Part shown: in pieces, positions 1-57,756 of the stretch
Layout of the letters: each line of letters begins with the position of its first letter
How positions within the stretch are numbered: the stretch's first letter is position 1
Sequence record: OQ955832.1
DNA length: 57,756 nt
Reading direction: 5' to 3' (one strand)
Origin: Escherichia phage vB_EcoS_PJ16
The notes under the pieces: generated by a model
The model's database searches: none
Seen by the model: only the letters and a program-made list of their open reading frames with translations
Told to the model about the DNA's origin: nothing
Translations under genes and position numbers: made by a program

Positions 1-206
1 TATCTTTTTATAGATAACATAGAAAACATAGATATAAAGAAGAAGTAGTATAGAAAGATAGAGATAGTACATATAGTGTATTAGCTGTAAATAGAGCTAA
101 AATAAAAGTCTGGGGGATACCTATTGTAATCTATGTTTTTATGCAAGTCTTTGAAATCATTGTGATTATGTGTTACGTATTTATGTATGTGATCGAAAAT
201 TAGTGC
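1..206. repeat. AT-rich non-coding repeat region (right half of hub A, continuing from the window end)
   Basis: No RBS-preceded ORF; short direct repeats (catagat, GCAYGTTGTG); positions 1-80 are homologous to 17749-17830. Confidence 0.6.
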
Positions 207-323
207 ATGTTGTGCACTAACTGTAAACTTAATACTAACATTGTATTAACTGTAAAACAGGGCGTGTGGACAACCCGTGGGTATCTGTGGGAAACTAATT
301 TAAAATTTATGGGAGACAAATTT

Positions 324-959
324 ATGAAAATTTCAGACCGGGCTAAAAGGGCTGCTCTGGAGTTAACAACCGATCAACTCCGTTTTGCTAACCTGTGGTT
401 AGATCGTGTCAATAACGGCTTCAGCAACGCTCAGTGCGTCTTACACGCTTATCCGGGACATAAAGACCCTGACGCAGCTAAAGTCACCGCACACCGCCTC
501 CTGTCGAATACGAAGGTGTTGAACTATCTGGACGCGATGGGAAGTCATGCGCTTGAATCTGTCGGGGAATCGTTAACGAGTCGTGTCGAGTGGTGGAAGC
601 GCGCGGCAAGCACGGCTGAAGAATTACTGGAACCGTACTGTCAGCGCGTCATCGTCCCTGGTGAAGACGATACAGAAGCGAAACACCTGTGGGTGAACAG
701 TACCGACGATATCCCCAGCCATCTGCAACAGTACGTAGTTTGCTACAAACGTTACATGCTGGGTGGATACATTCTGGTGACACGTGAACTGTTCGACCCG
801 AAAACTCGTGCAAAAGCGTCTGAACAACTGGATAAGATCACCGGGAACAGTATCGACCGTGTGGAATTGTCTGGCGTGGTTGGTAACGTGGTTCAGAGTG
901 TCCCTGAAGGTGCAACCATCGACGACATTGCGCAACTGTACCAGAAGGCGCTCAAATAA
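324..959 (+). CDS. Terminase small subunit (putative)
   Basis: Track ORF 207-959 trimmed to ATG 324 (GGGAGA 7 nt upstream); N-terminal ELTTDQLRFANLWL resembles TerS DNA-binding segment; terminator follows. Confidence 0.5.
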   Translation: MKISDRAKRAALELTTDQLRFANLWLDRVNNGFSNAQCVLHAYPGHKDPDAAKVTAHRLLSNTKVLNYLDAMGSHALESVGESLTSRVEWWKRAASTAEELLEPYCQRVIVPGEDDTEAKHLWVNSTDDIPSHLQQYVVCYKRYMLGGYILVTRELFDPKTRAKASEQLDKITGNSIDRVELSGVVGNVVQSVPEGATIDDIAQLYQKALK

Positions 960-1050
960 CGCCGGAAACCGTTTGCTTTTTCGATAAACAGGGTGGGGTG
1001 GTGCAAGTGTACTGGTGAAGGTGTTAAGTTCGTCAGAGAGCGTTTTAGAA

Positions 1051-1077
1051 AGCCCGGTTAATTCCGGGCTTTTTTTA
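1051..1077 (+). terminator. Rho-independent terminator
   Basis: Stem agcccgg/ccgggct, loop ttaatt, then T7 run. Confidence 0.7.
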
Positions 1078-1311
1078 GTAGAATGTTTTAGGTGCGGGAA
1101 GATTTGTATTAATGAAACTTTTCGCGTCATCAAGAGTTCTAAAGAAGCCATAATCTTTGTGATTCATTGTCACGTTGTATGGGTAATCACAGTTAAAACT
1201 TAAAGTCATAAAATAGATCCTGCCAATTTCTTTACCATTCTCAAAAATCGCAAGGTCTTTCGTAAGCAGTGAACCTGTTCCTAAAGCATATGCTGGTTCA
1301 AAAGTTTTCAT
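1075..1311 (-). CDS. Hypothetical protein (78 aa)
   Basis: Track ORF; start overlaps stop of upstream small ORF in ATGA arrangement. Confidence 0.4.
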   Translation of the reverse strand: MKTFEPAYALGTGSLLTKDLAIFENGKEIGRIYFMTLSFNCDYPYNVTMNHKDYGFFRTLDDAKSFINTNLPAPKTFY

Positions 1312-1460
1312 TTGAATTCATACTCCACAATACCAAATTCGTTAATAATTTGTGCTTTATAAAAACAACCTTTCGATGCCAGTTTATAGGCTTGTTCCAT
1401 AGTCATTTCACGATATTCAGCCATTGAATTTTCTGTTTCTAATATCATCAGTGTAACCAT
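1308..1460 (-). CDS. Hypothetical small protein (50 aa)
   Basis: Not in track; ATG with GAGGA RBS about 8 nt upstream; stop overlaps next start (ATGA). Confidence 0.35.
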   Translation of the reverse strand: MVTLMILETENSMAEYREMTMEQAYKLASKGCFYKAQIINEFGIVEYEFK

Positions 1461-1493
1461 TTTCCGGTTCCTCACAATTCGTTGTCTATGTGA

Positions 1494-1540
1494 GTAATTT
1501 ACACTTCCCTGTGTAATCCGTCAAGAATTATTTTAAATTT
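1494..1540 (-). promoter_or_regulatory. sigma70-type promoter with UP element (conserved family)
   Basis: Minus strand: UP AT-tract, -35 TTGACG (1519-1524), 17-bp spacer, -10 TAAATT (1496-1501). Confidence 0.65.
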
Positions 1541-1860
1541 TGTTTCAGTAACTTGTACGTTTCAGGACATTTACCGGATCCGCGTTCACGTTCATAAGCG
1601 GCACTAATAACGTCCCAGTTTTCAATCACACCTTTAAACGCCGGACACTTTTCAGCAATCAATGGAAAACTGTTTCTGATTTCCGGTACAGCTTCAACCA
1701 GGAACCAGCAACGGCGAAAATCGGAAACGTCAAGGGGTGCTCTAAACTCCCAGTCGTAACCCATTTCATTACCCGTGTGAATACAGACCATCGTTTTAGA
1801 ACTTAGTCCGGTTTCACCAGAACATAACCACTGAATAATACGTTCCTGTTCTGTTTTCAT
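1528..1860 (-). CDS. Hypothetical protein (110 aa)
   Basis: Track ORF; ATGA-coupled to upstream gene. Confidence 0.5.
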   Translation of the reverse strand: MKTEQERIIQWLCSGETGLSSKTMVCIHTGNEMGYDWEFRAPLDVSDFRRCWFLVEAVPEIRNSFPLIAEKCPAFKGVIENWDVISAAYERERGSGKCPETYKLLKQNLK

Positions 1861-2024
1861 TTCGTATCACCTATCATGAGCAAACAATCTGGTGTGTTAA
1901 TCCAGAAACGATCACCAACATCCGGGGAAGCATCCCAGGGCATCTTTTCAGTTACTTCCAGTTCAAGATCACCACGGGTATTTTCAGCGATAATTTTTAC
2001 AGGTACACCGTCATAGGTACTCAT
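1857..2024 (-). CDS. Hypothetical small protein (55 aa)
   Basis: Not in track; ATG overlaps RdgC stop (ATGA) and its stop overlaps next start. Confidence 0.4.
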
Positions 2025-2935
2025 CGTTTTGCCTCCCCGCCGAGTGCCACCACAAGTTGTTTAATCAGCGCCTGAAGTTCACCTGTCATTAGTACAAAAT
2101 CAGCGTCAAATCGTGCCAGAACATCTTCAAGGTCAATATCGTCATTCTGTCCGATCAGTCCATCACAGAACTTCACACGGTTTAATGTCATGCTGTCAGT
2201 TAGCGTAAACGTTACCCGCTGCTGCCAGTCCAGAGCCAGCTTTGTAACGACTTTCCCTGCTTCAATATGTGTGGCTATTTCATCACTGGTTAAATCCTGT
2301 TTTTTAACGCGTGCAACACCGCCGTCAGTCAGGATTGCTTTCAGTTCAGCAGCGTCACCCATTGTAAAACCTGTTGGCGCGTTTCCTGAACGTACCCACT
2401 CCGTTGTTGTCAGTTCAACAGGGTTTTCAGTTGTCAGTGGGACTACAGGCAGACTACCCAGGGATTTACGCAACAGCGCTAACGCATCTTCAGCCCGTTT
2501 AGCACTGGACGCATCAACCACGATTAACCCGTTAGTGATGTCGATCCATAACTGTGTACGACTGTTTTTAACGAACACCCGTGGTAACAGACTGTGTAAC
2601 ACTTCGTCTTTCAGCGCGTCTTTCTCTGTTTTCTTCAGTTTACGCGCCTGTTCAGCTTCCAGTTTGGCGATTCGCGCGTTCAGATGTTGTTTAATGACCG
2701 GGCCAGGAATAATCTTTTCCTGTTTCTGAATAGTCAGCAGATATTGCCCATTAGCCTGGTGAACCAGTGTATGATGTTGTTCAGTTGCCGGAATCCATCC
2801 AGTACGCGCCATATCCTGTGAACCGCACGGATTGAATTGAAACGCACACAGGCTGTCTTCCAGCGTTGGTAAATGGGCCATTAATTGCATCGGGTTAGTC
2901 AGGCGATAAATGATTGCGTTTTTAAAGAAGTTCAT
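2021..2935 (-). CDS. rdgC: Recombination-associated protein RdgC
   Basis: 304 aa; N-terminus FKNxxxYRL and long blocks ([53 protein letters not shown]) match enterobacterial RdgC as recalled. Confidence 0.85.
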
Positions 2936-3129
2936 AGTTCAATGTCCTGTGGTTTGATAGTAACTTTTCCGTCAAGAACAACAGTGTTTACACCACTTAG
3001 TTTTTGTTCTTCGTATAAATCAAGTTCAACATTAATTCCGACGATTGAGGCTTCGTGTATCGTGCTGTTTAACTGTTTAATAAGATCTAAAATTCTACGC
3101 TGATAATCTTGTGCTTCTGTTAGTTTCAT
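2932..3129 (-). CDS. Hypothetical protein (65 aa)
   Basis: Track ORF; ATGA-coupled chain. Confidence 0.5.
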
Positions 3130-3323
3130 ACACCACCTTCATTTTTAATATAGTCAGCAACTAAATCTTTGACTTCTACAATTTTAACAGCACCATTATA
3201 ATCAACCTCAATATGACAGTGACCATAACGCGCCGCTGTTAACCTGGCGTCGTTCAGTATTTTTAAATCTTTCAATACTTGTTCAATTGCTTGTTGTTTA
3301 ATTACAGATTCGTGCACAGTCAT
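3126..3323 (-). CDS. Hypothetical protein (65 aa)
   Basis: Track ORF; ATGA-coupled chain. Confidence 0.5.
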   Translation of the reverse strand: MTVHESVIKQQAIEQVLKDLKILNDARLTAARYGHCHIEVDYNGAVKIVEVKDLVADYIKNEGGV

Positions 3324-3475
3324 TTCCTGTTCCTTCTTTTCTTCGCCTCGCGTCGGGCTTTTGCAATACCTGTTTTACGATGTGGTTGTTTACGGTCAGT
3401 AATAAGTCGTTGTGGTGGAATACCCCACAATGTGTTAGTGGAACTTAACAGTTTAATCGCGTAATCAAGAATCAT
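3320..3475 (-). CDS. Hypothetical small basic protein (51 aa)
   Basis: Not in track; ATG overlaps upstream stop; Lys/Arg-rich C-terminus. Confidence 0.4.
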   Translation of the reverse strand: MILDYAIKLLSSTNTLWGIPPQRLITDRKQPHRKTGIAKARREAKKRRNRK

Positions 3476-3765
3476 ACGTTCACCACTTTTAAATCAGGTG
3501 TCAGGCTACGATGGTCATGATGACCGTTCATCGTAAACGAGAAAGTGTAATCGCACTGCTCACCGTCGAACGTGAAGGGGATTTGAAACCCTGTATCGTC
3601 AGTGATGCGAACTTTAACCGGGTATTCAGCTTGCGGATCGACTGCTACAACAGTGCCGAACGGTTGAGATTTGCGACGTGCGAGAATTTCTAACAGTCGT
3701 GGACTGGTGATTTCTACGTGTTGACCAGTTTTAAACATGGTGATAACTCCAGTTGTTTTACACAA
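3472..3765 (-). CDS. Hypothetical protein (97 aa)
   Basis: Track ORF; first gene downstream of promoter at 3794. Confidence 0.5.
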   Translation of the reverse strand: MCKTTGVITMFKTGQHVEITSPRLLEILARRKSQPFGTVVAVDPQAEYPVKVRITDDTGFQIPFTFDGEQCDYTFSFTMNGHHDHRSLTPDLKVVNV

Positions 3766-3768
3766 ACT

Positions 3769-3815
3769 GAAGTCTATCTGATAATGTGTAAACCGTCAAG
3801 AATTATTTTAAACTG
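3769..3815 (-). promoter_or_regulatory. sigma70-type promoter with UP element (conserved family)
   Basis: -35 TTGACG (3794-3799), 17-bp spacer, -10 TAGACT (3771-3776), AT-rich UP element. Confidence 0.55.
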
Positions 3816-3980
3816 TCCATCACTGTCTGCAGCGTAACAAATACCGTGACTGTAGATTGTCGCAGTTCGTGTAATGCGTTGATAGTCTGAGCATTGGTTA
3901 CGAACACGCAGGTCATACCCGGACTGTATGATTAGCCAGGTTGCAATGATGGCGAGTAATTTTAAAACGTATCTGAACAT
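3774..3980 (-). CDS. Hypothetical small membrane/secreted protein
   Basis: Track ORF 3774-3989 trimmed to ATG with AGGAG RBS; hydrophobic N-terminus; 3' end overlaps promoter. Confidence 0.4.
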   Translation of the reverse strand: MFRYVLKLLAIIATWLIIQSGYDLRVRNQCSDYQRITRTATIYSHGICYAADSDGQFKIILDGLHIIR

Positions 3981-4051
3981 GTTCCACACTCCTGTTTGAT
4001 AGTTTCAGGGTAGTGTGGAACTGGCGAAGATGGTATAGGATTTACGATAAT

Positions 4052-4441
4052 TTAACAGGGGTTTCGACTGGCATAAAACTTTGTACCGACTGGCATACGT
4101 TCCATGTTGAGTTTTCCACGTAGGTGTTTGTATGTTTCACCGGGAGAACGTAGTTCTGCTTCACACGGTCTTTCAACAATTTCACCCACGGGATCACCTA
4201 ACGCGCCTTTCCATCCTTCCCACATTGCAGTCATAGTGATAAACCAGACACTACCTAAACTGGCTTTCTTGTTCTCCCAGAACCAGTCTATGAACTCTAT
4301 CGACATTCCGTGCTGTTTTGCAATTTCATAACGGTCATCCACTTTTTTAACCCTCCACCCATATTTAGCACGATTCATAGCAGTCCGTTCATCATTCGTT
4401 GTGAACAGTACACGCCCGGATTTATGACAAATGTTCCACAT
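4052..4441 (-). CDS. Hypothetical protein
   Basis: Track ORF 4052-4474 (alternative GTG start); trimmed to first ATG; no recognisable motif. Confidence 0.4.
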   Translation of the reverse strand: MWNICHKSGRVLFTTNDERTAMNRAKYGWRVKKVDDRYEIAKQHGMSIEFIDWFWENKKASLGSVWFITMTAMWEGWKGALGDPVGEIVERPCEAELRSPGETYKHLRGKLNMERMPVGTKFYASRNPC

Positions 4442-4741
4442 TATAACTACCGCCTGAATAGTGATGTTTACCACACAACGATCTACTTACACGTTTCACA
4501 CTTGGCCCCTTCAGCCTTGTCTATTCCACACTGCAAATATTCATTTTCTTTTTGTTCTAATGTTTTTCCACGACACAAACCAACAGTGGTACTTTCTGGT
4601 GTCATTTTATATTTCTGATAGTTTGCTTCCAGTTGTCGAACACGGTGATAGTGTGCCGGATACATTGTGCGTAACATGTGGATTTCACCACCTGTCACCC
4701 GTGGTAAACTGTATAGAACAGTTACAAACGGACCGATAACC

Positions 4742-6505
4742 ATGAATAAGTTTACTGGAAATATTCATAATTACCCGCGCTGGCGTGATGCCTACGCAAA
4801 TGACGAACGTATCTGGCGAAAAGGTCAGCCACGACCAGATTACAAACAGTGTTACATTGACCGCATCAACCTGTTAAACCGTATGCGCACGGATCGGGCA
4901 ATTGTCCCGGTATTGAAAAAGTATTACGAAACAAACCCGGTAGCATTCATTCTCGACTGGGCGTTTACTTATGACCCGCGTAACGTCGGTACTGAGTACC
5001 CGCCTAACATGCCTTTCTGCCTTTTCGAACGTCAGATTGACATGGTTCAGTTTGTTTATGAAGCGCTTGAAGACAAAGAGAAAGGGCTTTGGGAAAAATC
5101 GCGAGACTATGGTGCGACCTGGGTAGCCTGTGGTTTGTCCGTGTGGGCGTGGCTGTATCGTCCCGGTTCTTCAGTTGGCTGGGGATCACGTAAAGAGCAG
5201 CTTGTTGATAAACTGGGCGACCCGGATAGTATTTTTGAAAAGATTCGCCAGATTATCCGCGCATTACCACCGGAATTACGTCCTGTTGGTCTGCGTGAAA
5301 AAGACCATCTGGTTTACATGAAATGTATCAACCCTGAAAACGGTGCAACAATTACTGGTGAAGCTGGCGATAACATCGGTCGTGGTGGTCGTAAATCTGT
5401 TTACTTTCTCGATGAAGCGGCACACGTAGATCGTCCTGAACTGATCGAAGCGTCGTTGTCAGCTAACACCAACGTCCGTATTGACATCAGTTCAGTTAAT
5501 GGCGTTGGTAACGTTTTTTATCGTAACCGTAAAGCGGGTCTGGAATGGGAACCGGGTAAGAAATTACCCCGTGGTAAATTGCGTGTCATGGTTCTGGACT
5601 GGCGTGATCACCCGGCTAAAGACGACGAATGGTATAAACGAGAAAAACAATCGTTCGCTGAAAAAGGTTTACAGCATATTTTTGCACAGGAAGTTGACCG
5701 CGATTATGCCGCTGCTGTTCAGGGTGTACTGATTAAAGCTGAATGGGTACGCGCTGCTTTTGACGCGTTCCGTGACACAGAATGGCGCAAAGCTAATGGA
5801 CTACTTACACCAACAGGTCAACGTATCGCCGGACAGGATGCCGCAGACGGTGGTGAAGACGCAAGCGCACTGGTAATTGCTCACGGTGTATTCCTGACAC
5901 ATCTGCAACTTGACCACAGGGGCGCTGAACTGGCTGCACCAGGAATGTTGACGATGGCTAATATGCTGGGTGTTGATGAATACTGGTACGAAGTTAACGG
6001 TGTTGGTACAGGCGTTAAAGTAGCGGCAAATGACCGAAAAGATACTTTACGCTTCCGTGTGCGTCCGTGGTTACCGAATGGAAAAGTTGTGGATCCGGGC
6101 GGTGATATTATCGGTGGTACGAAACCAGGTGACAAAGACCGTAAATCAAACAAAGATTATTTCTCAAATTATAAAGCACAGGCATCGTGGGCGTTACGCT
6201 TGCGTTGTCAGCGAATTTATAAATGGTATGTGGAAGGTCAACCACAGGATCCAGACGAAATCATTCTGATTGATCCATCACTGGAAAATGCACAACGGTT
6301 AGAAGCTGAGTTAAGCCAGCCAACGTATACCAGTAACGGTGCCGGGAAGATTGTGATCGACAAGAAACCAAACGGTAGTAAGTCACCAAACTTTTTCGAT
6401 GCTGCGGTTATTGCACTATCACCAAAACGTACCGAATTCGTTGAAGAACCGTTTACTGGCGGTGTGAATCCTGTTGGTACTCCTGAATACGGTGACATTT
6501 TTTAA
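4742..6505 (+). CDS. Terminase large subunit
   Basis: Track ORF 4667-6505, likely start ATG 4742; size and ATPase/nuclease-like organisation (DEAAH-like FLDEAAH) typical of TerL. Confidence 0.8.
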   Translation: MNKFTGNIHNYPRWRDAYANDERIWRKGQPRPDYKQCYIDRINLLNRMRTDRAIVPVLKKYYETNPVAFILDWAFTYDPRNVGTEYPPNMPFCLFERQIDMVQFVYEALEDKEKGLWEKSRDYGATWVACGLSVWAWLYRPGSSVGWGSRKEQLVDKLGDPDSIFEKIRQIIRALPPELRPVGLREKDHLVYMKCINPENGATITGEAGDNIGRGGRKSVYFLDEAAHVDRPELIEASLSANTNVRIDISSVNGVGNVFYRNRKAGLEWEPGKKLPRGKLRVMVLDWRDHPAKDDEWYKREKQSFAEKGLQHIFAQEVDRDYAAAVQGVLIKAEWVRAAFDAFRDTEWRKANGLLTPTGQRIAGQDAADGGEDASALVIAHGVFLTHLQLDHRGAELAAPGMLTMANMLGVDEYWYEVNGVGTGVKVAANDRKDTLRFRVRPWLPNGKVVDPGGDIIGGTKPGDKDRKSNKDYFSNYKAQASWALRLRCQRIYKWYVEGQPQDPDEIILIDPSLENAQRLEAELSQPTYTSNGAGKIVIDKKPNGSKSPNFFDAAVIALSPKRTEFVEEPFTGGVNPVGTPEYGDIF

Positions 6506-6511
6506 ACAGTG

Positions 6512-6545
6512 TGGCGGGATTATTCCCGCCCGTTTTCTTTTTAAT
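6512..6545 (+). terminator. Rho-independent terminator
   Basis: Stem ggcggga/cccgcc followed by T-rich tract. Confidence 0.65.
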
Positions 6546-6576
6546 TCTTGACAAATTACATTATAAATGTTTGTAA
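6535..6576 (+). promoter_or_regulatory. sigma70-type promoter (conserved family, -10 uncertain)
   Basis: TAATTCTTGACAAATTACA matches family consensus; -35 TTGACA 6548-6553; -10 position ambiguous. Confidence 0.45.
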
Positions 6577-6666
6577 ATTATCTGTTAGATTAATGTAACA
6601 CGTCTATACTCCTGCAGGTAACCAATCGGTTACAGTTAATTAACATTCTCTCACAGGAGTTTCAAC

Positions 6667-7365
6667 ATGTCTGACATGACTTTAGTTCCCACTGGCGGTT
6701 TCGGCGGTGAAGCTGGCGCGGCTGCACTTGGTGGTGGTATCGGCGGTCTTATCGGTTCCTGGTTCGGTAATGGCTGGGGTGGTGCCGGTGGTTGGGGTGG
6801 TCGTGGTATTGGTGCTGCTGAAGGTGTTGTTGTTCAGAACTCTCTGGATACTAACGCTATTCTTCAGGCTATTAATGCGGCGTCACTGGCTAACATTCAG
6901 GGTCAGAATGGTACTAACCTGACTGTTGAACGCTCAGCAGCTTCTACCTATAACGGTCTGACCCAACAAAACACACAAAACCTGCTGGCAAACGTTCAAG
7001 GTTTTGCAGGTCTGAACACTCAGATTCAGCAGGGTACTAACACGGTGACCAATGCGATCTGTGCGTCTGAAACTGCTGCACTGACTCGTTCTTTCCAGGC
7101 ACAGTTAGCGGCTGAGAAGTGTTGCTGTGAAACCAACCTGAATATCGAACGTCAGGCAGAAGCAACTCGTGCACTGATCCGTGATCAGTTCGCACAGTCT
7201 CAGGCTGTTCTGATTTGTGACCTGAAATCTCAGATTCAAACCCGTGACTTCCAGTTGTCTCAATTGTCACAAACGTCTCAGTTGGCGTGCAAAATTAACC
7301 AGGTCGATCAGCTTATTAACTTCAAGCTGCCTACTCCGCAAACTCCACCGACTGGCTGCTGCTAA
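6667..7365 (+). CDS. Glycine-rich protein with Cys clusters (unknown function)
   Basis: 232 aa; N-terminal GGxGG/GxxxG-rich tract, Q/N-rich middle, CCC and C-terminal GCC; good RBS AGGAG. Confidence 0.6.
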   Translation: MSDMTLVPTGGFGGEAGAAALGGGIGGLIGSWFGNGWGGAGGWGGRGIGAAEGVVVQNSLDTNAILQAINAASLANIQGQNGTNLTVERSAASTYNGLTQQNTQNLLANVQGFAGLNTQIQQGTNTVTNAICASETAALTRSFQAQLAAEKCCCETNLNIERQAEATRALIRDQFAQSQAVLICDLKSQIQTRDFQLSQLSQTSQLACKINQVDQLINFKLPTPQTPPTGCC

Positions 7366-7415
7366 TTGGTCAACTAAGCGCCTCTGTACGGGGCGCTTTA
7401 ACAGGAGATAAGAGT

Positions 7416-7775
7416 ATGCATTACAAACCGTATTACGTTATCAAAAAAGACGATGATGACGATGAAGAGGAAGATATAGAAATTCATCACCATCATCATT
7501 ATCACCACGGGCATCACCCGGACACGATGGGAGTATTTCATCATGATAGCTATGCTGGCGAACATGGTTCAGTTATGGCCCATGTTAAAGCACGTATGGA
7601 TAACCCTCCTTCGACTTGGGCGTCGTACCACGATAAGCCCGGCGGGATGATGTCCATTGTTGAAATGGAATATCGCGAACTGATGGAAGAAAAAACCGAA
7701 GGTTCGACGTCTGGTATTAAAAAAGAGCTAACGGATCTGGCTGCAGCCTGTATCCATGCACTTAAAAAGATGTAA
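7416..7775 (+). CDS. Acidic/His-rich protein (unknown function)
   Basis: 119 aa; DDDDDEEED followed by HHHHHYHHGHH; helical E-rich C-terminus. Confidence 0.6.
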   Translation: MHYKPYYVIKKDDDDDEEEDIEIHHHHHYHHGHHPDTMGVFHHDSYAGEHGSVMAHVKARMDNPPSTWASYHDKPGGMMSIVEMEYRELMEEKTEGSTSGIKKELTDLAAACIHALKKM

Positions 7776-7791
7776 CTAACAGGAAACCGAC

Positions 7792-8295
7792 ATGCAGAAT
7801 ATTAACGCAGGTATGGGTGTCACCCAGTTTAACGGTATGAAACCGCGAAGCACTATTAACATTGGTGGTGTGGAGTGGTCATTACGTCGGGATGCCACTG
7901 ACTCAACAACAATGTTTCCTCACCCGAAGGTAAGCTGGCTTAACGCTGGTTGTGAACCGATGGGTGATGGTCGTTTTCATTACTGTTGGATTTTGGGTGT
8001 AATTCCCCCGACACCGGGGACAATCGAACGACCTGTTAATGTGATGTATGTTGGTTTCCATCAATTTAAAATTAATATCGCACCTAATTCAATTAGTCAG
8101 GCTGATTTAGACAGGATGCATGTTTATGTCAGCGATACTTCTCATTTTGCTGGTGAATTTGTCAGTAAGTTTTTAGGTACAGAACCTGAACCTGTGGAAA
8201 CTCGTGAAAATATCAGCCCGTGGCCCCCGATGAATGATCCTCGTGAGCAACCAAAAGTAGCCAAAAATAAGGTAAACGAAGATGACGAAGAATGA
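7792..8295 (+). CDS. Hypothetical protein (167 aa)
   Basis: Track ORF with RBS. Confidence 0.55.
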   Translation: MQNINAGMGVTQFNGMKPRSTINIGGVEWSLRRDATDSTTMFPHPKVSWLNAGCEPMGDGRFHYCWILGVIPPTPGTIERPVNVMYVGFHQFKINIAPNSISQADLDRMHVYVSDTSHFAGEFVSKFLGTEPEPVETRENISPWPPMNDPREQPKVAKNKVNEDDEE

Positions 8296-8536
8296 AGGGG
8301 TAGACAAAGTAGTCGAAAGTCTGGGGTTACGCGCACACGTAATCGTAGACGAAGGTCACAGTCAAGAAGCGATCATGAAGTCGGCATTTAACGATTTTAA
8401 AGCGTTGGGTTCAATGAGTGGGATCATGGCAGTGATGACTACCGGGAAATTGAGCCAGCAACAGTTAGATCTGGCGCAACGTATCGCTGTGAAAGTAATT
8501 GCAGTTTTAGGTCTTAAAGAGTCAGAAAAAGCGTAA
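8282..8536 (+). CDS. Hypothetical protein (84 aa)
   Basis: Track ORF overlapping upstream gene end. Confidence 0.45.
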   Translation: MTKNEGVDKVVESLGLRAHVIVDEGHSQEAIMKSAFNDFKALGSMSGIMAVMTTGKLSQQQLDLAQRIAVKVIAVLGLKESEKA

Positions 8537-8549
8537 AAAGGGGGTTACT

Positions 8550-8714
8550 ATGTGTTGTAGAACATCGTGTTGTCTGGGAAGTCCTGCTACGCAATTTGGT
8601 CTTCTTCAGTCACAGATTGCACATACTCAGGCCGTTTTCAGAGGGTTTACCAGTCCGTTCATAGTACCATTACAGTTTTCCGCGTTCACGTTTAGACCTT
8701 TTGTATTTTACTGA
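8550..8714 (+). CDS. Cys-rich small peptide (54 aa, putative)
   Basis: Not in track; ATG 5 nt after AAGGGGG; begins MCCRTSCC; terminator follows. Confidence 0.3.
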   Translation: MCCRTSCCLGSPATQFGLLQSQIAHTQAVFRGFTSPFIVPLQFSAFTFRPFVFY

Positions 8715-8722
8715 TTGACTTT

Positions 8723-8748
8723 GCCCCGGAACTGTCCGGGGCTTTTTT
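8723..8748 (+). terminator. Rho-independent terminator
   Basis: Stem gccccgga/tccggggc then T6. Confidence 0.7.
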
Positions 8749-9023
8749 CAACGTCTGAAAGATGAAAGAACAGCGAGACTAACAGAACCTAAACCGAATA
8801 TGACGGCGTATGTTAGCTGATGTTGAAGTTTCACAAAACCGTAATAATCACTTTGTAATTCCACGATGTCAAAAGCAATTGAAAAACTGGTTACCAGCAA
8901 CATGATTGAAAGAACACGAATCAGAGCAACTGCTAACCCTATCACCCCTTGTTCTTTTTTCTCAGTTGTAATAACGACAACAATCATTAACAGAAGTGAA
9001 AAAGCAATGTACATATATTCCAT
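8748..9023 (-). CDS. Hypothetical membrane protein (91 aa)
   Basis: Track ORF; two hydrophobic helices. Confidence 0.5.
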   Translation of the reverse strand: MEYMYIAFSLLLMIVVVITTEKKEQGVIGLAVALIRVLSIMLLVTSFSIAFDIVELQSDYYGFVKLQHQLTYAVIFGLGSVSLAVLSSFRR

Positions 9024-9162
9024 AATGATTAGTCCCGATAAACTTCAGCACACCCGTAAATTTTACCAGGGTTGTAAGCCTGACACTGTTCGAACGTCAT
9101 GATACATTCTGTCACAGGTTCAATAGCCACACCATGCAGAACAAGCACTAGTACATAACCAA

Positions 9163-9492
9163 TTAACATTTTCTTAGAGTCTCCCGCCAGTTCAGCCCGT
9201 GTAGGTTTACTTTACATACAAGAATAAACGGAATATCAGGATCATACCACGAGCTACCGCTAATGTATGGGTCGTGTTCCCACGCGTAAACTTCACCATC
9301 AGCATCAGTAGTAATAACTGTATAGTTTTCTGGTATAGTTACTGACAATCCAAAATACATTACAGTTTTATAAAGATTCATTTTAACCAGTGTCATTTTA
9401 CAATCTGGTGCTTCTTCGTGGATATCCCACGATTTACCACAATGCGAACAATGATATTCATCATTACAGCGAATAGCGTTTACATGATTCAT
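9163..9492 (-). CDS. Hypothetical Cys-rich protein (109 aa)
   Basis: Track ORF; CxxC and HC pairs near N-terminus. Confidence 0.5.
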   Translation of the reverse strand: MNHVNAIRCNDEYHCSHCGKSWDIHEEAPDCKMTLVKMNLYKTVMYFGLSVTIPENYTVITTDADGEVYAWEHDPYISGSSWYDPDIPFILVCKVNLHGLNWRETLRKC

Positions 9493-9509
9493 GATTATTC
9501 TCCTGTTAT

Positions 9510-9710
9510 TCAGTTGACTAAGTAATAAATGTTATCACGGGCCAATTCATCAGCGTCTTCCTGACATTCGATTAAGGTGTTATCGTTACGCCATTCTTTA
9601 GCACATTCACGCGCTTGTTTACGACGTTTTTTCTTACTGTTACGAAGGTCTAAAAATATTTTTAATTCTTTATCATAAGCTCTTACCATACGTTTCATTG
9701 TACTTTTCAT
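9510..9710 (-). CDS. Hypothetical basic protein (66 aa)
   Basis: Track ORF. Confidence 0.45.
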   Translation of the reverse strand: MKSTMKRMVRAYDKELKIFLDLRNSKKKRRKQARECAKEWRNDNTLIECQEDADELARDNIYYLVN

Positions 9711-9713
9711 AAT

Positions 9714-9860
9714 TCAAAACCCCTTACTTTTAGCAATTTGTTGTGCACGTTTTTTAGTGTGACCAGCAGCAATTAAGCGTTTAATTTCGGCTTTACGGCG
9801 TACAAAGTGATCACTGCGTGAATTTTCAACCCACGACTGACTAATGTTTCTTGGATTCAT
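9714..9860 (-). CDS. Hypothetical small protein (48 aa), paralog of 10425-10625 C-terminus
   Basis: Not in track; shares about 35-nt repeat encoding KRLIAAGHTKKR; ATGA-coupled. Confidence 0.4.
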   Translation of the reverse strand: MNPRNISQSWVENSRSDHFVRRKAEIKRLIAAGHTKKRAQQIAKSKGF

Positions 9861-10195
9861 AATTCTATAGCCTTTGTCAGATATGAATGTTTCAGAACTT
9901 CACAAATTGTGTCATAATATTCAAATGTAACAGCAATAGTGTCAGCCGTTCGCTGATAGAAAAGAAAACCCTGATCATCCAATTGTTCAAGTATTTCAAT
10001 TTCTTCACTTGAACAATTACCGGAAATTATTTTCCCACCATTCAATACACAGTGAAGAATGAAAGGTAATAAACGTAACTCATGTTTGGTTAACTCGCGT
10101 TTAGTTTTAAACTGATATAATTGTTTCAGTTCATCGGTAACCATTCCACGGTGTTCTGGTTTTACTGGTATTAACATGTTCATCACTCCTTTCAT
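9857..10195 (-). CDS. Hypothetical protein (112 aa)
   Basis: Track ORF. Confidence 0.5.
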   Translation of the reverse strand: MKGVMNMLIPVKPEHRGMVTDELKQLYQFKTKRELTKHELRLLPFILHCVLNGGKIISGNCSSEEIEILEQLDDQGFLFYQRTADTIAVTFEYYDTICEVLKHSYLTKAIEL

Positions 10196-10424
10196 TTATA
10201 ATAAAGTTCTTTTTCAAGCCTGATGATTTGTTCTTTCAACCACGAAAGTTCTAAAAGAGTTTGTTTACCCCACGCCATCACTTCGGCATACCGTTTACAC
10301 TCATAACTGTGTTTTTTACGCTCGTAACAAGTAAGATGTCGCTGATGGCATGTGCTATTTAAAAGGTGAAACCTTATATTTACACTAACGCTGTTTTCAA
10401 TTAAATCATCATTTATGCAATCGT

Positions 10425-10625
10425 TTACATTGCGCCAGTCTTGTCGCGTTTTTTAGTGTGACCAGCAGCAATTAAGCGTTTTTCTACTTGGTCATTATAA
10501 GTTTTTAAAAGTTCGTCGCGCATTACTCGACATGTTTCACACGGGCATTTCATAACAGGTTCAGTACAAGCATTAGGATCTAATGACGCAATACCAAAAC
10601 CACTACCGTTGCCGTACATACTCAC
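10425..10625 (-). CDS. Hypothetical Cys-containing protein (66 aa)
   Basis: Track ORF; CPCETC motif; first gene after promoter at 10673. Confidence 0.45.
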   Translation of the reverse strand: MSMYGNGSGFGIASLDPNACTEPVMKCPCETCRVMRDELLKTYNDQVEKRLIAAGHTKKRDKTGAM

Positions 10626-10647
10626 TACTCCTGTTCAGTTGATGGTG

Positions 10648-10695
10648 AAAGCATAACTGCGTATCTGTAATCAGTCAAGAATTATTTTAACACCG
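10648..10695 (-). promoter_or_regulatory. sigma70-type promoter with UP element (conserved family)
   Basis: -35 TTGACT (10673-10678), -10 TATGCT-like, UP AATTATTTTAA. Confidence 0.5.
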
Positions 10696-10712
10696 TGCAA
10701 AAAAACCATCAC

Positions 10713-10721
10713 TGATATAAC
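10713..10721 (+). promoter_or_regulatory. Extended -10 element TGATATAAC (putative late promoter)
   Basis: TGnTATAAY without recognisable -35, about 40 nt upstream of portal start. Confidence 0.35.
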
Positions 10722-10760
10722 ATACGTTAAGAACCGTAAACCGTATGGAGCCTGTAGAAC

Positions 10761-12116
10761 ATGGCTGACCAACAATTCGAACAACTAGCCGTTGCCGGGT
10801 ACAGTCGAACAGGCAACCAGGTAAACGACGATTTTCTTCCTAAACTGAATGGTAAACAAGGCCGTCGTATTCTTCGTCAGATGGCTGAGAACGACGAAAC
10901 GATCGGTGGTGTACTGTTTGCTATGAGTAGCGTTTATCGTTCTGTACAGTGGATTTTTGACCCGTCTGACAAAGATGATCCAGAAGCTATCCGTTATTCA
11001 GAATGGTTACAGGATGCTATTGAAAATAAAATGGGTGATCCGCGTGGTGCACTCCCGGATGATACCTGGTCCGCGTTCGTTCAGACATGGACAGACGTTG
11101 ATGTATTCGGCTGGGGTTGGTATGACATCTGGGTCAAAGATCTTGATGACGGTACAGTGGGTATTGCCCGTCTGGTTCCTGTAGCACCTGAAACGCTTGC
11201 TGGCTGGGATATTGAAGAACCGACAGGTTATGTTCGTGGTATTTATCAATGTTCACCTAATCAGGGTACAACGACGTTAATCACACGTGACCGTTCGCTT
11301 CATTTGATTTCAAGTCCGAATAAAGGTAACCCGGAAGGTTTATCACTGCTGCGCACAGCTTATCGCCCGTGGTACTACAAAAAAGTGAATATGGAAATCG
11401 AATCCATACTTGCCGAACGTGGTACAGGGTTCCCGGTAATTACTGTCAACGCAGATATTAAGAAAGCGGCTAATGATCCTAATGTTCCTGAACAACAGCG
11501 TCAGGCAGCACAGGCGATGATTGATGACTATGAAAACATCGTCGCTAATATCAAACGCAATGAACAATCAGGACTGGTGATTTATTCTAAACCGTATATC
11601 ACGGGTTATGATAACGAAACAGGTGTTACTACGTACGGTGGTGAACAACAGGTGAAACTGGAATTCGTTACACCTAACCAGACCAGTTCTGTGGATATTG
11701 ACCGGACGATTAAACGCCTGGATACCAGTATTGCCCGTGCGTTACTGGCTGATTTTTTATTTTTTGGCAGTTCGGGTAATACAAGTAATGGTGCTAACCT
11801 GGGTAATCGTACTGAACTGTGGATCCGCGCAATGCAATCACGTATTGACAGCATTGTAGAATGTGTTAATCGTCAGTTGATACCGCAGTTATGGTCATTA
11901 AACGCATTTCCTGATGAATACCGCCCGTCGATTCGCGCCGGGTCGATCAGTAAAGACAGTATCGAGACGTTGACCACTGCACTTGCACGACTTGCACAAG
12001 CTGGTGCGCCTGTATTCCCGGATCCAGACCTTCAGGAATACGTGTATAAAGAGGCTGGTCTACCTATTACGGGGATTGATAAAGCCGGGGACGGATTACC
12101 GTCTATTGACGACTGA
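10761..12116 (+). CDS. Portal protein (putative)
   Basis: 451 aa; position and size between terminase and head morphogenesis gene; no motif confirmed. Confidence 0.5.
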   Translation: MADQQFEQLAVAGYSRTGNQVNDDFLPKLNGKQGRRILRQMAENDETIGGVLFAMSSVYRSVQWIFDPSDKDDPEAIRYSEWLQDAIENKMGDPRGALPDDTWSAFVQTWTDVDVFGWGWYDIWVKDLDDGTVGIARLVPVAPETLAGWDIEEPTGYVRGIYQCSPNQGTTTLITRDRSLHLISSPNKGNPEGLSLLRTAYRPWYYKKVNMEIESILAERGTGFPVITVNADIKKAANDPNVPEQQRQAAQAMIDDYENIVANIKRNEQSGLVIYSKPYITGYDNETGVTTYGGEQQVKLEFVTPNQTSSVDIDRTIKRLDTSIARALLADFLFFGSSGNTSNGANLGNRTELWIRAMQSRIDSIVECVNRQLIPQLWSLNAFPDEYRPSIRAGSISKDSIETLTTALARLAQAGAPVFPDPDLQEYVYKEAGLPITGIDKAGDGLPSIDD

Positions 12117-12119
12117 ATG

Positions 12120-12150
12120 AAAAAGGGACCGTTACTGGTCCCTTAATTTT
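12120..12150. terminator. Bidirectional rho-independent terminator
   Basis: Stem agggacc/ggtccct flanked by A-run and T-run between convergent genes. Confidence 0.65.
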
Positions 12151-12481
12151 ACTTAGTTTCAGGCTGCACGATTGACAGTAACTTACTCGCTTCATCAACC
12201 GCAGTCTGAATACGAGTCTGTAACGGATAACTGTTGTTGATCGCACGTTCCAGCGTTTTATCAAGCAGTTGCAGTTTGACTTCATCATCGCCAGTGAACG
12301 CGTACATGTCAGCGACAACTTCCTTAAACTGTGATGCTTGCTCAACAATAGTCGTGGTTACAATGTATTTCCAGACTTTGTTAAGTAGTTTAAATTTCAC
12401 TTCGTTGTCAGCAACTGCATCAACCAGAATTTCAGCAGCAGTCTTGTCATATTTAACAAGCTCAAGAATTTCAAAACGCAT
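12149..12481 (-). CDS. Hypothetical protein (110 aa)
   Basis: Track ORF. Confidence 0.5.
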   Translation of the reverse strand: MRFEILELVKYDKTAAEILVDAVADNEVKFKLLNKVWKYIVTTTIVEQASQFKEVVADMYAFTGDDEVKLQLLDKTLERAINNSYPLQTRIQTAVDEASKLLSIVQPETK

Positions 12482-12496
12482 TTAAGTCTTCTCCTG

Positions 12497-12841
12497 TCAG
12501 TTAACATACTTCGCGATCAGTTTATCACAATCCTCGCGACAGGTAGCATACTTAAACAGGTCACTGGCTGCTTCTGCGCGGTAGTCAGTATCAATGGTGT
12601 AATGTTCATTAACATAATTATAGGCTGCAAGGTAATTGCTGAACATCCCCGTGGTTACCACTTTCGGTTGTTCCCTTACGACCTTACCGTTAAACAGATG
12701 TGCGATTAGCAGAATCAGACCACCGATCACAGGACTTGTGAGAAATGCGATAAAGAACCATACACCAGGGTTACGACCTGTTTGTTTGGCAACACCCGCG
12801 ACAACCAGAGAGAAAAGAATCCATAAAATAGCGAATAACAT
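12497..12841 (-). CDS. Hypothetical membrane protein (114 aa)
   Basis: Track ORF; two N-terminal TM helices; strong RBS AGGAGG. Confidence 0.5.
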   Translation of the reverse strand: MLFAILWILFSLVVAGVAKQTGRNPGVWFFIAFLTSPVIGGLILLIAHLFNGKVVREQPKVVTTGMFSNYLAAYNYVNEHYTIDTDYRAEAASDLFKYATCREDCDKLIAKYVN

Positions 12842-12869
12842 GATTGTGTCCTCCTTTGTTTTGATGTTT

Positions 12870-12916
12870 GTAGGTTACACATCCTTGTGCAATCCGTCAA
12901 GAATTATTTTAGATTA
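12870..12916 (-). promoter_or_regulatory. sigma70-type promoter with UP element (conserved family)
   Basis: -35 TTGACG (12895-12900), 17-bp spacer, -10 TAACCT; leader nearly identical to promoter at 27470. Confidence 0.55.
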
Positions 12917-13152
12917 TCATAGACAGGCGGTAAACCCATTGCGGCCTGTACAGACCGTTTTTCGTATTCCTCCCGAAGTTTCTGAAGCTGTTCAATACCG
13001 ATGTCACAACCACGCATTATATCAGCGCACAGGTCGTTGTAGGTCGCTTCAGATTGTTTGCTGTGTGGGTAATCAACACAGGATGGATCTGCAATAATGA
13101 CTTTCGGCAGATACGCGACAGTATCGCCCATTGCGTTTTTAAATATCGTCAT
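12904..13152 (-). CDS. Hypothetical protein (82 aa)
   Basis: Track ORF. Confidence 0.45.
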   Translation of the reverse strand: MTIFKNAMGDTVAYLPKVIIADPSCVDYPHSKQSEATYNDLCADIMRGCDIGIEQLQKLREEYEKRSVQAAMGLPPVYDNLK

Positions 13153-13478
13153 AAGTACGATCCCACAATTGCAGCACAGTTGACGATCGCTAAACGCGTT
13201 GCTTTTTCACGGTCTTCTCCGTGGCTAACTGGTTGCTTATAACTAACGCCAGTATCAGGGTTATTAACCGTCACTTCGTTGTCACGAACATCCAGATCCA
13301 TGTACATGTTAACCATCAGACTGAAAGCATCCTCATTACGTGTAAGAGGGTTCCACAGGCGACCATTACCTATATCAATACCTTCGTTTATGTAACGTTC
13401 GTCGTACGCGATGTAATATTTACCCTGGATTTCAGCAGCCCGTGCTGCGTTGACTAATAAATCACGATTGTTCATCAT
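13149..13478 (-). CDS. Hypothetical protein (109 aa)
   Basis: Track ORF, ATGA-coupled. Confidence 0.45.
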   Translation of the reverse strand: MMNNRDLLVNAARAAEIQGKYYIAYDERYINEGIDIGNGRLWNPLTRNEDAFSLMVNMYMDLDVRDNEVTVNNPDTGVSYKQPVSHGEDREKATRLAIVNCAAIVGSYL

Positions 13479-13978
13479 ACCCGTCCTGTTGATCCAAACC
13501 CGCCATTACGCTGACTATCAACATCTGGTAATTCTTCCACTTCAACCAGGTTAACAGGTTCGACACGTTCAACCATAAGCTGACAAACGCGTTCACCGTC
13601 TGCGATGGTCTGTAATTTCTGCCCGTGGTTAGTCAGCGTAACGTAGTATTCTTCTTTGTAATCACGATCACCGATACCCACACAGTTGATCAGTGACAAA
13701 CCGTGTTTAAGACTCATGCCGGAACGTGGATAGAATTTAATGCAATATCCGCTATCAACTGACATTTTCAAACCAGTGGGGATCATAGCGCGGTCGCCGG
13801 GCCATAATGCGATTGTTCCTGCAACAACCGGACGTTCCACTTTAGCGCCTGATTCTGTGAATATAGTTACCGATTCTTCCCACAGGCAAGCACGAACGTC
13901 TAACCCGGCGCTGTCCGGTGTTGCACGTGTCGGAAGTTCAGCGCGGGGTGTTAGTTTTTTGATATACAGGTTAGTCAT
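13475..13978 (-). CDS. dut: dUTP diphosphatase (dUTPase)
   Basis: All five dUTPase motifs: SAGLD, PRSG, GIGDRDYK, GERVCQL, RNGGFGSTGR. Confidence 0.85.
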   Translation of the reverse strand: MTNLYIKKLTPRAELPTRATPDSAGLDVRACLWEESVTIFTESGAKVERPVVAGTIALWPGDRAMIPTGLKMSVDSGYCIKFYPRSGMSLKHGLSLINCVGIGDRDYKEEYYVTLTNHGQKLQTIADGERVCQLMVERVEPVNLVEVEELPDVDSQRNGGFGSTGRV

Positions 13979-14010
13979 TGTTTGATTCCTCAGTGTGTTT
14001 CGTTCGTGAC

Positions 14011-14058
14011 AAATGTTAGTGTTACTGCTTGCAATGTGTCAAGAATTATTTTAAACTT
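14011..14058 (-). promoter_or_regulatory. sigma70-type promoter with UP element (conserved family)
   Basis: -35 TTGACA (14037-14042), 18-bp spacer, -10 TAACAT (14013-14018). Confidence 0.55.
14029..14057 (+). promoter_or_regulatory. Putative divergent plus-strand promoter overlapping the minus-strand element
   Basis: TTGCAA-17 bp-TAAACT on plus strand; same arrangement recurs at 44612. Confidence 0.35.
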
Positions 14059-14085
14059 CTGTCAACGTTAACCAATGAGGAATAA

Positions 14086-14745
14086 ATGATGCGTAACTTT
14101 AACTGGAGTGAAGCACCTAACTGGGCTACATGTGTTGTTAAACCGAAAATTAAAGAACTCAGTGATGATTATCACTGGTCAGAAGAACCCTGTGCATCTG
14201 CACGCGTGATGAGAATTGAAACAGGTATTGGATTTACAATGAACTGTGAAAATTTCTGGGAAATCGTTGAAAAACGCCCTGTAGGTTCACCACGGGATGT
14301 AACGGTTACTCGTGTTAACGACGACCAGTTAGTCAAATATGGTTATACTATTCATACCAATGATAAAATAGCAAAATATGAACAACCATCAACAGTAACC
14401 CGTGCGTCTAGACCAACACCACCGTCAAATTGTCGGTGTACATTCACCCCTGTTCAACAACCATCAACAGCGTCTGACTTGCTGAAACAGGCTGAACAGC
14501 TACTGACAGAACGTGGTAAGCAGTACGACACGTCTGGTCAGGAACGTTCGTCAGCTAAAATCGTTGCTGCGTTTAACGCAATTACCGGGCGCGACTTAAC
14601 ACCGGGTGAAGGGTGGTTGTTTCTGATGTTGTTAAAAGCGGTTCGTTTCTATTCCAATACTGAAACACCACATCGTGACAGTCTGGAAGACCTGATCAGC
14701 TATGCTGCATTACATGCAGAGGAATATCTTAACGATGAACGGTGA
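14086..14745 (+). CDS. Hypothetical protein (219 aa)
   Basis: Track ORF; Cys-containing N-terminal half, helical C-terminal half. Confidence 0.5.
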   Translation: MMRNFNWSEAPNWATCVVKPKIKELSDDYHWSEEPCASARVMRIETGIGFTMNCENFWEIVEKRPVGSPRDVTVTRVNDDQLVKYGYTIHTNDKIAKYEQPSTVTRASRPTPPSNCRCTFTPVQQPSTASDLLKQAEQLLTERGKQYDTSGQERSSAKIVAAFNAITGRDLTPGEGWLFLMLLKAVRFYSNTETPHRDSLEDLISYAALHAEEYLNDER

Positions 14746-14917
14746 ACAAGCATTCGACCTTCTGGTTAAATACGACATTATTGTTATTCACTGTGACCGT
14801 GAACAAATCGTTTTCACAGACGATCTTCGTTATGAAGAACCTTATGACGGTGATAAACGGTCTGCCACGATTCGGTTAATCGAACGTGTGGCACGTGACA
14901 GAGGGGAACTATTATAA
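14735..14917 (+). CDS. Hypothetical protein (60 aa)
   Basis: Track ORF 14702-14917 trimmed to ATG 14735. Confidence 0.4.
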   Translation: MNGEQAFDLLVKYDIIVIHCDREQIVFTDDLRYEEPYDGDKRSATIRLIERVARDRGELL

Positions 14918-15111
14918 TGGTTCAAACTATTTCTGAATTACTACCCACCGTTTATGGCAACGTGACAGAACTTGCCAGGCGGATTGGGTGTAACAAAGCG
15001 ACAGTTTATAAATATATGGATGACACCAACGGTGAATTTCACGCAGTGGTGAATGGTAAGTTGATGGTCAGACCCGGTTTTAAAGGACGTTATAATCGTG
15101 ACAAAAGATGA
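14917..15111 (+). CDS. Hypothetical protein (64 aa)
   Basis: Track ORF. Confidence 0.4.
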   Translation: MVQTISELLPTVYGNVTELARRIGCNKATVYKYMDDTNGEFHAVVNGKLMVRPGFKGRYNRDKR

Positions 15112-15245
15112 AAAATTATTACGTGAACTTGAAATAGACTACGAACGAGCACAAAAAGCGTTACAGTTTCTGGAAGAACAGATCCGCGAAGTTAAGAATC
15201 GCATTCAGGGAACTGAAAAACGTAATCTTCCACGCCCGTAACACG

Positions 15246-15254
15246 TGATATAAT
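15246..15254 (+). promoter_or_regulatory. Extended -10 element TGATATAAT (putative late promoter)
   Basis: TGnTATAAT with no clear -35, immediately upstream of hairpin and head gene. Confidence 0.4.
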
Positions 15255-15256
15255 CG

Positions 15257-15283
15257 GCCTCAGTGTGTTAACTGAGGCTTTTT
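15257..15283 (+). terminator. Hairpin plus T5 (terminator and/or RBS-sequestering leader)
   Basis: Stem gcctcag/ctgaggc; right arm contains the GAGG SD of the 15284 gene. Confidence 0.5.
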
Positions 15284-16243
15284 ATGGCTACTAAAGACCC
15301 ATACCCGGATATTTCAGACAAGTATGACGCTCGCATTCGCGAAGCACTTGACGTTGTGTGGGAAAACGTGCGTCGTAGTGAGTCGTTAGCCAACCTGGAA
15401 TACATCATTGAAACTCAGGGTATTGCCGGATTACTCCCCATTCTTGAAACACTCCCTGATGAACTTAGTGCACAGTTGCGCCCGGTTATTGAAGATGCGA
15501 TCGCCGAATCAGGTCGTGTAGTCGTTCAGGTTTTACCGAAAGCGGCTGTAACAGGTCCGGTTGTGTTTAGTCTGGTCACCCCACAGGTCAGCACATATAT
15601 CAACAACTATGTCGGACAACTGATCCGTGAAGTCAGTGACGAAACAGTCAAAGCTGTTCAGATTGCTGTTAACCAGGGTGTGGTAACCGGACGAAATCCG
15701 CGTCAGATAGCCCGTGATTTTCGATCGTCAATAGGGTTAACCACACGGCAGGAAATGACGGTTCAACGTCTGCGATCAGCACTGGAAAAAGGTGAAGCAG
15801 GTTATGTGAACAGTCTGACCACTGTTACAGACAGTGGGAAGAACGCTGTAAGTGCCGGGAAACTATCACAGGCGAAGATTGACCAGATAATCGAACAGAC
15901 ACGCTTGCGTTACGTAAAACAGCGTACAGAGACAATAGCGCGTACTGAATCACTTCGTGCTGTATCAGTTGGTCAGGATCAGGCAATACGTCAGGGACAG
16001 ATTACCGGGGCTATTAGTAATGAATTGCTGAAGCGCTGGTTATACAGAAAGGATGGTCGGACACGTGATGCGCATATTTCCACGGGTGAAACGAATGGCT
16101 GGATACCAATGAACAGACCGTTTTCAACGCCGTTAGGACCACTTATGTTTCCTCGTGATCCTAACGGTAGTGCAGCGAATGTGATTAATTGCCGTTGCCG
16201 GGTACAGTACAGTTTGCCGGAAGATATAGGTTCGTTGGGTTAA
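15284..16243 (+). CDS. Head morphogenesis protein (Mu F / SPP1 gp7-like, putative)
   Basis: 319 aa; position after portal; C-terminal region resembles minor head protein family. Confidence 0.55.
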   Translation: MATKDPYPDISDKYDARIREALDVVWENVRRSESLANLEYIIETQGIAGLLPILETLPDELSAQLRPVIEDAIAESGRVVVQVLPKAAVTGPVVFSLVTPQVSTYINNYVGQLIREVSDETVKAVQIAVNQGVVTGRNPRQIARDFRSSIGLTTRQEMTVQRLRSALEKGEAGYVNSLTTVTDSGKNAVSAGKLSQAKIDQIIEQTRLRYVKQRTETIARTESLRAVSVGQDQAIRQGQITGAISNELLKRWLYRKDGRTRDAHISTGETNGWIPMNRPFSTPLGPLMFPRDPNGSAANVINCRCRVQYSLPEDIGSLG

Positions 16244-16470
16244 TCAGGTTCACGCCAGTCAAGAGGTCGCACATCACATAACAGACGAACATTATCTTCA
16301 AATTTTATGTTTATCCTGTGATGTGCAGTATCATTTTCATAAACAGAAGGCCATATTTCATAACCCTGAACAGTTCGTGCCACCCACTTGTTAATGCTTG
16401 CCAGATGGATCAACACTTCACAACCAACTGGAGGGAGGTTTTTACCATCCCAAATCTGTTTCATTCCCAT
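16240..16470 (-). CDS. Hypothetical protein (76 aa)
   Basis: Track ORF. Confidence 0.45.
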   Translation of the reverse strand: MGMKQIWDGKNLPPVGCEVLIHLASINKWVARTVQGYEIWPSVYENDTAHHRINIKFEDNVRLLCDVRPLDWREPD

Positions 16471-16679
16471 TATTTGCGCAACTCCTGTTTAACTGCATTT
16501 TCAATATCATCTAATGCTTTAATCTCGTGATCCCAGTACAAACGGTCATCGGTTCCTTCTACTATATCTGGTGGGTTTGCGTGTTCACGAGCGATTTTCA
16601 AAGCATCACGCCAGTTTTCAATATGAGTACTGATCATATCAGCGAGATTTGAATGACCTTTGTAATCTACGTTTTTCAT
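16470..16679 (-). CDS. Hypothetical protein (69 aa)
   Basis: Track ORF 16470-16859 trimmed to internal ATG with AAGGA RBS. Confidence 0.4.
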   Translation of the reverse strand: MKNVDYKGHSNLADMISTHIENWRDALKIAREHANPPDIVEGTDDRLYWDHEIKALDDIENAVKQELRK

Positions 16680-16926
16680 TATTTTCAGAATCCTTAATTT
16701 CTTGTAAAAGTTTGAAACCGTAATCGCCCATTTTTCGATCAAACCACGGTTTCTGTGTTTTAGCATAGGTATATGCTTTTTTGCCGTATACGTAGTGTGC
16801 GCCATAACTACCGAACTGACATTTCGGACAACCAACACCCGTGTTAAAAATCCATTCACAGGAGGCGCACACTCTTAGTTTAGCTGTCATAGTGGTTACT
16901 CCTGTTTCTCCCCGCAGAACGGACAA
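16639..16926 (-). CDS. Hypothetical zinc-ribbon protein (95 aa)
   Basis: Track ORF; CxxC...CxxC pairs. Confidence 0.45.
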   Translation of the reverse strand: MSVLRGETGVTTMTAKLRVCASCEWIFNTGVGCPKCQFGSYGAHYVYGKKAYTYAKTQKPWFDRKMGDYGFKLLQEIKDSENNEKRRLQRSFKSR

Positions 16927-17171
16927 TAAGACATTTTGATGTTGGTTTCCAGGCGTGTGAAGTTCTTCGCCAATTCACCGTTTTTCTTTTTAGCACGGTA
17001 TGCAAGACGATATTTCAACATAACGTGAATTTTACCAGACGTCAGACCGAAACACTGATTATCCCAGCCAACTTTATCAAACAGGTTAGTGCTGACTTCC
17101 GAACCTACTGGTACTTTTTCCATCAGACGTTTTTGAAGTTCGTCACCAACTTTTTTCATACAGTCACACAT
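16896..17171 (-). CDS. Hypothetical Cys-containing protein (92 aa)
   Basis: Track ORF 16896-17180 trimmed to ATG; CDC and CPFC motifs. Confidence 0.45.
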   Translation of the reverse strand: MCDCMKKVGDELQKRLMEKVPVGSEVSTNLFDKVGWDNQCFGLTSGKIHVMLKYRLAYRAKKKNGELAKNFTRLETNIKMSYCPFCGEKQE

Positions 17172-17545
17172 TACGCGCACCTCGATAGTCGTCTTAATTT
17201 AACGATCAACCTTGTGACTTTACTCCAGTCAGATTCAGTAAAGTCGTCCACATCTTTAGCCCATAACTCATTAACATGTCGTGGGTTATATGGTTCTTTC
17301 TTAACTGGCTATTTCCGTTTCTTTTTACCCATAGGTTATAACCCAAGTAAAAGTTTAAGCGCACATTTACGAGCATCGTTGACCATTTTTAATAATTCTT
17401 GTGTATCAATGGTGCGATCAGCGTGTTTAATCAGTTCATTCATACTATTAACCTCTTACTATTCCTACGACCACAGGTGCTGCGAAAATCATGAAAGCCA
17501 GTATGTAGTAAATCATCGCATGTCTCCTTTTTCTTCCTGTTAACC

Positions 17546-17592
17546 ACAGGGTAGTTGTGTCGGTGTAATTTGTCAAGAATTATTTTAAAGAT
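17546..17592 (-). promoter_or_regulatory. sigma70-type promoter with UP element (conserved family), left arm of divergent pair
   Basis: -35 TTGACA (17571-17576), 17-bp spacer, TACCCT; inverted copy of promoter at 17898. Confidence 0.55.
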
Positions 17593-17880
17593 ACAGCTAA
17601 TACAGAACGTGTACTAACTGCACATATTTCTACATAGGTTTCATGATTTTGAGTTGCAGCTAATACAGAACGTGTATTAGTAGATCATAGATTCATAGAT
17701 TTCGTCATGTTTATTTTTTAACCAACCTCTCTCTATCTTATTCTTTTTATTATCTTTTTATAATAAAAAGATAATAAACATAATAAACATAGATAAATAG
17801 AAGAGTAGTATAAGTAGTATAAGTTGCTGCAAGTAGGAGAGGTTTAAAAGGTATAGGGAGTCGCATACTTCCCATGAATC
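17581..17880. repeat. AT-rich non-coding repeat hub B
   Basis: No ORFs; direct repeats cagctaatacagaacgtgta x2, catagat repeats; homologous to window-end/start region. Confidence 0.65.
17746..17778. repeat. Perfect palindrome (16-bp arms, 1-nt centre)
   Basis: tttttattatctttttat a ataaaaagataataaaa read directly; core TTATCT...AGATAA also present at window junction. Confidence 0.8.
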
Positions 17881-17928
17881 TATACGTAAAATAATTCTTG
17901 ACGGATTACACCGACACAAATACCCTGT
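17880..17928 (+). promoter_or_regulatory. sigma70-type promoter with UP element (conserved family), right arm of divergent pair
   Basis: TAAAATAATTCTTGACGGATTACACC; -35 17898-17903, TACCCT at 17921-17926. Confidence 0.55.
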
Positions 17929-17956
17929 GGTTAAGAAAACAAGAAGGGTTGAATGT

Positions 17957-18304
17957 ATGAATCCGAACATCAGAGTTGCTACAGACGAATTCATTCGTCG
18001 CGCCCGTAAAGTTCACGGTGATCGTTACGACTACTCATTCAGCATTGTTGAAGATAGTTCCAGCACAGTGGTTATTATTGACTGTGAAACTAACACAGTG
18101 TTTTTCCAGGTTGTCGCTGAACATCTGGACGGTGTTGAACCAGTAACGACTGCTGTTGAACCAGTAACGACTGCTGTTGAATCGATCAAGAATCTTTCTG
18201 AGACATTCGGTAACGTTGCAAACAGCGTGTATCACCAGTGCAATTATTCATCTGAAATGTTAGAATTTAGTCATGTTGAAACAATACGAGGACAATCCCC
18301 GTGA
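17957..18304 (+). CDS. Hypothetical protein with degenerate zinc-ribbon-like N-domain and VEPVTTA repeat
   Basis: Track ORF 17927-18304 trimmed to ATG 17957; DEFIRRARKVHGDRYDYS matches N-domain of 26624-27235 protein but lacks Cys ligands. Confidence 0.45.
   Translation: MNPNIRVATDEFIRRARKVHGDRYDYSFSIVEDSSSTVVIIDCETNTVFFQVVAEHLDGVEPVTTAVEPVTTAVESIKNLSETFGNVANSVYHQCNYSSEMLEFSHVETIRGQSP
18134..18175 (+). repeat. 21-bp tandem repeat x2 (in-frame, VEPVTTA)
   Basis: gttgaaccagtaacgactgct repeated exactly. Confidence 0.8.
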
Positions 18305-18711
18305 TTAACGTAAAAGTTAATAAGGTTGACAACTCACTACGTATGGTATTCGGTTGGGGTAGTATCTGTAAAAAACGTAATCAGGAGACAGGTCAGTTAG
18401 AAATTTACACAGACACGGACAACGAGCAATTTCCCGAGGATGTCACTCTGAAAGCATGGCTGGACTTTATGAATTCTGACCAGCGCATCATGGACAATAT
18501 GCACAATGAACAACCTGTTGGGAAAGTTGTGTTTGCGTTCCCGATGACTGAAGACATTGCGGCAAGTTTTGGGCTGGTTGATAAACTGGATCAGACAGGC
18601 GTCATTGTTGGTACGTTGATAACTGATGACGAAGTTTTGAAAAAGTTTCAGACTGGTGAATATACGGGATATAGTATCGGTGGAACTGCATATTATGAGG
18701 ATGTGGAATAA
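18301..18711 (+). CDS. Hypothetical protein (possible prohead protease)
   Basis: Track ORF with GTG start overlapping upstream stop; location before scaffold-like gene; no catalytic motif confirmed. Confidence 0.35.
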   Translation: MINVKVNKVDNSLRMVFGWGSICKKRNQETGQLEIYTDTDNEQFPEDVTLKAWLDFMNSDQRIMDNMHNEQPVGKVVFAFPMTEDIAASFGLVDKLDQTGVIVGTLITDDEVLKKFQTGEYTGYSIGGTAYYEDVE

Positions 18712-19970
18712 TGCGTACAGATGGTACTAATCATTTACGCCGCGCTAAATCGATGAAGATCGGTTTTCTGTCCGGCGTGACAAAACCTGCTCACGAGGGA
18801 GCAAATGCTCTTGTTCTTAAATCACATTCAGAACCGCCTGCCGTTGCTCTTTTAAAGTCAACATTCAGTGCAGCACTGGCTGAAAAAGAACTTGAACAGA
18901 AAGTTCGCGATTTCCTCTCTAATTCGTGGATGTTGAACGATGCGCTTTATGAAGCAGCAGAGGATATTGCAAAAGATGATTCTATTACCGATAAACAAGC
19001 AGCATTGCGTGACGCGGTAATAGAATATATTATAACGTTGCAACAGGCCGCTGGTATTTCGATGAATAAAGCGAAAGGTGGTAAAACTGAAGACGGTGAA
19101 GTTTTCCCGGCATCTGATTATGCATATGTACCAGATCCAGAAAAACCTTCAACCTGGAAACTTCGTTTAACAGCTACCCCTGGCGGTGAACCTGATGCGC
19201 GTATTGTAGGCGCTGCACTTGCTGCATTAGGTCCGGGTTATCGCGGTAACAAAGTTGAAATCCCTGACGCCGATTTAGCAGGTGTGAAAAACAAAGTCCG
19301 ATCCGCGTGGAAAAAATTACACCCGGACCAGGAAGTACCTCAAGTTTTAAAAACGGCAGAGGAAATCGAAATGTCCGAACTGGAAAAATACAAAGCCCTG
19401 GCTGAGATGAACGACGTCCATAAGGCGTATCATAATTCTCTGCCTGAATCTGATCAGGAAGCATTCCGTAAAATGGATGCGACTGCTCGCGATGCCCTCG
19501 TGACGATGGCTAAACAGGCTGATGAATCGTTTACCACGATTGCGGGTCAGGTTGTTCAGAAATCTGTAGCTGGTCCGATGTATGACGTTCTGAAATCTCA
19601 GGACGAACAACTTCGCAAAGCACAGACTGAAGCGGCACTAGCGAAAGCTAAAGAAACCGTGAACGCTGATTTCGCACATATTCCGGGTGAAATGGTACAG
19701 AAAACCCAGATGGTCATGACTCTTGAGCGTTTACCGGAAGCGGATCGTAACTTCCTGGTTGAAAAACTCAAACAGGCCGATGAACTCTGGAAAGCACGTA
19801 AAGAGCCAGCAGCGCCGAATGGCAGTGGTAAAGGTTCCAGTGCACTGGAAGACATGATCAACGAATGGCTGAAAGCAAATCCGGGTAAAACACGCACCCA
19901 GGCTATGCAGGCCGTTTCTGCAACTAAAAAAGGTCAGGAAGCAATCGAAGCGATGCGAGGTGACGAATAA
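18711..19970 (+). CDS. Capsid scaffolding protein (putative)
   Basis: 419 aa, helical and rich in A/E/K, immediately upstream of decoration-like and capsid genes. Confidence 0.45.
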   Translation: MRTDGTNHLRRAKSMKIGFLSGVTKPAHEGANALVLKSHSEPPAVALLKSTFSAALAEKELEQKVRDFLSNSWMLNDALYEAAEDIAKDDSITDKQAALRDAVIEYIITLQQAAGISMNKAKGGKTEDGEVFPASDYAYVPDPEKPSTWKLRLTATPGGEPDARIVGAALAALGPGYRGNKVEIPDADLAGVKNKVRSAWKKLHPDQEVPQVLKTAEEIEMSELEKYKALAEMNDVHKAYHNSLPESDQEAFRKMDATARDALVTMAKQADESFTTIAGQVVQKSVAGPMYDVLKSQDEQLRKAQTEAALAKAKETVNADFAHIPGEMVQKTQMVMTLERLPEADRNFLVEKLKQADELWKARKEPAAPNGSGKGSSALEDMINEWLKANPGKTRTQAMQAVSATKKGQEAIEAMRGDE

Positions 19971-20380
19971 TGGCTAAGAACAGCAAAATCTACTGGAACT
20001 ATGAGCGCCCGACCCGTGCCGTTGCATCCGTGGCTATTTCGGCAGGTGTTGGTCTTGTTCTGGATACCAGTTTAGGTGACACTAACCAATGTGTACCTAA
20101 ATACAAACTCCCAACGGCTGGCGGTCGTATTGACGGTGTGGCTGTTGATGATGTCGCAGCAGGTGTATTCTTTGATCTGGTGAATGAAAAAGAAAAATTC
20201 GTACCAGTAAAAGCCGCTGCAACGTTCGCCACAGGTGTTGAGCTTGCTGTTGGTGCTGACGGACGATTCCAGACCGCTACTGCTGAACAACTGGTTGTGG
20301 CTATTTCTCAAACTGGTGCCACTGCTGAAAACCAGGTAGTTACCGCATTACTTATTGCACCGTATTCTAAAGGAGCATAA
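19970..20380 (+). CDS. Head decoration-like protein (putative)
   Basis: 136 aa, Ala/Gly/Val-rich, directly upstream of major capsid gene. Confidence 0.35.
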   Translation: MAKNSKIYWNYERPTRAVASVAISAGVGLVLDTSLGDTNQCVPKYKLPTAGGRIDGVAVDDVAAGVFFDLVNEKEKFVPVKAAATFATGVELAVGADGRFQTATAEQLVVAISQTGATAENQVVTALLIAPYSKGA

Positions 20381-20383
20381 CCG

Positions 20384-21403
20384 ATGAGTTACAAACAGAA
20401 TTTTCGCGACGTTGGCGCACCAGATACATTCCTGTCTAACTTTTCTGTAAGTTACTGGCAGGATACATCACTGTTTGTTGGTACTCGTTATTTCCCGGTA
20501 GTTCCTGTTAATCAGGCTGCTGGTAAGTTTCTGACTTACCCGAAAGGTTATTTCGGTCGTCCGGTTAACTCCAAACGTGCCGAAGATGGTGTTGCTAACA
20601 CTATTGGTTACAAAACCAAAAACCAGGGTTACACCGTTGATGACGATGCGATCCGTATCTTCATTTCTGACAAAAAACGTGCAAACGTTCAGAACGGTCA
20701 GCAACTGGATATGGAAGCGTCTGCAGTAACCACAGATGCGTTACTGATCAATAAAGAAGTGGATTTTGCTGAAAAATTCCTGACCGCTGGTAAATGGGGT
20801 CTTGATTTCCAGGGTAAAGACACGTCTCCGTCCACGGGTCAATTCCTGAAATGGTCTAATGCGAATGCCGATCCGATTGGTGATATCCTGTCACGTCGTG
20901 TTGCGTTCTCTCTGGCATCCGGTGGTCGCCGCTGGAATAAAGCACTGATGACGCTGGACGTGTATGACGCACTGACCCGTAGCCCGGCTGTTATTGACCG
21001 CATTAACGGTGGTTCTACCACTCAGAATCCGGGGATCGTGACTAAACAGGCACTGGCTGCACTGCTGGAAGTTGACGAACTGGAAATCATGCAGTCCGTG
21101 GTTAACATGGCTGCTGATGGCGTTGAAGACGGTGACGGCAATCCGCTGTCAGACTTCCAGTTTGCTAAAACTGGTGTGCTGATGCTCAACTATGTCGAAC
21201 CGACTGTTGGTAATATGAAACCTGTTGCGGCTGCGGGCTTCGTGTGGAACGAGTTCATCGGTCTGGGTGTTAACAACGGTCCGTCTATCCGCACCTATCC
21301 GGGTGTTGAAGGTCGTCGTGGTAATTTCGTTGAAGCGGAATTTGCCATTGATGTTCAGATGGTTGCACCTGACCTGGGCGTTCTGTTCTACGACGCGGTT
21401 TAA
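20384..21403 (+). CDS. Major capsid protein (putative)
   Basis: 339 aa; strong RBS; position after scaffold; followed by terminator. Confidence 0.6.
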   Translation: MSYKQNFRDVGAPDTFLSNFSVSYWQDTSLFVGTRYFPVVPVNQAAGKFLTYPKGYFGRPVNSKRAEDGVANTIGYKTKNQGYTVDDDAIRIFISDKKRANVQNGQQLDMEASAVTTDALLINKEVDFAEKFLTAGKWGLDFQGKDTSPSTGQFLKWSNANADPIGDILSRRVAFSLASGGRRWNKALMTLDVYDALTRSPAVIDRINGGSTTQNPGIVTKQALAALLEVDELEIMQSVVNMAADGVEDGDGNPLSDFQFAKTGVLMLNYVEPTVGNMKPVAAAGFVWNEFIGLGVNNGPSIRTYPGVEGRRGNFVEAEFAIDVQMVAPDLGVLFYDAV

Positions 21404-21423
21404 TAACAACTGTGGTATTATTA

Positions 21424-21451
21424 AGGGGTGGCTTATGCTGCCCCTTTTTTT
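21424..21451 (+). terminator. Rho-independent terminator
   Basis: GC stem ggggtggc...gctgcccc then T7. Confidence 0.65.
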
Positions 21452-21466
21452 CATGAGGTTAAAATC

Positions 21467-21820
21467 ATGCGTAATTCATATGATCCGTCACTGAAATATG
21501 TTTTCACCCGTCCGATGCTGTGGAATGGTAAACAGATGTCCGCTGGCGATAAAGTATCAACATCAAAAGCTATCCCGGCTGTTTTAAATGCCCTTGTGCG
21601 TATGCGCCACATTGAACCAGCTACTGCGACCGTTGAAGAACCAGTGACTGTAGCAACCGAAGAATCGGTATCAACCACAGCTGCTGAAATCCGACGTGAC
21701 GCGCCAAAAACCTATAACGTTTATGTTATGGGTATGCCGATGAATTCAGAATCATTCAGCAGTAAAAGTGCCGCTGCTGAATGGTGTGAATCTCAAGGCT
21801 TGACATATAACTATTCTTGA
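21467..21820 (+). CDS. Hypothetical protein (117 aa)
   Basis: Track ORF 21428-21820 trimmed to ATG 21467 with GAGG RBS. Confidence 0.45.
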   Translation: MRNSYDPSLKYVFTRPMLWNGKQMSAGDKVSTSKAIPAVLNALVRMRHIEPATATVEEPVTVATEESVSTTAAEIRRDAPKTYNVYVMGMPMNSESFSSKSAAAEWCESQGLTYNYS

Positions 21821-22573
21821 CCTATTGTTAGTTGTAGATAGTTTTCGTGGCGACTTTGCGGACTTTTTAGAAACTGACCACAAAGATAAATGCAAACGAA
21901 GAACGTTTTCTGATGGCGGCGTAATAGCCTGTAAGTCAGCAAGGTCTTCCGATTCCTTGTAAATAAATTCGGCGCACTGGCCCGGTGTGATTAATAATGG
22001 GCACCCACGAATGAGAGTATTGTGATTGATCGTCGTTCTTGCGCGCAAAGTCTGCTCGAAGACAGTATTCTCATTCGTGGGTAACAACGGGCGTGTCGCC
22101 TTAGTAAATCCCTCAAGGGTGCAGCGAATAATCCGGTAATGTCGTTGCCGTAAGCCGCACGAAACGTGGCACACAACAGGTAAGAGCATTTGGTCAATGC
22201 GAAGTTATTCGCGCAGACGTAAGGCCTAATTGTCGGCAGTGCTCTTATCGTTGTGGTGAATTGCAGTTCTCAGAAACAACCAGAAGATAAGCGTCTGGCA
22301 CCACAACACAAACACTCGCTGATAAGGAGGTGATCCTTATCTTGCTGGCGGGAAAGCCGCAAATCGTGGGTAAAGCATGTTGTGAAACATCCTGAACTGC
22401 GTGTCGTTTTACATAACTGGTTATTCACGTGTCACGCATAGGGGTATGTTGGGACGTCAGGTGTGGATGACCAGTTATGTAAAACCCTCATTATCACCCA
22501 GAGCCATTTGCCGTCTGTTTAAGACGGCTTTTTTCGTGCTAATATAACGAAAACATTTCTCACAGGTGATCAC
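21821..22573. other. ORF-free structured intergenic region (about 750 bp)
   Basis: All plus frames closed; minus ORFs lack RBS; long hairpins, palindromes and a terminator at its 3' end. Confidence 0.6.
22510..22534 (+). terminator. Rho-independent terminator
   Basis: Stem gccgtct/agacggc then T6. Confidence 0.7.
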
Positions 22574-22984
22574 ATGGCTATTACAGTTGAAGGTATTCGT
22601 TATTTGATCAGTGTCCCTGATGTTACTGATGAACAAATTCAGTGGTACATTGACAACGGTTATACAAATCCTCTCAGTATTTGCGTTGCTCTCTGTGATT
22701 ATATGGCGTCTATCGCCAGCAACGATACTGATATTAAAGTAGGTCCGATCTCACTCAGCAGTAGTCAGTCAGCAGACGCCTGGAATAAACTTAAAAAAGA
22801 TTTTATTTTACGTATTAATACTGGCGCTGATTCAGGTGGTGGTTTGTTAGGTAGTTTTATGGGTGTTGGTGGAGCTACATTAACTGGCGCTGGTATGCAA
22901 CCTGCTATTCAACGTGGTCAGTTCGACAACCCACCTGTAACACTTGAAAGCGGTGGTCGTGCACTTAACGAGGGTGAACGGTGA
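22574..22984 (+). CDS. Head-tail connector protein (putative)
   Basis: 136 aa; first gene of tail-proximal block. Confidence 0.4.
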   Translation: MAITVEGIRYLISVPDVTDEQIQWYIDNGYTNPLSICVALCDYMASIASNDTDIKVGPISLSSSQSADAWNKLKKDFILRINTGADSGGGLLGSFMGVGGATLTGAGMQPAIQRGQFDNPPVTLESGGRALNEGER

Positions 22985-23358
22985 TGGCAGACAAACGTCA
23001 AAGTGTCCTGAAAGGTGTTACTCGTGCACTTGCTGAAGTAGGTGAGGATTTGACGGTAAAACGTGTGACAACAGTTCCCAACCCGTCTAATCCTACATTA
23101 CCGGGTACAACCGTTACTGAATCACACACCTGTCGTGGTTATATTTACCCATTAGAAAAATGGGATCCGACTACTATGACCAGGATAACTACGACGATGG
23201 TAATTATGGATAGTCAGAGTTTTGAACCACGATTCGTTCCCGATCGGGGGGATGTTGTGGTTGATGAACGTGGTAAAGAATATCGCCTTCTTGATCGTCA
23301 AAACCCACGATTGTTAGGTGATGATATGGCGTTTATTCACCCTGTTGGAGCTGCCTGA
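22981..23358 (+). CDS. Head-tail joining protein (putative)
   Basis: 125 aa, start overlapping upstream stop. Confidence 0.4.
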   Translation: MMADKRQSVLKGVTRALAEVGEDLTVKRVTTVPNPSNPTLPGTTVTESHTCRGYIYPLEKWDPTTMTRITTTMVIMDSQSFEPRFVPDRGDVVVDERGKEYRLLDRQNPRLLGDDMAFIHPVGAA

Positions 23359-23359
23359 T

Positions 23360-23791
23360 ATGGCTAAGGCTAACGTTAACGATATAAACCGGATAACAGG
23401 TGTCTTTAAAGACATTAAAGCTGACTTGCGAGATTTTACCGATCGTGAAGTCATCCGGTATGTCCTGACGTTACGTAATATTCTTGTCAGTGAACCACCT
23501 GACGGTACACCTGTGGATACAGGCTGGGCAAGTAACAACTGGTGGTTCGATCAGGGGCAACCCGCTAATAGTCCTGATACACCAACAGGTAATGTTGAAG
23601 CCAGTAAAGCACGTATCGAACAGGATACGGTCACTATCAGCAGTATTAAAGTTAATGGTCAGGAACTGCATATTACTAACAACGTTCCTTACATTGGGGT
23701 TCTCAATGGTGGTAGCAGTACACAGACACCTTCCGGGTTTGTCGAACGTGCTATATTAAAAGCCGGAATAATGGTGAGGTTTAATCAGTGA
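23360..23791 (+). CDS. Neck/tail completion protein (putative)
   Basis: Track ORF 23318-23791 trimmed to ATG 23360 (GGAG RBS). Confidence 0.4.
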   Translation: MAKANVNDINRITGVFKDIKADLRDFTDREVIRYVLTLRNILVSEPPDGTPVDTGWASNNWWFDQGQPANSPDTPTGNVEASKARIEQDTVTISSIKVNGQELHITNNVPYIGVLNGGSSTQTPSGFVERAILKAGIMVRFNQ

Positions 23792-24213
23792 TGACACTCT
23801 CAGATGTTTCAGGAATTGTTTATAATCGCGTTCTGGCGAATCTTCCCGTGGAAATTACACCTGACCGATTTACAATCGCTTCTGGTCAACTCCCTGATGA
23901 CACTACAGAAAAACCAGGTTTGATTCTGACACACAATCCCGGCCCGCGGACAATAACCACGCTGGGTGGGGAAGGTGTTTGTCGTCGTCGTTTAAGAACA
24001 GGAAACGTTTTTTTACAGGTACGCACACCTGCTCAGTATGGTATGGACACTTTGAGTATTGATATTGCGGATCGGCTTGCAAAATTATTTGAAGGTGTCT
24101 GGCAGGACCGCCCGTTAATTTACACGAGTGTTGATATTCGTCATCAGGGTCGTGATAACGCGTGGTTTTTAACGAACGTCGTACTTAGTTACGAATACGA
24201 AGAAATATATTAA
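23788..24213 (+). CDS. Tail terminator-like protein (putative)
   Basis: 141 aa, immediately upstream of major tail protein. Confidence 0.4.
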   Translation: MMTLSDVSGIVYNRVLANLPVEITPDRFTIASGQLPDDTTEKPGLILTHNPGPRTITTLGGEGVCRRRLRTGNVFLQVRTPAQYGMDTLSIDIADRLAKLFEGVWQDRPLIYTSVDIRHQGRDNAWFLTNVVLSYEYEEIY

Positions 24214-24249
24214 ACTACGAATGATTGCAATCAAACGAGGCTTAGAACA

Positions 24250-25707
24250 ATGGCTGAATCAATTTTTAAATGTTCGCAAACACCTGCGGCTGACGTAAAC
24301 GCAACACGACTCAGTGTGGCAAAAGTCTGTGAACCTGTTTCTGGTACACCCTGGACGGTTCAACAACCGAATGAAATCAGTTCTTACAGTGCTGATATTA
24401 CAAAGACTCAGCGTACACCGATCAGTACGGACCGATCTGCACGTAAAGGCACAGTAACTAACGTTGAAGTTGCACCGGGTTTTCAGACAGACCTGACACT
24501 TGATACGTTCCGCTACTGGGGTGACGGATTCCTTTACAGTAAATGGGTCGGTGCTGGTGCAATTGATATTGACGTTACCAGTGTTGGCGGTGACGCTTAT
24601 AACGTTACTACTCTTGATGCGGCATTACCTGAAGGTTCTCTTGTTTATGCGACAGGTTTTACACTGGCTGCAAACAACGGTTTGAAAACTGTAGGCGCTG
24701 ATAGTACCACTACAGCTATCAACGTGTCAGGGCTTACTGCCGAAGCGTCACCGCCTGCTGAAGCTCGTTTGTATCTCGTGGGCTATGCAGCAACGTCTGG
24801 TGATATCGCTGTTAACAGTAATGGTCAGTTGACGTCTACCACCCTGGATTTTTCCACACTGGGTTTAGTACCTGGTCAGTATATTTATATTGACGGTCTA
24901 ACACAGTCGGTTACCAGTAAAATGGCCCGCGTGACTATGGTTGGTGATCATGTTCTGACTCTCGCTAACAGTGAATTCACCACTGAAGAAGGTACGGGTA
25001 AAACTGTACGTTTATTTGTTTCCAGTTTTGTTCGAAACGTTCCTGTTGACTCTGCAGAGTTCGTTAAAACTGAATACACAATGGAAGCACGTTACAACAC
25101 GACACCTGTCATTTATGAATATGCGCGTGCTGTAGCTGCAAATCAGATGACGATCAACGCGCCGTTGACTGAAAAAATGACAATGGATCTGACGTTTGTC
25201 GCACAAGACTTGTCAGCACCGTCAGAAACCGCGTTACCGGGTTCCGGGTATATTGAATTCGTGGCTAACGAAGCGTACAACACCGTAACGAACCTGAACC
25301 GTGTACGACTGACCGGGATTGATGATAGTGGACTCAGTACGTTCCTGAAAGACGTTACTGTCTCCGTGAATAACAACGTGTCAGGTGAAAACGTGCTGGG
25401 CGTGATGGGTGCTGCGTTTACCAACATCGGTAACCTGGAAATCACGATGGAAACTGAAACGGTGATGACGGATGGTGCTGTATTGGCTGCGATCCGTAAC
25501 AACGCGACCGTTAACTTCGAACTTGCTGGGGTAAACGGTGATGGTGCAATCGTGGTTAACATTCCTGCGATGACACTGGGCGACGGTTCTAAGAACCTGG
25601 CAACTGGCGAAAAAGTGAAAGTTACTGTCAGTGGTAATGCTCACGAAGAAGAATCGATCGGCTTTATGATTGGTTTCAGCTTGTTCCCGTACTTGCCTAC
25701 AGCATGA
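24250..25707 (+). CDS. Major tail (tube) protein (putative)
   Basis: 485 aa, Thr/Val/Gly-rich; position before chaperone pair and tape measure; terminator follows. Confidence 0.55.
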   Translation: MAESIFKCSQTPAADVNATRLSVAKVCEPVSGTPWTVQQPNEISSYSADITKTQRTPISTDRSARKGTVTNVEVAPGFQTDLTLDTFRYWGDGFLYSKWVGAGAIDIDVTSVGGDAYNVTTLDAALPEGSLVYATGFTLAANNGLKTVGADSTTTAINVSGLTAEASPPAEARLYLVGYAATSGDIAVNSNGQLTSTTLDFSTLGLVPGQYIYIDGLTQSVTSKMARVTMVGDHVLTLANSEFTTEEGTGKTVRLFVSSFVRNVPVDSAEFVKTEYTMEARYNTTPVIYEYARAVAANQMTINAPLTEKMTMDLTFVAQDLSAPSETALPGSGYIEFVANEAYNTVTNLNRVRLTGIDDSGLSTFLKDVTVSVNNNVSGENVLGVMGAAFTNIGNLEITMETETVMTDGAVLAAIRNNATVNFELAGVNGDGAIVVNIPAMTLGDGSKNLATGEKVKVTVSGNAHEEESIGFMIGFSLFPYLPTA

Positions 25708-25727
25708 CATGGTGGATGGTAGTGATT

Positions 25728-25751
25728 GCCCGGTTAACGCCGGGCTTTTTT
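25728..25751 (+). terminator. Rho-independent terminator
   Basis: Stem gcccgg/ccgggc then T6. Confidence 0.7.
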
Positions 25752-25812
25752 GTTGCGTAATTTGTACAGAACTATTATTATCTAATCGTCTAATACATAA
25801 AAGGTAAAAACC

Positions 25813-26235
25813 ATGTCAAAGTTTGACCATCTGAAAAAAGCACTTTCCCCATTAGTGCTGAAGTCTTCTGCTGAACTGATTTTAAATGAAAATTTCAGTA
25901 TCACTGTGTTGAACCTGAACACCGCTAATCAGGTATATAACGTAACAGTCGCGGACTATGTAAAACAAAACGGTGTGTTGTCTGAAAACTTCTTTGAAAA
26001 ACTGTGGAATCAGGAATATACACCAGAAGGTGTTAAGTTCGTGGCTAACGTTCTTATGCTGGACTGGAAACTGATTGGTGAAGATGACAAACCGGAACCA
26101 TTCAGTGTTGAAGAAGCTATTGAACTGTTAAGTGATGAACGTTTTGGTCAGGTGATCTACAGTCGTGTTATTCAGTTCGCAATTAATTCCGCATTCTTCA
26201 AGGACGAATGGGAAAAACAGATTGAAAAAAACTGA
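25813..26235 (+). CDS. Tail assembly chaperone (G-like)
   Basis: 140 aa, acidic; ends with slippery heptamer A_AAA_AAC just before stop. Confidence 0.6.
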   Translation: MSKFDHLKKALSPLVLKSSAELILNENFSITVLNLNTANQVYNVTVADYVKQNGVLSENFFEKLWNQEYTPEGVKFVANVLMLDWKLIGEDDKPEPFSVEEAIELLSDERFGQVIYSRVIQFAINSAFFKDEWEKQIEKN

Positions 26236-26531
26236 TCGACTTCCTCTTGTGGAACGATAAGACAGACGGGGACGACCTGGACTGGGTTACACAAGGGGCG
26301 GCTGCACGTGGTATATCTGTTCCGGTTGTTGTACAGAAACGACCTAGATTGCGACCTGATGCTATATTTTTTTGGAATGCTTACGTGGATCTGATGGAAG
26401 CTGATTGGGTTGCTTGTGAGCGATATGCACGGGTGTATAACGTTGATGTACAATTCCTATGGAAATTATTGGTAGCGTTGCGGTCTGCACGTGTTGTCGA
26501 GATGAAGAAAAATAAACACAAGCCCGGTTAG
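26226..26531 (+). CDS. Tail assembly chaperone -1 frameshift extension (GT-like)
   Basis: -1 frame opens at 26226 within the heptamer and runs to 26531; track ORF 26247-26531 is the same frame. Confidence 0.5.
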   Translation, partial: KKLIDFLLWNDKTDGDDLDWVTQGAAARGISVPVVVQKRPRLRPDAIFFWNAYVDLMEADWVACERYARVYNVDVQFLWKLLVALRSARVVEMKKNKHKPG

Positions 26532-26544
26532 TTCCGGGCTTTTT
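26519..26544. terminator. Bidirectional rho-independent terminator
   Basis: Stem agcccgg/ccgggct with U-rich tracts on both strands between convergent genes. Confidence 0.65.
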
Positions 26545-26623
26545 CATTTATGTAGTCGAGGATTGCAGGAGAGTATTTAAACCACTCTGTAGCACCGTCA
26601 AAACCTTTAAGACGCGCGTTAAG

Positions 26624-27235
26624 TTAATGATAGACCTTGTGTACCTCTTGTTCCAGTTTATACGCGTCGGCGCCTTGTGGGAACGGATACGACACGAGTT
26701 TAACCACGGGGTGTGGAGTTCGTCGTTGTAGTTGTCGTAGTCGCTGTTTTAAGTCGTTTGTAATACCAACTTTAAGCAGAGTAGGACACTGTTTATCGTC
26801 AGTTAACACGTAGAGCGTTCCGTGTTCTGACGGGTTAAAACCTGTTTCAGCGCACTGGGGGCAACCTTGTTTCATTGAAGTGTGATTGTTCGGAGTCTGT
26901 TCAAACACACCGTGTTCTGAACAAATGATTTTCACAGGAGTACACCGATTAACATACTCCACCAACGAATAGTCGTAACGGTCCCCGTGAACTTCACGGG
27001 CGCGTGTAATAAACTCTTCTGTGGTTAAACGTTGTTGCTTAACTGCACATTGGGGACAACCTCTCCCGCGAACATGATTATTAGGAATCTGTTCAAACAC
27101 ACCATGTTCAGGACAGGTGATCTTCACAGGAGTACACCAATTCACATACACCACTAGCGAGTAATCGTATTTGTGCCCATGAACTTCACGGGCACGTGTG
27201 ATAAATTCTTCTGTGGTTAAACGTTTCCTACTCAT
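26624..27235 (-). CDS. T5orf172 (GIY-YIG-like) domain protein with duplicated zinc-ribbon domains
   Basis: Two tandem copies of EEFITRAREVHG-YDYS...GCPQCA; C-terminal GTLYVLTDD...KVGIT...EQEVH resembles T5orf172 domain. Confidence 0.55.
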   Translation of the reverse strand: MSRKRLTTEEFITRAREVHGHKYDYSLVVYVNWCTPVKITCPEHGVFEQIPNNHVRGRGCPQCAVKQQRLTTEEFITRAREVHGDRYDYSLVEYVNRCTPVKIICSEHGVFEQTPNNHTSMKQGCPQCAETGFNPSEHGTLYVLTDDKQCPTLLKVGITNDLKQRLRQLQRRTPHPVVKLVSYPFPQGADAYKLEQEVHKVYH

Positions 27236-27236
27236 C

Positions 27237-27416
27237 TTATTTGTCGCTTTTTAACACAGCCCAGATTAACGCACCTAACCAACCGACGAATGTCCAACCC
27301 GCAAAGATGTTAAGTAAAATAATTGCTGTTTGTTGTTTATGTTTAATGTTAATCGCGATGAGTGCTGGGATCAGATATACAGCAGCGATTAAGAAAAGAA
27401 TGATGAAAGTAGCCAT
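27237..27416 (-). CDS. Small membrane protein, superinfection-immunity-like (59 aa)
   Basis: Not in track; strong RBS GGAGGG; NIFAGWTFVGWLGALIWAV resembles Imm-type motif. Confidence 0.45.
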   Translation of the reverse strand: MATFIILFLIAAVYLIPALIAINIKHKQQTAIILLNIFAGWTFVGWLGALIWAVLKSDK

Positions 27417-27444
27417 TTTGTAACCCTCCGTTGTTTTGTTGATT

Positions 27445-27492
27445 GTAGGTTACACGTCTTTGTGTAATCCGTCAAGAATTATTTTAAACGTT
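27445..27492 (-). promoter_or_regulatory. sigma70-type promoter with UP element (conserved family)
   Basis: -35 TTGACG (27470-27475), 17-bp spacer, TAACCT; leader paralogous to 12895 promoter. Confidence 0.55.
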
Positions 27493-27550
27493 TGTCGCTT
27501 TTTAGACCCGTGTTAAACTGTGTACATGCTTCGTGAAAAGGTTAACCACA

Positions 27551-30118
27551 ATGGCACAGTATCCGATTGATATAAAAATAGACACTGGTAACGCTGACAG
27601 AAATCTTAACAGTCTTAATAACCAGTTAGACCAAACAGCTAATTCTGCAAAATCTGCTGCACAAGCGGCAAACACTTTATCAAAAAGTGAACAGCAAGCT
27701 GCAAAATCTGCACAAGTAATGGCGTCAAATACTGGTAACGCTACATCATCTTTAAAGACGATGGCATCTGGCGTAAATCTTGCAACAAACGCCGTTCGTG
27801 GTTTTATGGCAATAGGTGCGGTGTCTTCTGCTATTGAGTTAGGAAAAGCGTTTATTGTTGCGGGTGATGCAGCTAATCAACTCGAAGCTCGTATTGCAAG
27901 ATTGACCGGGAGTACATCATCAGCCAAACAAACATTTCAAACACTCGCGGATATTGCCTCTAAAACAGGTGGTGGTCTTGCTGATACTGAACGTTTATGG
28001 GAAACCTTATCATCATCATTAAAGGATAGCGGTGCAACAAACGATCAGATATTACGATTAACTGAAACACTTCAAAAAATAGGTCGTGTTGGTGGTTCAT
28101 CTGCTGAAGAAATGTCTAACGCATTACGTCAGTTTGGTCAGTCAATTTCATCTGGTGTAGTTCGTGCAGAAGAATTTAACAGCATTGTTGAACAGATGCC
28201 AGAACTGGCAAGACAGATGGCTGCTGGTTTAGGTATTTCAATGGGTGAGTTACGTCAGCAAATGCTGAATGGTGAACTTACAGCGGAACAAGCATTGAAC
28301 GCTATCATTCGTCAAACGCAAAATGTTGATGAAGAATTTAGCAAATTGCCACGGTCTTTAGATCAGGCCACAAATTCGTTATCTGTATCGTTAGCCACGT
28401 TTGTTGCAAGCATGAATGATGTGACTGGAGCATCAAATCTTGCTGTAGACGCTATTGATACACTTACAGGTTTCATCAATAAATTAGGCGATGATTCAAC
28501 AACAACTGCTGATAAATTGTGGTCAATAGCTGGCGTAATATCTAAGTTACAACCTGGTGCTATCGGAGCATCCCTTGCCGATCTGGTCTGGTCAAATGAT
28601 GATGTAAATAATGCAAAAGCGTACAATGACCAGGTTGATAGATTTGTTAAAGCATCTGCTGCTGGATACGAACAAGCTAAAAAAAACCGTGATGCTACAA
28701 AACCTATTTCTATAAAAGGGACAAATGCATCAGACGCGGAAGCACAAAAACAGATTAAAAACCTAAAAGAACAGATCACTTACACCCAGGCGCTTGCTGA
28801 CGGTAACTATGAACTGGCAGCAAGTCAGAAACTGGGTAACAAAGCAACAAAGGAACAGATTGCAGACTACGCCGCGTTGTTGAAACAACAGGCAGAATAT
28901 AAAGAAAATCAAAAAAACCAGAAGAAATCAGCGAGTGCTGAAGCATCTGCTGCTAAACGTGCACAGAAAGAACTGGAACGTAATCAGGCTGCTAACCAGA
29001 AATACCTGAAAACGCTTCAGGATAAAATCAATGCTGGTAATTATGATGTTCAGTTAGCCCGCGAACAGGTTCAGATTGCTTTAACACAGGGATCGTCTGT
29101 TGAGCAACTTACAGCAACGTATCAGAAAGAATATCAGGTACGTCAACAGTTAACGCTGGCATCACAACAGGCAGAAGCACAGTCACGACTGAATAAAGAC
29201 GCGACTGATGCTGAACGTGCTGCCGTTGATGCGCATGTGGCTGCGTTGCAACGTCAACAGCAGATAGCACAGTTAAGCGCAGATGTAAAACAAGTTGACA
29301 TTGATGTGAAAGCACAGTTGAACCCGTATCAATCACAAATTGATCAGGTTAATCAACAGGAAGCAACACGTCTTAGTATTACCCAAGCTGCCCGTGAACA
29401 AGATTTAATCAACGAGCAACAATACCAGGATATGAAAACGCAGATTCAACAGGCTGGTGAACAAGCCCGTACGAATCTTGCAAATGCTAACTACAGCTTG
29501 TTGCTACAATCCAGTGCTGATTTTTTGGGTCAAATGGCTGCTGGTCTGGCACAATCTAAAGGTGAGCAATCAAACGCGTATAAAGCGATGTTTGCACTGT
29601 CTAAAGCCTTTAGTATTGCACAGGCAAGCATTAACCTGTGGACAGCAGTTAGCCAGGCTATGGCGTTGCCGTTCCCGGCGAATATTCCATTCATTGCACA
29701 GGCTTTAGCATACGGAACAAGCGTGTTAGGTAATATTCAGTCTGTGGCTGCAACAGGTTTTGCAACGGGTGGTTATGTTAAAGGACCGGGTACAGGTCAG
29801 AGTGACAGTATAAACGCACGTTTGAGTAATGGTGAATTTGTCAGCACCAAACAGGCTACCAGTCGTTATCGTAGCACTCTGGAAGCAATGAATCGTGGGA
29901 CATACACCCCCGGGTCTGAAGGTGGTTCATCACCTAATATTCAGGTTCATAACTACGGTGGTGAACGTGTTCAGGTGAAACAAGGATTAACACGGGATGA
30001 TGTAGTGCTTATCATAGGTGAAGAATTCCCACGACAATCAGCGGCACAATGGAATGACCCGTACAGTCAGACGAATAAAGCATTCAGGTCTAACTATGAT
30101 GCGAACAGGAAAATATAA
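27551..30118 (+). CDS. Tail tape measure protein
   Basis: Track ORF 27533-30118; 856-861 aa, helical, Q/A-rich; position after chaperone pair. Confidence 0.8.
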   Translation: MAQYPIDIKIDTGNADRNLNSLNNQLDQTANSAKSAAQAANTLSKSEQQAAKSAQVMASNTGNATSSLKTMASGVNLATNAVRGFMAIGAVSSAIELGKAFIVAGDAANQLEARIARLTGSTSSAKQTFQTLADIASKTGGGLADTERLWETLSSSLKDSGATNDQILRLTETLQKIGRVGGSSAEEMSNALRQFGQSISSGVVRAEEFNSIVEQMPELARQMAAGLGISMGELRQQMLNGELTAEQALNAIIRQTQNVDEEFSKLPRSLDQATNSLSVSLATFVASMNDVTGASNLAVDAIDTLTGFINKLGDDSTTTADKLWSIAGVISKLQPGAIGASLADLVWSNDDVNNAKAYNDQVDRFVKASAAGYEQAKKNRDATKPISIKGTNASDAEAQKQIKNLKEQITYTQALADGNYELAASQKLGNKATKEQIADYAALLKQQAEYKENQKNQKKSASAEASAAKRAQKELERNQAANQKYLKTLQDKINAGNYDVQLAREQVQIALTQGSSVEQLTATYQKEYQVRQQLTLASQQAEAQSRLNKDATDAERAAVDAHVAALQRQQQIAQLSADVKQVDIDVKAQLNPYQSQIDQVNQQEATRLSITQAAREQDLINEQQYQDMKTQIQQAGEQARTNLANANYSLLLQSSADFLGQMAAGLAQSKGEQSNAYKAMFALSKAFSIAQASINLWTAVSQAMALPFPANIPFIAQALAYGTSVLGNIQSVAATGFATGGYVKGPGTGQSDSINARLSNGEFVSTKQATSRYRSTLEAMNRGTYTPGSEGGSSPNIQVHNYGGERVQVKQGLTRDDVVLIIGEEFPRQSAAQWNDPYSQTNKAFRSNYDANRKI

Positions 30119-30621
30119 TGAGCAATACAGATGATTTACCACGGCTTGAGTACGGCGCGAAAATGGTGTTACCTGAGCGTGATAATTACAGTTACAGTCC
30201 ACCGTGGGGCGTAACTAAATCTGATATTTCCGGTACGTTATCACGGTTGGGTCGTAGTGCCTTTGGTGGTCCTGCTCAGGTATCGTGTACAATTCAGTTA
30301 TATAGTCCTGCGATGCTTCAGTGGTGGGACGATTTTTATAATCTGGAAATCGCTGAAGGTAGTAAGCGGTTTGTGATGCAACTGTTTGTGAACGGTTTGA
30401 TTCAGGAACACGTTGTTCAGATTGTCAGTAACCCGTCATCCTCTGTTGTAGGATGGAAAGGATCTGTCGATCTACAGTTGCAAGCTGTTCCTGTAATCGA
30501 CCGTTGCGCAATGGCATCACGATTGTTAATCACTAAATGCCAGGGTGATTACGCTGCTTGTTACCTTAAAGAAATTATTGATACTGGCCTACTCTTAAAT
30601 AACGCGTGGACACCAGAATGA
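30118..30621 (+). CDS. Minor tail protein (M-like, putative)
   Basis: Position directly after tape measure. Confidence 0.4.
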   Translation: MSNTDDLPRLEYGAKMVLPERDNYSYSPPWGVTKSDISGTLSRLGRSAFGGPAQVSCTIQLYSPAMLQWWDDFYNLEIAEGSKRFVMQLFVNGLIQEHVVQIVSNPSSSVVGWKGSVDLQLQAVPVIDRCAMASRLLITKCQGDYAACYLKEIIDTGLLLNNAWTPE

Positions 30622-31124
30622 AAGACGAACTGCGTGAATTATTAACGGTCGCGACAACAGGTAAAGGTGTTGTTGACGGTGTGAAACTGAATCATAGTTC
30701 ATGGCCCAATCCGCTATACATCACCAGTGTTTATCCGGGATTTATCGCGGTGCATGAAGACGGTAAGGAATATGAGTACGAGTATGTTCCGATGTCCGTC
30801 AAGAAGGCGAATAAACAAAACGATTTATCACAGGATTATTCATTCACTATTCAGGATTTGAATGAAGTTGTTGGTGTGTATCTGGACTTAATTCCTCTTG
30901 ACAGTAATGAAAAACCATCTGTTGAGTTGCGAACGTTTGTTTACCGTGAAGATGGTTCCATGTCTGATATTCAGGATGGACCATATCTTCTGGAATCTGG
31001 CGATATTACTACTGAACCACAGGGTTGTACGTTTACAGCGTCACCACCTATTACAAACTTTGCCGGGACAGGTGAACTATATACGTTTGAACGTTTTCCC
31101 ACTCTACTGGCGTATGCAACATGA
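30606..31124 (+). CDS. Minor tail protein (L-like, putative)
   Basis: Position in lambda-like tip module. Confidence 0.4.
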   Translation: MDTRMKDELRELLTVATTGKGVVDGVKLNHSSWPNPLYITSVYPGFIAVHEDGKEYEYEYVPMSVKKANKQNDLSQDYSFTIQDLNEVVGVYLDLIPLDSNEKPSVELRTFVYREDGSMSDIQDGPYLLESGDITTEPQGCTFTASPPITNFAGTGELYTFERFPTLLAYAT

Positions 31125-31480
31125 TCGGTGATCGCTATGATATTGACAAATGGAATTGTACACACGAGGTTAGTCAGTGGTATCAGGTCCACAACTACCC
31201 ACACGTATTGAAAACTGTTTCAGGTGATGAATGGGATATTGCGTTTGTCAGATGGATGCGAAAACGTTTTTCATCAATTACCACACCGGAACAAGGCGCG
31301 CTTGTACTGATGAAGAACAGATATTCAGGCGGTTTTCACGTTGGTGTGTGGGATTGTGGAATGGTTCATCATTGTTATCAGCCACCTGGTGATTCACCAG
31401 GACAGACAATCAGATCACCTTTAAGTATAATCAAGACAGCACATAAAGAAATCACGTTCTGGAGAATGAAAAGTGTCTAA
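31121..31480 (+). CDS. Tail assembly protein with NlpC/P60-like features (K-like, putative)
   Basis: 119 aa; conserved Cys and His (NCTHEV, VHH) in a K-like position. Confidence 0.4.
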   Translation: MIGDRYDIDKWNCTHEVSQWYQVHNYPHVLKTVSGDEWDIAFVRWMRKRFSSITTPEQGALVLMKNRYSGGFHVGVWDCGMVHHCYQPPGDSPGQTIRSPLSIIKTAHKEITFWRMKSV

Positions 31481-34001
31481 AGTCATCTATCACACTAATC
31501 CTGTTGAACACGCTGATAACGTTGACTTTGGTGAATGGATGCTGAAACGCTGGCCCGTGGGTACTGTTCGCCCGCGTGGGTTACTGATTTATAAAAACGA
31601 CGAAAACATTACCCAGAAATGGGTCACTGACCCCAGCGTATTAACTGATCCTGATGCTGTTTATCACATTTATGAATTACCAAAAGGTGGGGTGATTAGT
31701 GCAATAACGAAAGTTATTAGCACAATTCTAAACCCCATTTTAAAATTGTTCATGCCGAATACCAGTGCGTCGGCTAATCTTAAGAACTCACGTTCAGCGT
31801 CGTCTAACAACGCGCTTCAGGGGCGTACCAACGCTTCACGACCGGGTGAACGTATTTCTGATATCCGTGGTCGTGTACTGGCATATCCTGATCTGTTAAT
31901 GGACTACCGAATCTTTATTGACCGAACAGAATATGAAGTTCAGTTCCTGTGTCTGGGCGCTGGTGAATACGAAGTCGAAGACGTTCGTGACGGTATTACA
32001 CCTGCGGTAAATATAAGTGGTGAAAAATTAGACTTTTATAAAAAAGGTAATGCACCAGGGTATGGTTCTCCATATATGAATATCGGTGGTGCAATTGATA
32101 TTAACACTTTTCCGATCATGGTTGCTAAGTCATCGAACGAAGCAGACGGATCTGAAGTTAAGCCACCAAACTATGCTGATATTAGTAAAGCAAGTTTTAA
32201 AATTTACAGCACAGGTGAAATTGATACTACGATTTCCAGCGATGATAACACTACTATTGACTGGTCGGAACGTGCACCAATCGGTAGTAAAATACGTTTA
32301 TCGCAATTTTACAGTTTTACACCTAATACTTTACCGTTAAACACGTATGTACGTAATGACCTGTCCGGTGATTACGATGTTATTTATGCAGGTGAGAATA
32401 CGTTAATCATTGATACTAATGGTCGTGATGGTTGGGATGCTCTGTCTGAAAGTGGTCAGGCTGCGTATACACAGGCTTACTTGCGAAATGACGGTTACTG
32501 GGAATTTGAAACCACTGAAGGAAGTGGAAGTTTTTTATACAAATTTTCACCATCTCTTGACAGCACTATGCCGTATATTGTCGGACCTTATCTGATCGAT
32601 AGTGCGGATAAGCTGATGATCAACCTTTATGCACAGAATGGTGTGTATAAAACTGATGGTGATATTTATCCGTTTACCTGTGACTTCCAGGTAGTCTTGT
32701 CAGACCCGAACGGTGTAAAAGCGAATGTGACACACTCTATGTCTGTCAGTGGTCGCTATACAGAAGCTGTAGGCAGTTCATTAATTGTGGATAATCCTTT
32801 TGACGGTCCTGTCAATGTGTCTGTAAGACGACTGTCAAACACAGATAAAGATTTCGAAGGGTCTGTTGTTGACAACATCAAGTGGCGCGATTTATACGCT
32901 ATAACGAACGTTTCTCCGCGTTCCTATGGTGATGTGACATTGATTCATACAGTGACAAAAGCAACAAACGCGGCACTGAAACAAAAAGAACGTAAATTAA
33001 ACATGATTGCAACACGCGTGTATAACGATGTTGCAAGTAGTAATTTTGCAGATGTTGTAATGTCAATGCACACAGATCCTTTATTTGGTCGTCGCACATT
33101 GGACACTATTGATCGCGATGCTTTATATGCTGTTCAGGAACAACTTCTTGAATATTTTGGTGACCAACGAGCAATTGAAGTTGGCTATACGTTTGATAAT
33201 AACAGTACGACGTACGAAGAAGGATTGGACACTATCTGTAACACGGTGAATGTTAAACCGTATCAGATCGGTAGTGTATTGTATTTCTGGCCTGAATTAC
33301 CGCAAGACCAGTCTGCAATGCAGTTTGGTCATGCGTTTAAAATTCCTGACAGTGATAAACGCACACGTTCTTTTGCACCACCTAAAGAATATACTGGTGT
33401 TCAGGTTAAATATTTCGACCACGATGAAAAATCATATTTATATGTTACTAAAGGCGAAGAAACAAACCTTAATAAAATAGACCTTGTTGCATGTCAGTCG
33501 CGATACCTTGCAAACATCCGTGCTAATCGTGAGATGAATAAATTACGTTACCAGCGTATTACTCACGAGTGCACAGCACTTAGTATCGGGTTACAGGCTA
33601 CCCCGGGTATGCGTGTGGATATGATTGACAATACCCGTATGAAACAACACGAAGGTGTTGTTGTCGATGTTGACGGTTTAACACTTATTCTCAGCGATCC
33701 TGTTACATTCACCACGGGTAATACATACAGCATAACGTTAACACACCGACTGGGAACACTTGAAAACATTCCTGTAACTGCCGGGGATGATGAATTTTCA
33801 GTGGTAATGGCTTATCAACCATCTGAAGAAATTTACACGGGGTGGTTGCGTGACCGTACCGCATACGTGATCCGTACTGATGATGAAAGAAGTAAATTAG
33901 CAATGCTTGTTCAGAACATGGAACCGTCAGGAAGGGATAATAACTATCAGGTAGGTTTAACGTGCATCAATTACGATGCACGTTATTATCAGGATGATTA
34001 A
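31473..34001 (+). CDS. Tail tip / host specificity protein (I/J-like)
   Basis: 842 aa; last gene of tail module. Confidence 0.55.
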   Translation: MSKVIYHTNPVEHADNVDFGEWMLKRWPVGTVRPRGLLIYKNDENITQKWVTDPSVLTDPDAVYHIYELPKGGVISAITKVISTILNPILKLFMPNTSASANLKNSRSASSNNALQGRTNASRPGERISDIRGRVLAYPDLLMDYRIFIDRTEYEVQFLCLGAGEYEVEDVRDGITPAVNISGEKLDFYKKGNAPGYGSPYMNIGGAIDINTFPIMVAKSSNEADGSEVKPPNYADISKASFKIYSTGEIDTTISSDDNTTIDWSERAPIGSKIRLSQFYSFTPNTLPLNTYVRNDLSGDYDVIYAGENTLIIDTNGRDGWDALSESGQAAYTQAYLRNDGYWEFETTEGSGSFLYKFSPSLDSTMPYIVGPYLIDSADKLMINLYAQNGVYKTDGDIYPFTCDFQVVLSDPNGVKANVTHSMSVSGRYTEAVGSSLIVDNPFDGPVNVSVRRLSNTDKDFEGSVVDNIKWRDLYAITNVSPRSYGDVTLIHTVTKATNAALKQKERKLNMIATRVYNDVASSNFADVVMSMHTDPLFGRRTLDTIDRDALYAVQEQLLEYFGDQRAIEVGYTFDNNSTTYEEGLDTICNTVNVKPYQIGSVLYFWPELPQDQSAMQFGHAFKIPDSDKRTRSFAPPKEYTGVQVKYFDHDEKSYLYVTKGEETNLNKIDLVACQSRYLANIRANREMNKLRYQRITHECTALSIGLQATPGMRVDMIDNTRMKQHEGVVVDVDGLTLILSDPVTFTTGNTYSITLTHRLGTLENIPVTAGDDEFSVVMAYQPSEEIYTGWLRDRTAYVIRTDDERSKLAMLVQNMEPSGRDNNYQVGLTCINYDARYYQDD

Positions 34002-36037
34002 ATCAATCCATAAATGGCATTGTGTATTACGACACCCCCAACAACAGAGGAAACATTGAAATTAATTTCAGCTTTGTAAGCTCCTGGTGGAACACAATCT
34101 ACCAAAGCATAAAAATTGAACGTGCCTCCTGCTGAGATGTTATATCCCATGGAGTCCGCGACAGCATTTCCTTGTTGGTCAAGGAACCTAAGTGACGCCA
34201 GGGTGGTTGTTGTATTTTTAGCCCAAAAACCAAGCTGAAAATAACGACCTGGCTCACAATCAATGATTGTTTGGGTGAAATTAGCTGCTGCGTCAGATGA
34301 TGGTACAGATAAAACAAAAGAAGTTGAAAACATTAAATCATTAGGAACATCGTTTGTTGTAGTAGCAGTGACAACTCCTGTTCCAGTTTGCGAGAGTGTC
34401 CAGTTAGATATGTTTAAAAACTGTCCTGAGCCATTACTGATGCTATTAATATAAGGGCTTACAATGCTCCCTAAATTCCAGTTACTTGTGATAAATCCTG
34501 CCCGTGGATAGCACCCTCTGGACATTACTTTTTTGCTCGCGCCACCTATCAACTGTCTTGTGGGAAATCCGGTAGCAATCGTTGTATTCCCATAGAGGGG
34601 TAACGAGCAATTATTTAGGCTAACAACCCCATCGCCGTTGCTAACAATAGGTACACTGGTATACCCGTCTGGGAGTAGTATCGTCGAATTACTGACGGTT
34701 AATCGTGAACTGCCATCCACAGTAAACCCAACGAAACTCTGACCAGGTTGGTACTCAATGTTACCGTTTGTGAAAACCACTGTTGCGTTATCTGATAACG
34801 CAACAGTAGGGTCAAAATATCCTGATTTTTTACCTGCCGGTAGAGAGCAGCTATCGAATATAAATTGACCATTAACAAACGTGAAAGGTCCACCGTTGTC
34901 AACCATCCAGCAGTGATTAAATTTTATAACCTCACCGGAATTCGCTGGTGAATTGAAAATAGCAGAATTTGTAAAACTTCTGGACAACGCGCATTTATCA
35001 AAAAGAATACGATATGCATTATCAAGAAACTCAATTCCGGCAGTTGAGATAAACCCACTATTAGATATTCTTAACTCTGATACTACACCACTGGTAGAGC
35101 CACCGATAGCCAATTTCCTGGAACCTTTTCCGACGAATGACACACCACTCATCAAAGCAGTTGCGTTAACTGCATCTCTGTTAATGTAATCCGCGCCTGT
35201 ATTAATAATGGTTAGGTAGTAGTCACCGGTTACAGATGCAGTTTCTGTTAAAGTACATTTATTTTTTCCAATAAGTGCGCCTTTTGCTATGTCGAAAATA
35301 ATCGGTGTTGTTATCTCACCAGAAACAGGAACCACACAGTCAAATCCGGCAGCGTTTATTTTGTTGATGAATACCGCCAAATCTTCGGTTCCAGTATAAC
35401 CAGCATCATACACGTCCACGGTGCCGTTGAAGAATTTTCTTTTCCATACCACACCGTTTCCGGGGAAGGTAACAATATTGTCTACAGTAGTAGTCGCGCT
35501 AACAGCTACCATAATACCACCACCAAAATTAAACCCGCTCACATACGAATCAAGAATTATGGAATCACCAATTGATCCTGATATCGATGATAACTCAGAA
35601 ACTGATGATACAGTCCCTATATAAGACAAACCATTTGATTTGTTTAAATCAGAACGTAACATTAAATCCGTCTGATTAACCCAGTGTGTAGCATCAATAC
35701 CACCCGTAGTTGCAGGTGTTGAACCAGGTGGAACAATTTTAGGCAACATACCCATCCACTGGTAATAATTACCTTCTGATTCATATAGTAGTGTTTCCCA
35801 ACGATGGTTAATAGTACTACCGCCTTCAAACGAACCGTCTGCAGGTTTAAAACCAACTGAACTAAAAAAACCATCCAGTGTTTTGTTAGTAACTGATTCG
35901 CCACGGATTGTATCGGTTGCTTCCAGTGCAGGTTTACCGGTAGCGTCACGACTTTTTGCAACGTGTTCAATATGTAAAATCGCTTGTTTGCCTGTTTTCA
36001 AATCATCAGCACTGATATAATCGTTACAGTTAGCCAT
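33998..36037 (-). CDS. Tailspike / receptor-binding protein with beta-helix-like repeats
   Basis: Track ORF 33998-36064 trimmed to ATG 36037 (GGAG RBS); Gly/Ser/Thr/Asn-rich repetitive beta-strand pattern. Confidence 0.6.
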   Translation of the reverse strand: MANCNDYISADDLKTGKQAILHIEHVAKSRDATGKPALEATDTIRGESVTNKTLDGFFSSVGFKPADGSFEGGSTINHRWETLLYESEGNYYQWMGMLPKIVPPGSTPATTGGIDATHWVNQTDLMLRSDLNKSNGLSYIGTVSSVSELSSISGSIGDSIILDSYVSGFNFGGGIMVAVSATTTVDNIVTFPGNGVVWKRKFFNGTVDVYDAGYTGTEDLAVFINKINAAGFDCVVPVSGEITTPIIFDIAKGALIGKNKCTLTETASVTGDYYLTIINTGADYINRDAVNATALMSGVSFVGKGSRKLAIGGSTSGVVSELRISNSGFISTAGIEFLDNAYRILFDKCALSRSFTNSAIFNSPANSGEVIKFNHCWMVDNGGPFTFVNGQFIFDSCSLPAGKKSGYFDPTVALSDNATVVFTNGNIEYQPGQSFVGFTVDGSSRLTVSNSTILLPDGYTSVPIVSNGDGVVSLNNCSLPLYGNTTIATGFPTRQLIGGASKKVMSRGCYPRAGFITSNWNLGSIVSPYINSISNGSGQFLNISNWTLSQTGTGVVTATTTNDVPNDLMFSTSFVLSVPSSDAAANFTQTIIDCEPGRYFQLGFWAKNTTTTLASLRFLDQQGNAVADSMGYNISAGGTFNFYALVDCVPPGAYKAEINFNVSSVVGGVVIHNAIYGLI
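36013..36021 (+). promoter_or_regulatory. Extended -10 element TGATATAAT (putative late promoter for lysis cassette)
   Basis: Third copy of TGATATAAY motif, 43 nt upstream of 36064 ATG, embedded in tailspike 5' end. Confidence 0.35.
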
Positions 36038-36063
36038 CTTTAAGTCTCCAGGAGTGTAGAACA

Positions 36064-36387
36064 ATGTCTGATAACCCAGTGTTGAGGTATTGGCCTATAA
36101 TAGCATTTGTTGCCACGGGGTTGGTAGGTTACGGGGTAACTCAAAACCAAATCAATTCTAATGAAAAAGATATTGCAGATGCAAAAACCTATGCGCATGA
36201 GGCGCTTAATCTGGCAAAGCGAGTGGAATCCCGAGTGGATGTCCACGACATCAAAATCGAATATCAGGCAACACAGAACGCTGAAATCCTCACCAGTGTT
36301 AAAGAGCTAACACAGTCAACAAATGACCTGAAAGTTGTTATTGAAGGTTTGAAAGCGGAACAACGTAAAACCGGGAGTAAGCAATGA
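36064..36387 (+). CDS. Membrane protein with N-terminal TM helix and coiled coil (lysis-associated, putative)
   Basis: 107 aa; AGGAG RBS; first gene of lysis cassette. Confidence 0.5.
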   Translation: MSDNPVLRYWPIIAFVATGLVGYGVTQNQINSNEKDIADAKTYAHEALNLAKRVESRVDVHDIKIEYQATQNAEILTSVKELTQSTNDLKVVIEGLKAEQRKTGSKQ

Positions 36388-36773
36388 GTAACTTTAAATT
36401 CAGTCAGAGAAGTGAAAATAATCTGAAAGGGGTTAACCCGGATCTTGTGAAAATCGTGCGTCGGGCACTTCAGTTATCACCCGTTGATTTCGGTATCACA
36501 GAAGGTTTACGAACTGTTGAACGACAACGACAACTGGTTGCTGCAGGTAAAAGTCAGACGATGAACAGTCGCCATATTTCAGGCCATGCCGTGGATGTAT
36601 TCGCATATCCTACACCTGCTGGGTCGTGGGAATGGAAATACTATGAACAAATTGCCACTGCATTTAAACAGGCTGCAAAAGAACTGAACATCCCTGTTGA
36701 ATGGGGTGGTGACTGGAAAACCCTGAAAGATGGTCCACACTTCCAGTTACCACATGCAAAATATCCGGCGTGA
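36384..36773 (+). CDS. Endolysin, peptidase M15 family
   Basis: SRHISGHAVDV and DGPHFQL zinc-binding motifs. Confidence 0.8.
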   Translation: MSNFKFSQRSENNLKGVNPDLVKIVRRALQLSPVDFGITEGLRTVERQRQLVAAGKSQTMNSRHISGHAVDVFAYPTPAGSWEWKYYEQIATAFKQAAKELNIPVEWGGDWKTLKDGPHFQLPHAKYPA

Positions 36774-36783
36774 GATAACTGTC

Positions 36784-37014
36784 ATGGACAAGTTCAGCAT
36801 ATTACGTAACACAACCGGGGGGATTTCTTTAAGCCGCGCACAAGCGGCTTTAGGCTTCCTCGTGGTAACAGGCATTCTGATTTACCAGGCCGTGGATCGT
36901 ACACTTGATGATACAGTGCTGTTAACCTATTTCGGTTTCTGTATAGGTCAGTATGTTGGTGCTAAAAAAATCGCTGTAGATAAACAACGAGGTACGCCAA
37001 ATGACAACCCGTAG
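36784..37014 (+). CDS. Holin (putative, two TM helices)
   Basis: Track ORF 36730-37014 trimmed to ATG 36784; two hydrophobic helices. Confidence 0.45.
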   Translation: MDKFSILRNTTGGISLSRAQAALGFLVVTGILIYQAVDRTLDDTVLLTYFGFCIGQYVGAKKIAVDKQRGTPNDNP

Positions 37015-37399
37015 TGTGTTAATCACCGTTGTTGCAACCGTTCTTGTGTTAAGCATAGGTGCGTATACGTGTTACCACGCTGGGTATAAAGCACGGGTAA
37101 ATGAAGAACATCAGGAACGTTTAGACGATGCACAACGGGAACAACAACGGTTAAAGGCACAACAGGAACTGGCAGATGATGTACTTCGTGGTTTAGCTGA
37201 CTGGTCGCAGAATACTAAAATCGTGGAAATACGACATGAAAAGACTAATACTGTTTTTCGTAACGAGTGTCTTACTTCTGAATATCAACGCTTGTACAAC
37301 GAACGAGTTACCGAAGCAGAAGCCCGTTTATCAGGCCGCATTAGTTCAGAAGTGTCAGACCGAAAACCTTCCACGGCTGAACGGTCTGACAGGAAGTGA
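37001..37399 (+). CDS. i-spanin (Rz-like)
   Basis: N-terminal TM helix then charged coiled coil. Confidence 0.55.
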   Translation: MTTRSVLITVVATVLVLSIGAYTCYHAGYKARVNEEHQERLDDAQREQQRLKAQQELADDVLRGLADWSQNTKIVEIRHEKTNTVFRNECLTSEYQRLYNERVTEAEARLSGRISSEVSDRKPSTAERSDRK

Positions 37400-37484
37400 T
37401 TCAACAGATGTTAATGACCAGTGGTTAGATATTTATTTCAAATGTGCAACTATTCACAACGCATTAGTAGACAGTCTTCAGTAA
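37236..37484 (+). CDS. o-spanin (Rz1-like lipoprotein)
   Basis: Out-of-frame overlap with i-spanin; signal peptide with lipobox-like INAC. Confidence 0.5.
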   Translation: MKRLILFFVTSVLLLNINACTTNELPKQKPVYQAALVQKCQTENLPRLNGLTGSDSTDVNDQWLDIYFKCATIHNALVDSLQ

Positions 37485-37697
37485 ATCTTCAACCGATACT
37501 TCAATCCACGATGCGGGAACCGGATATTCAGTCCGGTACATGAACAAGGATGTTCCTATCAACCCGTGTGGATCTGTTTTAATCCCTCGCATGTTCAACA
37601 ATGGAAAAAACTGTTCGCGTGTTTGTGGCAACCGTGCAAAGCGTCCTGTCGGGCGTTTAGCAGGATCCATAGGGTTGAATTCAACGATTGTGGACAT
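37464..37697 (-). CDS. Hypothetical protein (77 aa)
   Basis: Track ORF; last gene of leftward replication operon. Confidence 0.4.
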   Translation of the reverse strand: MSTIVEFNPMDPAKRPTGRFARLPQTREQFFPLLNMRGIKTDPHGLIGTSLFMYRTEYPVPASWIEVSVEDLLKTVY

Positions 37698-37703
37698 AGT
37701 GAG

Positions 37704-38144
37704 TTACTCCAGTGAATAGATTGTAATTTCGCAATCAATGTTGTTCAATTTTTCATAAATCAAAGGTCTGACTACTGACCATGATAAACCACCATTTGAA
37801 CAACCTAATCGTGGTAATGAAACTGAACGTATTTTAAAGTGTCTGATGACTTTTATAAGATCGTCCAAACCATATTCAATCCATTGTAATTGTGAAGGAT
37901 TACACCAATGCTCTTTAGTTGGAAAATTAATAATTATCTGATTGTTTTCAGATGTGACAAACATTTTTCCAACTTTTACATGGTGTTGTTCACACGCTTT
38001 TCGGTACTGTTTAAAATTGTCAGGAAAGGTTCTTTTAAACGCTAAAGCAATACCTTTACCCATTACACCAACGCAATTCACCGTGTTTACTAGAGCATGT
38101 GAATTGCTTTTAAGAAGGTCCCCCGTGACTTCTATTACTGACAT
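37704..38144 (-). CDS. Macrodomain protein, TARG1/DarG-like
   Basis: GDLLxxNSHALVNTVNCVGVMGKGIALAFK and PRLGCSNGGLSW resemble TARG1-type macrodomain signature. Confidence 0.7.
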   Translation of the reverse strand: MSVIEVTGDLLKSNSHALVNTVNCVGVMGKGIALAFKRTFPDNFKQYRKACEQHHVKVGKMFVTSENNQIIINFPTKEHWCNPSQLQWIEYGLDDLIKVIRHFKIRSVSLPRLGCSNGGLSWSVVRPLIYEKLNNIDCEITIYSLE

Positions 38145-38649
38145 AACAATAACTCCTGTACGCTTGTCGTTTTATTTTCTGATAGTCGGAAACTTTTACA
38201 GATCTCGTTTTACATTCACCGATACGATATGGGTCGAAAACAAACATCACCTGTGAACGGTCATTTCCTCCTGCTGGTAACCTGGTGTCAGGATCTACAA
38301 ACGCTATACGACCTTTAAACACCCATAGTTCCGAACAATGTGTCAGTGCTTTGTGAAACCAGTCTGCAGACGTCATAGCGTTCACGAGTAATAACGAACC
38401 AGTTCCTTGATGAACAGTGGTTATTATTTTATTAACCCATGGAGACGGATCGCTGTATGGTGGATTACACCAGACGAACCCACCACCATTACTTTGAACA
38501 ATCGAATTCCAGTCTTTATTCAGACTATCAGTGATAAACAACGAACATTTAGCGTTAGAACCATCGGTACACACATCAAGAACAAGTGGGAATTCACGAG
38601 AAACGTTATCAATAAAATCCCACGGTGTTTCCCAGTTGTCTTTAGCCAT
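38110..38649 (-). CDS. DNA N6-adenine methyltransferase (phage Dam type)
   Basis: Track ORF 38110-38766 trimmed to ATG 38649 (GGAGAG RBS); WETPWDF, VLDVCTD, NPPY motifs. Confidence 0.7.
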   Translation of the reverse strand: MAKDNWETPWDFIDNVSREFPLVLDVCTDGSNAKCSLFITDSLNKDWNSIVQSNGGGFVWCNPPYSDPSPWVNKIITTVHQGTGSLLLVNAMTSADWFHKALTHCSELWVFKGRIAFVDPDTRLPAGGNDRSQVMFVFDPYRIGECKTRSVKVSDYQKIKRQAYRSYCYVSNRSHGGPS

Positions 38650-38995
38650 GTTCCGGTACGCTCTCCACGCTGTAATAAACGGGGATACCCAGACGTTCAG
38701 CTTCTGCAATTTCCGCAATAGTCCCGGACGAACGACGATAATCAGGAAGCACCAGAACAGCGTCACAGCGGCGCATAATTTCTAACGTGCCTGACAGGTA
38801 GTATTCAGGTTGTATATTGCGTAAACCTCCGTCAAAGTCCCACAATTCGGTGTTCTTGTGAGGGATAACAGGGAACCACCCCGGACGTTGTAAAGCAAGT
38901 CGTTTACCTGCCTGTTCAGCGCGTGACACGTTACGGGATGTTTTAAGCGCACAGTCAGCACGATAAGGCCCGGCAATGTAACAGAGTTTAATCAT
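38642..38995 (-). CDS. Nucleoside 2-deoxyribosyltransferase-like protein
   Basis: Track ORF 38642-39085 trimmed to ATG 38995; IAGPY start and DAVLVLPDYRRSSGTIAEIAEAERLGIPV resemble the fold signature. Confidence 0.5.
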   Translation of the reverse strand: MIKLCYIAGPYRADCALKTSRNVSRAEQAGKRLALQRPGWFPVIPHKNTELWDFDGGLRNIQPEYYLSGTLEIMRRCDAVLVLPDYRRSSGTIAEIAEAERLGIPVYYSVESVPEHG

Positions 38996-39219
38996 GGTTG
39001 TTTTCCTGCATCTGTATAATGAGCTATGATTTCTTCCAAACAATTTATTGTGAAGAGAAATTTTAAACCAACCCGACATTCCCAAATATGTTCTCTCAGA
39101 TCTCTTGGGTCGGTGTACCCTCCGACAATAATAAAATTTTTAATCTCTTGTTTATATTTATCGGGAACGAAGTTGAAAAAGTCACGTTTAGTCTTAATTT
39201 CCCGACTGAATCTACTCAT
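38992..39219 (-). CDS. Hypothetical protein (75 aa)
   Basis: Track ORF, ATGA-coupled. Confidence 0.4.
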   Translation of the reverse strand: MSRFSREIKTKRDFFNFVPDKYKQEIKNFIIVGGYTDPRDLREHIWECRVGLKFLFTINCLEEIIAHYTDAGKQP

Positions 39220-39748
39220 GACGATTCATTCCTTCTAACATATCCCAGATAAGCGCAACACGACGCGGGTCAGTGCTGATAGTGTGTAAAGTTTCACATC
39301 CGTAATGCCATCCCCAGCGAACGGATAATTCTGACAGCAGATAACCACGGGAGTTAGCCAGTTCAGCCAGTTCACCAGGTTTGAACGTTGTTGTGTTAGG
39401 TTCTGTAAGAACACGAGTACCACAGATAGCGTCACTGATGCGCCACGGTTTCATCAGGTCATCAACTTTGTACCAGTTACTGATACTGATTTCAGACGTT
39501 CCCCAGCGTGCAGCCAGTTTCAGACGTTCCTGACGGGCCGGGAACATTGGCATTTGTGGTAAACGCAGTTGGGTCTGTTCTGCAGGTTCGAACATGTCAT
39601 CGTCTGTTAAACGAAATTCACCACGGTCATCAATATAAAAACCACGGGAACGACCATCACGGGTGAACCCGTCAACACGGTTGTAAATTTTACCGGGAGT
39701 AAAGACACCAATCGGTGAACCAGCTACAAATTTGTGTGAAGTATGCAT
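39212..39748 (-). CDS. Hypothetical protein (178 aa)
   Basis: Track ORF. Confidence 0.5.
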   Translation of the reverse strand: MHTSHKFVAGSPIGVFTPGKIYNRVDGFTRDGRSRGFYIDDRGEFRLTDDDMFEPAEQTQLRLPQMPMFPARQERLKLAARWGTSEISISNWYKVDDLMKPWRISDAICGTRVLTEPNTTTFKPGELAELANSRGYLLSELSVRWGWHYGCETLHTISTDPRRVALIWDMLEGMNRHE

Positions 39749-39787
39749 TGTTATCGCCTCAATAAGTTTTAAATAATTCTATACGGT

Positions 39788-41644
39788 TTACCGAAGTGGT
39801 GCAACGAGTTTTTCAGCTTCTTTGATGTAAAAATCATAATTGAGTGTTGCCCGGTTAAAACGTTTCATGTCGTTACATTCCGTGGTCAACCAACCTTTAC
39901 ACACGGACATGCGGCGTTCAGGCGCGTCAGGGTTCAGTTTCAGTGATTTTGCCAGCGGTGGCATGACTTTTGTCAACGGTGCACCATCTGTACTGACGTA
40001 ATAACGGGTAATGTTCTGAACCTGTTTATCACCCCATAATAACTTGCTGTTACGCGGTACTTTCGTCACCAACATAAAATCGTGAATGTCTTCGTGTGAT
40101 GTTATAAAATCACGAATGTCTTTATTGTGTACCAGTGCTGCTTCAGCCGCTTTTGCGACAACCTGCATACTGTGGTTTTGATGCCAACCAAGGTCAACAC
40201 TGTGGCAATAAGCACCTTTACGTTTAACTTTCTTACCACCTTCATAAACAGCGATGTAGTTATTTACATCGCGGATAAACATCACGTCATAAATCGCTTC
40301 TTCAAGCTGGAGTCTGGTTAATTTTTCCCACGCGTGACGAACCTGTTCTACTTGTCCGATAAATACTCGTGGTACGTAAACAGTAAGACCATCTGTGTTA
40401 GCCTGAATCATGGATAAACCAGGGATTTTCAGAAGTTCTTCAGCCAACATGCACAAAAGTAACTGTCCATTAATCGTAATAGCCATTGTATAAGCAGGAT
40501 CGTAGAATGGACTGTATACGTTATTACTGTCACCATACACACCGTTTAATGCCAGTTTTAACATTGCATTTTCTGGTGTACCTTTCGGGTAACTGGAACG
40601 CATGTCATAAACATTTTTATAAATGGTGCAAAATTGTTTTCCCAAATGTGCAGGGTAAAGTTCATTACTAATCGCAAGGTTTGGATAAAAACTGGCAACA
40701 TCCAAATCGATGATCACATAATTTTCAGTGGACCTTATAGTTTGAGATTCAATAGACCCGTGGATACCACCCGTACCAAAATCAAACGAGAACCCGTTAA
40801 TATCTGCGCTTAAATCAGTAAACACACCTTTTGTTTCAGTGATGACCTGTTGACGTAACCAGTTAAGAACACGATTAAATTCAGGCTGTTCAAAACGGAC
40901 ATAAGGGAAAATCACGCTGTTCAATGCGATTGATAGTCTGTGCGTCTGTCGTGGTTTTCTGCTACCCGGTTCGAAACATTGAATACCTGATTTTTCAAGT
41001 TCCATAATGAAATAGTCTTTACCGATTTTCGTGTCATTATGGTTCATGAAATTACGACCGTATTTAGCAGAAAGTTCACGACGAAAATCTATCAGCTTTT
41101 TACTGTGTTTATAAAACATCAAAGTCGCTTTCAAATCGTGTATCAGATATTGACGAAGCGTATCAATTTGAGAATTGGTTAAATAAGTCCCTGGTGTAAA
41201 CGGGAGGTCTTCAATGTTTTCCATTCTCATATTGAATTCAAGTGTTTTCAGACTTGTTCGTTTTGCCTGATTGTCGAAATGATGAATTTTATACAAATCA
41301 AGCTGGGGAACTATCCAGTCTTTTTCCCACACCATATGAGCAAAACGATTTTCATCACCAGCGTTAATTATCGAATCACCTTTTTTGTAAATGTCTGCGT
41401 TGGTGATATACATGATGTTGTTCAAAATAGAATGCTGAACAGGATAGTCGTAACCCAGATTGTTATAACCAACTTCTTCAGCACGATGTTCACGCAAATA
41501 TTCTGTGAACAGGTAAAAAGCCTGACGATCGTCGCGACGATGTGAAATCTCAAAAATATAAGGTGTTTCAGTTAATGCGTGAATAGCACCGAACAGGAAA
41601 ACATTAGGATAGTTTTCAATATCGTGAACGTAAGCATCTGACAT
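39788..41644 (-). CDS. DNA polymerase, family B-like (compact)
   Basis: 618 aa; motif A DLDVASFYPNL, motif B KLALNGVYG, motif C-like ANTDGL, exo I-like HDIEN. Confidence 0.75.
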   Translation of the reverse strand: MSDAYVHDIENYPNVFLFGAIHALTETPYIFEISHRRDDRQAFYLFTEYLREHRAEEVGYNNLGYDYPVQHSILNNIMYITNADIYKKGDSIINAGDENRFAHMVWEKDWIVPQLDLYKIHHFDNQAKRTSLKTLEFNMRMENIEDLPFTPGTYLTNSQIDTLRQYLIHDLKATLMFYKHSKKLIDFRRELSAKYGRNFMNHNDTKIGKDYFIMELEKSGIQCFEPGSRKPRQTHRLSIALNSVIFPYVRFEQPEFNRVLNWLRQQVITETKGVFTDLSADINGFSFDFGTGGIHGSIESQTIRSTENYVIIDLDVASFYPNLAISNELYPAHLGKQFCTIYKNVYDMRSSYPKGTPENAMLKLALNGVYGDSNNVYSPFYDPAYTMAITINGQLLLCMLAEELLKIPGLSMIQANTDGLTVYVPRVFIGQVEQVRHAWEKLTRLQLEEAIYDVMFIRDVNNYIAVYEGGKKVKRKGAYCHSVDLGWHQNHSMQVVAKAAEAALVHNKDIRDFITSHEDIHDFMLVTKVPRNSKLLWGDKQVQNITRYYVSTDGAPLTKVMPPLAKSLKLNPDAPERRMSVCKGWLTTECNDMKRFNRATLNYDFYIKEAEKLVAPLR

Positions 41645-41724
41645 AATAAAATCCTGATAAGTAAATGGGGCGCTATGGCCCCATGTCTGTTTAAAGCGGT
41701 ATGTCGTCCCAGTTCCAGTAACTA

Positions 41725-42588
41725 TCAGTAACCGTTACCGTTGAGAAAATTAGGGGCCGGGGTGGTCATTACCATATAACCGTTAGCGATCAGTTGTTCA
41801 TCGTTCCAACCTTGCGCAATAAACTGTTCGTAAGTTGCACCACCTGCTTTTTCAGTCATTACCTTCACAGGCGCTGCTACAGGTGCTGCCGCTGGTGTAG
41901 GCGCTGCTACAGGTGCTGCCGCTGGTATAGGCGCTGCTACAGGTGCTGCCGCTGGTGTAGGCGCTGCTACAGGTGCTGCCGCTGGTGTTACGCCGATCGG
42001 ACGTGCACCTTCAGGCATTGCAGGTGCAGCACCGAACACAGAGGCCGGAGCCGGACCGGAAATGATTTCTTCACCTGCATAAAGCAATTGCGCCATTTCC
42101 ATATTGATATACACACCAGCCTGATTACCTGTACGACCGTTTGCAACAGATGACCCGCTGATACGGTAGTAATACCCTTTTTTCGCCAGATTTTTATCAA
42201 TAACTGGCTGGTACGCTGCGTTATAAACAGGACACGCGTCAATAGCCACGTTGCGTGAGAAACCAATAACCCAGTGACCAGCATAACCCGTTTTACTCGC
42301 ATGTTTCGGATCGTCACCGTTAATAATTTTCCATGCGAAAGTTGGTTGTTGTGGTTCGCCGTTCACATAGTGTGAGTTAGCCGCTCGCATGATCGCCTGG
42401 AATACCGTACCCAGTTCACCTTGTTCTTCCCACCAGTTCGCCGCTGTTTTAGGAAACGCCAGACCAACCCACCAGTTATGTTTTTCAGGTGCTAACGGTT
42501 TATTTTCGTGGTCATGAGTGTTGATGTCGAAAAAAGAACCGCCAACCAGACGACCAACCGGAGTTACAAAAGATTCTTTCTGTGCCAT
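41725..42588 (-). CDS. ssDNA-binding-like protein (DUF2815-like, putative) with Pro/Ala repeat linker
   Basis: N-terminal VTPVGRLVGGSFF pattern; four PTPAAAPVAA repeats; sits between nuclease and polymerase. Confidence 0.4.
   Translation of the reverse strand: MAQKESFVTPVGRLVGGSFFDINTHDHENKPLAPEKHNWWVGLAFPKTAANWWEEQGELGTVFQAIMRAANSHYVNGEPQQPTFAWKIINGDDPKHASKTGYAGHWVIGFSRNVAIDACPVYNAAYQPVIDKNLAKKGYYYRISGSSVANGRTGNQAGVYINMEMAQLLYAGEEIISGPAPASVFGAAPAMPEGARPIGVTPAAAPVAAPTPAAAPVAAPIPAAAPVAAPTPAAAPVAAPVKVMTEKAGGATYEQFIAQGWNDEQLIANGYMVMTTPAPNFLNGNGY
41871..41990 (-). repeat. 30-bp tandem repeat x4 (in-frame, Pro/Ala-rich)
   Basis: gcgctgctacaggtgctgccgctggtgtag repeated with 1-2 substitutions. Confidence 0.85.
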
Positions 42589-42603
42589 GTTATTAACCTT
42601 CTT

Positions 42604-43749
42604 TTAAAGTGGACGTGCGCCAGTCGGCATCGTCACGGGTTTATTAAAAACAGATTCTGCCAGTGTGCTGTGACCTTTACGCGGGTCACTGTCAGGTACT
42701 AAAACTGGCTGACCTTCTGGTTTTGTAGTACACATGTCAACAAGTGCCGGGGGCAGTGATTTTTCCAGTGTTGACAACGGTTTTAATTTACGTTCGTACA
42801 ATGTTTCAGGGTTTACACCAAACATGGGTGCAGCACCGATCAGTTTTCCTTCGTCCGTAAGCTGACGTCGGGTTTGCTTTGTTGCGAGTTTAAAACCCGG
42901 TAAAGCCTTACCCATGCGAACAAAATGTAACCCCTGAGTATGTAACGCTGTTTTTGCTTCAGAAGAACGCGTATACAGTTCTTCAAGAAGTGCCAGACGA
43001 CGCGCTACTTCTTCTGGCGTAAGTGATGCTGGTGCATCAAGAACAGTAGCCAATTCTAAAACCCTCTCATACATCGCCGGACACATACCACGCGCCGGAC
43101 AGTAATGACAATGACTACCAACATTTAACGGTGCGTCTGGTTTATGTGCTTCGTTAAACCCGTGTTTAAATCGTTCAACCCAGTCCATCAATGTCACCCG
43201 GTTAAACTCCCATCGTCTTACAGGTCCGAGTGGGTGATAAGCCCGTGGCTGAACGATTGTGAACACAACACGCTTAACAGTATCAATACAACGTTGATCC
43301 AGTGCGTAATAGATCCCCTGTGAGTTATCAACTGCTTCAACTGCAACATGACCGTATTTATAATCCCATACGTAAAGCGTATCAGTATTAAAGTCATACC
43401 AGCGATAATCACAGGTTCCGTACTGACCGGGTAACAACCAGTCAATGTGAATGCGAACTTCTGAAAACAGCGGATCGAGTTTCGCACCAACTGAAAGAAC
43501 ATCTGCTATAAAGTCATCCGCGTAAATGTGCATGTCTTCAGTAACCTGAACACCGTTAGGAGCAAGACACGGCATTAATGGCGGTTTACCTTTAATCTTC
43601 TGTTCTAACACCCAGTGCCCGGCTGTACCTTCTTCAGCACTGGGTGACGATGGTTCTACATAGTCAATCCGCTGTGACAGTTGAACGCTACCCGGACAAG
43701 CTAACCAACGTTTTGATCCACTGGCACTAAAGGTAGCGTGACTTGTCAT
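42604..43749 (-). CDS. PD-(D/E)XK nuclease, DUF2800 (Cas4-like) family
   Basis: N-terminus HATFSASGSKRWLACPGS and C-terminal Cys cluster CHYCPARGMC. Confidence 0.65.
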   Translation of the reverse strand: MTSHATFSASGSKRWLACPGSVQLSQRIDYVEPSSPSAEEGTAGHWVLEQKIKGKPPLMPCLAPNGVQVTEDMHIYADDFIADVLSVGAKLDPLFSEVRIHIDWLLPGQYGTCDYRWYDFNTDTLYVWDYKYGHVAVEAVDNSQGIYYALDQRCIDTVKRVVFTIVQPRAYHPLGPVRRWEFNRVTLMDWVERFKHGFNEAHKPDAPLNVGSHCHYCPARGMCPAMYERVLELATVLDAPASLTPEEVARRLALLEELYTRSSEAKTALHTQGLHFVRMGKALPGFKLATKQTRRQLTDEGKLIGAAPMFGVNPETLYERKLKPLSTLEKSLPPALVDMCTTKPEGQPVLVPDSDPRKGHSTLAESVFNKPVTMPTGARPL

Positions 43750-44501
43750 CAGAATGCCCCACCCATTTGTTTAACAGACTCAGCCTGACCGACAATATTT
43801 TCAGCATCAGCAGGGGCAGCGTTGATACGTTCAATCAGTTCGATGATAGATTTCAGTTTCACCGGGTCATCAATTTGCATCACGTTCTGAGTTTCATACA
43901 GTCCCATGATTCGCTGACTTAACGGCGCAGCACGGTCACCCGTAATTTGTCCAAACATCTGCATCAGTGCTGACTGAAGAACCTGGGTGTTATAAACTTT
44001 AGCCGGATCCGTGGTTACAGGTTGCTCAGCAGGCGCGACTGGTGCTGCTGGTGCTGCTGGTACAACTGGAGCTACCGGAGCGGCAGGAACCGCTGGAGCA
44101 GGATCAACAGGTGCTACATAACCCGGTGCAAGTTCTGCAGGTCCAGTATAACGCCCTGCTTCAACTGCTTCAGCGATAAGTTCACGTTTAACACCGTCAA
44201 CAAACGCTTCATCCAGTTTTTTCTTCTGACGCCACAGACCGTCACCTTTGTTCAGGGATTTACTGTCAGTGTGGATACGCGGATCATGACGCAAACCCCA
44301 TTTGTCGAACTCTTCAGTGCTGGTTTCGTTATCGTCAACATCTTCAGTTGGTGCAGATACAACAGGTAGTGATTCAGCAACGACAGAAACGATTTCTTCT
44401 TTCGTAATCGGTGAGACACTTTTACCAGCAATCGCCGCTGCCAGATTGTTGATCGCAGTTTCCAGACCCGGAGCAGTTACAAGTAATTTAACTTCGAACA
44501 T
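43749..44501 (-). CDS. Hypothetical protein with Pro/Ala-rich linker (250 aa)
   Basis: Track ORF; first gene after promoters 44557/44620. Confidence 0.5.
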   Translation of the reverse strand: MFEVKLLVTAPGLETAINNLAAAIAGKSVSPITKEEIVSVVAESLPVVSAPTEDVDDNETSTEEFDKWGLRHDPRIHTDSKSLNKGDGLWRQKKKLDEAFVDGVKRELIAEAVEAGRYTGPAELAPGYVAPVDPAPAVPAAPVAPVVPAAPAAPVAPAEQPVTTDPAKVYNTQVLQSALMQMFGQITGDRAAPLSQRIMGLYETQNVMQIDDPVKLKSIIELIERINAAPADAENIVGQAESVKQMGGAF

Positions 44502-44531
44502 TACATTTTCCTCTTGTTGTTTGGTTGTCGC

Positions 44532-44578
44532 TAACTTTAAAAGGTGTTGTGTAATCTGTCAAGAATTATTTTACACTC
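44532..44578 (-). promoter_or_regulatory. sigma70-type promoter with UP element (conserved family)
   Basis: -35 TTGACA (44557-44562), 17-bp spacer, -10 TAAAGT (44534-44539). Confidence 0.6.
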
Positions 44579-44593
44579 ACCTTTCGTTGATGC

Positions 44594-44641
44594 AGATGTT
44601 AGAGGAATAAGTTGCAATGCGTCAAGAACTATTTTAAACTT
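44594..44641 (-). promoter_or_regulatory. sigma70-type promoter with UP element (conserved family), tandem second copy
   Basis: -35 TTGACG (44620-44625), 18-bp spacer, -10 TAACAT. Confidence 0.55.
44612..44640 (+). promoter_or_regulatory. Putative divergent plus-strand promoter
   Basis: TTGCAA-17 bp-TAAACT; 37 nt upstream of helicase GTG start. Confidence 0.4.
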
Positions 44642-44676
44642 TTTTCACGATTCGATATTAGCTGAAGGAAAGATAC

Positions 44677-47355
44677 GTGAGTCAACAACCACTTCGTTAT
44701 TACCAACAAGATGCAGTTAACAACGTGCGCCAGGCATGGTCGAACGGTGCTAATGACGTGATTCTTGTGCTTCCCACTGGCTGTCATGCTAAAGACAGTG
44801 AAATTCTTATGTACAACGGTGATGTTATAAAAGTACAGGATGTTTTACCTGGTGATTTATTGATGGGTCGTGATTCATTACCACGAACCGTGTTAGCGTT
44901 AGCTCGTGGCAGAGAAGAAATGTTTGAAATCATCCCAGTCAAAGGGTCACCTTTCCGTGTAAATAAAAATCACATATTACATTTGATACATACTGAATCA
45001 AAAGAAGAAATAGACATTTCTGTAAGTGATTACTTACAGAAATCAAATTATTTCAAACATTGCCACAAGTTGCTTCGTACGGGGGTTGATTTCGAATATC
45101 GCGAACCACCGACTTTAGACCCGTGGTTTGCCGGGATTATGATCGGTGATGGTAGTTACAAATCAGGTACACCACGTCTGACAAATGCAGACTCAAGTAT
45201 TTTAGAAAAGGCTACTTTTTACGCAAACCTTTTTGGATGTGTCTGCAAAGATGTAAAAGGTAACAACTGTGTTACACGTTATTTCGGTTATCCCGGGTCA
45301 TCGCGTTCGGTTAGTAACCCGTTGAGCGATGCGATGAAATCTGATGGATTGTGGGGGAAAATCGCACATGAAAAATCAATACCTGATGTGTATAAAAAAG
45401 GAAGCAGAAACACACGTTTAAACGTTCTGGCAGGATTAATTGATAGCGACGGATATATTTCACATAAGGGCGTTGATTTTGTGTCCAAATCACAGCAGTT
45501 AGCCGCTGATTTAGTGTTCGTTGCAAGAAGCCTGGGGAAAGCCGCGTATTACAAAGCCTGTGTTAAATCATGTCAAACGGGTAATGCAAACATTTACTAC
45601 AGAGTGAGTATTAGTGGCGATTTAAGCGATGTACCATTCGTTAGAAAACATGGTGATTTAACGAGAAAGCAGAAGAAAAATCATTTAGTAACGGGCTTTT
45701 CTGTTCGGTCTGTTGGTGAAGATAATTTTTATGGTTTTATGGTTAACGGTGACAATCTTTATCTTACGTCAGACTTCATCATCCATCATAACAGTGGTAA
45801 AACACGTACTATGGCTGAACTACTAAAATCCGACGGTGTAAAAGTCATCCAGGCACACCGCAAAGAACTAGTTAGTCAAATCGCAATGGCTGTTGCTCGC
45901 CAGGGGTTAGCACACAGATTTATAGCGCAAAAAGATACTGTTAAGTTTGCAACTAATCAGCAGATGAAAACGCTTGGTTACAGTACCTATTCCCCCGGTG
46001 CTGACATCGTTATTACCAGTTCACAAACGTTAAGAACAAAACAGTACGAACGATGGTACAACGACGTGTCTCTTGTATTCAGCGACGAAGCGCATCACCT
46101 GGTGCGTGGCACACAGTGGGGAGACTGCCGGGAAAAATTCCCTAACGCTAAAGGTCTGGGTGTTACAGCCACACCGATCCGTGCTGACGGTAAAGGCCTG
46201 GGTCGTCATGCATCAGGTTACGCAGATCAGATGATCATTGGTCCGTCAATGCGTGAATTAATCAGTCAACAACACCTGGCTGATTATCGTCTGATCATGG
46301 CTGAAACAGACCTGGAATTAACCGCAGAAATGATTTCTCATACGACGGGTGATTACAAACCATCTGCGTTAAAAAAAGCGATGGAAGATTCAAACATTGT
46401 TGGTGATACCGTTAGTACGTGGAAAACGTATGCAGATGGTTTACTCACTGTTGTGTTTACGTGTGATGTGGATTCTGCTGAAGCACTTGCAAAAGAATTT
46501 CGCGATGCTGGCATTCCTGCAGAGGCGATCAGTTCACGAAACAGTAATCAGGAACGAGCGGATATTCTGGAACGTTTTGAACGACGTAAAACACTCGTGC
46601 TATGTAACAACGATTTATTCGGTGAAGGATACGACTGTCCGGCAATGGAATGTGCAGTAATGGATCGCCCCACAGAATCTTACTCTTTGTTTGTACAACA
46701 AATGGGTCGACCATTGCGTTTCAAACCCGGTAAAAAAGCACTGATTATTGATAAAGTCGGTAATGTTCGTCGATTTCTGGCCCGTGGTTTTCCACTTCCT
46801 GATCAGCATTACAACTGGTCTTTAGATGACCGTGACCGTCGTTCATCTAACAGCAGTGGGAACAGTAATACAACATGTACAAACAAGGGTGATCCTGATA
46901 ATGGTATTCCACCGTGTCTGAAGCCTTATCCGTCTGGTCTTCCGTGCTGCCCGTATTGTGGTCATGTTCCTGAAAAAGCCGAACGCTCAGGCCCGGATCG
47001 TGTAGAAGGTAATTTACGTGAACTGACACCTGAAGAACTGGAAGAATTACGCCGGGCAGTGGTGATAATCGACCGTGACCCTGTTGCAGTAAAAGAACAA
47101 ATGTTAAACGCGGGTGCACCCCCTGTTGCAGCTTACAGTGCAATGAAAAACATTCAGGCAATGAACGATGCACAGCGTAAGTTACGCAGCATGATCACCA
47201 CATGGGCAGGTATTCAGCGTGATAAAGGTATACCCGTTGATGACGCTTACAAGATGTTTTACAGGGTGTTTGGTGTTGATGTACTTAGTGCACAGGGCTT
47301 ACGTACTCGTGAAGCTAATGAACTCGCCGCAAGGGTTGCAAGTTCATTAATCTGA
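44677..47355 (+). CDS. SF2 DEAH-type DNA helicase, intein-containing precursor
   Basis: GTG start with AAGGA RBS; Walker A split as LPTG / SGKT by intein; DEAHH, TATP, QQMGRPLR motifs; C-terminal CxxC zinc ribbon. Confidence 0.85.
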   Translation: MSQQPLRYYQQDAVNNVRQAWSNGANDVILVLPTGCHAKDSEILMYNGDVIKVQDVLPGDLLMGRDSLPRTVLALARGREEMFEIIPVKGSPFRVNKNHILHLIHTESKEEIDISVSDYLQKSNYFKHCHKLLRTGVDFEYREPPTLDPWFAGIMIGDGSYKSGTPRLTNADSSILEKATFYANLFGCVCKDVKGNNCVTRYFGYPGSSRSVSNPLSDAMKSDGLWGKIAHEKSIPDVYKKGSRNTRLNVLAGLIDSDGYISHKGVDFVSKSQQLAADLVFVARSLGKAAYYKACVKSCQTGNANIYYRVSISGDLSDVPFVRKHGDLTRKQKKNHLVTGFSVRSVGEDNFYGFMVNGDNLYLTSDFIIHHNSGKTRTMAELLKSDGVKVIQAHRKELVSQIAMAVARQGLAHRFIAQKDTVKFATNQQMKTLGYSTYSPGADIVITSSQTLRTKQYERWYNDVSLVFSDEAHHLVRGTQWGDCREKFPNAKGLGVTATPIRADGKGLGRHASGYADQMIIGPSMRELISQQHLADYRLIMAETDLELTAEMISHTTGDYKPSALKKAMEDSNIVGDTVSTWKTYADGLLTVVFTCDVDSAEALAKEFRDAGIPAEAISSRNSNQERADILERFERRKTLVLCNNDLFGEGYDCPAMECAVMDRPTESYSLFVQQMGRPLRFKPGKKALIIDKVGNVRRFLARGFPLPDQHYNWSLDDRDRRSSNSSGNSNTTCTNKGDPDNGIPPCLKPYPSGLPCCPYCGHVPEKAERSGPDRVEGNLRELTPEELEELRRAVVIIDRDPVAVKEQMLNAGAPPVAAYSAMKNIQAMNDAQRKLRSMITTWAGIQRDKGIPVDDAYKMFYRVFGVDVLSAQGLRTREANELAARVASSLI
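44782..45792 (+). mobile_element. Intein with double-LAGLIDADG homing endonuclease in helicase P-loop
   Basis: Begins with Cys after LPTG, ends HN before Ser; LAGLIDSDG and FAGIMIGDG motifs; 337 codons in frame. Confidence 0.8.
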
Positions 47356-47396
47356 TGGTAATCTGCATAGAAATATTTTAAACGTAAGGAACTGTA

Positions 47397-47888
47397 ATGA
47401 CAACGCTTGAACAATGGGCGATTCGTCACGGTATTAGTCAGATGGCGTTGTACGAGTTATACGCTCTTTATCAGCCTGACGGAACACCACACGAAGACGG
47501 TGTAAGTGAAAGCGCTACCAGTAAAGAGTGTGAACTGATTGCAGCACGTGCCGGGCAACGTATCTGGCGTAATAACTCAGGTGCTCTGAAAAACGAAAAA
47601 GGAATGATGGTTCGTTATGGTCTTGGTAACACCAGTGCGAAAATCAACGCTGTTATGAAGTCAAGCGACTACATCGGCATTAAAACCAAAATCGTTACAC
47701 CGGATATGATCGGTTCGAAAGTGGGCGTCTTTATTGCTGCCGAAATGAAACGCCCTGACTGGTACATGACCCCGAGTGACAGACATGCACAAGCACAGGC
47801 CACTTTCGGTGCGATTGTTGAAAACGCAGGTGGTGAATTTCGTTTCATCACTCATCCTTCACAATTTGAAAAATGGATTAAACAATGA
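47397..47888 (+). CDS. VRR-NUC domain nuclease
   Basis: RNNSG, D-Y-IG, E-K and QAQ elements in order. Confidence 0.6.
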   Translation: MTTLEQWAIRHGISQMALYELYALYQPDGTPHEDGVSESATSKECELIAARAGQRIWRNNSGALKNEKGMMVRYGLGNTSAKINAVMKSSDYIGIKTKIVTPDMIGSKVGVFIAAEMKRPDWYMTPSDRHAQAQATFGAIVENAGGEFRFITHPSQFEKWIKQ

Positions 47889-48160
47889 ATAAAAAATCTT
47901 TAATCGCAACAATTGTAAGTCCTGAATACAAACAAAAACGTGAATCAATAACGTCTGAAATTGTTTCTGAATTTGATGACGTTAAAAAAACAAACCAACG
48001 CGTATCACGTCTGCAAAAACTGATTGATAACCACGGTATTGAAGCTGTTGCTAAACGTCTGAACGTTACTGAAATTCATGTTAAACGTAATCTGCTTACC
48101 GGGCGATCTGCTATCAACCTGGTCAAACTGATGGCTGCTGAACGTCAGTTCGGAGCGTAA
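47885..48160 (+). CDS. Hypothetical protein (91 aa)
   Basis: Track ORF. Confidence 0.45.
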   Translation: MNKKSLIATIVSPEYKQKRESITSEIVSEFDDVKKTNQRVSRLQKLIDNHGIEAVAKRLNVTEIHVKRNLLTGRSAINLVKLMAAERQFGA

Positions 48161-48163
48161 ATT

Positions 48164-50518
48164 ATGAAAGGGTTACTGAACCGTAAACAGTGGGTCATGT
48201 GGCGGCTTGAGACAGTCGCCGATCGTCCAAAACCAACAAAAGTACCATATAGCCCGGTACACGGTTATAAAGCCAGTACCACTAACCCTAACGACTGGTC
48301 TGACTATCACACCGCGTTAGGTATGGCGCAAATGTACGGTATGTCCGGCGTTGGTTTTGTATTCACAGAAAATGACCCTTATTTCTTTATCGATGTTGAT
48401 AACTGTCTGGTAGATCAGGCAACAGCTACGTGGTCACCTCTGGCGCATGAATTCGTAAACCGTTTCCCAAATGCTTACACTGAAGTAAGTCAGTCAGGAA
48501 CAGGTTTACATATCATCTGTGCTTATACCAGCATGCCGGAAGGTTTTAACAGTCTGAACGACCAGAAAACCGGGTTGGAAATGTACTGGCGTGATCGTTT
48601 CGTCGCGATGACGCTCACGGGGAATGGTGATGTTGATATTGATTATACCCAGGGCATTCATGATTCTATTGCCCGGTATGGTCGTATCCGTTCAGACCGT
48701 TCCGCACGCTGGACAACAGCACCCTGTGATGACTGGTCAGGTCCGACAGACGACGATGAACTGATTAAAATGGCGTTAAATTCGTCCAGTGCTGCTTCAG
48801 TATTTGGCAATAAAGCGTCATTTGCGGATCTGTGGAATGCAAACGTTGAACGCCTGTCTGTGTCATATCCCAGCGACCAGGGAAAAGACTACAATGCATC
48901 TGCCGCTGATGCTGCCCTGTGTTCACACCTTGCATTCTGGACTGGGAAAGATTGCGAACGCATTGAACGGTTGTTTAACCGTTCCGGGCTGGTTCGTGGT
49001 AAATGGACAGATCGTCAGGATTACCGTGAAAACACAATTCTGGGCGCTGTGGAACGTTGTGATACTGTGTATCGTAGTCAACCGACACTGACACCAGAAC
49101 TGATGAAAGCAGTCACACCAGCGCCTACCATCGTTCCTAACGGTGGAACACCTGCGTACATGAGTGTGAAACCCGGTGAAGGTGCATATGGTTCAAACCA
49201 CACAGTTAACGCATCCACTTTCGTTAATAACTATTATCCGAACAACACATTGATTTTCGTCCAGCAACAGCCGTACCGGTTTAACGGTCGTGTATGGGAA
49301 CGTGTGAGTGAAGATGAACTGAAACATCAGATATCTATGGCAATGCTCGCCAGCGAACCAAAAGCTGACGTGATTAATGGTACGTACAAGGTATTGTCGT
49401 ATTTATTCACACGGGCTGATCGTGAGCTTGGAACATGGCCCGGCGTTGATGTGTCACACTACATTGTATGTCAGAATGGGATACTGGATGTACACACGGG
49501 TAAATGTGATGCACACAACCCGGATTTCTTTACAACCAGTATTTTACCGTATAGCTACGATCCGTTTGCCCGTGCACCAGCGTTTGAACAGTTTCTTAAT
49601 ACAACTCTGGAAGGTGATCAGGAACGTATCGCACTGTTGCAGGAATGGCTGGGTTACATGCTTGTCAACTCGTATGACTATCAGAAAGCGATGCTGTTGA
49701 TTGGTGCACCACGTTCCGGTAAAGGTACGATTGGTCGCATCATTCAGGCACTGGTAGGTGATGAAGCGTATGCAGGGATCACACTAGAGGGTTTAGCCAG
49801 TGATGCGGTACTTGAAACTGTGCTGGATAAATCTGTGCTGTTTATTGGTGATGCTCACAGTGTGTCCGGGCCTGATCGCAACCGAATTCTGGACCGTTTC
49901 AAATCTATTACAGGTTGTGATGCGATTCCGGTTAATCGTAAGTATAAAGGTGCATGGAACGGTCGTTTACCTGGACGTATGACACTGGCTGCTAACAACA
50001 TACCGGCATTTGCTGATGATTCAGGTGCAATGGCTAACCGTTTACTGATCCTACCATTCAACATTTCGTTCCTGGGTCGTGAAGATACCACTCTGGAAGC
50101 ACGACTGATGAAAGAACTACCTGGGATCTGTAACTGGGCGATTGAAGGTTTACAACGGTTACGTGCAAACGGACGGTTTACTGAACCAAAAGCAAGTCTG
50201 GAAGAACGTCAGGAAATTATGGACCAACAATCACCACTTAGAAGTTTTATCAGAGATTGTTGCGAATTGGTATCTGATGGTGAGGTGCACACTGAAGAAC
50301 TCTATGGTCGTTATCGTCTCTGGAAAACACAGGAAGGTGGTCCAGCAATGACTAAAACTGCATTTAGTCGGGCGTTTAAATCCACCCTTCGTGGTAAAGT
50401 GAAAAAAGACGTTGTTAATATAAATAACGTTCGACTAAACGGTTTCAGGGGTATTCGTCTTCTCCCTTTTCAGTCAACAGCTAATATAGTGCCTTTCCCA
50501 CCTGCGAGTAATGGTTAG
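48164..50518 (+). CDS. Primase-polymerase / P4-D5-type helicase
   Basis: 784 aa; N-terminal prim-pol-like region (FIDVD), C-terminal Walker A GAPRSGKGT. Confidence 0.75.
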   Translation: MKGLLNRKQWVMWRLETVADRPKPTKVPYSPVHGYKASTTNPNDWSDYHTALGMAQMYGMSGVGFVFTENDPYFFIDVDNCLVDQATATWSPLAHEFVNRFPNAYTEVSQSGTGLHIICAYTSMPEGFNSLNDQKTGLEMYWRDRFVAMTLTGNGDVDIDYTQGIHDSIARYGRIRSDRSARWTTAPCDDWSGPTDDDELIKMALNSSSAASVFGNKASFADLWNANVERLSVSYPSDQGKDYNASAADAALCSHLAFWTGKDCERIERLFNRSGLVRGKWTDRQDYRENTILGAVERCDTVYRSQPTLTPELMKAVTPAPTIVPNGGTPAYMSVKPGEGAYGSNHTVNASTFVNNYYPNNTLIFVQQQPYRFNGRVWERVSEDELKHQISMAMLASEPKADVINGTYKVLSYLFTRADRELGTWPGVDVSHYIVCQNGILDVHTGKCDAHNPDFFTTSILPYSYDPFARAPAFEQFLNTTLEGDQERIALLQEWLGYMLVNSYDYQKAMLLIGAPRSGKGTIGRIIQALVGDEAYAGITLEGLASDAVLETVLDKSVLFIGDAHSVSGPDRNRILDRFKSITGCDAIPVNRKYKGAWNGRLPGRMTLAANNIPAFADDSGAMANRLLILPFNISFLGREDTTLEARLMKELPGICNWAIEGLQRLRANGRFTEPKASLEERQEIMDQQSPLRSFIRDCCELVSDGEVHTEELYGRYRLWKTQEGGPAMTKTAFSRAFKSTLRGKVKKDVVNINNVRLNGFRGIRLLPFQSTANIVPFPPASNG

Positions 50519-50529
50519 TCGTTGCACAA

Positions 50530-50577
50530 GGACGTGTAAAATAATTCTTGACGAATTACAGATATGTGCGCTATAGT
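50530..50577 (+). promoter_or_regulatory. sigma70-type promoter with UP element (conserved family)
   Basis: TAAAATAATTCTTGACGAATTACA; -35 50548-50553, -10 TATAGT 50572-50577. Confidence 0.55.
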
Positions 50578-50608
50578 CTGTACATCAAGTGAACAAGGAG
50601 TGATTGTT

Positions 50609-50821
50609 ATGAAACCACGCTACCGATTAATGAGACTTTCACAGTGTCCTAACGGAACACGGTTTTATTTTTATCGTCTGAAGCAACTATTACCTTTCAC
50701 GTTAATTGCTAACAGCTTCAAGAAACACGAAAGTATTTATCACGAGGGTCATGATTTTAATATAACCGCGCGAAAATACAGAACGTCTATTTATAAACTT
50801 GTGTGGGCTAAGGTGAACTAA
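50609..50821 (+). CDS. Hypothetical protein (70 aa)
   Basis: Track ORF 50564-50821 trimmed to ATG 50609 (AAGGAG RBS), downstream of predicted TSS. Confidence 0.4.
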   Translation: MKPRYRLMRLSQCPNGTRFYFYRLKQLLPFTLIANSFKKHESIYHEGHDFNITARKYRTSIYKLVWAKVN

Positions 50822-50822
50822 A

Positions 50823-51020
50823 ATGAAAAACATATTTGACCGTTTAATTACTGCTATTATTTTCCTTGTATCCATAACACTCGCTTCTTGTATTGTCGGA
50901 CTAATGACCCGTGGTAATCATGCGGAAACACCGTGGTGGTTTCTGGCGGGTCTTGGATTATTAGCGGCTGCTGCATCAATTGGCGCGTGTATGTGGGGAG
51001 TGAAAAACGATCATGACTGA
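50823..51020 (+). CDS. Small membrane protein (65 aa)
   Basis: Two hydrophobic helices. Confidence 0.45.
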   Translation: MKNIFDRLITAIIFLVSITLASCIVGLMTRGNHAETPWWFLAGLGLLAAAASIGACMWGVKNDHD

Positions 51021-51228
51021 GTTCGGTGCTGTAATCAAAAAAGAAGACCGTTATGCACATATTGATACCCGGATTACCTGGGTTGATATCAGTGAAGCTA
51101 CTCTGTTCAGTTCAACTTACATGGCTGGTGTTGCACTTAAAGCACTTCGTGATCAAGGTTTCAATTGCAGAAAAGTAACAATCGCGCCTGTTAAAATCAC
51201 ACGAATTGTCGAGGAGACAGAAGGATGA
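51013..51228 (+). CDS. Hypothetical protein (71 aa)
   Basis: Track ORF. Confidence 0.4.
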   Translation: MTEFGAVIKKEDRYAHIDTRITWVDISEATLFSSTYMAGVALKALRDQGFNCRKVTIAPVKITRIVEETEG

Positions 51229-51905
51229 AAGTCGTCTGGTCGTTATTCGATGGTTCCGGGATTATGGGTTTACCGTGGGCTAAGGCTGGCTATCAGGTTT
51301 ATTGCTTTAATGCTGATTCCGGTAATCACGGGGAATATTTTATTAAAGCTGATCACCCCAATCTTCATTACGTTAATCAATGGATTGATCCACAGTTTGC
51401 AATTAAGCAGGAAATACTGGGAACACCTTTACCGTCAATTATTTTTGGTTTTCCGGATTGCACCCTGTTTGCTCAAAGCGGTTCGCAACATAACCGGGAT
51501 GACGCTGAACTACAGTATGCACTGGCAAACGCAAAACTGATCCGGGAACTCGGAGAACGTTATAACGTACCCTGGATGGTGGAAAACCCTGTCGGTGCTT
51601 TATCGCGTCCTGAAATGATGGGGACACCTGACGCTTATTTTCATCCGTGGGAATATGGCGGTTATATGACAACAGATGATAAACCTTTTCACCCTAAAAT
51701 GCCGATGTTTGACGGATACACGAAGAAAACATGTCTGTGGTTCGGTAACGGTTTCAGAATGCCTGAAAAACGTCCCGGACCGATTAATATTGGTTTCTTC
51801 TGGGGCTGGAAATATCTGGGTGGTAAATCTGAAACAACTAAACAGTTACGTTCATTAACCCCGCGTGGCTTTGCTCGCGCTGTATTTGAGGCTAATAAAC
51901 AATGA
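51225..51905 (+). CDS. C5-cytosine methyltransferase-like protein (short, atypical)
   Basis: Motif I-like LFDGSG, motif IV-like GFPDC, motif VI-like ENPVG; only 226 aa, no obvious target-recognition domain. Confidence 0.5.
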   Translation: MKVVWSLFDGSGIMGLPWAKAGYQVYCFNADSGNHGEYFIKADHPNLHYVNQWIDPQFAIKQEILGTPLPSIIFGFPDCTLFAQSGSQHNRDDAELQYALANAKLIRELGERYNVPWMVENPVGALSRPEMMGTPDAYFHPWEYGGYMTTDDKPFHPKMPMFDGYTKKTCLWFGNGFRMPEKRPGPINIGFFWGWKYLGGKSETTKQLRSLTPRGFARAVFEANKQ

Positions 51906-52297
51906 TAATAGTCGTTACAGGCGGTCGTGACTTCAACGACAGAACAGCGGTATTTTCAGCATTAGGGTTACTTCACAAACAATTCCCGGTTACCGAACTG
52001 ATTGAAGGCGGTGCATCAGGTGTTGATAACCTGTGTAAGCAATGGGCGCAATTACACGGTATTCCTGTACGTAGTTGCCCGGCAGCATGGGACGATCTGA
52101 CTGTACCAGGTGCGGTTGTAAAACAGGGTAAGCATGGGCCTTATAACGCTGTTGCAGGTCATCAACGTAATCAGGCAATGTTAGAGGGTGAACCACGCCC
52201 TACATACGGTGTTGTGTTCCCCGGTGGGCGTGGTACTGCCGACATGCATCGTCGTATGTTGAAAGCTGGTTTAACTGTGTGGGTTCCATATCCTTAA
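51902..52297 (+). CDS. SLOG/LOG-like Rossmann-fold protein (DUF2493-like)
   Basis: VVTGGRDF, GGASGVD and PGGRGTADM motifs. Confidence 0.5.
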   Translation: MIIVVTGGRDFNDRTAVFSALGLLHKQFPVTELIEGGASGVDNLCKQWAQLHGIPVRSCPAAWDDLTVPGAVVKQGKHGPYNAVAGHQRNQAMLEGEPRPTYGVVFPGGRGTADMHRRMLKAGLTVWVPYP

Positions 52298-52334
52298 AAT
52301 AATTCTTGACAGATTACCAACCTCCCCCGATAAT
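52290..52334 (+). promoter_or_regulatory. sigma70-type promoter with UP element (conserved family)
   Basis: TAAAATAATTCTTGACAGATTACC; -35 52306-52311, 17-bp spacer, -10 GATAAT 52329-52334. Confidence 0.6.
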
Positions 52335-52357
52335 TAGCCTCAGTTAACACACATGAG
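52335..52357 (+). promoter_or_regulatory. 5' leader hairpin overlapping SD (inverted version of hairpin at 15257)
   Basis: Stem gcctcag/gaggc; right arm contains GAGG SD of the 52369 gene. Confidence 0.45.
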
Positions 52358-52368
52358 GCTAAACACAA

Positions 52369-53136
52369 ATGGCTAACATTAACTCCCTTCGCAAGCTGTC
52401 TGATACCGATAAAACCAACGTAAAACGTGGTAATGCGTATCGTATTGATCCGCGTATTATCAAGATTCGTCCAGGACATAACCCACGCGGTGTGTTTACC
52501 GACAACTACTGGGAAACTGAAGCAGCACTGGCACACATTGAAAACTTTCGTCAGGCTTATACTAACGGCGATTTCGTTCCACCCATCGTGGTACAGGTTG
52601 TTGACGGTGTTCCGTATGTCCAGGATGGTGAGCATCGTTTACGTGGTGTATTGGCAGCTATTGACGCCGGGACGCCGATTCTGACAGTAGACGTTGTTGA
52701 ATCGTCCGGTGACGAACTACAACAGACCCTGACACTGTTAAAAGGTAATGAAGGTAAACCGTGGTCCCCTGTTGAACGTGCTGTTATTTACGGTCGTTTC
52801 CGTTCATATGGCATGAGTGTTGAGCAGATCGCTACACAGGTCGGTAAAACCGTTCAGCACGTTTACGAACAACTGAATATTCTTGATATGCCGCTGGAAC
52901 TTAAACGTCGTATTCAGAACGGCGAAATCAGCGCGTCAGCAGCCATTCGCCAGTTTAAAGCAGGTGATAAAGAACCAGTAGTAACGCGTCGTCCGCCTGC
53001 TAAACTGGTACGGTCTGCAGTGGAAGCAATCCGTGGTGAATGGTCTGTAACCCGTTCGGAAGGTGGTAAAGTCCTGGTTGAACTTACCGCTGAACAGTTT
53101 GAAGCGTTAAAAGCACTGAAGGAGCACCAGTTATGA
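52369..53136 (+). CDS. ParB-like nuclease domain protein
   Basis: KIRPGHNPRG and DGEHRLRGVLAA resemble ParB/sulfiredoxin N-domain motifs. Confidence 0.65.
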   Translation: MANINSLRKLSDTDKTNVKRGNAYRIDPRIIKIRPGHNPRGVFTDNYWETEAALAHIENFRQAYTNGDFVPPIVVQVVDGVPYVQDGEHRLRGVLAAIDAGTPILTVDVVESSGDELQQTLTLLKGNEGKPWSPVERAVIYGRFRSYGMSVEQIATQVGKTVQHVYEQLNILDMPLELKRRIQNGEISASAAIRQFKAGDKEPVVTRRPPAKLVRSAVEAIRGEWSVTRSEGGKVLVELTAEQFEALKALKEHQL

Positions 53137-53312
53137 AAAACCGTAAAGCAAAGATTCTGTTAGTTCGTAGAAACGCTCCTGGCGTCTGGCAGTGGGTGAG
53201 ACTCAGCAACCGACGGATGGGGTTGATGAAATATTACGGGATGATGGATTGCAGTTTTTGCAAAAAAACCCAGCGCGGCGCAAAACCGCTGGAAAAACCA
53301 CTTTCGCATTAA
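53133..53312 (+). CDS. Hypothetical small basic protein, tandem paralog 1 (59 aa)
   Basis: Not in track; ATGA-coupled to ParB-like gene; NRKAKILLVRR...WVRLSNRRM shared with next gene. Confidence 0.35.
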   Translation: MKNRKAKILLVRRNAPGVWQWVRLSNRRMGLMKYYGMMDCSFCKKTQRGAKPLEKPLSH

Positions 53313-53323
53313 AGGAGAGTGAT

Positions 53324-53521
53324 ATGGCAACCAACAATCGTAAAGCCAAGATGCTTATTTCCCGTGTATACAGCCGTTGCTATCCCAGCCAGTGGTTGAG
53401 AGTTAGCAATCGCCGTATGGTGTTGTACTTATATTCTGGAATTGCCAGAGATGGAATCAAAGATAAGCGTAGCGCGGCGCAAAACCGCTGGAAAAACCAC
53501 TTGCGTACTAAAGGAGAGTGA
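53324..53521 (+). CDS. Hypothetical small basic protein, tandem paralog 2 (65 aa)
   Basis: Track ORF 53192-53521 trimmed to ATG 53324 after AGGAGAG RBS. Confidence 0.4.
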   Translation: MATNNRKAKMLISRVYSRCYPSQWLRVSNRRMVLYLYSGIARDGIKDKRSAAQNRWKNHLRTKGE

Positions 53522-53522
53522 T

Positions 53523-53786
53523 ATGGCAACTTTAACAAAAAAAGAACGGGCATGGTTGAATGAATTACAGGACGTTCTTGATCGCTGCCCATCACCGAAA
53601 AAAATTGGTTTTTACACCATTGGCGATAAAAGCATTTACCTGTATGACCTACGCCGCATGGATGAAATCATGGAGGCTCTTGATAATCGTTCGTCGGTGG
53701 ATTGGTGTGTTGCTGTCCATGATATGAATGCCGGATTTGATGAAAAGATTTTGTTCCCCTCATCAGTTGAAAGCACTGCGGGTTAA
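53523..53786 (+). CDS. Hypothetical protein (87 aa)
   Basis: Track ORF 53442-53786 trimmed to ATG 53523 after repeated RBS element. Confidence 0.45.
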   Translation: MATLTKKERAWLNELQDVLDRCPSPKKIGFYTIGDKSIYLYDLRRMDEIMEALDNRSSVDWCVAVHDMNAGFDEKILFPSSVESTAG

Positions 53787-53796
53787 GGAGTAACAC

Positions 53797-54465
53797 ATGA
53801 CCACTATTACCAAAGAGCGACTGCTGACAATCAGGCAATGGCGCGAAACATACGGACCTGGTAGCAATGTTGTACTGCCAGCAGAAGAAGCGGAAGAACT
53901 GGCACGAATTGCTCTGGCATCGCTGGAAGCAGAACCAGTTGCTTATATTTTCAAACATCCGGCCGGGAAATTATTCTGGGCTTTAACGGATGAAAGCAAT
54001 AAAGAGCAACCGGACGTTATTCCTGTTTATGCTGACTCACCTGCGCCGGTTGTGCCGGATGAAATAGACGTAAACGATGTACCAAGGGCGGTGACATATT
54101 TCAAGACACACAGAGATTGTTACGCAGATGGCTGGAACGCCTGCCGCGCCGCCATGCTTCAGTCCGGAAACTTTCGGGAAAACAAGAATTCGTCAACCAA
54201 TAATTTTCGGGAAATCGCGGAAACGTCAACCAACTATCCGGTAATTCCTAGTGAGGTGTTGTCCGCAATCCTGAAGGTTGCCAAGATTCGTGCCGATTTC
54301 GATGATTTTGACGGTGACAGGCGAGGTATCGGTGATTGTCTGGATGAGGCTGAGCAAGAGCTTATCGTTACCATTAACAAATATGCCAGTCAGTTAGCAG
54401 CAGAACCGATAGCGACTAATGAAAATCGTTGGGTTGCCAAACTAACCGGGAGTAAAAAGAAATGA
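53797..54465 (+). CDS. Hypothetical protein (222 aa)
   Basis: Track ORF. Confidence 0.5.
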   Translation: MTTITKERLLTIRQWRETYGPGSNVVLPAEEAEELARIALASLEAEPVAYIFKHPAGKLFWALTDESNKEQPDVIPVYADSPAPVVPDEIDVNDVPRAVTYFKTHRDCYADGWNACRAAMLQSGNFRENKNSSTNNFREIAETSTNYPVIPSEVLSAILKVAKIRADFDDFDGDRRGIGDCLDEAEQELIVTINKYASQLAAEPIATNENRWVAKLTGSKKK

Positions 54466-54632
54466 CTAAAATCTACATTACAAAATATGCATTAACAACT
54501 GGTGTTTTCAGTGTAGATGCTAAAATAAAATCAGATGGTACAAGTGCAACTTTCTACGACAAAAGAAACATACGACAGTTTGTTTATGGTAAAGATTTTT
54601 GGTTGACACCGGAAGAGGCTTTTATTGATTGA
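54462..54632 (+). CDS. Hypothetical small protein (56 aa)
   Basis: Not in track; ATGA-coupled. Confidence 0.35.
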   Translation: MTKIYITKYALTTGVFSVDAKIKSDGTSATFYDKRNIRQFVYGKDFWLTPEEAFID

Positions 54633-54721
54633 GAGCGTCGTCGAATAAACAAATTAAAATCTCTGGAGAAACAGAAACAAAAAATCGAAAGTTTAAACTT
54701 TCAAATTATTAAGGAACATTT

Positions 54722-54946
54722 ATGACTATCCGACTGATGAATCCAACCGTTGCCCGTGATATTAAACCGGGTGACAAGATTGAAGTATTTAACGAATGGT
54801 ACTGGGTACGTTATATCAATTACCACGGGGCAACACTTACGCTTCGCTTACAACCGGAAGATGAACCGCTATCACCATTTTTCGAAAACGACCGCGTTGT
54901 GGTGACAGTACCAGAAGATCTAATGATTGATGTCGAGGTGCGTTAA
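54722..54946 (+). CDS. Hypothetical protein (74 aa)
   Basis: Track ORF with AAGGA RBS. Confidence 0.45.
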   Translation: MTIRLMNPTVARDIKPGDKIEVFNEWYWVRYINYHGATLTLRLQPEDEPLSPFFENDRVVVTVPEDLMIDVEVR

Positions 54947-55270
54947 ATGACTGTATATGAAATGGAAGGTTTTCTTCGTGGTAAATGTGTTCCGGGTGAT
55001 CTGAAAGTTAACGAAACAAACGCTGAATATCTTGTCCGTAAGTTCGGTGAACTTGAAAATAAATGTGCGGCGCTGGCTGAGGAGAATGTTCGACTTAAGT
55101 CAGGTATAGCTGGCCTGATACATCTCGGTATTCGATACGCAGATGTTGATGTAATGAAAATTGCTGGAGATGCACAGCTTTCTACCCCATGCACTGATGA
55201 CATCATAAACAGCATTATCCAAAAAGAAACCAGTGATAAACGTGCACAAGCACAAAATGTTCCCTCGTAA
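54947..55270 (+). CDS. Hypothetical protein (107 aa)
   Basis: Track ORF. Confidence 0.45.
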   Translation: MTVYEMEGFLRGKCVPGDLKVNETNAEYLVRKFGELENKCAALAEENVRLKSGIAGLIHLGIRYADVDVMKIAGDAQLSTPCTDDIINSIIQKETSDKRAQAQNVPS

Positions 55271-55499
55271 CGGTTTGAAGTGGTCCGCACGAGATCTGGC
55301 GTTATTAAAAATTAATGCAGGAAAGATCAGTGCGGATGAAATAGCGTATTACCTTCGCCGGGACGTTGAAGCGGTACACATTAAAGCGTCACGTCTCGGT
55401 ATATCACTGGTAACCAATAAATGTAAACGTGGTCATGCGCGAGTTTACAAAAAAGGTAGATGGCGCTGTCCTGAGTGTAGAAAATTAAAAGGGTATTAA
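55257..55499 (+). CDS. Hypothetical zinc-finger protein
   Basis: Track ORF 55233-55499 trimmed to ATG; C-terminal CKRGH...CPEC. Confidence 0.4.
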   Translation: MFPRNGLKWSARDLALLKINAGKISADEIAYYLRRDVEAVHIKASRLGISLVTNKCKRGHARVYKKGRWRCPECRKLKGY

Positions 55500-55501
55500 A
55501 T

Positions 55502-56071
55502 ATGACACCTGAACAATTCGCAACAGCAGCACACGGTGATCAACTTCGTAAGTATACCAACGACCCATATGTGAACCACTGCCGGAACGTTGCTGAACTG
55601 GTTAAACGCTATGGTGGTACGCCGGATATGGTTACCGCTGCCTGGCTGCATGACGTCGTTGAAGATACGCCCGTGACCGTGGGTGATGTGTGTTCGCAGT
55701 TCGGTGAGACTGTGGCACGTTATGTTGATCAGCTTACTGATGTGAGTCGTCCACACCACGGCAACCGTGTTAAGCGTAAAGCACGGGACATCGACCATTT
55801 ATCACGGGCTGAACCTGTGGTGAAAACTATAAAACTGTGTGATCTGCTGGATAACACATCTTCAATTGACCGACACGATCCGAAGTTTGCTGTAACATAC
55901 CTGGCTGAAAAACAACTCATGCTTGCTCACCTGTCAGACGCCAGTAATCAGGAGTTATACGCGCTTGTTGAGCGTGAATTGTTTAAAGCCAAATACAAAC
56001 TAACGAACGTCCAGTTAACCGCGTTTGACAAACACTACGACGCACTGGTTAAAGCGATGGGGGAGTTGTGA
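55502..56071 (+). CDS. HD-domain phosphohydrolase, SpoT/RelA-hydrolase-like
   Basis: AAHGDQLRK, H-x3-VA and AAWLHDVVEDT match the (p)ppGpp-hydrolase HD signature. Confidence 0.65.
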   Translation: MTPEQFATAAHGDQLRKYTNDPYVNHCRNVAELVKRYGGTPDMVTAAWLHDVVEDTPVTVGDVCSQFGETVARYVDQLTDVSRPHHGNRVKRKARDIDHLSRAEPVVKTIKLCDLLDNTSSIDRHDPKFAVTYLAEKQLMLAHLSDASNQELYALVERELFKAKYKLTNVQLTAFDKHYDALVKAMGEL

Positions 56072-56295
56072 TTATGATTGCAGATCAACTACTGTGTAAA
56101 CTACGCGCGGACCTGATTAATAAAAAGTTTTGTCGTGATATAAACAAACCACTGGCATTTGTAAAAGTGCTCAACGTCTACAGAGCAGGTCGTGGTTTTA
56201 AGGTCATGTTCAGATACGGTGATGACGGTCCTGTCGTATATTGTGGTTACACCAATTTTTTGAAACGTTACCCGGAGGAACTAACACATGAATAA
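56068..56295 (+). CDS. Hypothetical protein (75 aa)
   Basis: Track ORF. Confidence 0.45.
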   Translation: MIMIADQLLCKLRADLINKKFCRDINKPLAFVKVLNVYRAGRGFKVMFRYGDDGPVVYCGYTNFLKRYPEELTHE

Positions 56296-56542
56296 AGCAT
56301 CACCTGTAGAAATACGCAAATGTCTTGAAATGGCAAACAGTCTTGCACATGCAGGGATTAGATTTGTCCCTGTACCGGTAACCAGTGATGATGAATTTAA
56401 TTCGCTGGTTTCTCATTCTTACGGGATACTGGACAAAATAGCAGACGATTGTGATACGACTAACCGCCAGTTCGAAAGCCTCAGCAACCACAAACATCAC
56501 TTCATCAACGGCACTTGCGTAGAGTGCCTGAAAAGTGAATAA
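56288..56542 (+). CDS. Hypothetical protein (84 aa)
   Basis: Track ORF; terminator follows. Confidence 0.45.
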   Translation: MNKASPVEIRKCLEMANSLAHAGIRFVPVPVTSDDEFNSLVSHSYGILDKIADDCDTTNRQFESLSNHKHHFINGTCVECLKSE

Positions 56543-56565
56543 CTACCCGTTCATATTAATTATCA

Positions 56566-56590
56566 GTGCGCTCTATGTGGCGCACGTTTT
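56566..56590 (+). terminator. Rho-independent terminator
   Basis: Stem gtgcgc/gcgcac then GTTTT. Confidence 0.55.
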
Positions 56591-56640
56591 CTATGAGGTG
56601 TACCGATGACTATAAGACGTGTTGTGTGTGCAGAAACTGA

Positions 56641-56672
56641 CTAAAAAGCGGGGCTAATTACCCCGCTATCTT
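56641..56672. terminator. Bidirectional terminator hairpin
   Basis: Stem agcgggg/ccccgct; T-run on minus strand side after the 56672-57475 gene. Confidence 0.6.
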
Positions 56673-57475
56673 TATTGACCCATCATATCTTTATACATCA
56701 TCAAAACAACATCATCCGGCATATTATCTACATCGCAATGCGGGTTATGTGATAACGCATACAGTCTGATTTTCTCCTTCAAATCGCTGACATCGACTAC
56801 AGGTGCTTCCACTCGTGTTACAGGTGCTTCCACTCGTGATACAGATGCTTCCACTCGTGCTACAGGTGGTTCCACTCGTGCTACAGGTGGTTCCACTCGT
56901 GCTACAGGTGGTTCACAAACCATCACGTTAAACGGTGTTCCGGTGCCTTCGTATTTTTCAAGCAAATCGACCATTACGTTTACACATTCCGGGATCCAGC
57001 CCCGGCGCAAACCATTCTGAATCCAACTGTCAGTAATTGTGTGTTCGTTTAAATTCCTGCGTAACACGTATCTTGCACATTCAAAATTACCGCACATCGC
57101 CTCAAACCGTGTCCACACGTCGTGACCGTGAACAGCTTCCAGGATCTGTGAATCAACGTATCTGACACGTTGCCAGTAGTTATTAGCAAAACGCCTGTGT
57201 GGTAATTTCTGACGCAGTTCGGTAACCGGTATTGTGTGTTTAAGAACAATGTTTTCGTCAGAATGTTGTACTGTCAAGGGTGACAGTGTGAAGTCAGTAA
57301 TCTCTTCAAGAATAATACTGATCGTTTCATATTTAGGATGAAACCTACCGCTTAACCATTGATTGTAACGACCAACAGTTACCTTAACACCTCGACGATT
57401 AAGGTATTCAACAGCATTTTGTACCCCGCCTTTTAAATCTATCAATTCGTCTAAAAGGTTCTTTTTCATTATCAC
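56672..57475 (-). CDS. Hypothetical protein with VEPPVAR heptad tandem repeats (267 aa)
   Basis: Strong RBS AGGAGGGG; 21-bp in-frame repeats near C-terminus. Confidence 0.55.
   Translation of the reverse strand: MIMKKNLLDELIDLKGGVQNAVEYLNRRGVKVTVGRYNQWLSGRFHPKYETISIILEEITDFTLSPLTVQHSDENIVLKHTIPVTELRQKLPHRRFANNYWQRVRYVDSQILEAVHGHDVWTRFEAMCGNFECARYVLRRNLNEHTITDSWIQNGLRRGWIPECVNVMVDLLEKYEGTGTPFNVMVCEPPVARVEPPVARVEPPVARVEASVSRVEAPVTRVEAPVVDVSDLKEKIRLYALSHNPHCDVDNMPDDVVLMMYKDMMGQ
56799..56916 (-). repeat. 21-bp tandem repeat, about 5.5 copies (in-frame)
   Basis: acaggtgcttccactcgtgtt and variants, read directly. Confidence 0.85.
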
Positions 57476-57756
57476 CCCTCCTTATTCAACCACGGGTAAA
57501 GCATAACTCGTGTTGGCAGCTAGTGCAAGATGTGCTTTATATGTTAGTGTATTTACACCTAATGCATGTTGTGCTTTAGCAGCTAGTGCAAGATGCACGT
57601 TGTGTATTAGCTGTTAGTGCACGTTGTGTATCTATGTTGGTACAGCTAATGCACGTTGTGAATTATATAGTGCATATAGTGCATTAAAGTTATACTTAAC
57701 ATAGATTTCGTCATGTTTATTTTTTGATCAACCCCTCATTATCTTTTTATAGATAA
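57476..57756. repeat. AT-rich non-coding repeat region (left half of hub A)
   Basis: Direct repeats GCACGTTGTG x3 plus variants, agctagtgcaagatg x2; 57700-57756 homologous to 17690-17760. Confidence 0.65.
57498..57530 (-). promoter_or_regulatory. Putative sigma70 promoter for 56672-57475 gene
   Basis: Minus strand TTGCAC-17 bp-TATGCT followed by leader ACCCGTGGTT similar to hub B promoters. Confidence 0.4.

What the first reader, a model, noticed from the sequence alone, without database searches (positions are those of the whole stretch)
26519..27492. Reverse-oriented moron cassette (promoter, Imm-like membrane protein, T5orf172/zinc-ribbon protein, terminator) inserted between tail chaperone and tape measure genes
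The rightward tail operon is interrupted by a leftward unit with its own conserved promoter (27470) and bidirectional terminator (26519-26544). It encodes a 59-aa membrane protein with a superinfection-immunity-like motif, missed by the ORF track (which lists a spurious opposite-strand ORF), and a protein with two tandem zinc-ribbon domains plus a T5orf172/GIY-YIG-like domain. This looks like a mobile or exclusion cassette.
Basis: partly seen in the sequence, partly recalled or inferred. Interest (0 to 1): 0.6.

Follow-up and report, generated by a model that had tools for sequence, protein, structure and literature searches.

The report
Phage immunity gene with decayed homing endonuclease
A small optional two-gene insert in the tail operon of a known E. 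coli phage pairs an intact T4-Imm-type "keep other phages out" membrane protein with a selfish DNA-cutting gene that is broken in this genome; it is a real but ordinary kind of phage accessory cassette.

Summary
The window is the complete genome of Escherichia phage vB_EcoS_PJ16, a Sashavirus/9NA-like siphophage. Bases 26552-27508 are absent from Sasha, Sergei, Solent, AVIO78A, PDP46 and 9NA, where the tail chaperone and tape measure genes are about 70 bp apart. The insert is a leftward unit. It starts at one of 12 copies of the phage's own consensus promoter. Next comes a 59-aa Imm_superinfect protein (Pfam E=1e-16, homologous to T4 Imm). A tightly abutting gene for a Zn-finger + T5orf172 (GIY-YIG-fold) protein follows. 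The unit ends in the backbone's bidirectional hairpin.

An in-frame TAA (26624-26626) removes the last 31 residues of the nuclease domain, which are invariant in ten intact alleles. One of three Zn-finger modules has also been lost through a 207-nt in-frame deletion. Intact 300-304-aa alleles, and intact 235-aa alleles with two modules, occupy the same site in relatives. Three other relatives carry independent disruptions.

The family matches the free-standing T5orf172 homing endonucleases described for ICP1 and other phages. The position and presumed function parallel the archetypal HK97 gene 15 moron. Both genes are already annotated publicly. Verdict: a new member of a known kind, of modest interest.

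The parts
25813..26235 (+). Tail assembly chaperone, G part (left flank, backbone)
   Evidence: phrog_8233 E=3e-48. It is 97-99% identical to the annotated chaperones of Sasha, AVIO78A and Bas82.
26247..26531 (+). Tail assembly chaperone, T extension. This is the frameshift product in annotated relatives. Its stop lies in the loop of the terminator hairpin.
   Evidence: phrog_8233 positions 147-250. Sasha gp45 is annotated as a joined frameshift product.
26520..26541 (.). Bidirectional terminator-like hairpin (8 bp stem, 6 GC pairs). It is backbone sequence shared with genomes that lack the cassette. Both convergent ORFs end in its loop.
   Evidence: Pattern scan on both strands. RNA fold -16.8 kcal/mol, z=-4.2. 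Present in Sasha and AVIO78A.
26552..27508 (-). Cassette-specific DNA (957 bp). It replaces about 10 nt (TATGGTTAAC) of the empty site found in Sasha-type genomes.
   Evidence: blastn and junction alignments against Sasha, AVIO78A and L007.
26528..26623 (-). Orphaned 3' end of the endonuclease ORF: 31 codons (LNARLKGFDGATEWFKYSPAILDYINEKARN) plus the original stop. It is now untranslated. The last 7 codons lie in backbone sequence.
   Evidence: Read-through translation. The Pfam T5orf172 score rises from 35 to 48.5 bits when this segment is included. These 31 residues are invariant in 10 intact alleles.
26624..26626 (-). Premature TAA stop. Relatives have GAA (Glu) here. A single coding-strand G>T change is responsible, with an adjacent synonymous change at 26627.
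   Evidence: Pairwise alignment with BDX09P1. Intact alleles P0001 and L058-L063 read HKVYHELNARL.
26627..26821 (-). Truncated T5orf172 / GIY-YIG-like nuclease domain (residues 139-203). It keeps strands 1-3 and helices 1-2, including the invariant Arg165 and Glu195. It loses the FxGxTEWF motif, the last strand and the last helix.
26840..27031 (-). Zn-finger DNA-binding module 2 (CapR/DUF723/DUF4379 type). It is a chimera of relatives' modules 2 and 3. The 207-nt in-frame deletion junction is at about 26924/26925.
   Evidence: Two DUF723 and two DUF4379 stretches. 151-nt direct repeat with 84% identity. 207-nt gap against BDX09P1. Protein comparisons.
27032..27223 (-). Zn-finger DNA-binding module 1
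26624..27235 (-). Whole remaining ORF of the homing-endonuclease-family gene (203 aa, WKV24558.1). Its ATG lies 1 nt after the imm stop and has no Shine-Dalgarno sequence of its own, so translational coupling is inferred.
   Evidence: phrog_681 'endonuclease' E=1e-58.
27237..27416 (-). imm: a 59-aa hydrophobic membrane protein of the Imm_superinfect family (WKV24559.1). It is intact.
   Evidence: PF14373 E=1e-16. phrog_1039 E=3e-18. BLASTP to T4 Imm E=3e-7, with T4 W50 aligned to W41. Intact in all 18 cassettes examined.
27424..27429 (-). Shine-Dalgarno sequence GGAGGG, 7 nt before the imm ATG
   Evidence: Read from the sequence.
27447..27488 (-). Leftward promoter: AT-rich upstream element plus -35 TTGACG (27470-27475), a 17-nt spacer, and -10 TAACCT (27447-27452).
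   Evidence: The 15-mer core occurs 12 times against 0.01 expected. Downstream hexamers and genes. 26 nt are 100% identical to the promoter of Sasha gp43 in another slot.
27240..27253 (.). 14-nt direct repeat, copy A (TTTGTCGCTTTTTA), at the imm 3' end and endonuclease start
   Evidence: Conserved in all cassettes, and changes together with copy B in Bas82.
27491..27504 (.). 14-nt direct repeat, copy B, just upstream of the promoter at the right edge of the insert
27551..30118 (+). Tape measure protein (right flank). Its first ~1.2 kb (to 28746) is a different allele from that of most cassette-less relatives.
   Evidence: TMP PHROGs. blastn and blastp against Sasha.

Best explanation
This is an optional accessory cassette (a 'moron') of Sashavirus/9NA-like virulent siphophages. 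It sits between the tail assembly chaperone and tape measure genes and is transcribed against the tail operon.

**Expression.** A copy of the phage's own consensus sigma-70-type promoter drives a two-gene transcript that ends at the backbone's bidirectional hairpin. The promoter is probably of the early class, which is inferred.

**Gene 1, imm.** It encodes a small inner-membrane protein homologous to T4 Imm. By homology, it blocks genome entry of later-arriving phages, probably by engaging their tape measure protein at the inner membrane.

**Gene 2.** It is a free-standing homing endonuclease of the T5orf172 (GIY-YIG-fold) family, with two or three Zn-finger DNA-binding modules. In mixed infections, an intact copy would cut cassette-less genomes near the chaperone/tape-measure junction. 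Repair from the cassette-bearing genome would then copy the endonuclease gene into the break, with imm carried along as cargo.

**State in PJ16.** The endonuclease gene is decaying. One Zn-finger module was lost by recombination between repeats, and a nonsense codon removes the conserved C-terminal third of the nuclease domain. The cassette is probably immobile in this genome, while imm is retained intact.

**Shown:** gene identities, insert boundaries, the presence/absence polymorphism, the lesions, the promoter family and the fold.
**Inferred:** exclusion activity, tape-measure targeting, homing, the cleavage site, expression timing and loss of nuclease activity.
For: **Identity.**
- The window is phage PJ16.
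- imm: PF14373 at 61 bits, phrog_1039, T4 Imm E=3e-7.
- T4 Imm itself matches PF14373 with E=7e-16.
- T4 Imm is reported to bind the T4 tape measure protein, with W50 important for exclusion (bioRxiv 10.64898/2026.03.06.709160). W50 aligns with W41 here.

**Endonuclease family.**
- T5orf172 plus DUF723/DUF4379 and phrog_681.
- The AlphaFold model of the intact parent allele has pLDDT 88.
- 1097 phage records carry homologues, often several per genome. One homologue splits a DNA polymerase gene in Klebsiella phage KLPPOU148.
- The literature describes T5orf172 homing endonuclease genes with repeated CapR/DUF723 Zn-fingers. It also reports in-frame deletions between repeats and positions at recombination boundaries near TMP and TAC genes (PMC10448857).
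- The T5orf172 protein Odn cuts DNA, and its E180A mutant is inactive (PMC8263062).

**Mobility signature.**
- The site is empty, with exact junctions, in Sasha, AVIO78A, Solent, Sergei, PDP46, 9NA and seven environmental contigs.
- The cassette sits at the identical site in both the window-type and the Sasha-type tape-measure background (L026).
- It lies at the left edge of a 2.2-kb mosaic block, 26552-28746.

**Decay.**
- PJ16 has the TAA codon and a 207-nt deletion.
- Independent lesions occur in BDX09P1 (2-nt deletion), L026 (frameshift) and L061 (50-nt deletion).
- Intact alleles show 29 synonymous-only against 17 amino-acid-changing variable codons. Their last 31 residues are invariant.
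- imm is intact in all 18 copies.

**Promoter.** 12 copies against 0.01 expected.
Against: - No expression data and no functional assay exist for either gene in this phage group.
- Exclusion has been shown only for T4 Imm, which is 26% identical over 47 residues. T4 R33, also reported as important, aligns with Ile24 here.
- The cleavage site is unknown, and homing has not been shown for this subfamily.
- The same polymorphism could arise from ordinary homologous recombination in the conserved flanks.
- The truncated protein keeps the invariant Arg and the Glu that most likely correspond to the catalytic residues. Residual nuclease or DNA-binding activity therefore cannot be excluded.
- imm shows almost no synonymous variation, while the adjacent nuclease domain is old and diverse. 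The two genes therefore do not have the same history, which fits imperfectly with simple co-mobilisation as one unit.
- Imm sequence does not vary with the linked tape-measure allele (L026 against L008). This argues against a tuned Imm/TMP pair.
Confidence: 0.72

Rival explanations
1. The cassette is a plain moron with a passenger nuclease gene. It was acquired once by illegitimate recombination and spreads only by general homologous recombination in its conserved flanks. The T5orf172 gene plays no part in its movement.
For: The flanks are 95-100% identical among relatives, which is ample homology for exchange. The promoter is the phage's own type and recurs 12 times, giving further recombination substrates. 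L026's leader matches another window promoter at 95%. Four of about 18 cassettes have a dead endonuclease gene yet persist.
Against: Intact alleles dominate, and their nuclease domain is under purifying selection with an invariant C-terminus. That is hard to explain for a functionless passenger. Family members show classic homing-endonuclease behaviour elsewhere: many copies per genome and a split polymerase gene.
Confidence: 0.15
2. The two genes form a two-layer competition module. Imm blocks entry of rival phages. The Zn-finger/T5orf172 nuclease attacks the DNA of rivals or satellites that do get in, as ICP1 Odn does. It would act as a weapon rather than as a selfish homing element.
For: Odn is a T5orf172 nuclease used against a satellite (PMC8263062). 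There are weak PADLOC hits to the candidate defence protein PDC-S57 (E=1e-6 to 1e-4). The Zn-finger region is hypervariable, at 60-85% nucleotide identity, as expected if target recognition diversifies.
Against: The architecture is the ordinary Zn-finger type of homing endonuclease, not a chimera with a target's own DNA-binding domain as in Odn. Repeated inactivation suggests it is dispensable. In practice, marker exclusion of rivals and homing are two sides of the same activity.
Confidence: 0.08
3. In PJ16 the truncated protein is a domesticated DNA-binding regulator, in the manner of CapR. It would consist of two Zn-finger modules with a disabled nuclease. It might, for example, repress its own promoter or the tail operon. 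The conserved 14-nt repeats beside the promoter and at its own start codon would be candidate binding sites.
For: CapR is a domesticated relative of T5orf172 endonucleases that acts as a repressor (PMC8096241 and PMC10448857). The DNA-binding modules are intact here. The 14-nt direct repeat flanks the promoter+imm unit and changes together in Bas82.
Against: The exact truncated form is found on a single contig, this genome. No lineage of truncated forms has been maintained. The other lesions hit different places, including the Zn-finger region (L026). L026 carries the Bas82-type protein but not the Bas82-type repeat change.
Confidence: 0.04
4. The stop codon is a sequencing or assembly error, and PJ16 really encodes an intact 235-aa enzyme with two modules.
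For: Only one contig carries this exact protein. Intact 235-aa two-module alleles exist (P0023, P0059, L067).
Against: The change is a substitution next to a second substitution, not a homopolymer indel. Independent lesions in three other genomes show that decay is common at this locus.
Confidence: 0.08

Closest known systems
Bacteriophage T4 Imm (immunity to superinfection; Pfam PF14373)
   Same: Both match the same Pfam family above threshold (61 and 58 bits). They show direct pairwise similarity (E=3e-7), and the Trp reported as important in T4 (W50) is conserved as W41. Both are small, hydrophobic membrane proteins of virulent phages.
   Different: The protein is 59 aa against 83 aa and lacks T4's N-terminal helix. 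Identity is only 26%. T4 R33 is not conserved. The gene lies in the tail operon next to the tape measure gene rather than next to the DNA polymerase gene. It is unknown which phages it excludes.
HK97 gene 15, the archetypal moron (Juhala 2000; Cumby 2012; reviewed in PMC3594210)
   Same: The genomic position is the same, between the tail assembly chaperone and tape measure genes. Both encode a small inner-membrane protein that blocks genome injection in a way that depends on the incoming tail.
   Different: The protein family is unrelated (YebO-like against Imm). HK97 is temperate and expresses gp15 from the prophage, whereas this phage is virulent. Here the unit is reverse-oriented, borrows the backbone terminator and carries a homing endonuclease gene.
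T5orf172-family free-standing homing endonuclease genes of ICP1 and other phages (Barth, Dunham & Seed 2023, PMC10448857); Odn (PMC8263062)
   Same: Both have a C-terminal T5orf172/GIY-YIG domain and N-terminal repeated CapR/DUF723/DUF4379 Zn-finger modules. Both show in-frame deletion between repeats (compare gp174*), a location beside TAC/TMP genes, and a position at a mosaic boundary.
   Different: This is a different subfamily in enterobacterial siphophages. No cleavage or homing data exist for it. Its immediate cargo is an accessory exclusion gene rather than essential genes. The copy in this window is truncated.
T4 Seg/Mob free-standing GIY-YIG/HNH homing endonucleases (intronless homing, marker exclusion)
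   Different: The DNA-binding domains differ: Zn-finger repeats here, against the helix-turn-helix and minor-groove modules of I-TevI/Seg. There is no experimental evidence here.

Membership tests
Imm_superinfect (PF14373, T4 Imm family) | Match to the family profile above the curated threshold over its full length | tested here: met
   61.0 bits against a cut-off of 27.9, E=1e-16, profile positions 1-42 of 42. phrog_1039 E=3e-18.
Imm_superinfect (PF14373, T4 Imm family) | Detectable homology to the one experimentally characterised member, T4 Imm | tested here: met
   BLASTP E=3e-7, 26% identity over 47 aa. T4 Imm matches the same Pfam model.
Imm_superinfect (PF14373, T4 Imm family) | Small protein made almost entirely of hydrophobic membrane helices | tested here: met
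   The sequence has two long hydrophobic stretches (about residues 3-22 and 30-54) separated by NIKHKQQT. This was read from the sequence, and no topology predictor was run.
Imm_superinfect (PF14373, T4 Imm family) | Residues reported as important for T4 Imm exclusion (W50, R33) | tested here: inconclusive
   W50 aligns with W41 and is conserved. R33 aligns with I24, with K25 next to it.
Imm_superinfect (PF14373, T4 Imm family) | Blocks genome entry of superinfecting phage and binds the tape measure protein | not testable with these tools
   Needs plating, DNA-entry and co-purification experiments.
T5orf172 / GIY-YIG-superfamily homing endonuclease | T5orf172 domain match above the curated threshold | tested here: met
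   35.1 bits against a cut-off of 20 for the 203-aa ORF, and 48.5 bits with read-through.
T5orf172 / GIY-YIG-superfamily homing endonuclease | Complete nuclease domain | tested here: not met
   Only profile positions 1-66 of 101 are encoded before the TAA at 26624-26626. The missing 31 residues are invariant in 10 intact alleles and include the invariant F, G and E of FxGxTEWF. Relatives' alleles are complete.
T5orf172 / GIY-YIG-superfamily homing endonuclease | GIY-YIG fold | tested here: met
T5orf172 / GIY-YIG-superfamily homing endonuclease | Catalytic Arg and Glu | tested here: inconclusive
   The invariant R234 (helix 1) and E264 (helix 2) of P0001 correspond to R165 and E195 in the window. 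Both lie upstream of the stop. Their equivalence to I-TevI R27/E75 is inferred from the order of secondary-structure elements. No residue-level superposition was available.
T5orf172 / GIY-YIG-superfamily homing endonuclease | Modular sequence-specific DNA-binding region (CapR/DUF723/DUF4379 Zn-fingers) | tested here: met
   Two DUF723 and two DUF4379 stretches, plus a sub-threshold CapR match. Each module has a C-x2-H ... C-x2-C pattern. Relatives have three modules.
T5orf172 / GIY-YIG-superfamily homing endonuclease | Optional presence at a fixed site between conserved genes in otherwise collinear relatives | tested here: met
   Present in at least 18 and absent from at least 13 related genomes or contigs, with identical junctions.
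T5orf172 / GIY-YIG-superfamily homing endonuclease | Site-specific cleavage of the endonuclease-less allele and super-Mendelian inheritance | not testable with these tools
   Needs in-vitro cleavage of the Sasha-type junction and mixed-infection crosses.
Moron (Hendrix/Juhala sense) | Extra DNA between two genes that are adjacent in related phages | tested here: met
   The chaperone stop and tape measure start are about 70 bp apart in Sasha and AVIO78A, against about 1020 bp here.
Moron (Hendrix/Juhala sense) | Own promoter and own terminator | tested here: inconclusive
   A promoter motif lies inside the insert and belongs to a 12-copy phage family. The terminator is not part of the insert, because it is pre-existing backbone hairpin read in reverse. 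No transcript data are available.
Moron (Hendrix/Juhala sense) | Base composition different from the surrounding genes | not tested
   No composition profile was run. The promoter and leader are native-type.

The most novel reading that the evidence does not exclude
The most novel reading is that a homing endonuclease and a superinfection-exclusion gene form a cooperative mobile unit placed next to the gene for the exclusion protein's own target, the tape measure protein.

Under this reading, the endonuclease spreads imm, imm's benefit keeps the locus alive after the endonuclease decays, and linkage to the tape measure gene is selected rather than accidental.

**Observations that fit:**
- Imm-family genes sit beside TAC/TMP genes in at least three siphophage lineages: Sashavirus, the Bas79/swi2/AB4P2 type, and Pseudomonas phage YMC11/02/R656.
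- T4 Imm and HK97 gp15 both act through the tape measure protein or the tail.
- Synonymous diversity dips sharply at imm: 1 of 59 codons, against 19 of 140 in the chaperone gene and 29 of 98 in the nuclease domain. This could reflect a recent sweep.

**Observations that count against tuned pairing:**
- Imm sequence does not track the tape-measure allele.
- T4-like phages keep imm far from their tape measure gene.
Probability: 0.2. Interest if true: 0.55.

Novelty: new member of a known kind. Interest (0 to 1): 0.3.

Why it matters
The practical lessons for annotation are specific:

- The 203-aa 'hypothetical protein' of PJ16 is a truncated homing-endonuclease gene.
- The cassette is dispensable.
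- Testing this copy for nuclease activity would probably fail. Bas82 or 536P12 alleles should be used instead.

The biological value is modest. The cassette gives a clean natural series at one locus: empty site, intact alleles with three or two Zn-finger modules, and four independent decayed alleles. This series illustrates the invade, spread and decay cycle of homing endonuclease genes. Here an accessory exclusion gene, rather than an essential gene, is the retained neighbour.

An Imm-family gene sits where HK97 carries gene 15, next to the tape measure gene. Recent work says T4 Imm targets the tape measure protein. This suggests a testable idea about linkage between exclusion genes and their targets in siphophages. 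For phage-therapy use of PJ16-like phages, an active imm could affect the design of phage cocktails.

Tried and rejected
- **Generic sigma-70 scan.** It did not call the cassette promoter. I relied on motif recurrence instead.
- **Rfam.** There was only a sub-threshold Trp_leader match over the terminator hairpin (30.7 bits against 41) and a chance frameshift-element match. Both were rejected.
- **PADLOC and NCBIfam.** PADLOC gave only weak PDC-S57 matches for the nuclease domain and none for imm. NCBIfam gave nothing useful.
- **Intermediates with only imm or only the endonuclease gene.** A scan of viral contigs for the junction, plus protein-based scans of viral and metagenome contigs, found only complete cassettes.
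- **Strict linkage between the cassette and the window-type tape measure allele.** Rejected because L026 pairs the cassette with the Sasha-type allele.
- **The opposite-strand 60-aa ORF as the real gene.** Rejected. Its third codon positions coincide with those of imm, so substitution patterns cannot separate the two. Only the minus-strand product matches protein families.
- **The lost C-terminus as the site of the catalytic Glu.** The order of secondary-structure elements suggests the catalytic Glu (E195) lies upstream of the stop. Inactivation is therefore inferred from loss of invariant structural residues, not from loss of the catalytic residue.
Full report
**What the window is**

The exact 59-aa and 203-aa products are GenBank proteins WKV24559.1 and WKV24558.1 of Escherichia phage vB_EcoS_PJ16. 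That genome is 57,756 bp, the same length as the window. Megablast places the region in the Sashavirus/Nonanavirus (9NA-like) group of virulent siphophages. [quoted passage not shown] The chaperone has a G part (25813-26235) and a T extension (26247-26531). The tape measure gene runs from 27551 to 30118.

**Checking the observation**

- **ORFs.** The ORF list gives 27237-27416(-), 59 aa, and 26624-27235(-), 203 aa. It also gives an opposite-strand 60-aa ORF over imm.
- **imm.** The 59-aa product matches Pfam Imm_superinfect over the full model (61 bits, cut-off 27.9) and phrog_1039. It aligns to T4 Imm with E=3e-7. T4 Imm matches the same Pfam model.
- **Second gene.** The 203-aa product has two DUF723/DUF4379 Zn-finger stretches and a T5orf172/MUG113 match, and it matches phrog_681 'endonuclease'.
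- **Terminator.** The hairpin at 26520-26541 fits the terminator pattern on both strands. On the leftward transcript it folds at -16.8 kcal/mol, z=-4.2.
- **Promoter.** The generic promoter scan missed it because the -10 hexamer (TAACCT) is weak. However, its core AAAATAATTCTTGAC occurs 12 times in the window against 0.01 expected. Each copy has a TAnnnT hexamer 17-18 nt downstream and is followed by a ribosome-binding site and a gene. 'Conserved promoter' is therefore correct, and it is the phage's own promoter type.

Translating through the stop at 26624-26626 gives 31 more residues in frame, LNARLKGFDGATEWFKYSPAILDYINEKARN. This is the conserved end of a T5orf172 domain. With the stop bridged, the Pfam match extends from profile positions 1-66 to 1-94 of 101, and the score rises from 35 to 48.5 bits.

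Relatives encode intact proteins of 300-304 aa with three Zn-finger modules:

- Bas82, annotated as 'endonuclease'
- 536P12
- two IMG/VR contigs
- several Logan, ENA and NCBI contigs

Alignment with the nearly identical BDX09P1 cassette shows three things. PJ16 has TAA where relatives have GAA. An adjacent synonymous change is also present. A 207-nt in-frame deletion has fused modules 2 and 3. Intact 235-aa alleles with two modules exist (P0023, P0059/L052, L067). The module loss alone may therefore be tolerated. The nonsense codon is unique to this genome.

**What the truncation removes**

The truncation keeps strands 1-3 and helices 1-2, with the invariant Arg and one invariant Glu. It removes the invariant F/G/E of the FxGxTEWF motif, the last strand and the last helix. 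Those 31 residues are identical in ten intact alleles, even though the domain shows 29 synonymous-only and 17 amino-acid-changing variable codons. I infer that the PJ16 protein is inactive or unstable as a nuclease. This has not been shown.

**The cassette as a polymorphism**

Comparison with Sasha and AVIO78A defines the insert as 26552-27508. It replaces about 10 nt. The terminator hairpin and the last seven codons of the endonuclease ORF lie in sequence shared with cassette-less genomes.

The cassette is absent from these genomes:

- Sasha, Sergei, Solent, PDP46, AVIO78A and 9NA
- seven environmental contigs

It is present in these:

- PJ16, Bas82, BDX09P1 and 536P12
- IMG/VR contigs L006 and L008
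- metagenome contig L026
- Logan contig L052
- ten further contigs that carry the identical Imm

Relative to Sasha, PJ16 is about 96% identical up to 26551 and again from 28747. The intervening 2.2 kb is different. It holds the cassette plus the first 1.2 kb of the tape measure gene, whose product is 856 aa against 972 aa in Sasha. L026, however, carries the cassette at the same junction joined to the Sasha-type tape measure allele. The cassette therefore moves as a discrete unit.

Besides PJ16, three cassettes have independent endonuclease lesions:

- BDX09P1: 2-nt deletion
- L026: frameshift
- L061: 50-nt deletion

imm is intact in all copies.

**How it most likely works**

*imm.* T4 Imm is an early inner-membrane protein that blocks genome entry. 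A 2026 preprint reports that it binds the T4 tape measure protein and that W50 matters for exclusion. W50 aligns with W41 here, while R33 is not conserved.

*Parallel with HK97.* The archetypal moron, HK97 gene 15, occupies the same chaperone/tape-measure position. It encodes an unrelated inner-membrane exclusion protein whose effect depends on the incoming tail (PMC3594210).

*The second gene.* It belongs to the T5orf172 homing-endonuclease family described by Barth et al. 2023. That family has the following reported features:

- repeated CapR/DUF723 Zn-finger modules
- in-frame deletions between the repeats
- frequent location beside TAC/TMP genes and at recombination boundaries

A family member, Odn, has been shown to be a nuclease. 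Homologues occur in 1097 phage records, often several per genome. One splits a DNA polymerase gene.

*Model.* The phage's own promoter drives imm and the tightly abutting endonuclease gene. The start codon of the endonuclease gene lies 1 nt after the imm stop. An intact enzyme cuts cassette-less genomes in mixed infection, and repair then copies the cassette into them. In PJ16 the drive component has decayed, while imm is retained. Expression, exclusion, cleavage and homing are all inferred.

**Puzzles**

1. imm has almost no synonymous variation: 1 synonymous-only against 6 amino-acid-changing variable codons in 18 copies. The chaperone gene shows 19 against 3 (Fisher p=0.001). The adjacent nuclease domain is deeply diverged, and the Zn-finger region is only 60-85% identical. 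imm and the endonuclease gene therefore have different histories. Possible explanations are a recent sweep of the imm/promoter/tape-measure-5' block across older endonuclease alleles, or rapid recombinational turnover of the endonuclease gene.
2. A 14-nt direct repeat (27240-27253 and 27491-27504) brackets exactly the promoter+imm unit. Both copies carry the same G>A change in Bas82. No arrangement with only imm or only the endonuclease gene was found.
3. Imm-family genes lie next to TAC/TMP genes in at least three siphophage lineages but not in T4-like phages. Imm sequence does not co-vary with the linked tape measure allele.

**Verdict**

The finding is real and its interpretation is essentially right. 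It is a new member of well-described kinds: the Imm family, T5orf172 homing endonucleases, and a moron at the classic HK97 gene 15 position. Both genes are already annotated publicly. The useful additions are four:

- the endonuclease copy here is a decayed allele
- the boundaries of the insert are exact
- the promoter and terminator are native to the phage
- the population-level picture shows intact, two-module and decayed alleles at one locus

Interest is modest.

Noticed in passing
window 25708-25812; L002 2204-3013 (Sasha), L001 2566-3013 (Bas82), L003 2663-3013 (AVIO78A): There is a second polymorphic slot for leftward accessory genes, between the major tail gene and the chaperone gene. 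It is empty in this window, where only a terminator hairpin at 25728-25745 is present. Sasha has a 207-aa gene there, Bas82 an 87-aa gene and AVIO78A a 55-aa gene. Each is driven by the same consensus promoter, and 26 nt of Sasha's copy are identical to the imm promoter.
   Followed up: partly
window 17927-18304 (+): A 125-aa ORF lies behind a consensus promoter copy at 17888. It begins with half of a CapR/DUF723-like module (FIRRARKVHGDRYDYS) but lacks the Zn-binding cysteines and any nuclease domain. It matches no Pfam or PHROG family. It may be a remnant of another homing endonuclease gene just upstream of the head genes.
   Followed up: partly
window 1520-1534, 3795-3809, 10674-10688, 12896-12910, 14038-14052, 17572-17586, 17888-17902, 27471-27485, 44558-44572, 44621-44635, 50538-50552, 52296-52310: Twelve copies of the 15-mer AAAATAATTCTTGAC (AT-rich element plus -35) occur against 0.01 expected. 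Each has a TAnnnT hexamer 17-18 nt downstream. They include a divergent pair at 17.6/17.9 kb and a tandem pair at 44.6 kb. This appears to be the phage's main host-polymerase promoter family.
   Followed up: partly
window 27240-27253 and 27491-27504: An exact 14-nt direct repeat (TTTGTCGCTTTTTA) brackets the promoter+imm unit, which is 251 bp start to start. It is conserved in all cassettes. In Bas82 both copies carry the same G>A change. It could be a recombination scar from a separate acquisition of imm, or a protein-binding site. This is unexplained.
   Followed up: partly
window 12497-12910 (-): The promoter and leader of a 114-aa hydrophobic protein gene (phrog_27401, unknown function) closely resemble those of imm. 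In metagenome contig L026 the imm leader is 95% identical to this one over 62 nt. This suggests exchange between promoter copies.
   Followed up: no
window 27551-28746: The first ~1.2 kb of the tape measure gene is a different allele from that of Sasha-type phages: 77% identity for 200 nt, then no nucleotide similarity. The protein is 856 aa against 972 aa, which predicts a shorter tail. The mosaic boundary on the left is the cassette.
   Followed up: partly
window 26311-26460: A patch inside the chaperone T extension is only 81-92% identical among relatives that are 96-100% identical on either side.
   Followed up: no
window 27237-27416 compared with 25813-26235 and 26531-26821: There is a trough of synonymous diversity at imm: 1 of 59 codons, with 6 amino-acid-changing codons. 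The chaperone gene shows 19 synonymous-only and 3 amino-acid-changing codons, and the nuclease domain shows 29 and 17. All the Imm replacements are conservative (T/S, A/G, I/V, V/I, A/S, D/N).
   Followed up: partly
L054 3971-7642 (Pseudomonas phage YMC11/02/R656); L015, L016, L055: Imm-family genes sit directly beside chaperone/tape measure genes in other siphophage lineages. In the Pseudomonas phage the Imm domain is part of a 195-aa protein encoded co-directionally just upstream of a 1006-aa probable tape measure gene. In swi2 a homologue of the Zn-finger/T5orf172 gene lies just past the tape measure gene.
   Followed up: partly
window 26464-26547 (+): A sub-threshold Rfam Trp_leader match (30.7 bits against a gathering score of 41) covers the end of the chaperone gene and the terminator hairpin. 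It is most likely only the hairpin plus U-run.
   Followed up: no

What the first reader, a model, noticed from the sequence alone, without database searches (positions are those of the whole stretch)
33998..36064. Convergent minus-strand tailspike with beta-helix-like repeats and a late promoter embedded in its 5' end
The 679-aa receptor-binding protein is on the opposite strand to the tail module, overlapping the J-like gene by 4 nt at their 3' ends. Its first codons overlap a plus-strand TGATATAAT element and the RBS of the lysis cassette. This arrangement would allow host-range module exchange and couples tailspike and lysis control regions.
Basis: partly seen in the sequence, partly recalled or inferred. 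Interest (0 to 1): 0.45.

Follow-up and report, generated by a model that had tools for sequence, protein, structure and literature searches.

The report
Known O78 tailspike, 9NA-like phage
This is the ordinary, already described tailspike (receptor-binding enzyme) gene of the published E. coli phage vB_EcoS_PJ16, lying backwards between the tail and lysis genes as in all 9NA-like phages; the one mildly new point is that conserved promoter-like motifs for the lysis genes and for the tailspike seem to lie inside each other's first codons.

Summary
The gene is real. It is a minus-strand tailspike, 33998-36037, 679 aa from the ATG. The window matches the published genome of Escherichia phage vB_EcoS_PJ16, a 9NA-like siphovirus. 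Residues 65-679 match the solved CBA120 TSP4 structure (5W6H, E=0), a beta-helix enzyme that cleaves O78 O-antigen, and an AlphaFold model returns 5W6H as its top hit. Residues 1-56 are the anchor shared by all 9NA-like phages, and the rest is a swapped receptor-binding module. The opposite orientation and the horizontal exchange of this gene were described for 9NA in 2014. The 4-nt TTAA stop overlap is confirmed, but only this phage and AVIO78A have it; several relatives carry a terminator in a spacer there. TGATATAAT at 36013-36021 is real and invariant in all 20 related sequences, and its three synonymous sites are fixed while neighbouring ones vary. It is therefore a plausible sigma-70 extended -10 promoter for the lysis cassette. 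'Late' timing and functional coupling are untested. A reciprocal conserved TGnTATnAT lies on the minus strand at 36097-36105, inside the holin gene, which suggests face-to-face promoters. Verdict: already known and of low interest.

The parts
33998..36037 (-). Tailspike CDS, 679 aa plus stop, ATG at 36037
   Evidence: ORF list and translation. 100% identical to the 'tail fibers protein' of Escherichia phage vB_EcoS_PJ16, 679 aa. GGAG lies 8 nt upstream of the ATG, and this start is conserved in all relatives.
35870..36037 (-). N-terminal anchor module (aa 1-56), shared by all 9NA-like phages
   Evidence: DNA homology to Nonanavirus, Sashavirus and Carvajevirus relatives starts at window 35868-35871. 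The protein alignment is nearly identical up to TLDG56 and then diverges.
35675..35836 (-). Tail_spike_N (TSP1/Gp66 D1-type head domain), aa 68-121
   Evidence: Pfam PF18668, E=1.7e-13. Matches the N-terminal domains of several solved tailspikes.
34001..35651 (-). Swapped receptor-binding/enzymatic module (aa ~129-679): neck, beta-helix, C-terminal lectin-like domain
   Evidence: 87.9% nt identity to CBA120 orf213 (TSP4) and 94.4% to PD06/PD114. 5W6H E=0 over aa 65-679. AF2 model with Foldseek top hit 5W6H, then K2-2 TSP and other beta-helix depolymerases.
33998..34001 (.). TTAA holding both stop codons (4-nt convergent overlap)
   Evidence: Read directly from the sequence. The same junction is in AVIO78A. 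Relatives have spacers of 28-91 nt or extra ORFs instead.
31473..34001 (+). J-like tail tip protein gene, convergent partner
   Evidence: ORF list. Weak FNIII-A_GpJ hit. Annotated as tail tip protein in relatives.
36013..36021 (+). Extended -10 motif TGATATAAT (hexamer 36016-36021), candidate lysis-cassette promoter, predicted TSS ~36028; no -35
   Evidence: Invariant in all 20 related sequences. Codons D6, Y7 and I8 are nucleotide-invariant, while only 10 of 55 third positions are invariant overall. The simple -35/-10 scan did not call it.
36038..36063 (.). 26-nt divergent spacer; the palindrome CTCCAGGAG (36046-36054) supplies both Shine-Dalgarno sequences
   Evidence: Read from the sequence. 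Spacer is 26-28 nt in all relatives. Both predicted leaders are unstructured, z about +0.9.
36097..36105 (-). Minus-strand extended -10-like motif TGCTATTAT inside holin codons 12-14, candidate tailspike promoter, predicted TSS ~36090
   Evidence: TGnTATnAT is invariant in all relatives, and is the perfect TGTTATAAT in Sasha and PDP46. Holin codons I13-V16 have invariant third positions against 15 of 96 overall. Found post hoc.
36064..36387 (+). First lysis gene (putative holin/antiholin, one TMD)
   Evidence: Annotation in AVIO78A, Sasha and 9NA. Only a sub-threshold Pfam DUF7365 hit.
36384..37484 (+). Rest of the lysis cassette: endolysin (36384-36773, Peptidase_M15_4), 2-TMD membrane protein (36784-37014), i-spanin (37001-37399), embedded o-spanin (37236-37484)
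   Evidence: Pfam and the annotation of relatives.
33960..33985 (.). Strong conserved hairpin inside the 3' end of the J-like gene, 13 nt past the tailspike stop on the minus strand
   Evidence: Fold energy -18.5/-17.4 kcal/mol, z -5.2/-6.6. Nucleotide-invariant in 8 of 9 relatives. Annotated as a terminator in AVIO78A and Sasha. There is no U-tract.

Best explanation
The gene encodes the single tailspike of a 9NA-like siphovirus, Escherichia phage vB_EcoS_PJ16.

The protein is modular. A 56-residue N-terminal anchor, conserved across the whole 9NA-like clade, is inferred by analogy with other modular tailspikes to fix the spike to the tail tip. A D1-type head domain and neck follow. After that comes a horizontally acquired receptor-binding module closely related to CBA120 TSP4: a parallel beta-helix that, by homology, binds and cleaves the E. 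coli O78 O-antigen, followed by a C-terminal lectin-like domain. Host range changes when everything downstream of codon 56 or codon ~129 is recombined.

The gene sits in the position and orientation that are ancestral for the clade. It is convergent with the J-like tail tip gene and divergent from the lysis cassette, which starts 26 nt away. In this lineage the acquired module ends exactly at the J stop codon, so the usual spacer, which carries a terminator in several relatives, is missing and the stops overlap as TTAA.

Because the divergent spacer is too short to hold promoters, the lysis cassette is most likely transcribed by host sigma-70 RNA polymerase from a -35-less extended -10 promoter. 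This is TGATATAAT at 36013-36021, embedded in tailspike codons 6-9 (inferred, about 0.6).

The tailspike may in turn be transcribed from a reciprocal extended -10 at 36105-36097, inside holin codons 12-14 (inferred, about 0.35-0.4). That would give face-to-face promoters about 62 nt apart and complementary 5' leaders.
For: Identity of the phage: P0001 is 100% identical, named as from vB_EcoS_PJ16, on a contig of 57756 bp, the same length as the window. The accession OQ955832.1 and the PJ16 publication are cited in PMC12137930.

Fold and function:
- 5W6H E=0, 1138 bits, over aa 65-679.
- The PhaxI TSP4 orthologue is 83% identical over 90% of the query.
- AF2 model pLDDT 77.9, Foldseek top hit 5W6H at E=7e-77, followed by other beta-helix depolymerases.
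- TSP4 cleaves O78 O-antigen, and its D3 domain is a trimeric beta-helix with the enzymatic activity (PMC8825819; PMC10408124).
- The nearest relative, AVIO78A, was isolated on an O78 strain and lyses O78 strains only.

Modularity:
- Homology to the clade stops at window 35868-35871, the codon 56/57 boundary.
- The same anchor is joined to many different C-terminal domains: PF12708, PF13229, PF09251, PF13088, PF13472.
- The same receptor-binding module is joined to P22-type head-binding, Kuttervirus and podovirus anchors.

Arrangement: it is conserved in 9NA, SP069, Sasha, Bas82, Carvaje, KpnBU9, PDP46 and KPN_H2, and was published for 9NA (PMC4153490).

Promoter:
- TGATATAAT is invariant in all 20 sequences, even where flanking bases and residues change.
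- All three of its synonymous sites are fixed, while only 10 of 55 third positions are invariant overall. The hypergeometric probability is about 0.005, my arithmetic.
- The same TGATATAATC(G/A) lies 29-30 nt upstream of the head-morphogenesis gene in both the window and 9NA.
- No phage RNA polymerase or sigma factor is annotated in 9NA or Carvaje.

Reciprocal motif.
Against: No transcript data exist for any 9NA-like phage that I could find, so neither promoter is shown to fire. There is no -35 element, and the simple promoter scan did not report either site. By count, TGNTATAAT is not enriched in the window.

Synonymous-site conservation near the 5' end of a gene can also reflect constraints on translation initiation. 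The relatives are not independent lineages; there are perhaps 4-5 effective ones.

The minus-strand motif was found after looking at conserved blocks, so its statistics are optimistic. TGNTATNAT occurs 14 times in the window against 9.7 expected.

O78 specificity and enzymatic activity are inferred by homology, not tested. The model's overall rmsd to 5W6H is high (12 A) because domain orientations in a monomer model are unreliable.
Confidence: 0.85

Rival explanations
1. The TGATATAAT (and the minus-strand TGnTATnAT) is conserved only because it lies in strongly constrained codons close to the 5' ends of two genes (protein sequence, AT-rich codon choice, unstructured initiation regions). The lysis cassette and the tailspike are then transcribed from promoters elsewhere or by read-through.
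For: The motif count is not above chance. There is no -35, and the consensus scan did not call it. The residues DYIS and WPII are themselves invariant or nearly so. Other scattered codons are also nucleotide-invariant.
Against: The 26-28-nt spacer leaves no other room for a promoter directly upstream of the holin. Read-through from the tail operon would need 2 kb of antisense transcription through the tailspike gene, past a strong conserved hairpin and, in several relatives, past canonical terminators. The fixed synonymous sites coincide exactly with the motif positions, while holin codons 2-12 and tailspike codons 3-5 and 9-13 vary freely. In L013 the base flanking the 9-mer changed, and changed an amino acid, while the 9-mer stayed.
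Confidence: 0.25
2. The protein is a non-enzymatic tail fibre, as the GenBank name 'tail fibers protein' suggests, and binds a receptor without depolymerising it.
For: The database name. No catalytic residues were checked here.
Against: Near-full-length, high-identity match to the 'enzymatically active domain' of TSP4 (5W6H). TSP4 has been shown to cleave O78 O-antigen (PMC8825819). 9NA's orthologous-position protein is an endorhamnosidase (PMC4153490).
Confidence: 0.03
3. Translation starts at the TTG at 36064, giving 688 aa as annotated for AVIO78A_065. The coding region would then truly overlap the holin RBS and start codon.
For: The open frame extends to 36064, and AVIO78A is annotated that way.
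Against: PJ16's own protein record is 679 aa. All other relatives start at the ATG, which has a conserved GGAG 8 nt upstream. Spacer lengths of 27-28 nt in relatives shift the frame of the extension.
Confidence: 0.04

Closest known systems
CBA120 (Kuttervirus) tailspike protein 4, orf213; structure 5W6H
   Same: The receptor-binding/enzymatic part (aa 65-679) is homologous over its full length: E=0, 87.9% nt identity over window 34002-35649, and top structural hit. It has the same D1-type head, neck, beta-helix and C-terminal domain, and the same expected O78 O-antigen specificity.
   Different: TSP4 is 1036 aa, with a 335-residue N-terminus (AD-XD1-XD2-XD3) that builds a branched four-spike complex on a myovirus baseplate. 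Here a 56-residue 9NA-type anchor replaces that, and the phage carries a single spike on a siphovirus tail.
Salmonella phage 9NA gp55 tailspike and its locus (Casjens et al. 2014, PMC4153490)
   Same: Same genomic position and opposite orientation, between the J-like tail protein and the holin/endolysin/spanin genes. The N-terminal 56 residues are nearly identical. The invariant TGATATAAT sits in codons 6-9 and TGnTATnAT in the holin gene.
   Different: 9NA carries a P22-like endorhamnosidase module for Salmonella O-antigen. It has a 91-nt spacer with a canonical hairpin-plus-T terminator after the J-like gene, instead of a 4-nt overlap.
Escherichia phage vB_EcoS_AVIO78A gene AVIO78A_065
   Same: 91.8% nt identity across the whole locus, the same TTAA stop overlap, the same O78-type module, and an O78 host.
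   Different: Annotated from the upstream TTG (688 aa). No promoter is annotated at this locus.
Face-to-face (convergent) promoter pairs with overlapping transcripts, e.g. coliphage 186 pR/pL (from my own knowledge, not tested here)
   Same: If both motifs fire, the two start sites face each other about 62 nt apart and the transcripts overlap at their 5' ends. That is the geometry known to produce transcriptional interference.
   Different: Here both promoters would lie inside coding sequence of the opposing gene, and the overlap covers both ribosome-binding sites. No lysis/lysogeny switch is involved. Nothing is experimentally shown.

Membership tests
Phage tailspike, TSP4/O78 receptor-binding subtype | Parallel beta-helix catalytic domain homologous to TSP4 D3 | tested here: met
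   phmmer against PDB: 5W6H E=0 over aa 65-679. AF2 model with Foldseek top hit 5W6H at E=7e-77, then other beta-helix depolymerases.
Phage tailspike, TSP4/O78 receptor-binding subtype | Modular build: genus-conserved N-terminal anchor plus exchangeable receptor-binding domain | tested here: met
   The anchor (aa 1-56) is shared with all 9NA-like phages, and the rest is shared with Kuttervirus, PD06, podovirus and P22-like prophage spikes.
Phage tailspike, TSP4/O78 receptor-binding subtype | Homotrimer | not tested
   Only a monomer was modelled. Trimer formation is inferred from 5W6H, which was deposited with 3 chains, and from PMC8825819.
Phage tailspike, TSP4/O78 receptor-binding subtype | Cleaves or binds E. 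coli O78 O-antigen | not testable with these tools
   Inferred from TSP4 biochemistry (PMC8825819, PMC10408124) and from the O78 host range of AVIO78A.
9NA-like (Nonanavirus/Sashavirus/Carvajevirus) tailspike locus | Tailspike gene on the opposite strand, between the J-like tail tip gene and the holin-endolysin-spanin cassette | tested here: met
   Same order and orientation in 10 annotated relatives.
Sigma-70 extended -10 promoter | TGnTATAAT motif at a workable distance upstream of a gene on the same strand | tested here: met
   TGATATAAT at 36013-36021. The predicted TSS at ~36028 is 36 nt before the holin ATG, with AGGAG in between.
Sigma-70 extended -10 promoter | Conservation beyond what coding constraint explains | tested here: met
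   Invariant in 20 sequences. All 3 embedded synonymous sites are fixed against 10 of 55 overall. The lineages are not independent, so the strength is moderate.
Sigma-70 extended -10 promoter | Transcription actually initiates there, and its timing is late | not testable with these tools
   No TSS or RNA-seq data were found for this clade. Zeng et al. 2019 (PMC6819911) is not held.
Face-to-face promoter pair with transcriptional interference | Two active promoters firing toward each other with overlapping transcripts | tested here: inconclusive
   Only motif-level and conservation evidence exists for the second, minus-strand element at 36097-36105. No operator-like repeats are present.
Intrinsic terminator between convergent genes | GC-rich hairpin followed by a U-tract in the inter-gene spacer | tested here: not met
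   There is no spacer (4-nt overlap). The scan found no terminator at the junction. The hairpin at 33960-33985 is strong but has no U-tract. 9NA, SP069, KpnBU9 and PDP46 do have canonical ones.

The most novel reading that the evidence does not exclude
Across the 9NA-like clade, the tailspike and lysis transcription units are driven by two -35-less extended -10 promoters that face each other about 62 nt apart. Each is embedded in the first codons of the opposing gene. The two mRNAs would therefore carry complementary 5' leaders covering both Shine-Dalgarno sequences and both start codons. Polymerase collision, promoter occlusion and/or leader pairing would then set the ratio or timing of tailspike production against lysis. 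This regulatory design has not been described for this phage group.
Probability: 0.3. Interest if true: 0.4.

Novelty: already known. Interest (0 to 1): 0.12.

Why it matters
The practical value is modest. The result confirms that PJ16 and AVIO78A are O78-specific through a TSP4-type depolymerase module, which is useful for choosing or engineering phages against avian pathogenic E. coli. It also locates two exchange junctions, after codon 56 and near codon 129, that could be used for tailspike swapping on a 9NA-like chassis.

Anyone recoding the 5' ends of the tailspike or holin genes should know that these codons probably carry the promoter of the opposite gene. If the face-to-face promoter reading holds, it would be a small, experimentally tractable example of transcriptional interference in a virulent siphovirus whose gene regulation has not been studied.

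Tried and rejected
- Tandem Repeats Finder on 33900-36200 found no repeats, so the 'repeats' are not a sequence feature.
- The -35/-10 consensus scan did not report either candidate promoter. Overall promoter-like and terminator-like counts equal the shuffle expectation.
- A search for direct or inverted repeats (operator-like sites) in 35950-36160 found none.
- Folding of the two predicted leaders showed no special structure, z about +0.9, so I dropped the idea that the palindromic SD region forms a regulatory hairpin.
- I considered the hairpin at 33960-33985 as the missing bidirectional terminator. It is strong and conserved but lacks a U-tract on both strands and lies upstream of the J stop codon, so I left it unassigned.
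- I looked for a motif shared upstream of the four TGATATAAT copies and saw none beyond the 9-mer plus C. Two of the four copies (15246 and 36013) have syntenic counterparts in 9NA, and only the lysis one is exact in Carvaje.
- The key comparative paper on 9NA-like phages (Zeng et al. 2019, PMC6819911) is not held. A literature search for TSS or RNA-seq data on this clade returned nothing relevant.
- PJ16 itself is not in the 'phages' BLAST collection. Its identity came from the protein database.
Full report
**What the window is.** The 679-aa product of the minus-strand gene is 100% identical to the 'tail fibers protein' of Escherichia phage vB_EcoS_PJ16. That protein sits on a contig of 57,756 bp, which is exactly the window length. 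PJ16 (OQ955832.1) is a published lytic phage of avian pathogenic E. coli (cited in PMC12137930 and PMC12895675). At DNA level the locus is 91.8% identical to the O78 phage vB_EcoS_AVIO78A. It is collinear with Sashavirus, Nonanavirus and Carvajevirus phages: Sasha, Sergei, Solent, 9NA, SP069, Bas82 and several Klebsiella phages.

**Checking the observation.**
- *The gene.* An ORF runs on the minus strand from 36064 (TTG) to 33998, 688 codons.
- *The start codon.* The ATG has GGAG 8 nt upstream. PJ16's own record and all relatives except AVIO78A use it. In relatives the spacer to the holin gene is 27-28 nt instead of 26, which throws the TTG extension out of frame.
- *The 3' overlap.* The J-like gene stop (TAA, 33999-34001) and the tailspike stop (TAA on the minus strand, 34000-33998) share TTAA, a 4-nt overlap as stated.
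- *The motif.* TGATATAAT is at 36013-36021 on the + strand, across tailspike codons 6-9.
- *The holin RBS.* AGGAG at 36050-36054 is not within the tailspike's first codons. It lies in the 26-nt spacer. Together with the complement of the tailspike's own SD it forms the palindrome CTCCAGGAG at 36046-36054.
- *Repeats.* No sequence repeats exist in the gene.

**What the protein is.**
- *Sequence.* A search of the PDB gives CBA120 tailspike protein 4 (5W6H) at E=0, 1138 bits, aligned over residues 65-679. The PhaxI orthologue of TSP4 is 83% identical over 90% of the query.
- *Model.* An AlphaFold2 model built on 35 homologues (mean pLDDT 77.9) is almost all beta from residue ~190 on. Its best Foldseek hit is 5W6H, described as the 'enzymatically active domain', at E=7e-77. 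Other beta-helix depolymerases follow, such as K2-2 TSP, Kp7 gp52, DpK2 and CBA120 TSP2/3/1. The C-terminal ~135 residues also hit carbohydrate-binding jelly rolls.
- *Function by homology.* TSP4 cleaves the E. coli O78 O-antigen, and its D3 domain is a trimeric beta-helix carrying the activity (PMC8825819, PMC10408124). AVIO78A was isolated on an O78 strain and lyses O78 strains only.
- *Other domains.* Pfam finds the Tail_spike_N (TSP1/Gp66 D1) domain at residues 68-121.

**Modularity.** DNA homology to all 9NA-like relatives begins at window 35868-35871, exactly the codon 56/57 boundary. The first 56 residues are nearly identical across the clade and the sequences diverge right after TLDG56. 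High-identity DNA homology to Kuttervirus TSP4 (87.9%) and to PD06/PD114 (94.4%) covers 34002-35651, that is, residue ~129 to the last codon.

The protein database shows both sides of the mosaic. The same anchor is fused to pectate-lyase-like, generic beta-helix, P22 endorhamnosidase, sialidase/BNR and GDSL-esterase modules. The same O78-type module is fused to P22-type head-binding domains, the 1036-aa Kuttervirus anchor and podovirus anchors.

Host-range module exchange is therefore well supported. It happens in many genomic arrangements, so the reversed orientation is not what enables it. Casjens et al. [quoted passage not shown] The conserved-anchor, variable-RBD architecture of this clade is also described in the PDP46 paper.

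**The convergent junction.** Only PJ16 and AVIO78A have the 4-nt overlap. 9NA, SP069, KpnBU9 and PDP46 have spacers with textbook hairpin-plus-T terminators. Bas82 has an extra ORF there, and Carvaje, KpnBU9 and PDP46 have small ORFs after the tailspike. Homology to TSP4 runs to within one base of the last sense codon, so the overlap looks like a by-product of where the acquired module was joined.

A strong palindromic hairpin lies at 33960-33985 inside the last codons of the J-like gene, with fold energy -18.5/-17.4 kcal/mol and z -5.2/-6.6. It is nucleotide-invariant in 8 of 9 relatives. It lacks a U-tract, and its role is open.

**The embedded promoter.** By occurrence alone the motif is unremarkable: 4 copies against 2.2 expected. 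It has no -35, so the consensus scan missed it. Conservation is what makes it worth noting.
- TGATATAAT is invariant in all 20 related sequences examined, including Klebsiella phages at ~70% identity. In one IMG/VR contig the adjacent base changed, turning D6 into N, while the 9-mer did not.
- In the 56 anchor codons only 10 of 55 third positions are invariant. Three of them are the consecutive codons D6-Y7-I8 that make up the motif, and two more (K14, T15) lie where a -35 would be.
- The hypergeometric chance that three given sites are all among the invariant ones is about 0.005 (my arithmetic).
- The same TGATATAATC(G/A) lies 29-30 nt upstream of the SPP1-gp7-like head-morphogenesis gene in both this phage and 9NA.
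- No phage RNA polymerase or sigma factor is annotated in 9NA or Carvaje, which fits reliance on host sigma-70 promoters.
- The spacer to the holin gene is only 26-28 nt and is filled by two ribosome-binding sites. A lysis promoter therefore has to lie inside the tailspike gene, unless the cassette is read through from 2 kb away in antisense.

I rate a functional lysis promoter at about 0.6. Nothing here speaks to 'late' timing.

On the minus strand, inside holin codons 12-14, lies TGCTATTAT (36105 to 36097). In every relative it is TGnTATnAT: TGTTATGAT in 9NA, SP069 and the Klebsiella group, and the perfect TGTTATAAT in Sasha and PDP46.
- Holin codons I13, A14, F15 and V16 have invariant third positions against 15 of 96 overall, while codons 2-12 vary freely.
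- The endolysin gene downstream is replaced in the Klebsiella group. The holin gene is therefore the only universally conserved sequence upstream of the tailspike, which is where a clade-wide tailspike promoter would have to be.
- If both motifs fire, the start sites (~36028 + and ~36090 -) face each other about 62 nt apart. The two leaders would be complementary across both SDs and both start codons, the geometry known from face-to-face promoter pairs such as 186 pR/pL (my own knowledge).
- I found this motif after seeing the conserved block, and the looser pattern is common (14 copies against 9.7 expected). I give it about 0.35-0.4.
- No operator-like repeats or leader structures were found.

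**Verdict.** The gene, its fold, its likely O78 specificity, its orientation and its modular exchange are all known biology in a published genome. The promoter idea is reasonable and gains support from conservation, but it remains an inference, and the 'late' label and the functional coupling are untested. The only part with any novelty is the possible face-to-face promoter pair embedded in the two 5' coding regions, which a single 5'-end mapping experiment would settle.

Noticed in passing
window 33960-33985: Perfect 10-bp palindrome (AACGTGCATC / GATGCACGTT, loop AATTAC) inside the last 14 codons of the J-like gene. It forms a strong hairpin on both strands (z -5.2 and -6.6), and the 33-nt block is nucleotide-invariant in 8 of 9 relatives. 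It has no U-tract. AVIO78A and Sasha annotate it as a terminator. Its function is unclear.
   Followed up: partly
window 15246-15283 (and L020 13704-13742 in 9NA): A second TGATATAATC(G/A), followed directly by a GC-rich hairpin (15256-15279) and a T-run that abuts the ATG of the head-morphogenesis gene. The predicted start site falls inside the 5' arm of the hairpin. Upstream read-through transcripts would therefore meet a terminator, while transcripts from this promoter would not. The layout is kept in 9NA, with a G-C to G-U change in the stem and a different loop.
   Followed up: partly
window 37464-37484: A second convergent overlap: the o-spanin gene (+, ends 37484) and the minus-strand gene 37464..37697 overlap by 21 nt at their 3' ends. 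The lysis cassette is thus a plus-strand island with no terminator spacer at this end.
   Followed up: no
L001 3999-6065 (AVIO78A_065): The AVIO78A tail fibre CDS is annotated from a TTG that overlaps the holin start codon (688 aa). Comparison with PJ16 and nine other relatives indicates the ATG 27 nt downstream is the real start.
   Followed up: yes
window 10113-10121 (+) and 13016-13024 (-): Two more exact TGATATAAT copies. One lies on the + strand inside the 5' part of the minus-strand ORF 9857..10195, another possible embedded divergent promoter. The other lies on the minus strand inside ORF 12904..13152, upstream of gene 12497..12841. No exact TGNTATAAT was found at corresponding positions in the 9NA or Carvaje scans.
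   Followed up: partly
window 34001-34405 (tailspike aa ~545-679): The C-terminal domain of the model resembles carbohydrate-binding jelly rolls (Foldseek hits to CBM61, CBM16, CBM11 and the Fbs1 sugar-binding domain). This would be the TSP 'D4' domain, whose function is unknown.
   Followed up: no
L004 1197-1589; L007 1224-1623; L008 1241-1510; L009 965-1228: The slot between the J-like gene and the tailspike is variable among relatives. Bas82 has an SSB-like ORF on the + strand there. Carvaje, KpnBU9 and PDP46 have one or two small minus-strand ORFs downstream of the tailspike, possibly chaperones or cargo that travelled with the swapped module.
   Followed up: no

What the first reader, a model, noticed from the sequence alone, without database searches (positions are those of the whole stretch)
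36064..37484. Lysis cassette with an extra N-terminal TM/coiled-coil gene ahead of the endolysin and overlapped spanins
The order is TM + coiled-coil protein (107 aa), M15 endolysin, two-TM holin-like protein, i-spanin, and an out-of-frame o-spanin lipoprotein extending beyond the i-spanin. The first gene could be an antiholin, a second holin or an unusual spanin-like factor.
Basis: partly seen in the sequence, partly recalled or inferred. Interest (0 to 1): 0.4.

Follow-up and report, generated by a model that had tools for sequence, protein, structure and literature searches.

The report
9NA-type phage lysis cassette, orphan first gene
This is the ordinary, already-annotated five-gene host-lysis operon of a 9NA/Sasha-like E. 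coli phage. Its first gene encodes a rare membrane-anchored coiled-coil protein whose role in lysis has never been tested.

Summary
There are five tightly packed + strand genes:
- g1 (36064-36387, 107 aa): N-terminal TMD plus one long heptad helix.
- A soluble M15C L-Ala-D-Glu endopeptidase (36384-36773).
- A 76-aa two-TMD protein of family DUF2644 (36784-37014).
- An i-spanin (37001-37399).
- A +1-frame o-spanin lipoprotein that runs past the i-spanin (37236-37484).

The window is a Sashavirus/Nonanavirus phage. Identical proteins in GenBank are already labelled "holin or antiholin", endolysin and i-/o-spanin.

Comparative genomics adds three points.
- The block endolysin, two-TMD protein, spanins occurs without g1 in Yersinia phage PY100, Mu-like phages and an Aeromonas phage.
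- In a divergent 9NA-like phage this block's first two genes are replaced by a P1 Lyz-like SAR lysozyme and a homologue of the P1 pinholin LydD. g1 and the spanins are kept.
- g1 is therefore a lineage-restricted add-on under strong purifying selection. An exhaustive search found six proteins.

g1 shows no detectable homology to the Mu releasin, to its own i-spanin, or to any characterised holin.

My reading: the two-TMD protein is the holin and g1 is an auxiliary inner-membrane lysis factor. I favour a holin-like role over an antiholin role, with low confidence. Interest is low to moderate.

The parts
36013..36021 (+). Candidate extended -10 promoter element TGATATAAT for the cassette (inferred, untested)
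   Evidence: Read directly. It lies 43 nt upstream of the g1 ATG, inside the first codons of the divergent tailspike gene. It is conserved in 9NA, Solent and Carvaje, but this is coding DNA, so the conservation is not independent evidence. The two-hexamer scan did not list it.
36050..36054 (+). Shine-Dalgarno AGGAG, 9 nt before the g1 start codon
   Evidence: Sequence.
36064..36387 (+). g1: 107-aa bitopic membrane protein (TMD residues ~10-25, heptad coiled coil ~30-96, basic C-terminus). Orphan family annotated 'holin or antiholin'.
   Evidence: phrog_24402 4e-56. DUF7365 at 23.9 bits, below the cut-off of 27. AlphaFold2 single helix 10-104. Heptad register and flank charges. dN/dS 0.08. Only 6 proteins at E<=0.001 among 1.84e9 cluster representatives. 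100% identical to proteins of AVIO78A, Bas82 and BDX09P1.
36384..36773 (+). Soluble endolysin: M15C L-alanyl-D-glutamate endopeptidase, 129 aa. Zn motif H64-x6-D71 plus H119.
   Evidence: Peptidase_M15_4 5.7e-13 and phrog_465 3.8e-74. PDB 23ri 3.5e-55, 8q2g, ChiX 5opz 3.7e-50, T5 endolysin 2mxz 8e-22. No hydrophobic segment. The start overlaps the g1 stop (ATGA).
36784..37014 (+). Two-TMD 76-aa protein of family DUF2644 (TMD1 ~19-36, TMD2 ~43-60, charged C-tail). Inferred class II holin.
   Evidence: phrog_1322 5e-18. Close relatives carry a precomputed PF10841 assignment. The PY100 and SuMu homologues score above the DUF2644 cut-off. Hydropathy. The start is as annotated in relatives.
37001..37399 (+). 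i-spanin, 132 aa: N-terminal TMD (Kyte-Doolittle 2.45) followed by a charged helical periplasmic domain
   Evidence: phrog_1152 Rz-like spanin 3.5e-25. Hydropathy. Annotated as i-spanin in relatives.
37236..37484 (+). o-spanin, 82 aa: lipoprotein signal MKRLILFFVTSVLLLNINA|C20, Thr at +2, overlapped (+1 frame) architecture
   Evidence: Sequence. phrog_2425 2.5e-26, phrog_456 Rz-like spanin 3e-4, Pfam LysC 0.003 below cut-off. Annotated as o-spanin in Bas82, AVIO78A and Solent.

Best explanation
This is the late lysis operon of a 9NA/Sasha-like siphophage. It has a self-sufficient core and one lineage-specific addition.

The core has three parts:
- a soluble M15C endopeptidase that cuts peptidoglycan;
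- a DUF2644 two-TMD protein that I take to be the class II, large-hole holin letting the enzyme across the inner membrane;
- an overlapped i-/o-spanin pair that fuses or disrupts the outer membrane.

The addition is g1, placed in front of the core and translationally coupled to the endolysin. g1 is a small inner-membrane protein with a short, glycine-rich TMD. Charge bias suggests N-in/C-out topology, which would put a ~70-residue coiled coil in the periplasm.

I think g1 most likely acts as an auxiliary, holin-like timing component. Coiled-coil-driven oligomers would bundle the weakly hydrophobic TMDs and help collapse the membrane potential. That collapse is the one signal to which any holin, pinholin or SAR endolysin responds.

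Shown: the gene identities, the architecture, the distribution and the purifying selection. Inferred: that the two-TMD protein is the holin. Speculative: the mechanism of g1.
For: 1. Cassette identity: and the annotations of 96%-identical phages.

2. The core block works without g1.
- PY100 has a homologous M15 endolysin, a DUF2644 protein and overlapped spanins. It has no g1 homologue anywhere in its genome.
- The Mu-like phages SuMu, ST405-OXA48phi1.1 and VW-6B have a soluble endolysin, DUF2644 and spanin directly after Mor or GemA.
- Every endolysin found next to DUF2644 lacks a TMD, so each needs a true holin.

3. The third gene position behaves like the holin slot. In the divergent 9NA-like contig L011 the endolysin is a P1 Lyz-like SAR lysozyme. 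The third gene there is a DUF7940 protein 42% identical to P1 LydD. LydD was shown experimentally to be a pinholin (PMC9025707). Aeromonas phage AeroV_348 has lysozyme, a LydD-like protein and a spanin, with no upstream membrane gene.

4. g1 is kept whatever its partners. It occurs with the M15 enzyme (window), with a soluble GH24 lysozyme (Carvaje) and with SAR lysozyme plus a LydD-like protein (L011). In L011 it has diverged to 42% identity, in step with the spanins at 48% and 57%. This fits an action that needs no specific partner.

5. g1 has a strong Shine-Dalgarno sequence, an ATGA overlap with the endolysin start, and dN/dS of 0.08.

6. There is precedent for several cooperating holins in one phage: P1 LydA, LydC and LydD (PMC9025707).
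Against: - There is no experiment on any member of the g1 or DUF2644 families. The 'holin' labels in PHROGs and GenBank are predictions.
- g1 sits in the position usually taken by the holin gene (first, ahead of the endolysin), as in lambda S-R or P2 Y-K (my own knowledge). It could therefore be the main holin.
- The g1 TMD is short and only weakly hydrophobic (Kyte-Doolittle 1.5).
- The topology call rests on a small charge bias: one K/R on either side, with net 0 on the N side against -1 to -2 in the C-flank in most members.
- PY100 and the Mu-like phages carry other one-TMD coiled-coil proteins near their cassettes. 'DUF2644 alone suffices' is therefore not proven.
- The near-invariant C-terminal half of g1 suggests a specific binding partner. 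That fits a regulator better than a generic pore former.
Confidence: 0.4

Rival explanations
1. g1 is the main holin of the lineage. It would be class III-like: one TMD with an external C-terminal domain. The two-TMD DUF2644 protein would be a timing regulator like P2 LysA, giving a P2-style order of holin, endolysin, regulator, LysB-type i-spanin, LysC-type o-spanin.
For: - g1 is first in the operon, coupled to the endolysin start, and has a strong Shine-Dalgarno sequence.
- It is universal in 9NA-like phages whatever the endolysin.
- The gene order and the overlapped spanins mirror P2 Y-K-lysA-lysB-lysC (own knowledge).
- There are weak LysB and LysC hits.
- It is labelled 'holin' in phrog_24402 and RefSeq.
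Against: - The endolysin, DUF2644, spanin block is complete without g1 in PY100 and Mu-like phages.
- The third gene in L011 is a homologue of a proven pinholin (PMC9025707).
- g1 has no homology to T4 T or to any characterised holin.
- The g1 TMD is weakly hydrophobic.
Confidence: 0.2
2. g1 is an antiholin. It would bind the two-TMD holin, TMD to TMD, and delay triggering. It might be released like a SAR domain because its TMD is glycine-rich.
For: - Center for Phage Technology annotators label it 'holin or antiholin'.
- The TMD is weakly hydrophobic, with invariant G19, G22 and G24 and small-xxx-small motifs.
- Size and layout resemble T4 RI, which has an N-terminal SAR anchor and a helical periplasmic domain (own knowledge).
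Against: - g1 is retained when the holin family is swapped from DUF2644 to LydD-like. A specific inhibitor should not survive that.
- The two-TMD protein has only a ~6-residue loop between its two TMDs, so the conserved g1 coiled coil has nothing on it to bind.
- There is no dual-start arrangement, and no RI-type family was among its hits.
Confidence: 0.2
3. g1 works with the spanins or in the periplasm, for example by holding the i-/o-spanin complex inactive until peptidoglycan is cut. It would not act on the inner membrane.
For: - Its architecture is that of an i-spanin.
- Weak but recurrent hits: phrog_739 Rz-like spanin in 8 of 10 family members (best 7.6e-5), and TIGR03495 LysB at 0.0019.
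- g1 is co-inherited with the spanins when the middle of the cassette is replaced.
- Charge bias suggests a periplasmic coiled coil.
Against: - All hits are far below the family cut-offs. They are the kind expected for any TMD plus coiled-coil sequence.
- Profile comparison with the phage's own i-spanin gave 0.2% probability.
- g1 has no partner lipoprotein gene and no cysteines.
- No spanin regulator of this kind is known.
Confidence: 0.1
4. g1 is not a lysis gene. It would be a small membrane protein, such as a superinfection-exclusion or envelope-modifying factor, that merely shares the operon.
For: - The family is tiny and has no functional annotation from experiment.
- g1 has a different evolutionary history from its neighbours: dS against 9NA is 1.8, versus 0.4-1.0 for the other genes.
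Against: - The ATGA overlap with the endolysin start is kept in the relatives examined (9NA, Solent, Bas82, AVIO78A, Carvaje and L011), and g1 is the first gene of the lysis operon in each.
- The more distant homologues sit next to small two-TMD proteins.
Confidence: 0.1

Closest known systems
Lysis cassettes of Salmonella phages 9NA, Sasha and Solent, Escherichia phages AVIO78A and KarinMuster_Bas82, and Klebsiella phage Carvaje (GenBank annotations)
   Same: Same five genes in the same order. g1 and the two-TMD protein are 100% identical to those of AVIO78A and Bas82. The region is 96% identical at nucleotide level.
   Different: Nothing substantive. Carvaje-type phages carry a soluble GH24 lysozyme instead of the M15 enzyme.
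Phage P2 lysis cassette Y-K-lysA-lysB-lysC (own knowledge)
   Same: The order membrane protein, soluble endolysin, small membrane protein, then overlapped i-/o-spanins. The overlapped spanin architecture is the LysB/LysC type.
   Different: No family-level homology to the P2 spanin families: the o-spanin scores 17.9 bits on Pfam LysC (cut-off 27), and the only LysB hit is g1's 18.5 bits (cut-off 92.75). I did not compare the window proteins with P2 Y, K or LysA. From memory, P2 Y and LysA have several TMDs, whereas g1 has one TMD and the third protein here has two.
Endolysin-DUF2644-spanin modules of Yersinia phage PY100 and Mu-like phages (SuMu, ST405-OXA48phi1.1, VW-6B)
   Same: Homologous two-TMD protein directly after a soluble endolysin and before the spanins. 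The PY100 endolysin is also a homologous M15 enzyme.
   Different: They lack g1. [quoted passage not shown] Basic residues follow its TMD.
Mu gp25 releasin, family DUF2730 (PMC9239132)
   Same: [quoted passage not shown]
   Different: Not homologous (hhalign probability 4%). gp25 is N-out/C-in, with an Arg-Arg motif right after the TMD, and lies downstream of the endolysin. g1 has no basic residue in the 8 positions after its TMD in 9 of 10 family members, and it lies upstream.
T4 holin T and antiholin RI; multi-holin systems such as P1 LydA/LydC/LydD (PMC9025707)
   Same: One-TMD lysis proteins with an external domain. More than one hole-former can cooperate in a single phage.
   Different: No T, RI, LydA or LydC family appears among the family hits of g1. 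g1 is a plain coiled coil without cysteines. Only the third gene of the divergent relative L011 is related to LydD.

Membership tests
Two-component spanin, overlapped architecture (Rz/Rz1; P2 LysB/LysC type) | i-spanin: N-terminal TMD followed by a charged helical periplasmic domain | tested here: met
   Kyte-Doolittle 2.45 at residues 5-21; 21 K/R and 21 D/E in the protein as a whole. phrog_1152 Rz-like spanin 3.5e-25.
Two-component spanin, overlapped architecture (Rz/Rz1; P2 LysB/LysC type) | o-spanin: lipoprotein signal with a lipobox Cys and a non-Asp residue at +2 | tested here: met
   MKRLILFFVTSVLLLNINA|C20-T21. Asn at -2 is unusual; 9NA and Carvaje have the canonical I-S-A-C.
Two-component spanin, overlapped architecture (Rz/Rz1; P2 LysB/LysC type) | o-spanin gene starts inside the i-spanin gene in the +1 frame and ends beyond it | tested here: met
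   37236-37484 against 37001-37399. The offset of 235 nt equals 3n+1.
Two-component spanin, overlapped architecture (Rz/Rz1; P2 LysB/LysC type) | Outer-membrane disruption and complementation of lambda RzRz1 | not testable with these tools
   Needs experiment.
M15C L-Ala-D-Glu endopeptidase endolysin (T5 Lys / ChiX type) | Family HMM above the curated cut-off and close similarity to solved members | tested here: met
   Peptidase_M15_4 49.7 bits against a cut-off of 25. 23ri 3.5e-55, 8q2g, 5opz, 2mxz.
M15C L-Ala-D-Glu endopeptidase endolysin (T5 Lys / ChiX type) | Zn-binding H-x6-D plus a C-terminal His; no signal or SAR sequence (cytoplasmic, holin-dependent) | tested here: met
   H64-x6-D71 and H119 read from the translation. 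No hydrophobic window.
Class II holin (applied to the two-TMD protein) | Small size, two TMDs, charged C-terminal tail, gene adjacent to the endolysin | tested here: met
   76 aa. Hydrophobic segments ~19-36 and ~43-60. Tail KKIAVDKQRGTPNDNP.
Class II holin (applied to the two-TMD protein) | Membership of a family with an experimentally proven holin | tested here: not met
   DUF2644 and phrog_1322 have no assigned function. No paper mentions DUF2644.
Class II holin (applied to the two-TMD protein) | Lethal hole formation that can be triggered by energy poisons | not testable with these tools
   Needs experiment.
Class III holin, T4 T-like (applied to g1) | Single TMD with N-in/C-out topology and a large periplasmic domain | tested here: inconclusive
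   One TMD. The charge bias points weakly to N-in/C-out. No dedicated topology predictor was available.
Class III holin, T4 T-like (applied to g1) | Homology to the T family | tested here: not met
   No such hit in Pfam, PHROGs or NCBIfam.
Releasin, DUF2730 (Mu gp25) | DUF2730 profile match | tested here: not met
   1 of 10 family members at E=0.014, below cut-off. hhalign against gp25 gave 4% probability.
Releasin, DUF2730 (Mu gp25) | [quoted passage not shown] | tested here: not met
   The TMD is followed by QNQ(I/V)N, and the first basic residue comes at +9 or later in 9 of 10 family members. g1 lies upstream of the endolysin.
Pfam DUF7365 (coiled-coil region of unknown function) | Score above the gathering cut-off | tested here: inconclusive
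   23.9 bits against 27 for the window protein. 8 of 10 family members match below cut-off. One variant 96% identical to g1 carries a precomputed PF24073.2 assignment.
Antiholin (lambda S107 or T4 RI type, applied to g1) | Dual-start product of the holin gene, or a periplasmic domain that binds a periplasmic domain of the holin | tested here: not met
   g1 is a separate gene with a single Met start. The putative holin has only the short loop DRTLDD between its TMDs.

The most novel reading that the evidence does not exclude
g1 founds a new class of lysis accessory protein: a membrane-anchored periplasmic coiled coil that sets lysis timing, or gates the spanins, independently of which holin and endolysin the phage carries. 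It would be a functional counterpart, in the opposite topology, of the bitopic coiled-coil proteins that recur in Mu-like lysis regions.
Probability: 0.15. Interest if true: 0.6.

Novelty: already known. Interest (0 to 1): 0.27.

Why it matters
As a cassette it does not matter much. It is the standard holin, endolysin and spanin solution, already annotated in near-identical phages.

The residual value lies in three points.
- Two of its five proteins, g1 and the DUF2644 protein, have never been tested.
- DUF2644 looks like a widespread but unrecognised holin family, shared by 9NA-like, PY100-like and Mu-like phages.
- Small one-TMD coiled-coil proteins keep turning up in lysis regions, with only one (Mu gp25) characterised so far.

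Bas82, from the BASEL collection, is an E. coli phage that carries an identical g1. The question should therefore be straightforward to test.

Tried and rejected
- Homology of g1 to the Mu releasin gp25 (DUF2730): rejected. hhalign gave 4%.
- g1 as a paralogue of the phage's own i-spanin: rejected. hhalign gave 0.2%.
- Homology of g1 to the ~80-aa N-TMD coiled-coil family of Mu-like phages (ending KLDxKADK). I collected that family from 80 IMG/VR loci. Rejected at 1.9%. That family also matches neither Mu gp25 (13%) nor any Pfam family.
- Wider homologues of g1. An exhaustive profile search of 1.84e9 representatives gave 6 hits. An alignment-seeded search of 5.8e9 proteins gave 17. A viral-contig scan gave only close relatives. 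The contigs of the distant members are under 1.3 kb and say little.
- PDB search with the g1 profile: only designed or tropomyosin coiled coils.
- Fold search was not run. The model is one straight helix with pTM 0.33, so any matches would be meaningless.
- ChiW, the Serratia holin that partners the closely related endopeptidase ChiX. It is a lambda S-like protein with three TMDs (PMC4259817), an architecture unlike g1 or the two-TMD protein.
- The sigma-70 and terminator consensus scan found no more sites than in shuffled sequence.
- Literature searches for 9NA, Sashavirus or Nonanavirus lysis and for DUF7365 or DUF2644 found no experimental work.
Full report
**What is there**

- g1, 36064-36387, 107 aa. 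It is preceded by AGGAG 9 nt upstream. Its stop overlaps the next start codon (ATGA).
- Endolysin, 36384-36773, 129 aa. It matches Peptidase_M15_4 at 5.7e-13 and phrog_465 at 3.8e-74. It is 3.5e-55 from a solved M15C peptidase, 3.7e-50 from Serratia ChiX and 8e-22 from the T5 L-Ala-D-Glu endolysin.
  - The translation shows H64-x6-D71 and H119.
  - It has no hydrophobic segment. It is therefore a cytoplasmic enzyme that needs a real holin.
- Two-TMD protein, 36784-37014, 76 aa. The ORF lister begins it at 36730, but relatives annotate the ATG at 36784.
  - It has two hydrophobic segments and a charged tail.
  - It matches phrog_1322 at 5e-18. Its close relatives carry a precomputed DUF2644 assignment.
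- i-spanin, 37001-37399. phrog_1152 at 3.5e-25.
- o-spanin, 37236-37484. It is in the +1 frame, starts inside the i-spanin gene and ends 85 nt past it. Its lipoprotein signal ends in I-N-A-C20.

These are real genes. dN/dS against 9NA is 0.08 for g1, 0.03 for the endolysin and 0.025 for the two-TMD gene.

**Where it comes from**

The region is 96% identical to Sashavirus genomes and to Escherichia phages KarinMuster_Bas82 and AVIO78A. It is 84-86% identical to Salmonella phages Sasha, Solent and 9NA.

Those records annotate the same five genes:
- g1 as 'holin' or 'holin or antiholin';
- then endolysin;
- then 'membrane protein', 'holin or antiholin' or 'rIIA lysis inhibitor';
- then i-spanin and o-spanin.

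g1 and the two-TMD protein are 100% identical to those of AVIO78A and Bas82. The cassette as such is therefore already known at the level of annotation. I found no experimental work on it.

**The first gene, g1**

- The TMD is short and weakly hydrophobic (residues ~10-25, Kyte-Doolittle maximum 1.52, against 2.45 for the i-spanin). G19, G22 and G24 are invariant.
- AlphaFold2 gives one helix from 10 to 104, with pLDDT 71 and above 88 for residues 71-100.
- One heptad register places I/A/V/L, with a few polar residues (N33, H61, Q68, N72, T86), at the a and d positions from residue 30 to 96 without a break.
- The charge pattern is shared by most of the family.
  - There is one K/R two residues before the TMD.
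  - The first eight positions after it hold no basic residue in 9 of 10 members.
  - The C-flank is net negative in 9 of 10.
  This weakly favours N-in/C-out, which would put the coiled coil in the periplasm.
- The C-terminal half (residues 51-97) is almost invariant among the E. coli, Salmonella and Klebsiella phages. The N-terminal half varies.
- The family is very small.
  - An exhaustive profile search of 1.84 billion cluster representatives found six proteins.
  - Wider seeded searches added only a few more from short metagenome contigs.
- The only hits outside its own PHROG are sub-threshold, the kind any TMD plus coiled-coil sequence collects.
  - DUF7365: 23.9 bits against a cut-off of 27.
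  - phrog_739 Rz-like spanin.
  - phrog_1296 holin.
  - TIGR03495 LysB: 18.5 bits against 92.75.
- Profile-profile tests exclude detectable homology to Mu gp25 (4%) and to the phage's own i-spanin (0.2%).

**Comparative anatomy of the cassette**

Three observations bear on which protein is the holin.

First, the block endolysin, DUF2644, overlapped spanins exists without g1.
- Yersinia phage PY100 has a homologous M15 endolysin, a DUF2644 protein (26 bits, above the cut-off) and a spanin pair. This block is the start of a + strand unit. An HMM of the g1 family finds nothing in the PY100 genome.
- The Mu-like phages SuMu, ST405-OXA48phi1.1 and VW-6B have a soluble amidase or lysozyme-type (GH19-annotated) endolysin, then DUF2644, then spanin, directly after Mor or GemA.
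- Every endolysin I found next to DUF2644 lacks a TMD. Each therefore needs a large-hole holin, and DUF2644 is the only membrane protein between the endolysin and the spanins.

Second, the third gene position changes together with the endolysin type.
- In the divergent 9NA-like contig L011 the endolysin is a 181-aa lysozyme. Its N-terminus (MSTKRVTAATGAVCAVSVIIGVVLNNGNVRTNQRGLE) is a P1 Lyz-type SAR domain (the resemblance is from my recollection of the P1 Lyz sequence).
- The next gene there is a 70-aa DUF7940 protein, 42% identical to P1 LydD.
- LydD has been shown experimentally to be a pinholin that works with the SAR endolysin Lyz (PMC9025707).
- Aeromonas phage AeroV_348 has lysozyme, a LydD-like protein and a spanin, with no upstream membrane gene.

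Third, g1 is kept through all of this.
- It occurs with the M15 enzyme (window and 9NA), with a soluble GH24 lysozyme (Carvaje), and with the SAR lysozyme and LydD-like pair (L011).
- In L011 it has diverged to 42% identity, alongside the i-spanin at 48% and the o-spanin at 57%.

**Interpretation**

The simplest reading is that the two-TMD protein is the holin and that g1 is a lineage-specific addition to an already complete cassette.

Because g1 survives replacement of both the holin family and the endolysin, a role needing specific recognition of the holin (a classical antiholin) is less likely. The putative holin also has almost no periplasmic surface for the conserved coiled coil to bind.

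A partner-independent action fits better. I favour a holin-like or depolarising contribution to timing, since loss of membrane potential triggers holins, pinholins and SAR endolysins alike. P1 shows that several hole-formers can cooperate in one phage (PMC9025707).

This step is inference, and I give it 0.4. The rivals are:
- g1 as the main holin, with the two-TMD protein as a LysA-like regulator, as in P2 (0.2);
- g1 as an antiholin (0.2);
- a spanin-associated or periplasmic role, suggested by its i-spanin-like architecture and its co-inheritance with the spanins (0.1);
- no role in lysis (0.1).

Only genetics will decide. Bas82 infects E. coli and carries an identical g1.

**Comparison with known systems**

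- The gene order matches P2 Y-K-lysA-lysB-lysC, and the spanins have the LysB/LysC overlapped architecture (own knowledge). No hit to the P2 spanin families LysB or LysC reaches the family threshold, and I did not compare the window proteins with P2 Y, K or LysA.
- The Mu releasin gp25 looks similar on paper. It differs in sequence, in predicted topology (N-out/C-in, with an Arg-Arg motif after the TMD) and in gene position (PMC9239132).
- The endolysin's close relative ChiX works with ChiW, a lambda S-like holin with three TMDs (PMC4259817). ChiW has an architecture unlike either membrane protein here.

**Verdict**

This is an already-annotated cassette of a known kind. The open point is the untested function of an orphan first gene. 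Interest is low to moderate.

Noticed in passing
window 36013-36021 (+), with the tailspike start at 36037 (-): Only 26 bp separate the start codons of the divergent tailspike and g1 genes. A perfect extended -10 element, TGATATAAT, sits 43 nt upstream of g1 inside the first tailspike codons. It is conserved in 9NA, Solent and Carvaje, but this is coding DNA. The two-hexamer promoter scan missed it.
   Followed up: partly
window 37704-38144 (-): A 146-aa macro-domain protein (Pfam Macro 9e-20) lies just downstream of the cassette, before the Dam methylase gene. Among 9NA-like phages only Sashavirus BDX09P1 has it (99% identity). Bas82 and AVIO78A annotate no gene between the 77-aa ORF and the next gene (a methyltransferase in Bas82), and the next-best phage matches are about 50% identical or less. 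It may be an accessory (moron) gene that reverses ADP-ribosylation.
   Followed up: partly
window 37464-37484: The 3' end of the o-spanin gene overlaps the 3' end of the convergent 77-aa ORF (37464-37697, - strand) by 21 nt. The same arrangement is annotated in Bas82 and AVIO78A.
   Followed up: no
window 36064-36387 compared with L004 (9NA): Synonymous divergence of g1 from 9NA (dS 1.8) is well above that of the endolysin (0.69), the two-TMD gene (1.05) and the spanins (~0.4). This suggests g1 alleles have been exchanged separately, perhaps together with the adjacent tailspike head-binding end.
   Followed up: no
L023 3371-3927, L024 3244-3755, L025 3335-3813, and L026-L105: Mu-like phages carry two small proteins after their spanins. 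The first is ~80 aa, with an N-terminal TMD, a coiled coil and a conserved ending KLDxKADK. The second has a coiled coil and a C-terminal TMD. The first family matches no Pfam family and is not detectably related to Mu gp25 or to g1. In 41 of 80 loci a DUF2644-like ORF lies 0.6-1.1 kb upstream.
   Followed up: partly
L011 5387-6132: A divergent 9NA-like metagenomic phage has swapped the M15 endolysin and DUF2644 pair for a P1-type lyz-lydD pair (SAR lysozyme plus pinholin homologue). It keeps g1 and the spanins. This is a clean example of module exchange inside a lysis operon.
   Followed up: yes
L014 15123-15446 (-), PY100 ORF43: A 107-aa protein with an N-terminal coiled coil and a C-terminal TMD (XhlA-like layout, no significant Pfam hit) lies about 2 kb from the PY100 lysis genes on the opposite strand.
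   Followed up: no
L006 2001-2243 (Carvaje two-TMD gene): The Carvaje homologue of the two-TMD protein begins M-D-M-F-S-M. Its three closely spaced Met codons could form a dual-start holin/antiholin motif. The window protein begins M-D-K-F and has a single start.
   Followed up: no
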